DNA of 7,251 nucleotides, taken from positions 1-7,251 of the IMG/VR virus record IMGVR_UViG_2537562172_000004; one strand, given 5' to 3'. The notes beneath the pieces are model-generated. The model was not told where the DNA came from and ran no database searches. It was given only the letters and a program-made list of their open reading frames with translations. The stretch comes from a virus. Lineage: Duplodnaviria > Heunggongvirae > Uroviricota > Caudoviricetes. How positions within the stretch are numbered: the stretch's first letter is position 1; each line of letters starts with the position of its first letter. Shown one piece after another: positions 1 through 7,251 of the stretch. A program made the translations under genes and the position numbers.

Positions 1-129
1 CTATTTATCGGAAGGTTTATCTTGCTGCGGTTTGTTGTTGACCATATCGCACAACATAGAGAGCAGCATTAACCGTACTTTAAAGGGAGAATGACTAAAC
101 ACGCGCATACACCTCTTGAACTCATTCAT
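1..129 (-). CDS. Small hypothetical protein (42 aa), possibly a flanking host gene
   Basis: Window begins with cta (TAG on the minus strand). In-frame ATG at 127-129 is preceded on the minus strand by AGGAGG (plus 134-139) with a 4-nt spacer. Next in-frame stop upstream is at 178-180, so the ORF is at most 42 aa. Translation MNEFKRCMRVFSHSPFKVRLMLLSMLCDMVNNKPQQDKPSDK. Below the ORF-track size cutoff; no family recognised. Confidence 0.3.
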   Translation of the reverse strand: MNEFKRCMRVFSHSPFKVRLMLLSMLCDMVNNKPQQDKPSDK

Positions 130-158
130 AAGACCTCCTGACTTGCTAATCCCGTCGA

Positions 159-178
159 TCCTTGAGGGATGATTGCAT
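159..178. repeat. Left copy of imperfect direct repeat (TCCTTGAGGGATGATTGCAT); candidate att core
   Basis: Hand alignment to 6875-6895 (TCCTTGATAGGATTATTGCAT) gives 18 identical positions, 2 mismatches and one 1-nt gap. It lies about 120 bp beyond the int stop, where P2-family att sites sit. Significance not computed. Confidence 0.35.
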
Positions 179-248
179 TACATACAGATATAGCACAGGC
201 TATATTATAAAGCATCAACTATCTACGAAAAACAATAACTTACAGTGT

Positions 249-261
249 TATCAATAAGTTA
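249..261 (+). promoter_or_regulatory. IHF-like site TATCAATAAGTTA (matches WATCAANNNNTTR)
   Basis: Exact match to the IHF consensus in the AT-rich stretch between the candidate att core and the int 3' end. Single consensus matches can occur by chance. Confidence 0.3.
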
Positions 262-296
262 CGTTAGTTAATATCTGTGAGTATTCGGCAGTATTT

Positions 297-1337
297 CTAA
301 GCTGTCGCGACATTTTTGCGACATTTTAAGGGGTTAAGTCGCACGGCATCTTCAAGGTGGCTTGGGGCGAAATGGGCATAACGCATTGTCATAGTGATGT
401 CAGCGTGGCCGAGAATTTTTTGCAGAACCAGAATGTTTCCGCCGTTCATCATAAAGTGGCTGGCAAATGTATGGCGCAGTACATGGGTAAGCTGGCCGGA
501 GGGGAGTTCAATGCCTGCACGTTCCAGAGCAGAGCGGAAAGCGTTGTAGCAGGGCTTGGGGAACAGAGCGCCTTTTGTTTCAGGTAATTCGGACAGAAGT
601 TCATCATCAAGGGGAATTGTTCTGTTGCGCTTCCCTTTGGTTTTGACGAACGTGACTTTACCCCCGGCGATCTGGGAGCTTTTCAGCGTTGCCGCCTCAT
701 TCCACCTTGCGCCGGTAGCAAGGCAGATTTTGACAACTAATTCTAGGTACTTAACTTTACTTCGTTTGCATTCCAGTAAAAGCCGATCAATTTCTTCGGT
801 AGTGAGGAAAGCCATTTCGGTTTCATCAGTACGATACTGTCTGACGTTTTCTAGTGGGTTGGGTGCTGACCATTCACCAATCCGTTTCAGCTCGTTGAAC
901 ATAGCCAGGAAGTAAGCATGTTCAAGGTTCATAGTTTTCGGGGAAACCTTAGATACTCTGTTGGTACGGGCATAATGCCCATCCAGCCTTTTAGCGCGGT
1001 AGGCTGTGAACAACTGGGCATTAAATTCTGTGGCCAGCGGGAATCCCATGCATTCCGCCGCCCAGGTCATAGCATTTTTACGCTTTTCGCCATTGCTCAA
1101 AGCTACGCCGTGGCGTTCATACCACATTGTTATCAGATCTATTAAAGTTCGCTTGTCCTTCCCTTCACCCAGCCACGGAGCTGCGTCTACTTTCTGAAGC
1201 GTATGGTTTTCGAATGCCAGGGCTTCCCCTTTCGTGGCAAATTTTTTACGTATACGCTTCCCGTTCTTGCCATTACTGCGGTTGACGGTGTAGAAGTCGG
1301 CGATCCATTCGCCTGTAGGAAGTTTACGAACGCTCAT
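297..1337 (-). CDS. int: Tyrosine-type site-specific integrase, P2/186 family
   Basis: 346-aa ORF. Tyrosine-recombinase signature is visible in the translation: TGARWNE, then HVLRHTFASHF, then TMRYAHF with the catalytic Tyr. Overall layout resembles P2-family Int. Its ATG (1335-1337) lies 1 nt after the cI stop (TAA-A-ATG on the minus strand), as in the 186 cI-int operon. Confidence 0.93.
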   Translation of the reverse strand: MSVRKLPTGEWIADFYTVNRSNGKNGKRIRKKFATKGEALAFENHTLQKVDAAPWLGEGKDKRTLIDLITMWYERHGVALSNGEKRKNAMTWAAECMGFPLATEFNAQLFTAYRAKRLDGHYARTNRVSKVSPKTMNLEHAYFLAMFNELKRIGEWSAPNPLENVRQYRTDETEMAFLTTEEIDRLLLECKRSKVKYLELVVKICLATGARWNEAATLKSSQIAGGKVTFVKTKGKRNRTIPLDDELLSELPETKGALFPKPCYNAFRSALERAGIELPSGQLTHVLRHTFASHFMMNGGNILVLQKILGHADITMTMRYAHFAPSHLEDAVRLNPLKCRKNVATA

Positions 1338-1338
1338 T

Positions 1339-1920
1339 TTATTTTATCGTCAGAACAACGCGGCCTATGATTTTTATGTCGTCAATTCCGCAATCAAATG
1401 CCATACCAACACCGCTAACTCTGACTTTTCGTACCGGAATCCGTGTAAGAGTGCGGACGCTTGTTTTTCCTTCAACTTCAACCAACCAATCATCGTCATA
1501 AACTTCAGAATAAGACTGGTCAACAATGTACTGAACAAGGCCATCCAGAACACAAATCGGTTGTTGCGGTAAGGGCTTACCAGGCAGGAAGATGACTTTA
1601 TCAAGCATAAGTGTGCCAGCGTCATAGAGTTGGCCATCAACAATCTTGCTGCGCGGTATTTTGAGTATGTCTAATTCATCATCATTAAATTTACGTCCCT
1701 GTCCTGTCGCCAGCCACTCCAGATTAGCGCCTGTTTCGGCTACACATTTCACGACAATGTCTGCCGGGAAAACTCCACGCTTGTAGCGTGAAGAAAGAGA
1801 ACTGGCTGCCATGTCCAGATGTTCCGCGAGCTGTAACTTCTGCGTAAATCCGTAAGCCTCGATCACCCTGTCAAGAATCGGTGTGCTATCTACGTTTAGG
1901 TCGATTTTAAATGTGCTCAT
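1339..1920 (-). CDS. cI: CI-type immunity repressor (coliphage 186 type)
   Basis: 193-aa ORF from the ATG at 1918-1920; the track ORF extends to a GTG at 1960-1962, which would lie inside the promoter/operator region. Size matches 186 CI (192 aa). It sits immediately upstream of and coupled to int, divergent from apl-cII. N-terminal HTH-like segment FTQKLQLAEHLDMAASSLSSRYKRG. No GDSM Ser-Lys autopeptidase motif seen. Confidence 0.8.
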   Translation of the reverse strand: MSTFKIDLNVDSTPILDRVIEAYGFTQKLQLAEHLDMAASSLSSRYKRGVFPADIVVKCVAETGANLEWLATGQGRKFNDDELDILKIPRSKIVDGQLYDAGTLMLDKVIFLPGKPLPQQPICVLDGLVQYIVDQSYSEVYDDDWLVEVEGKTSVRTLTRIPVRKVRVSGVGMAFDCGIDDIKIIGRVVLTIK

Positions 1921-1934
1921 AGCGAATCCATAAG

Positions 1935-1947
1935 TCTCGATTCGAGA
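1935..1947. promoter_or_regulatory. Perfect 13-bp palindrome TCTCGA-T-TCGAGA; candidate repressor operator
   Basis: Seen directly. A degenerate second copy TCTCGA-A-ACGCGA (10 of 13) lies 29 bp to the right at 1964-1976, inside the spacer of the candidate rightward promoter. Confidence 0.45.
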
Positions 1948-1955
1948 AATTAAAA

Positions 1956-1984
1956 TTGACACTTCTCGAAACGCGAATTAATCT
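1956..1984 (+). promoter_or_regulatory. Candidate rightward early promoter (pR-like)
   Basis: Consensus -35 TTGACA at 1956-1961, then a 17-nt spacer to a weak -10 TAATCT at 1979-1984 (alternatively ATTAAT at 1977-1982). Positioned between the cI start and the apl SD. A possible convergent leftward promoter (-35 TTAACC on the minus strand at plus 2033-2038, -10 TATATA near plus 2009-2014) is much less certain. Confidence 0.4.
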
Positions 1985-2055
1985 GGCTCCATATTTCGAA
2001 TGTTGCCTTATATAACCCTGTATTGCCGTACAGGTTAACTTGTGGAGTTTGCCTC

Positions 2056-2277
2056 ATGCGTCCGAACATTACAATCATCATCCCTGAGCCATACCTGCCT
2101 TTAGACGAGTATTGCCGCCGTACTGGTACCAACAAAGAAACCGCCAGGAACCTGATCGAATACGGGAAATTACCTATTAAGCCGAAGGGTAAGCAGAAGA
2201 AAGGCTTGGTCGAAGTCAACATGGCCGCGCTCACTATTCAGGCTTTAAGCGAATGTGACATTTCGCTTAACGCGTAA
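2056..2277 (+). CDS. apl: Apl/Cox-like excisionase and switch regulator
   Basis: 73-aa ORF from ATG 2056, preceded by GGAG at 2044-2047 (8-nt spacer). The track ORF starts at an upstream TTG (2023) with no SD. First gene rightward of the switch. Segment PYLPLDEYCRRTGTNKETARNLIEYGKLP resembles the DNA-binding region of P2 Cox as I recall it. Confidence 0.7.
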   Translation: MRPNITIIIPEPYLPLDEYCRRTGTNKETARNLIEYGKLPIKPKGKQKKGLVEVNMAALTIQALSECDISLNA

Positions 2278-2307
2278 TCCATCCTACGGATTCGGGAGAG
2301 GCAAACA

Positions 2308-2811
2308 ATGTTTGATTACCAGACCTCTAAACATGCGCACTTTGATGCGGCTTGCCGAGCATTTGCAATTGAGCACAATCTTGAAGATGTGGCCGCTGCC
2401 GTTGGTATGAGGCCGCAGATCCTGCGCAACAAACTGAACCCAGCACAACCGCACCGCCTGACCTGTGATGAGCTTTTGGCTATCACGGATTACACCGAAG
2501 ATGCGCGTTTGCTTGATGGGATGTTAGGTCAGATTAACTGCCTTCCATCCGTGCCGGTGAACAATGCCACAGAAGGCAACATGCAGTTGTGCGCACTGAG
2601 TGCCACAGCCAGTGTGGGCGCGATTGCTGGGGAAGCCGTATCAACTGGCTATATGACTGCCGCCCGCCGTACTCAAATTCTGGATCGTGCCCGCGATGCA
2701 ATCCGTAGCTTATCCGTGCTGGCTTATACCGTTGAAAGCCGTATTCACTCTGCGCCTGTTCTGGCTGCGGCGGTGGAGCTGGTCACAACCAACGCCACCG
2801 GCCTGATGTGA
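2308..2811 (+). CDS. cII: CII-like HTH transcriptional activator (186 type)
   Basis: 167-aa ORF; SD GGGAGAGG 6 nt upstream of the ATG. HTH-like segment LEDVAAAVGMRPQILRNKL. Size and position (second gene of the rightward operon) match 186 CII (169 aa). Confidence 0.75.
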   Translation: MFDYQTSKHAHFDAACRAFAIEHNLEDVAAAVGMRPQILRNKLNPAQPHRLTCDELLAITDYTEDARLLDGMLGQINCLPSVPVNNATEGNMQLCALSATASVGAIAGEAVSTGYMTAARRTQILDRARDAIRSLSVLAYTVESRIHSAPVLAAAVELVTTNATGLM

Positions 2812-2820
2812 GGGAACACC

Positions 2821-2994
2821 ATGAAAGCGTTTGTCACTTACCTGAAAAAAGAATCACCAGCCATGCAGTTGCCGAGTGGTTCAACGGGCTGGATAGAACT
2901 GCCAAACGGTCAGCGCTGGAACCCTGGCCACATGTACAAATTCAATGGCCAGCAGCCGCGCCGCCCGTGGTGGCGTCGTCTGATGGGACTATAG
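2821..2994 (+). CDS. Small hypothetical early protein (57 aa)
   Basis: Not in the ORF track. ATG 2821 is preceded by GAGGGAA (2810-2816); stop TAG at 2992-2994. Translation MKAFVTYLKKESPAMQLPSGSTGWIELPNGQRWNPGHMYKFNGQQPRRPWWRRLMGL. Occupies the slot that fil/dhr-type small early genes take in 186; homology not established. Confidence 0.4.
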   Translation: MKAFVTYLKKESPAMQLPSGSTGWIELPNGQRWNPGHMYKFNGQQPRRPWWRRLMGL

Positions 2995-3002
2995 GGGGCG
3001 TT

Positions 3003-3269
3003 ATGGCGATTAGCCAGGAACAGCAAAAGCGCGGGCTGGAGCATTTAAAACAGATCCGCCGCAAATACTTCAACGAAAGCAGCGAGGCCGCTGAATGGTG
3101 GGACAACTTAACACCGGAGTGGCGCGGCGTGGTGCTTCATGCTGCTGCGGTTACTTCTGGTTCCGGGGCATTTAAAGCCCACTTAAGCAAATGTTGCTGG
3201 CGTGAGATTTATGAACGCCTGGGCTATCGGGACATGATTCAACTGCGCCAACGCAGAAACGACCGTTAA
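3003..3269 (+). CDS. Small hypothetical early protein (88 aa)
   Basis: ATG 3003 is preceded by AGGGGG (2993-2998). It is the C-terminal part of track ORF 2808-3269, whose GTG start overlaps the cII stop; I prefer the internal ATG with its SD. Translation begins MAISQEQQKRGLEHLKQIRRKYFNESSEAAEWWDNL. Confidence 0.5.
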   Translation: MAISQEQQKRGLEHLKQIRRKYFNESSEAAEWWDNLTPEWRGVVLHAAAVTSGSGAFKAHLSKCCWREIYERLGYRDMIQLRQRRNDR

Positions 3270-3305
3270 GAATATTGCATTTAACTACATAGTGAGACTC
3301 GCATA

Positions 3306-3893
3306 ATGACTTTTAAAATGAGTGAAACCGATCAAACAGTTACTGTTTATAACCTGCGTTCCGACACGAATGAATTTATTGGTTCAGGTGATGCTTTTAT
3401 TCCTGCGCATACTGGACTGCCAGCCAACTGCACAACAATAAAACCACCGGTAATCAAAGTGGGGTTTGTGGCAATTTTTGATTCAGAGAAGCAAAGATGG
3501 ATTTCCCGTGAGGATCATCGTGGTGAGGTGGTGTTTGATACAGAAAACGGTAATGAACTGGTGATCACCGAGCCAGGTGTTTACCCGGAAGGGACAACCA
3601 CGTTAGCACCGGCTAATGCCTGGCAAAAATGGAATGGTAAGGCGTGGGTGGATGATGCGGAGGCCATGCGAATTGTATTAGTCAGCGAGGCAGACGCCGA
3701 AAAGAAAAGCCTGCTTAAACAGGCCAATGACGCCATTGCCACATTGCAGGATGCCGTTGATTTAGACATGGCAACCGAAGAAGAAGCACTGCTGCTTACC
3801 GCATGGAAAAAATACCGCGTTTTACTGAATCGTATTCAACCGGAAGATGCGCCGGAAATTGTGTGGCCGGAGGTGCCTGGAAATGTGGCGTGA
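3306..3893 (+). CDS. tfa: Tail fibre assembly protein (lambda Tfa / P2 gpG family)
   Basis: 195-aa ORF. The N-terminus MTFKMSETDQTVTVYNLRSDTNEFIGSGDAFIPAHTGLPAN and the C-terminal block LLTAWKKYRVLLNRIQPEDAPEIVWPEVP match the conserved ends of lambda Tfa-family proteins as I recall them. No tail fibre gene precedes it. Confidence 0.85.
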   Translation: MTFKMSETDQTVTVYNLRSDTNEFIGSGDAFIPAHTGLPANCTTIKPPVIKVGFVAIFDSEKQRWISREDHRGEVVFDTENGNELVITEPGVYPEGTTTLAPANAWQKWNGKAWVDDAEAMRIVLVSEADAEKKSLLKQANDAIATLQDAVDLDMATEEEALLLTAWKKYRVLLNRIQPEDAPEIVWPEVPGNVA

Positions 3894-4608
3894 AGCACGT
3901 CTGGCCTTTACGGATTCTGTTGCTGCTCTGAACTGTTCGATCGTCCCTGCGCATCCGTGGATTTATGGGCTGGGACAGCAGACAGCGAATGGGGCATATC
4001 TCAGTCCGGTTAATGCCGTTCGCTATCTTGCTGAACGCCTGGCCGGAACTGGAGGGAATGCGGACGTGGTGATTATGATGGTCACCGGACAGACGCAGGA
4101 AAACTTTATGGTCAGCCTGAATAACCTGGTCGGGATATTCCCCGCCCCGGCATTCACGCAGGTCAAACGGCTGGCGCAATCTGCCGCAGCTCTGGCTATT
4201 GAAAAGATGCAGATCCCTGCGAAATCCGGCGCTGCGTTACCTGCGTCCATTCCGCTGTCTGTACCAACCAGCAGGGTTGCTTTATCTGCTGCGGCAATCA
4301 GCCAGGCACAAAAGGCGGCGGGTGCCGGGTTTGATATCGAAGGGCTGAAAAAACAGCTGGGCGAGTTCACGCAGCTGCGTGACCAGCTTATCAGTGACGT
4401 GGTCAGCGGCCTGAATGATTTACAGGGAAAAAGTGCCAGAGCGTGGGTTTTTACTGCCAGCGGAGACACCGGCACCACGTTACTGGAACTGATGAAGGAC
4501 ATTCCGCAGCAGTCTGCCGTTTACACCGCAGCCATGATGCTGGTTGGTGATAATCTTGATGGAATAAAGGGAATGATTCATGACTTCGATCCCGACACTG
4601 GCGCTTAA
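3883..4608 (+). CDS. Uncharacterised protein A (241 aa), first of a coupled three-gene module
   Basis: ATG 3883 with GGAGGTG at 3869-3875; overlaps the tfa stop by 11 nt. The track start at ATG 3847 has its only purine-rich stretch (GGAAG, 3842-3846) directly abutting the ATG. Globular-looking N-terminal half, Ala-rich C-terminal half (SAAALAIEKMQ, ALSAAAISQAQKAAGAG). No Walker or nuclease motif seen. Confidence 0.7.
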   Translation: MWREARLAFTDSVAALNCSIVPAHPWIYGLGQQTANGAYLSPVNAVRYLAERLAGTGGNADVVIMMVTGQTQENFMVSLNNLVGIFPAPAFTQVKRLAQSAAALAIEKMQIPAKSGAALPASIPLSVPTSRVALSAAAISQAQKAAGAGFDIEGLKKQLGEFTQLRDQLISDVVSGLNDLQGKSARAWVFTASGDTGTTLLELMKDIPQQSAVYTAAMMLVGDNLDGIKGMIHDFDPDTGA

Positions 4609-5125
4609 TGGCGAGGCCATCCAGCTGAAAAACATGCGGGTGACCGTTTCACAGCAGTTTCAGGATAAAGATCAGTCCGGCCAGACCAGCGCCACAACAA
4701 AATCAGAGCAGGGAGCAAAGGGAAAGGAACTGCGGATCAGCGGTGAAATACCTTTTAAACAGCCTGAAATACTGAAGCGTATTTTTGAGCTGGCCAGTGC
4801 TACCGATGCCAGTGGTAATCGTCAGAAGTACCGCGTGGCGCATGAAGTTGCCCGTGCAGTTAATTTTCGTGAAGCAACGTTCAGCGGAATGCTGGATGCG
4901 CCCCAGCAGGACGGGAAAATGTCCTGGCTGGTGACATTCACACTGGCGGAACATATCAGCGTGCAGGAAAAGCGAGAGGCCAGGGCAACAGGTAAGACGA
5001 CCGCAAAAAAACAGACTGCCGGTAGTGCGGGACAGTCCGGTGGCCAGTCTGCCGGAGAGGATGAAGAAAAACTGACGTGGTTTGAACGCAAGGTGCTGAA
5101 GCCCGTCAATGATGCTTTGGGTTAA
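4580..5125 (+). CDS. Uncharacterised protein B (181 aa), low-complexity Gln/Ser/Gly/Thr/Lys-rich segments
   Basis: ATG 4580 with GGGA at 4569-4572; overlaps the end of A by 29 nt in another frame. Two low-complexity stretches (QDKDQSGQTSATTKSEQGAKGKE; ARATGKTTAKKQTAGSAGQSGGQSAGEDEEK) flank a more ordinary core. Confidence 0.7.
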   Translation: MTSIPTLALNGEAIQLKNMRVTVSQQFQDKDQSGQTSATTKSEQGAKGKELRISGEIPFKQPEILKRIFELASATDASGNRQKYRVAHEVARAVNFREATFSGMLDAPQQDGKMSWLVTFTLAEHISVQEKREARATGKTTAKKQTAGSAGQSGGQSAGEDEEKLTWFERKVLKPVNDALG

Positions 5126-5127
5126 TA

Positions 5128-6828
5128 ATGAAACCAGTAAAACGTCTTTACCTTTCAACGGATGAAATTCACCTGGTGGATGCCAGCCTGGTACTGGAGC
5201 TGAACAGCTGCGGTCGGGGCTTCATCACCGCAGAGACAACAACCGATTACACCGGAAAACTGGTGCGGCTGGATGTGGGGTATACCGATCTGCTTTTGCG
5301 CTGGTTTACGGGGTACGTGGAGCGATCGCAGCCCGCAGAAAACGGTTTTCAGCGTCTGTTCATTCGTGAACTGGTAGGTGTGTTTGAAAGGATGTGGCCA
5401 TGTTCGTTTCAGCACCCGACTTTGCGTGAAATTGCGGGCTGGCTGGAAGAAAACAGCGGGATCACGGTCAGTGTGCCTGATGCACAGTACAGCGATACCC
5501 CTATCCCACATTTTACTCATAACGGTACCGGCTATCAGTTGCTGAACAATCTGGGCAGGGCGTTCAGTATCCAGGATTACATCTGGTACCAGTTGCCTGA
5601 TGGTTCGCTTTACGTCGGCGGTGCAGAAAAGTCATTGTTTGCCGGTCGTCCCGTAGAAATCCCGTCAGAGTTCAGCCAGGGGGCTGCTGGTGGTAACTCT
5701 GTGACATTACCAGTGATCCAGACTATGCGGCCAGGGGTGGAGATGAACGGTGAACGCGTGACTAAAGTTCACCTGACTAATGACACGATGGCGATCACAT
5801 GGACGCCGAGAAACCGCGCAACGGGTAAACCTTTGCAGAAAACACCGGCGCAACGGCAGATTGAAAGCCATTACCCGGAACTGGCATCCGGGCTTCATTT
5901 GCCAAAGATGGCCAGAGTCGTGGCGCATTCAGAGCCGGTAAAAAGCGGTAACTTTGCCGATCCCTTCCGTCCACGTTACGCCGTGGACGTGCAGCTGCTT
6001 GACGCAGACGGAAATCCGGACAATCAGACACCTGTTTATTCAGCGGTGCCGCTGCCGGTACCAATGGCCGGGAATGATTCGGGTATGTTTCAGTTTCCGC
6101 CAGAAGGGACGCTGGTTGAGGTTGCATTCACGGGAGGCAGACCGGATAAACCCTTTATCAGGCAGACCCTGCCGGATGGTACCAGCCTGCCGGACGTTAA
6201 ACCCGGTGAGCAATTGCAGCAGCAGCGGGAAGAAGTATGCCAGAGAGTGACGCAGGCTGGAGACTGGGTAAGGCAGACCGATCAGACCATCAGAGAAACA
6301 TCAATGGTGCGAACCGTAAAAGCCGATACAGAACAGCGCGAGCTGGTCAGCCGTGAAACCACGGTGAAAGCCACGGATAAAACCACGGTACTGGGAACCG
6401 CCACACTGCTGGCCGGAGCCATCCAGCATGTAAGCGCCGGTGATTATAGCCAGGCGGTGAAAGGTAACAGGCTGGCCAGCATTGAAGGGAATGACGAAAC
6501 TGAGATAACCGGGAAACAGTCCACTAAGGTGGCGGGAGCCGTAGATGTGGATGTGGGGGGAACCCTGACTGAAAAGATTGCTGCATTACGCAAATCGGTG
6601 GCATCGGGCGGTCAGCAGATTATGGGGCCAACCGTCCATATCGGCAGTGAAAGTGTAAACACGCTGACCATGATGTTGGACACCATTGATTTACTGGCAG
6701 AGCTGGCGCAGCAATGTGCGAGTCATTCGCACCCCAGTGTTGGTACGCCAACCAATGCCGGAGCGTTTACCCGGACGGCGACAAAGGCCGGACAGACCCG
6801 GAGCAAGTACCAGAACATCATTGCCTGA
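5128..6828 (+). CDS. Uncharacterised protein C (566 aa), bipartite with Thr/Gly/Ala/Val-rich C-terminal part
   Basis: ATG 5128 lies 2 nt after the B stop. Long uninterrupted ORF. Ordinary-looking N-terminal ~330 aa; C-terminal part rich in T/G/A/V with an HSH tripeptide near the end (QQCASHSHPSVGTPTNAGAF). No P-loop seen. Confidence 0.8.
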   Translation: MKPVKRLYLSTDEIHLVDASLVLELNSCGRGFITAETTTDYTGKLVRLDVGYTDLLLRWFTGYVERSQPAENGFQRLFIRELVGVFERMWPCSFQHPTLREIAGWLEENSGITVSVPDAQYSDTPIPHFTHNGTGYQLLNNLGRAFSIQDYIWYQLPDGSLYVGGAEKSLFAGRPVEIPSEFSQGAAGGNSVTLPVIQTMRPGVEMNGERVTKVHLTNDTMAITWTPRNRATGKPLQKTPAQRQIESHYPELASGLHLPKMARVVAHSEPVKSGNFADPFRPRYAVDVQLLDADGNPDNQTPVYSAVPLPVPMAGNDSGMFQFPPEGTLVEVAFTGGRPDKPFIRQTLPDGTSLPDVKPGEQLQQQREEVCQRVTQAGDWVRQTDQTIRETSMVRTVKADTEQRELVSRETTVKATDKTTVLGTATLLAGAIQHVSAGDYSQAVKGNRLASIEGNDETEITGKQSTKVAGAVDVDVGGTLTEKIAALRKSVASGGQQIMGPTVHIGSESVNTLTMMLDTIDLLAELAQQCASHSHPSVGTPTNAGAFTRTATKAGQTRSKYQNIIA

Positions 6829-6840
6829 CCATTCCAGACA

Positions 6841-6868
6841 GCCCGCAAAACGCGGGTTTTGTCGTTTT
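6841..6868 (+). terminator. Rho-independent terminator of the rightward operon
   Basis: Stem CCCGC (6842-6846) pairs with GCGGG (6852-6856) around loop AAAAC, followed by TTTTGTCGTTTT. Located 13 nt after the stop of protein C. Confidence 0.75.
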
Positions 6869-6874
6869 CTCAGT

Positions 6875-6895
6875 TCCTTGATAGGATTATTGCAT
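6875..6895. repeat. Right copy of imperfect direct repeat (TCCTTGATAGGATTATTGCAT); candidate att core
   Basis: Partner of 159-178 (18 identities, 2 mismatches, 1 gap by hand). Lies between the operon terminator and the AT-richer downstream gene. Confidence 0.35.
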
Positions 6896-6918
6896 ACTCA
6901 AATGATAGGAATAGGGAT

Positions 6919-7251
6919 ATGAAAAATTTCATTATATTAGCTGTAGGGGCAGCAGTTTCATTTAATGTGTTTGCGGCTGAGGTTGTTTATGTGCCAACAG
7001 ATACGAAGGCTAGTTACACGATTTTAGATAAGACTCGCGACGGCAGCATGGCTACTATAACAACTGAAAGAAAGGGGCCGTCTGGAACATCATATTCAAA
7101 GCGGCTGTACGACTGTACTGCCGGGACAGTTAAATATCTTGGAGACGGTGAGACCATCGAGCAGATGAATAACTCAGCACCAGATCCAAATATGGCCCCT
7201 ATAGTTGACCGCTCAATTGCATACTACATTGGACAAAAAGCCTGCCAGTAA
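6919..7251 (+). CDS. Small secreted (signal-peptide) protein, 110 aa, function unknown
   Basis: ATG 6919 with AGGA at 6907-6910. N-terminus MKNFIILAVGAAVSFNVFA-AEVV has a Lys at position 2, a hydrophobic core and a likely VFA-A cleavage site. Mature part has two Cys (LYDCTAG, QKACQ). Codons look more A/T-rich than the upstream operon by eye. The track's longer form from 6859 would start inside the terminator T-tract. Window ends exactly at its stop. Confidence 0.65.
   Translation: MKNFIILAVGAAVSFNVFAAEVVYVPTDTKASYTILDKTRDGSMATITTERKGPSGTSYSKRLYDCTAGTVKYLGDGETIEQMNNSAPDPNMAPIVDRSIAYYIGQKACQ

Follow-up and report, generated by a model that had tools for sequence, protein, structure and literature searches.

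The window, that is, the whole 7,251-nucleotide stretch of DNA that was analysed, is very probably a cryptic remnant of a 28.9-kb ESSI-2-like prophage (Peduoviridae, Seongnamvirus; P2/186/HP1-type) that arose by an internal deletion of 20,448 bp. The tail genes adjoin the repressor-controlled early genes only through this 20.4-kb deletion, and the element is a prophage remnant; it did not evolve as a satellite or a defence circuit. The deletion, its end points and the identities of the genes are matters of direct observation, and the phenomenon itself is ordinary.

BLAST showed that positions 1-3250 of the window were 99.94% identical (2 mismatches) to locus L004 3932-683, the left end of a prophage in NZ_CP046006, and that positions 3249-7251 were 99.975% identical to locus L003 20001-24003, the right end of that prophage. 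L003 and L004 are one and the same intact 28.9-kb prophage of E. coli 1919D3, located between mntS and mntR. The parent sequence switched sharply at 3249/3250 in the junction alignment, and a three-way alignment placed the deletion junction at 3249-3250, a 2-bp CA microhomology. The total of 3 mismatches in 7.25 kb relative to the intact prophage indicates that the deletion is too recent for the intact reading frames to be informative for or against selection.

The intact prophage and phage ESSI-2 have a common gene order, int-cI-cox-cII-...-rep, then ogr-portal-terminase, then scaffold-capsid-...-sheath-...-tape measure-baseplate J-tail fibre-tfa-A-B-C. The lost segment began at codon 83 of an early gene for a 142-aa protein and ended 18 codons short of the end of the tail fibre gene. 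It included the remaining early operon, with a tR1-like hairpin, dam and the replication endonuclease, as well as the LexA-box/Tum-like module, ogr, the portal, terminase, capsid and lysis genes, and nearly all of the tail genes. Along with the portal, terminase and capsid genes, the adjacent packaging site was presumably lost; P2-type cos sites lie in the rep-ogr-portal region, which the deletion removed. Since the replication, packaging, head, tail and lysis gene set falls in the absent segment, the element was filed as a cryptic remnant and not as a phage.

The junction left a chimeric reading frame and a gene fragment. Alignment of orf88 (3003-3269, + strand) with the intact 142-aa protein showed that it is truncated and consists of 83 codons of the early gene followed by five out-of-frame codons (RRNDR); its match to phrog_33841 was limited to profile positions 4-75 of 138. 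The last ~18 codons of the tail fibre gene remain at 3251-3306 (+ strand), with a stop codon that overlaps the tfa start (TAATG). In the intact prophage the tail fibre coding sequence occupies L003 18481-20058, and its translation ends in AETTVKNIAFNYIVRLA before the stop. A single illegitimate recombination at the 2-bp microhomology would have deleted the 20,448 bp and set the last four genes of the late operon, tfa, A, B and C, together with their native terminator, straight after pR-apl-cII-fil.

The same genes in the same order were present at both ends of the Cronobacter phage ESSI-2, the Escherichia phages ESSI2_ev015, ev129, ev239 and ev040, and the 1919D3 prophage. Nucleotide identity to the window ranged from 95% (ESSI2_ev phages, over 3249-6860) to more than 99.9% (1919D3 prophage), and the window is thus near-identical to, and collinear with, complete members at both ends. 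The group and the window also share the att site between mntS and mntR. Unlike the ESSI-2-like phages, the window is without the central 20.4 kb that carries replication, the SOS/Tum-like module, ogr, head, lysis and most tail genes, and it cannot form a phage.

The chromosomal flank on the left carries the host gene mntS (1-129, - strand), a 42-aa reading frame annotated as mntS at the same place in loci L001-L005 and in K-12. The attL core, GCTATATTATAAAGC, lies at 199-213, and the empty site of K-12 has a single GCTATATTATATAGC. When compared with this empty site, the flanks in L005 split at 5197-5211 (equivalent to window 199-213) and at 13655-13669 (attR, ~1.4 kb past the end of the window), so that the 15-bp core is found at both ends of the element and in one copy in K-12. 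From att to att, the remnant measures 8.46 kb, and its insertion site in E. coli is between mntS and mntR. A tyrosine integrase (297-1337, - strand; PF24624, PF00589; phrog_1) follows attL. Near the right end of the window is a 110-aa signal-peptide reading frame (6919-7251, + strand; phrog_13843), prophage cargo (a moron) within the att-bounded element; it is outside the fused operon and has promoter-like sites of its own at 6859-6887 and 6878-6906. An Rfam scan of the window found no family that reached the gathering score.

The early region has the gene organization of a 186-type switch. The 193-aa CI repressor, encoded full length on the - strand (1339-1920), carries the Phage_CI_repr and Phage_CI_C domains and matched PF07022 (E = 6e-23) and PF16452 (E = 3.5e-31), both end to end. 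Divergent from it, on the + strand, are an apl/cox-like excisionase-repressor gene (2056-2277; phrog_575, E = 1.5e-27), a cII-like activator gene (2308-2811; PF06892, E = 1.8e-46) and a fil-like gene, orf57 (2821-2994; PF10893, E = 3e-10; phrog_7623). The putative pR-like promoter, TTGACA-17-TAATCT (1956-1984, + strand), is flanked or overlapped by TCTCGA-type palindromes at 1935-1977 (inverted repeats I1 and I2, direct repeat D2), which are candidate CI operators, while a possible pL, TTAACC-17-TTATAT (2038-2010), scored poorly.

Phage 186 has a CI with both of these domains and Cox/Apl-like, CII and Fil genes in identical order and orientation. Its pR, TTTACT-17-TATATT, occupies the same place with respect to cI and apl as the pR-like site of the window. 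In 186, pR is covered by three CI sites; the palindromes of the window are candidate operators. The promoter hexamers and operator sequences of the window differ from those of 186, and the leftward pL is only weakly recognisable. From the deletion point on, the window has none of tR1, the replication genes or the Tum module, and the 186 pR operon never runs into tail genes. The statement in the initial annotation that no tum-like or replication gene is present in the window was correct, as both fall within the deleted segment. In the intact relative, a LexA-box-like site (L003 3384-3403) precedes a 68-aa reading frame with 32% identity to the N-terminus of Tum from 186, and this LexA-box/Tum-like module is inside the deletion. 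In the intact phage, the tR1-like hairpin (L003 151-179) occupies the position of tR1 in 186; its fold was no better than that of shuffled sequences (z = -0.5), which makes it weak evidence.

The tfa-A-B-C block comprises the final four genes of the phage structural (late/tail) operon, all on the + strand. The tail fibre assembly gene, tfa (3306-3893), matched PF02413 (E = 1.8e-35) and phrog_105 (E = 6e-83). Gene A (3883-4608; phrog_1677, E = 2e-75) is a conserved tail-operon gene always found between tfa and B in intact prophages and phage ESSI-2. Gene B (4580-5125) encodes a baseplate complex protein of the HP1 ORF34 type (HP1_ORF34; PF25759, E = 4e-54); a PDB sequence search with protein B gave no match, and nothing directly useful was found in the literature on HP1-type baseplates. 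Gene C (5128-6828) encodes a baseplate hub/central spike protein (gp5/gpV-like) that matched phrog_2258, 'baseplate protein' (E = 1e-278), and the beta-helix of T4 gp5 in the PDB (E = 2e-10), with a Gp5_C repeat above the Pfam cut-off and the OB-domain PF04717 just under it. PADLOC defence-system models gave no match for orf88, tfa, A, B, C or the 110-aa reading frame.

The initial annotation had proposed that the block is wired onto the CI-repressed early transcript. The layout on which this was based was confirmed, with gaps of 30 bp (apl-cII), 9 bp (cII-orf57), 8 bp (orf57-orf88) and 36 bp (orf88-tfa), overlaps of 11 nt (tfa/A) and 29 nt (A/B), and a gap of 2 nt between B and C. The sizes were accurate, but the 36 bp before tfa belong to the 3' end of the deleted tail fibre gene and are not a true intergenic gap, and orf88 is the chimeric truncated frame. 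Promoters were scored with our own rough position-weight score and compared with shuffles of 1985-6840. The pR-like site, at 12.9 bits, was the best + strand sigma-70 match in the whole window; it failed a strict consensus scan, its -10 element matching at 3/6 positions, and that scan gave 4 promoter-like sites in the window vs 7.2 expected. No promoter better than chance was found within 1985-6840, in line with the initial annotation: the best + strand sites, 2049-2075 (9.9) and 3292-3319 (9.1; GTGAGA-16-TAAAAT), both fall below the mean maximum of 11.0 (sd 1.6) in the shuffles, 75% of which reached 9.9.

The claim that there is no terminator before 6841-6868 also held. The sole canonical intrinsic terminator, at 6837-6868 on the + strand (hairpin 6837-6863 and a T-run to 6868; -15 kcal/mol, z = -4.0), is the native end of the late operon. 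Five other + strand terminator-like matches (3128, 4265, 4840, 5874 and 6068) are inside reading frames and have broken U-tracts, and their sequences sit within operons that the intact phage must read through. The pR-like promoter beside the intact 186-type cI thus appears to be the only credible upstream sense promoter for tfa-A-B-C, with no good terminator in between. While CI is present the block would be silent; if CI were lost or inactivated, transcription from pR would extend ~4.9 kb across the junction to the terminator. As a prediction from the sequence, a CI-repressed early transcript through tfa-A-B-C stands; as a regulatory design it does not, because the arrangement is the by-product of one 20,448-bp deletion. 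Transcription could plausibly run on from pR into the block, though only by accident. The remnant has lost both ogr, the late activator, and the late promoters, as well as the translational coupling of tfa to the tail fibre gene, and no selected function is expected for the early-late fusion.

The distribution of the junction was examined by exact searches. No copy of the exact junction was present in 5,426 complete E. coli genomes, in one-per-species genomes (185,579 species) or in metagenome contigs; the allele was detected only by exact look-up of the chimeric orf88 protein, which was found on 36 contigs vs 544 for the intact 142-aa protein. The junction is restricted to one allele. Its persistence in a lineage is also explained by plain inheritance. 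Among 24 contigs read around protein A, 18 had the intact operon and 6 this deletion form. The junctions of independent E. coli remnants are not the same, and many of them fall within A, B or C: the fusion is orf::C in Combat13F7 and capsid::C in CUPF12 and PK5, PSJ-16 has a tail gene joined to C, and EcPF15, 300709 and E89 are partial. Strain 573 carries an independent deletion, rep'::'tail fibre, with tfa-A-B-C kept whole; this could hint at retention of the block, although it is a single case, and in at least seven others the break points fall within the block.

Other cryptic prophages have lost an internal segment, among them the P2-like remnants of E. coli K-12; they are att-bounded and retain int, a repressor and a random distal piece. 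Their microhomology junctions leave chimeric reading frames, as in the window, and nothing essential is different. The window stands apart from them in being very young. P4-type satellites and phage-inducible chromosomal islands are likewise small integrated elements with an integrase and a repressor that need the functions of another phage. In contrast to these, the window has no identified capsid-size or helper-activating gene, and the deletion took the region where the packaging site is expected. No primase, helicase or Rep domain occurs in any reading frame of the window, the parental rep was deleted, every reading frame was assigned to an ordinary phage family, and the single allele does not recur, other remnants having other junctions.

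These observations bear on the suggestion that control of tfa-A-B-C by the CI-repressed early promoter is by design, with the block as cargo and the element acting like a satellite or an abortive-infection module that a helper 186-like phage would switch on. The block is indeed collinear with the pR operon with neither promoter nor terminator between them, the element retains intact CI, Int and Apl and both att sites, derepression could come only from an antirepressor in trans as the element's own Tum-like gene is missing, and strain 573 also retains the whole block. However, a chimeric frame and a dangling tail fibre 3' end mark the junction as a plain deletion scar, the parent phage has A, B and C as structural genes of its baseplate and they have no PADLOC match, the replication genes and the expected packaging-site region are gone, no helper-manipulating gene was identified, the genome and metagenome searches failed to find the junction, and the majority of other remnants are cut within the block. 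The suggestion is largely refuted and is now extremely unlikely. We consider it just as improbable that the remnant now serves, through co-option, as an interference module gated by CI, in which a Tum-like antirepressor from a co-resident or infecting homoimmune ESSI-2-like phage would fire pR and produce an excess of Tfa, A, B and C, with Apl, CII and Fil, that poisons or complements the tail assembly of that phage.

It is also very unlikely, if slightly less so, that the block has its own CI-independent promoter, such as GTGAGA-16-TAAAAT or a site outside the sigma-70 consensus. The former matches the consensus at 9/12 positions at the start of tfa, but its score is below the usual level in shuffled sequence, its -10 element falls within tfa codons 3-5, so that the transcript would be without the tfa start, and the identical sequence occurs in the intact phage inside a tightly packed operon. 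The P2 Ogr-type late-promoter motif, TGT-N12-ACA, was not found in 1985-6840, and ogr is deleted; in the intact prophage this motif was neither enriched nor at the expected intergenic regions and is uninformative on the late promoters of this phage. A more substantial possibility, although still doubtful, is that the fusion is transcriptionally inert in practice, with little tfa-C RNA or protein even without CI. Possible causes are Apl feedback on pR, loss of early-operon anti-termination, Rho-dependent polarity after the premature orf88 stop and the lost coupling of tfa. In 186, Apl represses pR and the early-operon terminators are annotated as anti-terminated in early lytic development; moreover, tfa, which starts in the TAATG overlap in the intact phage, is preceded here by 36 untranslated nt whose only ribosome-binding site is a weak one of the GAG type. 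Against this, the untranslated gap is short and unstructured, the tR1-like hairpin was itself deleted and no good intrinsic terminator is left.

The remnant is a clean, datable case of prophage decay, in which one microhomology-mediated deletion joined the early operon to the tail end of the late operon. A deletion can make the genes of a prophage region look like a collinear operon, and intact relatives should be compared before a regulatory interpretation is made. The fusion is of little importance in itself, and the real phenotype of the remnant is likely to be CI-mediated immunity to homoimmune phages. With CI, Int and Apl intact and both att sites in place, the element may still be able to excise and to make its host immune to homoimmune ESSI-2-like phages.

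The window began inside the host gene mntS (1-129, minus strand), followed on the same strand by a tyrosine integrase gene (297-1337) and the gene for a full-length, 186-type CI repressor (1339-1920). The plus strand carried a Cox/Apl-like gene (apl, 2056-2277), cII (2308-2811), the fil-like gene orf57 (2821-2994), orf88 (3003-3269), the tail fibre assembly gene tfa (3306-3893), three ORFs designated A (3883-4608), B (4580-5125) and C (5128-6828), a terminator made up of a hairpin and a T-run (6837-6868), and an ORF of 110 residues with a signal peptide (6919-7251). In complete E. coli genomes, of which 5,426 were searched, 20 kb normally separate the two halves of the window. Positions 1-3250 corresponded, with 2 mismatches, to the left end of the intact prophage of E. 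coli 1919D3 (NZ_CP046006), and positions 3249-7251, with 1 mismatch, to its right end. In a three-way alignment the parent changed abruptly at 3249/3250, on a common CA dinucleotide, and the record coordinates gave 20,448 bp missing relative to the NZ_CP046006 prophage.

The left part of the intact prophage was ordered int-cI-apl-cII-fil-orf142-orf133-DUF2732-dam-replication endonuclease, followed on the opposite strand by ogr, portal and terminase, and then by scaffold, capsid, small terminase, head completion, tail, sheath, lysis, tape measure and baseplate J genes. Its right end comprised the tail fibre gene, tfa, A, B and C, then the 110-aa ORF and an acyltransferase gene, and stopped at mntR. 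The same gene order, again ending tail fibre-tfa-A-B-C, was present in an isolated phage, Cronobacter phage ESSI-2 (Peduoviridae, Seongnamvirus; 28,765 bp), and Escherichia ESSI2_ev phages were 95% identical to window positions 3249-6860. Comparison with the empty site in K-12 defined an att core of 15 bp, GCTATATTATATAGC, in the rybA/mntS-mntR intergenic region. The attL site was located at 199-213 of the window, with one mismatch in the core, and attR at 13655-13669 of the locus carrying the remnant (L005), about 1.4 kb past the window end, so that the att-to-att length was 8,458 bp in the remnant and about 28.9 kb in the parent. The element is a defective remnant of an ESSI-2-like member of the Peduoviridae, a cryptic prophage of a familiar, unremarkable type. 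One metagenome-derived contig (L013) had a second int-cI-apl-cII-... copy at 14873-20726, directly after the right end of the first prophage: a double lysogen in tandem, with the att site in common.

At the junction, orf88 encoded residues 1-83 of a 142-aa early protein followed by RRNDR, five out-of-frame residues from the tail-fibre gene. The spacings given in the initial annotation (30, 9, 8 and 36 bp, with overlaps among tfa, A, B and C) agreed exactly with the ORF coordinates, but the 36 bp before tfa were not intergenic as had been claimed; they are the dead 3' end of the tail-fibre gene, the last ~18 codons of which occupy bases 3251-3306, with a stop that overlaps the tfa start (TAATG). 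B matched the HP1_ORF34 baseplate complex protein (E 4e-54) and C a baseplate protein (phrog_2258, E 1e-278) with a beta-helix of the T4 gp5 type (PDB matches, E 2e-10) and a borderline match to the gpV/VgrG OB-domain. A belonged to an uncharacterised phage family, phrog_1677, and was always found together with tfa and B. A, B and C are structural genes, not cargo. Region 6859-7251 held the 110-aa ORF (phrog_13843, function unknown) along with promoter-like sites of its own 3' of the late-operon terminator; like a hexapeptide acyltransferase gene outside the window, this ORF lies within the att-bounded prophage and is therefore moron-type cargo.

Promoters were ranked by a rough position-weight score made for this analysis and compared with shuffled sequence. 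The pR-like site at 1956-1984 (TTGACA-17-TAATCT) matched the consensus -10 hexamer at only 3/6 positions and so fell below a strict consensus filter; it nevertheless had the top plus-strand score of the entire window, 12.9 bits, and was placed as is pR in phage 186 (TTTACT-17-TATATT). The best plus-strand sites in 1985-6840 scored 9.9 (2049-2075) and 9.1 (3292-3319), under the usual maximum of shuffled sequence (mean 11.0; 75% of shuffles reached 9.9). The hairpin at 6837-6863 had a folding energy of -15 kcal/mol (z -4.0) and was followed by a T-run, while five further plus-strand terminator-like matches all lay within ORFs and had broken U-tracts, and a fold check of the junction region (3255-3320) gave no structure. 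On the shuffle scores and the broken U-tracts, the earlier statement that no convincing promoter or good terminator lies between the pR-like site and the late terminator holds.

The switch region of the remnant is predicted to work like that of coliphage 186. Palindromes of the TCTCGA type around the pR-like site could be operators. The CTGT-N9-CAG pattern had 5 occurrences in the window where 1.0 was expected. At 2018-2033, between the pR-like promoter and apl, a perfect palindrome of 16 bp, CTGTATTGCCGTACAG, fits CTGT-N8-ACAG, the core of E. coli LexA boxes, and falls in the spacer of what may be a leftward pL (TTAACC 2038-2033, TTATAT 2015-2010). The palindrome may function as an Apl or pL element and not as a CI operator, because the sequence flanking it was conserved in the heteroimmune prophage of strain 573. 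This prophage aligned with the window on either side of a segment (L001 5830-5979, window 1830-1998) that spans the N-terminal domain of CI and the pR/operator region, but not across that segment; the alignment indicates a different immunity type inside the same phage group.

The deletion removed a terminator-like hairpin (151-179 of L003, equal to 86-58 of L004, the two loci of the intact prophage) in the 68-bp gap between orf133 and the DUF2732 gene, at the place of tR1 in 186, with a fold no better than that of shuffles. Also lost were dam and the replication genes, ogr, and every head, lysis and tail gene as far as the 3' end of the tail-fibre gene, as well as a LexA-box-like sequence, TACTGTATGTATATCCAGTT (L003 3384-3403), with a promoter-like site ahead of it (3334-3361) and, after it, a 68-aa ORF that lacked annotation (3426-3632; phrog_698) and converges on ogr. 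The encoded protein shared 32% identity with the N-terminus of 186 Tum across 38 residues, and in the intact prophage it probably serves as a short antirepressor under SOS control. The window was correctly described as having no tum-like or replication gene; both were within the deleted segment.

The initial annotation read tfa-A-B-C as part of a single CI-repressed transcript with the regulatory logic of a satellite or abortive-infection cargo. The single transcript is a reasonable structural inference; the regulatory logic was not supported, in view of the deletion, the structural genes and the presence of a single allele. As for phage satellites, the replication module was absent, no helper-manipulating gene was found, the architecture was not recurrent, and the deletion took away the stretch where the packaging site would be expected. 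Defence cargo was likewise rejected, as PADLOC defence-system models gave no match among A, B, C and the other proteins checked. The exact junction was not found in the 5,426 complete E. coli genomes, among 185,579 species represented by one genome each, or in metagenome contigs. The chimeric orf88 protein was encoded on 36 contigs (e.g. E. coli STEC_S1191, protein EGX19954.1) versus 544 for the intact 142-aa protein, and of the contigs read with an exactly matching protein A (24), 18 had the intact tail operon and 6 this deletion form. The junction is thus real and inherited, yet a single allele. Other remnants were independent, with different end points: 1) in strain 573, a truncated rep was joined to 129 bp of the tail fibre gene and tfa-A-B-C was kept, 2) in Combat13F7, an early ORF was fused into C, 3) in PSJ-16, a tail gene was joined to the final 1.1 kb of C, the two matches being adjacent, 4) in CUPF12 and PK5, the capsid gene was joined to C and 5) EcPF15, 300709 and E89 had partial blocks. 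The break points were scattered, the majority inside A, B or C, as neutral decay predicts and unlike selection for a CI-controlled tfa-A-B-C unit. The intact ORFs are no sign of selection: only 3 mismatches in 7.25 kb separate the window from an intact relative, and too little time has passed since the deletion. It is most improbable that the accidental fusion has been co-opted for interference with homoimmune phages.

The analysis established the deletion, the identity of the genes and the lack of signals in between. In the inferred course of events, CI would hold pR off and the entire array would be silent. If CI were lost, or inactivated in trans by a Tum-like antirepressor, transcription from pR would proceed through apl, cII, fil and orf88, cross the junction and stop at the terminator native to the late operon, so that an RNA of ~4.9 kb would result, as originally proposed. 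Expression of tfa may be poor, because the translational coupling to the tail-fibre gene is gone and only a weak ribosome-binding site is left, and transcription may be limited by Apl acting back on pR, a feedback annotated for 186. The products would be unable to build anything alone, since the rest of the baseplate, the tube and the sheath are missing. That the tfa-A-B-C block is effectively inert even once derepressed is conceivable, if rather unlikely. The real phenotype of the remnant is probably CI immunity to homoimmune phages, and the element may still be able to excise, because int, apl and both att sites remain.

Follow-up and report, generated by a model that had tools for sequence, protein, structure and literature searches.

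The stretch of DNA analysed here (the window, 7,251 nucleotides long) covers the leftmost 7 kb of a defective prophage in E. coli. We hold with high confidence that it is an ESSI-2-like prophage residing between mntS and mntR from which one illegitimate deletion removed 20,448 bp. By blastn against the intact parent (locus L004), window 1-3250 corresponds to L004 602-3851 with 100% identity and window 3249-7251 corresponds to L004 24298-28300 with one mismatch, at 6239; missing between the two arms is exactly 20,448 bp, as a single contiguous segment. A preliminary description of the window had noticed that the early region is joined straight to tfa, proposed the junction as a candidate recombination or deletion scar, and suggested alignment with intact relatives to locate the breakpoint. 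The direct joining is real, as ORF4', the fourth early ORF in truncated form, has its stop at 3269 and tfa has its start at 3306. Moreover, the alignment confirmed the deletion scar and placed the breakpoint at 3249/3250.

The window is 100% identical to positions 4999-12249 of locus L007, which is taken from contig JABAWP010000001.1 of the E. coli draft assembly GCA_012930545.1. The insertion site is empty in K-12 MG1655, where mntS adjoins mntR. In the window, mntS is the chromosomal gene bordering attL (1-129, minus strand), recognized by the annotation of homologous loci as mntS, by PF26599 (MntS) in L007 and by 99.5% identity to K-12. The attL core GCTATATTATAAAGC (199-213) is a 15-bp piece of the empty K-12 site that is present at both ends of the insertion, and some 8,458 bp further right, beyond the window, is the attR core GCTATATTATATAGC. 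Thus, the 15-bp core is duplicated relative to the empty site, with attL and attR identical at 14 of the 15 positions. This duplication, together with a gene content that equals the parent minus one segment and with genes cut at the junction, identifies the element as a defective prophage.

The left arm carries an intact tyrosine integrase gene (297-1337, minus strand; Pfam Int_N 8e-31, Phage_integrase 6.6e-25), whose DNA is 100% identical to that of the intact parent, and an intact gene for a 186-type CI repressor (1339-1920, minus strand; Pfam Phage_CI_repr 6.4e-23, Phage_CI_C 4.1e-31) of 193 aa according to the gene calls of L007 and RefSeq. On the plus strand are genes for a Cox/Apl-like excisionase-repressor as the first gene of the early lytic operon (2056-2277; phrog_575 'Cox-like excisionase and repressor', 1.5e-27), a CII-like regulator of the CP76 family (2308-2811; Pfam Phage_CP76 1.8e-46, phrog_101 2e-43) and a Fil-like small protein (2821-2994; Pfam Phage_186_Fil 3e-10). 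The immunity and early region is therefore of the 186 type, with CI (PF07022 and PF16452) divergent from the Cox/Apl-like gene and with CII (PF06892) and Fil (PF10893) present. The helix-turn-helix and C-terminal domains of CI and the Cox/Apl-like, CII and Fil proteins are all shared with coliphage 186 and P2, and the early genes of the window stand in the order of 186, facing int-cI.

The right arm, on the plus strand throughout, starts with a stub of the tail-fibre gene, which is followed by an intact tfa for the tail-fibre assembly protein (3306-3893; Pfam Caudo_TAP 1.8e-35, phrog_105 5.7e-83) and a gene for a conserved phage protein of 241 aa without assigned function (3883-4608; phrog_1677 2.2e-75), which is also found in the intact prophages and in Escherichia phage ESSI2_ev015. 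Next are genes for an HP1 ORF34-type baseplate complex protein (4580-5125; Pfam HP1_ORF34 4.1e-54) and for a baseplate or spike protein of 566 aa (5128-6828; phrog_2258 'baseplate protein', 1.2e-278); the latter has weak matches to Gp5_C and Phage_base_V, that to Phage_base_V being under the Pfam cut-off. The last gene (6919-7251; phrog_13843 1.9e-47) is a cargo gene annotated as hypothetical, for a 110-aa protein whose N-terminal segment is hydrophobic and signal-like. It is located inside the island but past the end of homology to the ESSI2_ev phages, at 6860. Late genes of P2 and 186 are ordered H-G-FI-FII. The preliminary description had assumed an order of the P2/186 kind, whereas the parent has a late region of the ESSI-2/HP1 type: it encodes an HP1_ORF34 baseplate protein, and tfa and three baseplate genes, including the baseplate/spike gene, occupy the right end of the prophage.

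Two side observations concern this arm. The only difference from the parent in the 7,251 nt, at 6239, is G in the window and C in the parent, and changes codon 371 of the spike protein from Ser in the parent to Cys in the window. In addition, the cargo between the spike gene and attR (window 6860-7251, L007 11917-13584) is present in none of the ESSI2_ev phages. In L007, this interval contains only the 110-aa gene and a second cargo gene on the opposite strand, for a hexapeptide-repeat (serine) acetyltransferase.

The intact parent is an ESSI-2-like prophage of 28.9 kb that is found between mntS and mntR in seven complete E. coli genomes: CM2010-0578/1 (NZ_CP087564.1), 1919D3, XYEH3934, Z142-3, CUWW10, 23CRST047 and 23CRST049. 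In these seven genomes, both arms of the window are 100% identical apart from one SNP, and the arms are spaced 20,449 bp apart. The gene order of the parent matches that of ESSI2_ev015 (Peduoviridae, Quadragintavirus), and the phages ESSI2_ev015, ev129, ev239 and ev040 show 95% identity over window 3249-6860 (95.4% for ESSI2_ev015), with the tail-fibre gene directly upstream of tfa. Thus, nucleotide identity and synteny place the element among the ESSI-2-like phages (Peduoviridae, Quadragintavirus). The intact relatives are viable phages, because infant faecal viromes have yielded the ESSI2_ev phages as infectious temperate coliphages (PMC6969025).

The window shares with the ESSI2_ev phages and the intact mntS-mntR prophages the early genes, the block from tfa to the spike gene and the att site. 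In contrast to them, it has no central 20,448 bp, its ORF4 is truncated, and its tail-fibre gene is reduced to a stub of 18 codons. The deleted interval in L004 contains 27 annotated genes, wholly or partly, from the 3' end of ORF4 to the tail fibre. Lost at its left are the rest of ORF4, a 133-aa ORF, DUF2732, DNA adenine methylase, the replication endonuclease and ogr/delta, followed by portal, large terminase, scaffold, major capsid, small terminase, head completion and tail completion genes. The losses go on with sheath, tube, holin, endolysin, spanin, chaperones and tape measure, and end with DUF2590, baseplate J, a tail protein and the 526-codon tail-fibre gene. The earlier claims that replication and morphogenesis genes are absent, and that the element can neither replicate nor build particles on its own, agree with this list, both in the methylase, replication endonuclease, ogr/delta, portal, terminase and capsid genes and in the further losses of sheath, tube, lysis, tape measure, baseplate J and tail-fibre genes. 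The same description had left room for such genes elsewhere in the element, but the source contig contains none between the att repeats, from attL to attR; the source strain may carry a second, intact copy elsewhere in its genome. With 20,448 bp missing, the element has no complete set of the replication, head, tail and lysis modules of a functional phage; it is a defective derivative of an ESSI-2-like prophage and not a phage.

As a side observation, the prophage family occurs rarely in E. coli: out of 5,426 complete genomes, 23 were matched by the early-region probe and 36 by the tfa probe. Several genomes, e.g. 160-11H1, PSS-07, mip270 and JNE25-001, have the early region with no megablast-level match to tfa, and these could possess different tail-fibre modules or have undergone additional deletions.

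The junction (3249..3250) was read base by base from the blastn arms against L004 and from an alignment of both parental flanks. The dinucleotide CA at 3249-3250 is the sole overlap of the two arms, and the parental flanks are otherwise unrelated. On the left, ORF4 is cut after codon 83 of 142; comparison of the translation of ORF4' (3003-3269, plus strand), an 88-aa fusion, with the parental 142-aa protein (phrog_33841) showed that residues 1-83 are identical to the parent and are followed by five foreign codons, RRNDR, and a stop at 3267-3269, all read from out-of-frame tail-fibre DNA. On the right, the breakpoint is located 57 nt upstream of the end of the tail-fibre gene (526 codons in the parent) and leaves a stub (3250-3306, plus strand) of the last 18 codons, NAETTVKNIAFNYIVRLA, and the stop, which is identical to the 3' end of the parental CDS (L004 22778-24355). 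The TAA of this stub (3304-3306) overlaps the ATG of tfa (3306-3308) by one base, as in the parent.

This reading changes the view of the segment 3270-3305, which the preliminary description had regarded as an AT-rich spacer of 36 bp that contains the scar. There are indeed 36 nt between the stop of ORF4' at 3269 and the start of tfa at 3306, and the GC content is locally about 40%. However, these are the final 36 nt of the tail-fibre gene (ending in NIAFNYIVRLA and the stop codon), not intergenic DNA, and the breakpoint is situated about 20 bp to the left, within the 3' end of ORF4. The local fall of GC to 40% belongs to the module of the tail-fibre 3' end and the 5' part of tfa, which is unchanged from the parent. 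In a promoter scan of 1900-4000, one promoter-like site was obtained, at 3292-3319, against 1.8 expected, and a consensus scan of the same range, which has low power, gave no convincing plus-strand terminator between ORF4' and tfa.

With regard to the origin of the deletion, an ESSI-2-like temperate myophage, composed of a 186-type immunity and early region and an HP1/ESSI-2-type late region, would have integrated at the 15-bp core between mntS and mntR. A single event of illegitimate recombination would then have removed the 20,448 bp from ORF4 to the 3' end of the tail-fibre gene, between sites that share CA. Because the 2-bp CA overlap is accompanied by no flanking repeat, the event is better explained by illegitimate recombination than by invertase, integrase or homologous exchange. 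As to the molecular route, replication slippage is one candidate and an illegitimate event of the end-joining or gyrase type another; an overlap of 2 bp is close to chance expectation, and the route is not derivable from the sequence. Two other origins were rejected: homologous recombination between repeats, as the parental flanks are unrelated apart from CA, and mosaic exchange between two phages, as a single parent accounts for both arms with 100% identity.

Site-specific recombination at the tail-fibre/tfa module, by an invertase of the Gin/Cin/Pin/Hin type or through secondary integrase sites, was considered too; it would make tfa a hotspot of recombination, as tfa genes are known to be according to the preliminary description. 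The module of the tail-fibre 3' end and the 5' part of tfa is in fact mosaic: Erwinia phage RF1 matches window 3257-3433 with 93% identity, and prophages that show about 92% identity in the flanks show only about 80% in tfa. The independent deletion in strain 573 (see below) also ends nearby, 72 nt away and within the final 129 nt of the tail-fibre gene. On the other hand, no invertase gene is annotated in either the parent or the remnant, and a search of their annotated genes for a serine invertase by the tail fibre and tfa gave none, with no Pfam match either. The crossover core AAACCNNGGTTT occurs at chance level (6 matches with at most 2 mismatches against 3.7 expected, in an approximate test), with none at the junction; inverted crossover sites with alternative tail-fibre C-termini were not found, and tfa is single-copy. 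A repeat search of 3000-3600 gave short chance pairs only, with no direct or inverted repeats related to the junction. Moreover, CA alone is common to both parental breakpoints, and the third remnant, in Combat13F7, breaks in the spike and tape-measure genes. Thus, the earlier proposal of recombination specific to tfa was not borne out, with neither an invertase gene nor a crossover site nor a repeat at the junction, and we regard a site-specific origin as very improbable; of the invertase crossover sequences or microhomology that it suggested looking for at 3270-3305, only microhomology was found, as the 2 bp of CA at 3249-3250. The mosaic module has been exchanged horizontally and is unrelated to the illegitimate deletion. 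As a further observation on this module, window 3257-3433 has about 40% GC against 50-58% around it, and its similarity to phage RF1 is with the TfaE region.

An artificial junction, with two contig ends of a draft genome wrongly joined, would give a similar picture. The source is a draft assembly, and the junction is absent from the complete genomes of the E. coli collection: among 5,426 of them, the junction probe found no record that spans both sides, and the exact 40-nt junction had 0 matches in the GTDB species representatives. Nevertheless, the index of a public assembly collection lists the exact 88-aa fusion protein in 72 blocks, and the contigs read from these assemblies, 24 of 24, contain the fusion ORF with the same gene neighbourhood. 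No repeat able to collapse in assembly is present at the junction, which is internal to a contig of 158 kb. A one-off misassembly is ruled out by the recurrence of the fusion ORF with its neighbours in 24 of 24 contigs and 72 index blocks; the junction is not a misassembly, because the same fusion ORF is found in at least 24 contigs from public assemblies, and we give wrong joining hardly any credence. The recurrence, known from the assembly index alone, suggests a lineage with the scar of the deletion fixed in it.

Two other remnants at the same att site provide a comparison. In E. coli strain 573 (NZ_CP102853.1; L001 9475-9550), 18,040 bp have been lost relative to EC101 with the microhomology GGTA, and a truncated replication endonuclease gene runs into the final 129 nt of the tail-fibre gene. 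In E. coli Combat13F7 (NZ_CP019245.1; L002 6125-6235), ORF4 is followed by a filler of 37 nt from the tape-measure gene and then by the spike gene, and this complex scar is annotated in RefSeq as one 579-aa CDS, a fusion of ORF4 and the spike. Both resemble the window in their site, in the retention of int-cI-cox-cII-fil and in deletion junctions with short microhomology, but their breakpoints differ from those of the window; they are related prophages that have decayed independently. The distance of only 72 nt between the right breakpoints of strain 573 and the window is a mild coincidence, noticed post hoc among three cases only.

The K-12 cryptic prophages e14, Rac and CP4-57 are likewise flanked by att sites, keep the integrase/repressor end and a partial tail-fibre/tfa end, and are incompetent for particle formation. 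Compared with them, the scar of the window is very young, because the window has one mismatch relative to the intact parent, and it traces to a single event that can be reconstructed to the base.

Apart from the substitution at 6239, the retained genes are all intact and identical to the parent. The remnant probably makes CI, which would give immunity to related phages, and it may be excised by Int and the Cox/Apl-like protein. Judging from the genes lost, it should be unable to replicate, to activate late genes, to package, to build tails or to lyse the cell. Moreover, tfa and the three baseplate genes would now be downstream of the early lytic promoter, separated from their late promoter dependent on Ogr/Delta.

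Another reading takes the element not for debris but for a selected, domesticated or satellite-like module, which would retain its immunity and excision genes together with tfa and the baseplate genes in order to exploit or block related helper phages. The intactness of the retained genes, the fixation of the scar in many assemblies and the retention of int-cI-cox-cII-fil in all three independent remnants at the site are in line with it. However, the ends of a prophage survive any internal deletion, a truncated gene is left on either side of the junction, and the right-hand gene sets differ among the three remnants. One mismatch in 7,251 nt also points to a recent event, with too little time for selection to show. 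Pfam and PHROG searches revealed none of the genes for replication, packaging redirection or capsid remodelling of known satellites; the element has no replication gene, unlike P4-like or PICI-like satellites, and its genes are a subset of those of one intact prophage. A satellite was accordingly rejected on the stubs at both sides of the junction and the gene content of a single phage, and domestication in the wider sense seems very improbable to us. Equally improbable is a narrower form, in which the remnant is kept by selection as a small island of immunity and excision with tfa and the three baseplate genes under the early lytic promoter. If it were so, early expression of tfa and the baseplate genes could interfere with superinfecting ESSI-2-like phages or alter their host range, and the clustering of two independent right breakpoints within 72 nt at the 3' end of the tail fibre would reflect either true fragility of this site or selection for an intact tfa. 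We conclude that the junction is the product of ordinary, recent prophage decay.

With regard to annotation, the locus should be described as a remnant of a defective ESSI-2-like (Quadragintavirus) prophage at mntS-mntR, with the label of pseudogene fragment for both ORF4' and the tail-fibre stub. Beyond annotation, the significance of the junction is small. It is an example of prophage decay resolved to the base, for which an identical intact parent and two independent sister remnants at the same site are available, and it could contribute a small data point to work on how prophages become domesticated.

Finally, some features of the insertion site concern the host. The att core, GCTATATTATA(A/T)AGC, sits in the promoter region of mntS/rybA (window 189-213, L006 3058-3082), 3 bp upstream of the annotated 5' end of rybA in K-12. 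The palindrome ATATAGCACAGGCTATAT at 189-206, which resembles an MntR operator and which we presume to be a putative one, is preserved at the insertion. In lysogens, all DNA upstream of about 214, the expected -35 position, is that of the phage, and the element parts mntS from mntR. Integration could alter the regulation of mntS.

Follow-up and report, generated by a model that had tools for sequence, protein, structure and literature searches.

Gene content of the locus

The window, that is, the whole stretch of 7,251 nucleotides analyzed here, carries a tail gene module in the order TFA, a PHROG 1677 gene, a PF25759 gene, Protein C and a terminator. The same synteny is found in HP1, K139, phiO18P and ESSI2_ev015. 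Apart from a deletion junction, all features given below are on the plus strand. Protein C has 566 aa and is encoded at 5128..6828 from an ATG start, and our ORF listing agrees exactly with the original prediction. The ATG lies 2 nt past the stop codon of the upstream gene orf181, and a strong intrinsic terminator begins 12 nt past the stop of Protein C. This terminator (6840..6868) consists of a 7-bp stem, in which 5 pairs are GC, and a downstream TTTTGTCGTTTT, and it ends the late tail operon. K139 has an annotated terminator, T39, in the equivalent position. The ORF is a real gene, because it has more than 1,200 homologs and a full-length match to PHROG 2258, 'baseplate protein' (E 1.2e-278, residues 1-566 against profile positions 1-544 of 544).

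Two partner genes were found upstream. The first (3883..4608) belongs to the HP1 orf33 family and is the third member of a conserved orf33-34-35 module, as indicated by PHROG 1677 (E 3e-75) and by its synteny in HP1, K139, phiO18P, ACA2 and ESSI2_ev015. It has no Pfam or PDB match, and profiles of the orf33 and orf34 families found nothing among PDB sequences. The orf33 homolog gp46 has been found in ACA1 virions by mass spectrometry. The second gene, orf181 (4580..5125), belongs to the HP1_ORF34 family (Pfam PF25759, E 4e-54), and its ACA2 homolog is annotated as 'putative gpU-like'. The core of its AF2 model has a pLDDT above 90. Foldseek pairs this model with baseplate chains of Pa193, E217, PhiTE, Bas63, Pam3 and Mu, and also with tube proteins and Hcp (E 2e-4 to 4e-3). 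The model points to a tube-family fold, and orf181 is probably the tube initiator seated on the hub.

The surrounding region is a defective E. coli prophage remnant between mntS and mntR. In blastn against ESSI2_ev015, window positions 2218-3250 correspond to phage positions 26414-25382, and positions 3249-6860 to phage positions 3816-204. At the junction (3249..3250), an early gene runs into what is left of the tail-fibre gene, its last 57 nt. About 21.6 kb has been deleted, which cost the prophage its genes for replication, head, tape measure, sheath, tube, wedge and fibre but left that of Protein C intact. Therefore, Protein C cannot function here by itself. No tRNA genes or direct repeats of use for marking att sites were found in the window.

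As to its present role only, Protein C might simply be carried along in a dead prophage and decay, or the TFA-orf33-orf34-orf35 block might be kept for the host or for a resident P2/HP1-like phage. The deletion took everything needed for tail building, the retained genes are intact, the 4-kb segment being 99.975% identical to that of an intact prophage, and E. coli strain 573 retains the same right-end module after an independent deletion. In DNA, this segment with TFA, orf33, orf34 and the Protein C gene is 99.975-100% identical to those of the intact relative prophages in E. coli 1919D3 and CM2010-0578/1. However, near-identity to intact prophages indicates a very recent deletion, so that intact reading frames need no selection, and the sparing of a terminal block on two occasions needs only that deletions begin in the interior. 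In addition, expression is doubtful, because the late-gene activator gp26 of the intact phage is lost here. We regard this reading as quite unlikely. As to what the protein is, it is very probably the central hub-spike of a contractile tail of the HP1-like type (Peduoviridae, ESSI-2/Quadragintavirus-type), with equivalents of P2 gpD and gpV in one polypeptide and the layout of a T6SS VgrG. This is where its homology and fold, the order of its domains, the conservation of its motif and its synteny, all established here, place it.

Orthologs and fused or split relatives

By tblastn, Protein C matches HP1, HP2, K139, phiO18P, F108 and ESSI-2 across 100% of its length. Identity is 95% to the ESSI2_ev015 baseplate protein (YP_009877566.1) and 34-42%, across the entire length, to HP1 orf35, HP2 orf35, K139 orf39 and phiO18P gp46. 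In HP1, K139, phiO18P and ESSI2_ev015 the ortholog is the last tail-operon gene, behind homologs of orf33 and orf34. Judged by sequence, Protein C is an ortholog of HP1 orf35 (UniProt P51739), K139 orf39 and the ESSI-2 'baseplate protein', and is already catalogued as such. In RefSeq, it is still a 'hypothetical protein', as are its orthologs from E. coli and Salmonella. It shares with the HP1 orf35 group full-length family membership, the terminal place in the tail operon and the invariant HxH. It differs in that the beta-helix is longer by 24-32 residues (3-4 octads) in the ESSI-2/E. coli lineage and in that its gene sits in a deleted prophage.

The best 150 representatives at 50% identity include 66 spike-only proteins, starting from query residue ~241, 10 hub-only proteins covering query residues 1-227, and 11 fused proteins. 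As these alignments read, hub and spike are two separate genes in most relatives of Protein C. Phage ACA2 has the two halves annotated separately, as 'gpD-like' and 'cell puncturing device', and the gpD-gpV fusion in HP1 was already noted in a 2023 paper. The virion mass spectrometry that covers hub and spike comes from a single Pseudoalteromonas phage in which the two homologs are split, and the spectra are few.

Domain organization and predicted fold

The AF2 monomer model of Protein C has a mean pLDDT of 89. Foldseek against the PDB matches it over its full length with VgrG-type hub-spike fusions (E 3e-18 to 1e-15), which include the AlgoCIS VgrG-like 7aef_q (3.4e-18), the T6SS VgrG structures 9jg9 and 8gra (~1e-17 to 1e-15), Pvc8 and Afp8. 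Separate hubs also match, among them those of PhiTE (1.2e-10), Mu gp44 (1wru, 5.8e-9), the MuSo2 43 kDa protein (1e-8), P1, E217, Bas63 and pyocin R2, as do the spikes Mu gp45 (6e-5), R2 pyocin PA0616 and SN Orf41. Matches in BFVD carry the names 'Phage protein D', '43 kDa tail protein' and 'Late control GPD'. The check suggested with the original prediction, structure prediction followed by Foldseek, thus returned VgrG/Cis8/Pvc8/Afp8 fusions, gp27-type hubs and gpV/gp45-type spikes. The original proposal of a phage central spike or hub protein is supported by this fold, by a beta-helix match to T4 gp5, by a profile match to VgrG and by a conserved HxH.

The hub domain covers residues 1-235 (5128..5832) and is a short member of the gp27 / P2 gpD / Mu gp44-like type, as delimited by stand-alone homologs, Foldseek and BFVD. 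Stand-alone hub homologs of 225-245 aa, one of them annotated 'P2 gpD-like' in ACA2, span query residues 1-227; the Foldseek output comes without query ranges, and the hub-like fold may be read as extending over 235 or over about 270-300 residues. Pfam finds no family in residues 1-241, Phage_GPD included, even up to E 10. In hhalign, a 62-sequence family alignment gave a probability of 0.3% against the single P2 gpD sequence and also below 1% against P2 gpV. Single-sequence templates are too weak for this comparison, and fold comparison and published HHpred results were therefore relied on. Since there is no sequence match to Phage_GPD or P2 gpD, membership among the hubs rests on the fold and on those HHpred results. 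At about 235 aa this hub is short beside the 285-390 aa of solved hubs, and part of the hub functions may therefore reside elsewhere.

The spike module starts with two short helices at residues 240-254 (5845..5889), assigned by DSSP on the AF2 model, and the alignments of stand-alone spike homologs start at residues ~241-249 of the query. In phage A-1(L), the N-terminal helix of the spike binds the C-terminus of the tape-measure protein, and by analogy helices 240-254 may have a tape-measure-binding role. An OB-fold region follows at residues ~260-383 (5905..6276), recognized by Pfam, the family profile, AF2 beta strands and Foldseek. Pfam Phage_base_V reaches 22.8 bits on residues 308-344, 1 bit below its cut-off of 23.8, and the family profile matches the OB fold and beta-helix of VgrG 8gra with E 2.7e-7 from profile position 309. 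Residues ~395-505 (6310..6642) form the triple-stranded beta-helix region, assigned by phmmer, Pfam Gp5_C and octad register. Its repeats have 8 residues each, with Gly at octad position 6 or 7. By phmmer, residues 412-507 match crystal structures of the T4 gp5 C-terminal beta-helix (E 2e-10), and Pfam Gp5_C, with 25.1 bits, exceeds its cut-off of 20.4. In the AF2 monomer this region is extended, without intramolecular strands.

These boundaries correct part of the original description. The three peptides that it quoted are present, with first residues 411, 468 and 530, and the C-terminal part is rich in Thr, Gly, Ala, Val and Gln as stated, these five making up 47.8% of residues 337-566 and 35.1% of residues 1-336. 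However, there is no domain boundary at residue ~330, where a bipartite split had been placed. The genetic boundary between hub and spike is at about 235-241, where stand-alone homologs stop or start, and the repetitive beta-helix begins at ~395. Residues 241-383, which had been counted in an 'ordinary' N-terminal half, are already spike.

A beta-rich repetitive C-terminal half could also belong to a receptor-binding tail fibre or tailspike that binds the host surface instead of piercing it. Such repetitive trimers occur along phage fibres too, and HxH iron cages are documented in fibres and tailspikes (bioRxiv 10.1101/2023.02.25.529910; PMC12407873). The Protein C gene adjoins tail-fibre and fibre-assembly genes, and one database record labels the C5a homolog 'tail spike'. 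However, the significant structural matches are all hubs, central spikes and VgrG, with 0 fibres among the top 50 PDB matches. The N-terminal part has the gp27/gpD hub fold, the OB fold in the middle is typical of central spikes, and the intact phage has its own tail-collar fibre and chaperone. A fibre is thus very unlikely.

The top Foldseek matches are VgrG and eCIS spikes and the family profile matches VgrG, which would also suit a bacterial T6SS VgrG, or another non-phage contractile injection spike, located here by chance. We consider this extremely unlikely. TIGR01646, the only NCBIfam match, stays below threshold at 16.1 bits against a cut-off of 121.8, and T6SS/eCIS genes (Hcp, TssBC) were not found within the window. 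The orthologs are the terminal tail gene of the plaque-forming phages HP1, K139, phiO18P and ESSI-2, and Protein C has its own HxH tip, not the blunt end that takes a PAAR protein. Protein C works like VgrG but is not classed as one. The least likely of all is the originally mentioned alternative of an internal ejection or pilot protein, a P22 gp16-like DNA conduit in the cell envelope, which has in its favor a general resemblance of the Thr/Gly/Ala-rich C-terminal half and against it the lack of any ejection-protein family in Pfam, PHROG, NCBIfam and PDB searches, a fold that is confidently hub, OB and beta-helix, and a phage that is a myovirus with sheath and tube. An enzymatic (lysozyme) spike was rejected as well, no supporting family or fold match being found.

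The HxH apex

The apex region covers residues 506-566 (6643..6825), as defined by AF2 secondary structure and conservation. The model places in order G506, N511, a helix at 512-531, the HSH loop, P541 and a helix at 544-561, with block pLDDT values of 74-91. In the alignment of relatives G506, H533 and H535 are invariant and N511 and P541 near-invariant, and both helices keep a 3-4 hydrophobic spacing across 28 divergent relatives. The HSH near the C-terminus, first pointed out in the original prediction, is His533-Ser534-His535 (codons at 6724..6732), an HxH 'histidine cage' motif by translation and conservation. It is the sole H-x-H of Protein C and lies 31 residues before the C-terminus. 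One HxH by chance is not improbable in a 566-aa protein with 12 His (estimated probability about 0.25), and the motif is meaningful because it is conserved, not because it is merely present. Neither His varies among HP1, K139 and phiO18P. The HxH is present in 48/52 aligned relatives, and it falls inside the last 70 residues in 70 of the 77 cluster representatives (<= 50% identity).

A C-terminal HxH is the mark of an Fe-loaded apex and predicts that there is no tip protein (bioRxiv 10.1101/2023.02.25.529910; PMC12407873). By its sequence, the HSH of Protein C is this mark, which the literature reads as the sign of a spike that has an iron-binding apex built in. A separate PAAR tip protein is thus not expected. 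The ESSI2_ev015 annotation has no second gpD-, gpV- or PAAR-type gene, and a Pfam scan of ten ESSI2_ev015 tail-module proteins gave no gpD-, gpV- or PAAR-type match. Protein C also lies outside the PAAR-capped class in that it runs 60 residues beyond the beta-helix and carries its own HxH. How much the HSH matters for function is uncertain. In P2, loss of the apex costs only about a factor of two in plating efficiency, and laboratory infection does not need the apex or its His cage (bioRxiv 10.1101/2023.02.25.529910).

PF18946, the 'GpV Apex motif', is matched by 2 of 28 family C-termini (best E 3.6e-5, 24.1 bits against a cut-off of 20.8), and Pfam finds no family, PF18946 included, in the C-terminal 71 residues of Protein C itself. 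A profile of the last 70 residues found nothing significant among all PDB sequences (best E 0.59, a ciliary protein), so that the apex is shared at the sequence level with no solved structure. The model suggests a helical apex, a predicted trimer of hairpins, as opposed to the beta-structured apex of P2 gpV, and this is only a mildly new point. We tentatively propose that the HP1/ESSI-2-type iron-cage tip may differ in kind from those of P2 gpV, phi92 gp138 and the R2 pyocin spike, a reading about which we remain somewhat doubtful. In it, a G-x4-N cap would be followed by a three-helix coiled coil of helix 512-531, the chain would reverse at the HxH with the His cage at the extreme tip, and helix 544-561 would pack outside, giving a six-helix 'trimer of hairpins'. 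This arrangement would be like those of P22 gp26 and class I fusion proteins. Some members of the family have L-x-V instead of HxH, and others end in C-x-x-C...P-H.

Comparison with other contractile systems

P2 gpD and gpV (3QR8) have the same functions and the same order of parts, namely hub, N-terminal helix, OB fold, triple beta-helix and HxH apex. Both phages are Peduoviridae, and there is a local motif likeness between gpV ...LHTHKHPGDSGGTTGSP and Protein C ...ASHSHPSVGTPTNAG. However, P2 uses two polypeptides and Protein C one, and hhalign detects no sequence similarity. The hub of Protein C has about 235 aa compared with 387 aa, and its beta-helix is made of gp5-like octads. Its HxH lies between two predicted helices of 18-20 residues, while that of gpV lies in a beta-structured cone of 21 residues.

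The VgrG and eCIS spikes (VgrG1 4MTK/4UHV, 8GRA, Alg8 7AEF, Pvc8 and Afp8) are the best whole-length structural matches and have the same fused gp27-like, OB and beta-helix parts. VgrG and Pvc8 have a blunt end and a separate PAAR cap, in contrast to the HxH tip and the phage context of Protein C. In the comparison with T4 gp27-gp5, the beta-helix is the sole part with direct sequence similarity, and octads of the VxGxxxxx type are common to both. Protein C differs in having no lysozyme domain, a fused hub and spike, an HxH apex and no gp5.4 PAAR tip. Mu gp44 (1WRU) and gp45 (9KI1_V), as well as R2 pyocin PA0628 and PA0616, match both halves by fold and come from simple baseplates with HxH-type spikes. 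They differ in being encoded by separate genes and in having larger hubs, and no helical apex flanks are described for them.

Proposed mechanism

Trimer formation, iron binding, membrane piercing and the helical-hairpin shape of the tip are what we infer for Protein C, and the steps of the mechanism follow by homology with P2, Mu, T4 and R-pyocin. Three copies would assemble on the tail axis. Residues 1-235 would form the hub ring, which would carry the hexamer of the orf181 tube initiator and contact gpJ/gpI-type wedges. The hub would be closed by helices 240-254 and the OB fold (~260-383), which would probably also contact the tape-measure protein at its end. Residues ~395-505 of the three chains would intertwine into a rigid triple beta-helix needle, with the last 60 residues as its tip, where the three HxH motifs (His533 and His535 of each chain) may form an octahedral cage around an iron ion. 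On contraction of the sheath, the needle would be driven across the outer membrane in front of the tube. The needle would then leave the tube end, allowing DNA passage.

Significance

Protein C can be named as a baseplate hub/central spike fusion (gpD-gpV-like), and the value of this is mainly one of annotation. The inner baseplate of HP1-like Peduoviridae is a three-gene terminal module of orf33, the tube-fold orf34 and the hub-spike orf35. This module stands in for the U, D, V and X genes, which are spread over two operons in P2. The helical HxH tip, if real, would be a second structural solution for the spike apex, of moderate interest for the engineering of tailocins and contractile injection systems. 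If our reading is true, the cage replacements in the family would form a natural set in which the purpose of the cage could be studied. Finally, the fused and split forms inside one family show by what route a VgrG-like layout comes about.

Gene and family

Protein C is encoded on the + strand from the ATG at 5128 to the end of its stop codon at 6828 (566 aa), exactly where the original prediction had placed it. It is a real gene, with more than 1,200 homologs. Its ATG follows the stop codon of the upstream gene by 2 nt, and a strong intrinsic terminator lies 12 nt past its own stop. Its match to PHROG 2258 ('baseplate protein') is full-length (E 1e-278). Tblastn gave 95% identity to the baseplate protein of ESSI2_ev015, an intact related Escherichia phage, and 34-42% identity over the whole of Protein C for HP1 orf35, HP2 orf35, K139 orf39, phiO18P gp46 and the F108 homolog. 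In each of these phages the ortholog is the final tail-operon gene and is preceded by homologs of HP1 orf33 and orf34.

Fold and domain organization

Protein C is very probably a hub-spike protein. Residues 412-507 match crystal structures of the T4 gp5 beta-helix (E 2e-10), and residues 417-496, written in rows of eight, repeat in gp5-type octads whose sixth or seventh residue is Gly. The protein scores above the cut-off of Pfam Gp5_C and 1 bit under that of Phage_base_V, the spike OB-fold domain, while the family profile is colinear with the VgrG of T6SS over the OB fold and beta-helix (E 2.7e-7). An AlphaFold2 model built from a 62-sequence alignment had a mean pLDDT of 89. When this model was compared with the PDB using Foldseek, fused hub-spike proteins ranked first (AlgoCIS, 3.4e-18; T6SS VgrGs, 7e-18 to 1e-13; Streptomyces and Anabaena CIS, Pvc8 and Afp8), followed by separate hubs (PhiTE, Mu gp44 at 5.8e-9, MuSo2, P1, E217, Pa193, Bas63 and pyocin R2) and then by separate spikes (Mu gp45, pyocin PA0616 and Orf41 of phage SN). 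Named matches among predicted viral structures were 'Phage protein D', '43 kDa tail protein', 'Late control GPD' and 'XkdQ'. Neither of the outcomes named in advance as refuting the proposal of a central spike or hub protein, a confident unrelated fold or a lack of spike-like architecture, was seen; the proposal is supported by the sequence matches, the model and the Foldseek results.

Judged from sequence matches, Protein C is genetically modular. We searched the cluster representatives at 50% identity exhaustively, and the best 150 matches included 66 stand-alone proteins of about 250-440 aa starting near query residue 241, 10 stand-alone proteins of 225-245 aa spanning query residues 1-227, and 11 proteins fused like Protein C. 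For the two halves, the annotation of Pseudoalteromonas phage ACA2 gives 'P2 gpD-like protein' and 'cell puncturing device'. Since stand-alone homologs cover 1-227 or start at about 241, we delimit a hub (residues 1-235), two short helices (240-254), an OB fold (~260-383), a beta-helix (~395-505) and a C-terminal region of 60 residues. The helices are placed like the spike N-terminal helix of phage A-1(L), which binds the tape-measure C-terminus. The previously suggested bipartite boundary near residue 330 falls inside the OB fold and marks no domain limit. The C-terminal part is richer in T/G/A/V/Q, as claimed (47.8% of residues 337-566 vs 35.1% of the first 336), and the three peptides quoted from it are present, starting at residues 411, 468 and 530. 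In the ESSI-2/E. coli lineage the beta-helix is 24-32 residues (3-4 octad repeats) longer than in HP1, K139 and phiO18P; the family thus includes needles of different length.

The C-terminal apex

The HSH motif noticed near the C-terminus is found at residues 533-535 (nt 6724-6732) and is the sole H-x-H in Protein C. An HxH alone means little, because with 12 His in the protein we estimate the chance of one at about 1 in 4; the motif carries weight because it is conserved across relatives. Neither His varies in an alignment with the HP1, K139 and phiO18P orthologs (36-43% identity), 48 of 52 aligned relatives keep both, and 70 of 77 cluster representatives (<=50% identity) have an HxH within their 70 C-terminal residues. 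The Pfam 'GpV Apex motif' model was reached by two family members (best E 3.6e-5), and the window's own Protein C sequence did not match it. The apex strings of P2 gpV (LHTHKHPGDSGGTTGSP) and Protein C (ASHSHPSVGTPTNAG) are similar. The HSH is a putative metal-binding motif.

The surroundings of the motif appear to differ between the two proteins. The P2 gpV apex is a C-terminal region of 21 residues, 191-211 (bioRxiv 10.1101/2023.02.25.529910), whereas in the model of Protein C two confident helices, 512-531 and 544-561, flank the loop that holds the HSH. Among 28 divergent relatives, the first helix has paired hydrophobics with 3-4 spacing (512/513, 515/516, 519/520, 522/523, 526/527 and 530/531) and the second a single hydrophobic stripe (547, 554, 557, 561 and 564); G506 is invariant, and N511 and P541 nearly so. 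A search of the PDB with the apex-region profile found no match. Because this pattern in both helices is what such a bundle would show, we tentatively suggest that the apex could be a helical trimer-of-hairpins iron cage, with a central three-helix coiled coil, three outer helices and a His cage at the turn. A few relatives lack the helix-HxH-helix ending. P0306 and P0324 carry L-x-V at the position of the HxH, which makes them a naturally occurring parallel to the hydrophobic-core gpV mutant, and P0203 and P0206 end in C-x-x-C...P-H after a longer beta-helix.

Spikes with their own HxH apex are proposed to have no separate PAAR tip protein (PMC12407873). Neither a PAAR gene nor a second gene of gpD or gpV type appears in the ESSI2_ev015 annotation, and a Pfam scan of ten tail-module proteins of this phage found no PAAR, gpD or gpV family. 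The families detected were gpR-like, gpS-like (sub-threshold), sheath, tube, chaperone, tape measure, DUF2590, gpJ-like and gpI-like (sub-threshold), the DUF2590 gene occupying the place of gpW in the P2 gene order. This gene content fits an HxH spike that needs no PAAR tip.

Neighboring genes

The gene directly upstream, orf181 (4580-5125, +), belongs to Pfam PF25759 'HP1 ORF34 baseplate complex protein'. Its AlphaFold2 model has a tube-family (tail-tube/Hcp-type) fold with core pLDDT >90, predicted disorder at residues 129-164 and then a C-terminal helix. The best fold matches were baseplate chains of Pa193, E217, PhiTE, Bas63, Pam3, phiCD508 and Mu, followed by tail-tube proteins and Hcp. 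Given the tube fold and the matches to baseplate chains of solved myophages, orf181 is probably the tube initiator, equivalent to gpU. The fold also fits the tentative label 'gpU-like' of the ACA2 homolog and the role of P2 gpU, a tube-initiator hexamer seated on the gpD hub trimer (bioRxiv 10.64898/2026.09.14.750843). In Pseudomonas phage phi3, an open 557-aa ORF (2982-4655) is homologous to the entire fused protein; the deposited annotation calls just its C-terminal 323 codons (3684-4655) as a gene and labels the tube-fold gene upstream 'nucleoid DNA-binding protein'. Both are probably mis-annotations.

Before orf181 lies an HP1 orf33-family gene (PHROG 1677; 3883-4608, +, with a longer ORF from 3847). 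Its protein has no relative in Pfam, NCBIfam or the PDB. In every HP1-like phage examined the gene stands next to that of the hub-spike, and the ACA1 homolog was detected in virions by mass spectrometry. This baseplate component may correspond to the P2 'glue' protein gpX. Past the operon terminator, a small ORF (6919-7251, +; PHROG 13843), at whose stop codon the window ends, has a signal-peptide-like N-terminus (MKNFIILAVGAAVSFNVFA...) and relatives of 110 aa; it looks like prophage cargo (a moron).

A gutted prophage

The window is an E. coli chromosomal segment beginning at mntS and holding an ESSI-2-type prophage (Peduoviridae, genus Quadragintavirus, HP1-like branch) integrated between mntS and mntR/ybiR. 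Because the left ~130 nt are mntS, 5,422 of 5,426 complete E. coli genomes 'match' it. Neither a tRNA gene nor an att-type direct repeat was found inside the window. The left part of the prophage encodes integrase, a 186-type CI repressor, Cox/Apl, CII and Fil. At 3249/3250, position 25382 in early gene gp34 of ESSI2_ev015 is joined to position 3816, and the right side starts with the last 57 nt of the tail-fiber gene. About 21.6 kb is absent, including the replication, head, sheath, tube, tape measure, wedge and fiber genes; the ORF at 2808-3269 crosses the junction and is therefore partly a fusion artefact. The late region retains the fiber-assembly gene (TFA), two small genes and Protein C. 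As this block is 99.975% identical at the DNA level to that of intact prophages in other E. coli strains, Protein C is an intact gene within a recently gutted prophage. E. coli strain 573 (NZ_CP102853.1, 7377-11661) carries another deletion, independent of this one, in which a truncated replication endonuclease is fused to the 3' end of the fiber gene and the TFA-orf33-orf34-orf35 block is again retained. The sparing of the terminal module in both may be coincidence or preferential retention.

Proposed function and relation to known systems

By analogy with P2, Mu, T4 and R-pyocins, Protein C most likely trimerises on the tail axis. Its hub would nucleate the baseplate and carry the tube initiator and tube; sheath contraction would then drive the beta-helix, with its putative Fe-caged tip, through the outer membrane, and the protein would be released after piercing. 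Such action is impossible in this window because the remaining tail genes are deleted.

Protein C resembles VgrG in fusing gp27-like and gp5-like parts. We rejected a VgrG identity on its score (16 bits vs a TIGR01646 cut-off of 121.8), the phage context and the protein's own tip. Functionally it corresponds to P2 gpD and gpV combined, with a short hub of ~235 aa, and no sequence similarity was found between its family and either P2 protein. The hub-spike finding is already known, in kind and in family: a 2023 paper noted the gpD-gpV fusion in HP1, and PHROG-based annotation has the family as 'baseplate protein'. In practice, proteins still 'hypothetical' in RefSeq can be given a better name, and on the structural side there is a modest, model-based hypothesis on what the shape of the tip may be.

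Follow-up and report, generated by a model that had tools for sequence, protein, structure and literature searches.

Morons, in the sense of Hendrix and Juhala, are extra genes with their own transcription signals and deviant base composition, inserted between conserved phage genes. They are the means by which temperate phages alter the phenotype of their hosts. A related arrangement is that of the rexAB genes of lambda, which lie in the immunity region and are co-transcribed with cI. Phages also encode small exported proteins that act in exclusion, amongst them Sim of phage P1, a processed periplasmic protein, and Spackle of T4, a periplasmic inhibitor of the gp5 tail lysozyme.

Two bacterial proteins also bear on what follows. 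Protein E of Haemophilus influenzae consists of a six-stranded antiparallel sheet, and its C-terminal helix is tied to the end of the fourth strand by a disulfide, Cys99-Cys148, determined experimentally (PMC6652776). PseM of Pseudomonas aeruginosa (PA0989), which I take to be the protein deposited as TdeM, has been described as an "endolytic muramidase"; it is Sec-exported and periplasmic, is built on a beta-sheet core, and has a strand-to-helix disulfide of its own, Cys87-Cys134, also experimental (PMC12494544). Tyr36, Arg90, Glu120, and Arg128 of PseM have been implicated in its activity.

The window, meaning the whole stretch of 7,251 nucleotides analyzed here, carries a deletion remnant of a P2/HP1-like prophage that lies between the host genes mntS and mntR. 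A small gene at the window's right edge was picked out by a first-pass annotation made from the sequence alone. The features of the window that enter into the argument are these:

1-129, minus strand: host gene mntS (PF26599 MntS), the left chromosomal flank, 99.5% identical to K-12
199-209, no strand: attL core GCTATATTATA, with a matching attR copy about 1.4 kb past the right end of the window
297-1337, minus strand: phage integrase (Pfam Phage_integrase), at the left end of the element
5128-6828, plus strand: the last conserved gene of the tail/baseplate region, 566 aa, upstream neighbor of the cassette, found in 50 E. coli genomes
6840-6868, plus strand: intrinsic-terminator-like hairpin with T tail, at the end of the tail-gene operon (the hairpin, 6840-6858, is 14011-14029 of the full-length prophage L001, introduced below)
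6861-7251, plus strand: the part within the window of a 569-bp cassette, probably a moron, that continues to the equivalent of 7429, with its own terminator at the equivalent of 7292-7310
6907-6917, plus strand: Shine-Dalgarno region, read from the sequence
6919-7251, plus strand: coding sequence of a 110-aa protein, predicted to be exported and identical to WP_000787654.1, from the ATG at 6919-6921 through the TAA at 7249-7251
6919-6978, plus strand: predicted signal peptide, residues 1-19 or 1-20, with n-region MK, a hydrophobic h-region, and cleavage between VFA and A or between FAA and E
7114-7116, plus strand: codon of Cys66, at the end of the fourth beta-strand, aligned by hhalign with Cys99 of Protein E
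7243-7245, plus strand: codon of Cys109, at the end of the C-terminal helix, the predicted disulfide partner of Cys66

The ends of the element can be read by comparison with a genome that does not have it. The empty site of E. coli K-12, between mntS and mntR, aligns to positions 1-213 of the window and then again only from position 15828 of the full-length prophage of strain 1919D3 (L001). This prophage matches positions 3249-7251 of the window at 100%, and its coordinates become those of the window upon subtraction of 7171. The two K-12 alignments overlap by about 15 bp, with an exact common core at 199-209 of the window and 15828-15838 of L001. By this comparison attR is 1,406 bp past the window's right end. 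The reconstruction of the right end holds for the window's own genome because the DNA past the window's end is 99.9-100% identical between remnants and full prophage. From left to right there come the tail genes, a terminator, and the small gene with a terminator of its own; after some 550 bp there follow a hexapeptide acetyltransferase (39% GC, opposite strand), attR, and mntR. With attL at 199-209 and attR 1.4 kb past the window, the gene is therefore inside the element: it is cargo of the prophage, within the bounds set by the att sites. The first-pass annotation had put it just outside a candidate right boundary, and this must be given up, as attR is 1.4 kb farther on and the gene does not mark the element's right end. 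The right edge of the window looks like an artifact of provirus boundary calling. Its final base is the last base of the TAA stop codon, and several IMG/VR proviral contigs likewise end exactly at the stop codon of the small gene.

Of the span first given for the gene, 6869-7251, the end stands and the start does not: position 6869 falls in the intergenic leader, and the gene begins with the ATG at 6919. The signals that had been read around it are present. It has a Shine-Dalgarno sequence of its own (AGGA at 6907-6910 and AGGGA at 6913-6917), kept also in Salmonella and Citrobacter-type copies when their upstream regions are aligned, and it is preceded by the terminator noticed earlier, a hairpin at 6840-6858 followed by T-rich DNA to about 6868. 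Its base composition is indeed different, 43.8% GC (GC3 40%) as opposed to 54.6% (GC3 58%) in the adjacent 566-aa gene, a gap of about four binomial standard deviations over 333 bp. The ORF is a real gene, with purifying selection acting on it. Relative to the copy in a sister prophage there are 5 synonymous and 0 non-synonymous differences, leaving the protein identical where the flanking tail genes are only 92.5% identical, and dN/dS against the Salmonella copy is 0.15. An alternative start, TTG at 6859, was dropped, since every homologue begins at the MK of the signal peptide. An ORF on the opposite strand (7014-7157) has no support, and scanning against Rfam gave no match in the window or in the DNA downstream of it. 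As for a promoter, one sigma-70-like site matching at 9 of 12 positions lies upstream, at 6878-6906. Such sites occur here at the frequency expected by chance (2 found, 1.8 expected), this one would put the Shine-Dalgarno sequence upstream of the start of transcription, and conservation upstream of the gene among its copies is no higher than within it.

The cassette is best delimited by L003, a sister prophage that shares the att site and is collinear with the window up to position 6860 and again from position 14601 of L001. Between these points L001 has 569 bp where L003 has 115 bp. The 569-bp segment has clean indel edges and consists of leader, ORF, and terminator, the last being a terminator-like hairpin 41 bp after the stop codon (L001 14463-14481). 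Amongst 5,426 complete E. coli genomes, only 13 have the small gene and 50 have the neighboring 566-aa tail gene. Put another way, of 50 related E. coli prophages 13 have the small gene and the other 37 do not, and no empty site has it. In the 12 of the 13 carriers that were listed, it follows on without a break from the tail genes of the prophage. The index of the assembly collection has the exact protein in 2,528 blocks.

The gene is intact in at least five differently deleted remnants (the window, L022, L023, L026, and L029), and in two remnants the deletion stops 126 and 151 bp before the ATG. CP057725 is one of the genomes that carry a remnant. It might be that remnants retain the gene for no reason other than that their deletions are internal and leave the two ends of the element in place. 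A deletion junction seemingly common to the window and L022 proved to be merely the start of tail-fiber homology.

What lies downstream of the gene varies. It may be the acetyltransferase, or else a DprA-like protein together with a 437-aa protein and a DUF6680 protein. Salmonella carriers, integrated at dsbB or raiA, have an AAA_15/AAA_21 ATPase downstream. Prophages at other sites have the small gene too, namely at dsbB, at raiA, and near cobS, and a relative at raiA in E. coli is without the small gene and has a different acyltransferase.

I conclude that the gene is probably a moron, a self-contained accessory cassette in a region of variable cargo at the right end of a P2/HP1-like prophage between mntS and mntR. 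This had been one of two alternatives offered by the first-pass annotation, and it is favored by the 569-bp insertion relative to the sister prophage, the deviant GC content, the flanking terminators, and the homologues in unrelated phages. Like morons of other phages, the gene is optional among otherwise collinear prophages, it is bounded by a clean indel, its GC content is 11 points lower than that of its neighbor, it has terminators on both sides, and it is seated at the end of the prophage with other swappable cargo. It differs from the classic morons in that the E. coli copy's own promoter is only a candidate and its expression in the lysogen is only inferred.

The N-terminus of the protein, MKNFIILAVGAAVSFNVFA followed by A and then E (cleavage falling to one side or the other of that A), has the n-h-c layout of a Sec/SPase I signal and a small-x-small site, with no lipobox cysteine. 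The signal peptide was assigned by inspection and alignment of homologues, which show equivalent cleavage sites (ASA before T and LAA before E). There results a mature protein of 90-91 aa, 9.9 kDa, and pI 5.2, in line with the signal peptide and roughly 91 mature residues first ascribed to it. The two cysteines that had been pointed out, C66 and C109, are the only ones in the protein. They do not vary in 35 homologues (alignment A1), and in a more diverse set of 74 (alignment A3) they are either invariant or conserved to at least 90%. Both a C66-C109 disulfide and a periplasmic location are predictions. As I picture it, Sec would export the 110-aa precursor and signal peptidase I would cut it after Ala19 or Ala20. 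DsbA would then form the Cys66-Cys109 disulfide in the periplasm, stapling the C-terminal helix to the end of strand 4, and the 10-kDa mature protein would fold as a five-stranded antiparallel sheet, giving a compact, soluble periplasmic domain.

The structure predicted by AlphaFold2 from the family alignment has a mean pLDDT of 89.5, with values of 52-57 for residues 1-20 and of at least 94 thereafter. The model consists of a five-stranded antiparallel sheet with two helices, one short and the other C-terminal; C66 comes after strand four and C109 ends the last helix. When Foldseek was used to search the PDB, the top six matches were all entries for Protein E (probability 0.84-0.99), and the best match amongst viral structures was to a phage protein annotated "Surface-adhesin protein E". 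The modeled fold matches H. influenzae Protein E (3zh5, 6gus) and the core of PseM/TdeM (9m3l), the predicted strand-to-helix disulfide included.

Neither the window protein nor any of the 74 relatives reaches the gathering threshold of Pfam Adhesin_E (PF16747). Below threshold, 16 of the 74 relatives match it, with a best E of 0.0019, and each other Pfam family is matched by one relative only. Comparison of profiles by hhalign gives a probability of 11% for A1 against a profile of Protein E orthologues (A2), a narrow one confined to Pasteurellaceae, and 16.7% for A3 against the same Pasteurellaceae-only profile (E 0.0015, 66 columns), with both cysteines in register. The family gave no match by hhalign to a single Protein E sequence, and a sequence/profile search of PDB chains found no similar chain. 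That search did return 6xi1, "Flagellin hook IN motif", through four identical 19-residue matches to the repeat YNVDNSKVQYLGEGETKVE, each of them insignificant, which I take as a coincidence of motif; matches to antibodies were spurious. On the strength of the model, the protein would have its fold and disulfide staple in common with Protein E and PseM/TdeM, and distant homology is plausible.

The differences from both are considerable. Protein E is a surface lipoprotein of about 144 mature residues, whereas the window protein has 91 and no lipobox. Lipoboxes are absent from the enterobacterial homologues as well, though a few distant members have one. The conserved motifs of Protein E and of the present family are unrelated, and the family is phage-borne and widespread beyond host-associated bacteria. 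Compared with PseM/TdeM, the window protein is about 70 residues shorter and does not have the C-terminal dimerization helices alpha5 and alpha6: it ends with Cys109-Gln110, directly after the disulfide helix. A Nudix "immunity" gene adjoins that for PseM/TdeM but there is none beside the window gene, and the two proteins have no detectable similarity in sequence.

The family to which the protein belongs is uncharacterized and fairly large. The protein matches PHROG 13843 (function unknown) over its full length, with an E of 1.9e-47. Pfam and NCBIfam scans of the protein returned nothing usable, the protein has no match to Adhesin_E at E<=1, and a match to Phage_portal_2 (E 0.06) was discounted as noise. 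No family of the PADLOC defense models matches at E<=1. A word-indexed search turned up 80 clusters of homologues, all annotated as hypothetical, from Salmonella, Citrobacter, Yokenella, Klebsiella, Pseudomonas, Thiobacillus, and metagenomes. An exhaustive profile search raised this to 641 clusters at 50% identity, with no Pfam family. In the literature on the accession, on phage-borne Protein E, and on phage D6, no characterization of the family was found. The conserved core comprises VPxDxkAxYxiL, TKRxGPSGTSYSKRLYDC, TVKYLG, PDxxMxPIV, and SIAyYVGxxAC, and the polar residues that do not vary are D28, R51, R62, K72, Y73, and S99. Every member inspected has a signal peptide, a lipobox, or a TM anchor, the distant ones having exchanged the signal for a lipobox or TM segment, and in longer members the domain is found behind a lipobox or a TM/coiled-coil anchor, or with DUF4124, a PPIase, or SH3_3. 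Given signals, lipoboxes, anchors, and extracytoplasmic fusions, the domain would therefore always act outside the cytoplasm. The domains fused in the long members are too heterogeneous to point past "extracytoplasmic".

Eighty loci in IMG/VR resolve to about 14 flanking contexts. The homologue immediately precedes the tape-measure gene in prophages of Klebsiella and in phages Kp4856-1 and Kp4862-1. Phage D6, which is P1-like, has it between ddrB and the portal gene, and it is found amongst genes of mobile elements in one Pseudomonas genome and one environmental integrative element. Comparison of the neighbors at the Klebsiella, D6, Pseudomonas, Salmonella, and environmental loci brought out no conserved partner gene. 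At seven loci of the Pseudomonas type, the homologue is 81-97 bp downstream of cI (identified by Pfam HTH and Peptidase_S24 domains) and on the same strand, with a divergent Cro-like gene. Neither terminator nor promoter was found in the gap between cI and the homologue at these loci. The repressors there are 53-66% identical to one another or, in one case (L096), unrelated, and the family gene is 62-98% identical across the same loci.

Directly behind cI, on the same strand and with no terminator between, the Pseudomonas-type homologues resemble rexAB. The E. coli copy is unlike rexAB, as it is found at the far right end of its prophage, and the proteins are unrelated. The rexAB position of the homologues suggests that the family is made in lysogens, a suggestion that concerns those homologues, and by analogy with them the E. 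coli protein too may be made in the lysogen.

I propose that the protein is a soluble periplasmic binding module that would guard the envelope of the lysogen against incoming agents. Its role could be superinfection exclusion at the step of the periplasm or of the peptidoglycan, or the neutralization of an enzyme directed at the wall. The proposal is tentative, though it is the most likely function. Superinfection exclusion and modification of the envelope had been named as examples in the first-pass annotation, and both are plausible. A protective role in the envelope is suggested because the gene has a placement of the lysogen type, stands alone, has spread over several phage lineages, and is retained in decaying prophages, and because the same hotspot elsewhere holds defense-like ATPases and surface-modifying acyltransferases. 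Like P1 Sim and T4 Spackle, the protein is small and is the product of a phage accessory gene, predicted to be Sec-exported and soluble in the periplasm. No relationship of sequence or fold to either was found. The fold relatives, an adhesin and a claimed muramidase toxin, act otherwise, and so the fold does not specify exclusion.

Other readings must be set against this one. The plainest is that the gene lies outside the element and is an ordinary envelope gene of the host that borders the insertion site, as the first-pass annotation had also allowed. That reading would suit a window that ends at the gene, a gene that follows the terminator of the last conserved phage operon, and related prophages that diverge at 6828-6860. 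It is refuted by the empty site: the mntS-mntR intergenic region of K-12 is 185 bp in length and has no such gene, and attR is 1.4 kb farther out. The earlier suggestion had been to look for the gene in strains without the element, where its presence would mark it as ordinary host DNA, and it is absent there. The gene also occurs in only 13 of 5,426 genomes, is contiguous with tail genes in the 12 listed, and turns up in prophages at dsbB, raiA, and near cobS. There is next to no chance that it is a host gene. A gene of the lytic cycle, active in tail assembly, in the timing of lysis, or as part of the virion rather than in lysogenic conversion, is distinctly improbable. The gene does directly follow the tail genes on their strand, and its homologues lie within the tail module before the tape-measure gene in many siphovirus-type prophages and before the portal gene in D6. 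But 37 of 50 sister prophages do not have it, it is cut off from the tail operon by a terminator, signal peptides are unusual in virion and assembly proteins, and the gene sits behind cI in other phages and is intact in remnants stripped of all structural genes.

The fold relatives suggest two more readings, each with a slim chance of being right. One is that the protein is an adhesin or host-interaction factor like Protein E, for which binding of vitronectin, laminin, or plasminogen is characteristic; it would bind matrix or complement regulators, and the gene would be a virulence moron. The match in fold and disulfide to the H. influenzae protein speaks for this, as do the sub-threshold Adhesin_E matches in 16 of 74 relatives and the existence of phage-borne proteins annotated "Surface-adhesin protein E". 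However, an SPase I signal with no lipobox gives the protein no evident means of reaching the surface of the cell, the family is common in environmental bacteria and metagenomes (Thiobacillus and Pseudomonas, for example), the probability from profile-profile comparison is only 11-17%, and GPSGTSYSKR and VKYLG have no counterpart in Protein E. The other reading, little to be credited, is that of an enzyme or toxin directed at peptidoglycan in the manner of PseM/TdeM, used by the lysogen against competitors or by the phage on the wall. Here the mature protein has 91 residues against 159, without the alpha5 and alpha6 helices that form the dimer and the proposed substrate crevice. No immunity-like partner is conserved in any context, no PDB chain is similar in sequence, and one does not expect purifying selection to keep, behind cI, a periplasmic enzyme that is toxic and has no immunity. 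Nor is it settled how PseM itself catalyzes its reaction. There is also the converse, that phages have spread an orphan immunity protein, which would act in the periplasm as inhibitor of a lysozyme or of a wall-degrading effector delivered by contact-dependent or T6SS systems. The window protein is small, predicted to be exported and disulfide-bonded, and encoded by a solo gene on mobile elements; different members have a lipid or TM anchor, and the cargo hotspot is shared with defense-like genes. I nonetheless consider this unlikely.

As a feature of a genome, the gene is ordinary, being probably a moron that rides at one end of a P2/HP1-like prophage. The family recurs in prophages of E. coli and Salmonella, of Klebsiella, and of the Pseudomonas type, and decaying prophages keep it. 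The real region of cargo, made up of the small gene and the acetyltransferase here and including defense-like genes in sister phages, reaches to attR beside mntR, 1.4 kb past the point where the window stops. A speculative possibility is that the family, hitherto unrecognized, is a phage-spread periplasmic one with the fold of Protein E and PseM, found in slots expressed in the lysogen, such as that behind cI, in several unrelated lineages of temperate phages, and that it represents a new type of exclusion at the level of the envelope or of immunity to muramidases. On this view the adhesin Protein E and the toxin PseM would be linked to an ancestral module that bound peptidoglycan or the envelope. 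If exclusion or protection of the envelope is indeed the family's function, then the mechanisms known so far would be joined by a compact periplasmic one encoded by a single gene, and the function of the Protein E/PseM fold would become easier to approach.

The prophage that lies between mntS and mntR in the window is a deletion remnant. The features on which the discussion turns are as follows, where L001 denotes the full-length prophage locus of E. coli strain 1919D3.

Window 3249-3250: deletion junction, early region fused directly to the 3' end of the tail-fibre gene
Window 3847-6828: three conserved genes 3' of the tail-fibre assembly gene, mostly annotated as hypothetical across genomes
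Window 7108-7164 (protein residues 64-82): motif YDCxxxTVKYLGDGET in the predicted exported protein of the small gene
L001 15044-15757, minus strand: second cargo gene, a hexapeptide-repeat 'serine acetyltransferase', about 620 bp past the window's end

The early region holds the genes int, cI, cII and fil together with a 142-aa ORF that is truncated. The tail-fibre gene is represented by its last 57 bp, with a CA microhomology at the point where it meets the early region. The exact arrangement of the window is found in no complete E. coli genome. There are at least four further remnants, independently deleted (L022, L023, L026 and L029), and all of these have kept both the small gene and the acetyltransferase. 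As for the three conserved genes, one encodes a 241-aa protein, the 181-aa protein belongs to Pfam HP1_ORF34, and the 566-aa protein gives only a faint match to Gp5_C. These proteins may form part of the baseplate or spike in the P2/HP1-like tail of this prophage.

The attachment core, GCTATATTATA, sits within an AT-rich, partly palindromic stretch (ATAGC...GCTAT; window 180-215; locus L002, 3050-3110) that is part of the divergent promoter region of mntS and mntR. After integration the whole prophage separates the two genes, and their regulation might be disturbed. At the other end, the stop codon of the small gene coincides exactly with the end of the window (7251) and likewise with the ends of several IMG/VR proviral contigs (L030, L032-L034). 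This edge looks like the work of a provirus-boundary prediction cutting at a gene end. The true attR lies 1.4 kb beyond it.

The leader of the small gene contains the motif GATAGGA(T/A)T twice (window 6880-6888 and 6904-6912; alignment A4). In the same alignment, Salmonella and Citrobacter-type copies have an additional 14-nt near-duplicate (GTTAGGATTGTTGC / GATAGGATTATTGC), absent from the window. This near-duplicate may be a regulatory site or a mere product of slippage. Within the protein, YDCxxxTVKYLGDGET resembles a 19-residue segment, YNVDNSKVQYLGEGETKVE, of which PDB 6xi1 ('Flagellin hook IN motif family') contains four copies; none of the four matches is significant singly, and the resemblance is taken as coincidence.

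In some siphovirus-type contexts, small ORFs encoding exported proteins or lipoproteins stand directly 3' of the family gene (L093, 4330-5111; L094, 4324-4953). No Pfam family was found for these ORFs in either locus. Their position suggests that envelope-targeted morons occur in clusters.

The acetyltransferase gene (39% GC) is placed between the small gene and attR. A sister prophage (L004) carries an unrelated acyltransferase instead, in two further sister prophages (L020, L024) a DprA-like protein is accompanied by a DUF6680 protein and one of 437 aa, and the Salmonella prophage (L011) carries an AAA_15/AAA_21 ATPase. The right end of the prophage is a cargo hotspot, and defence systems may be among its contents.
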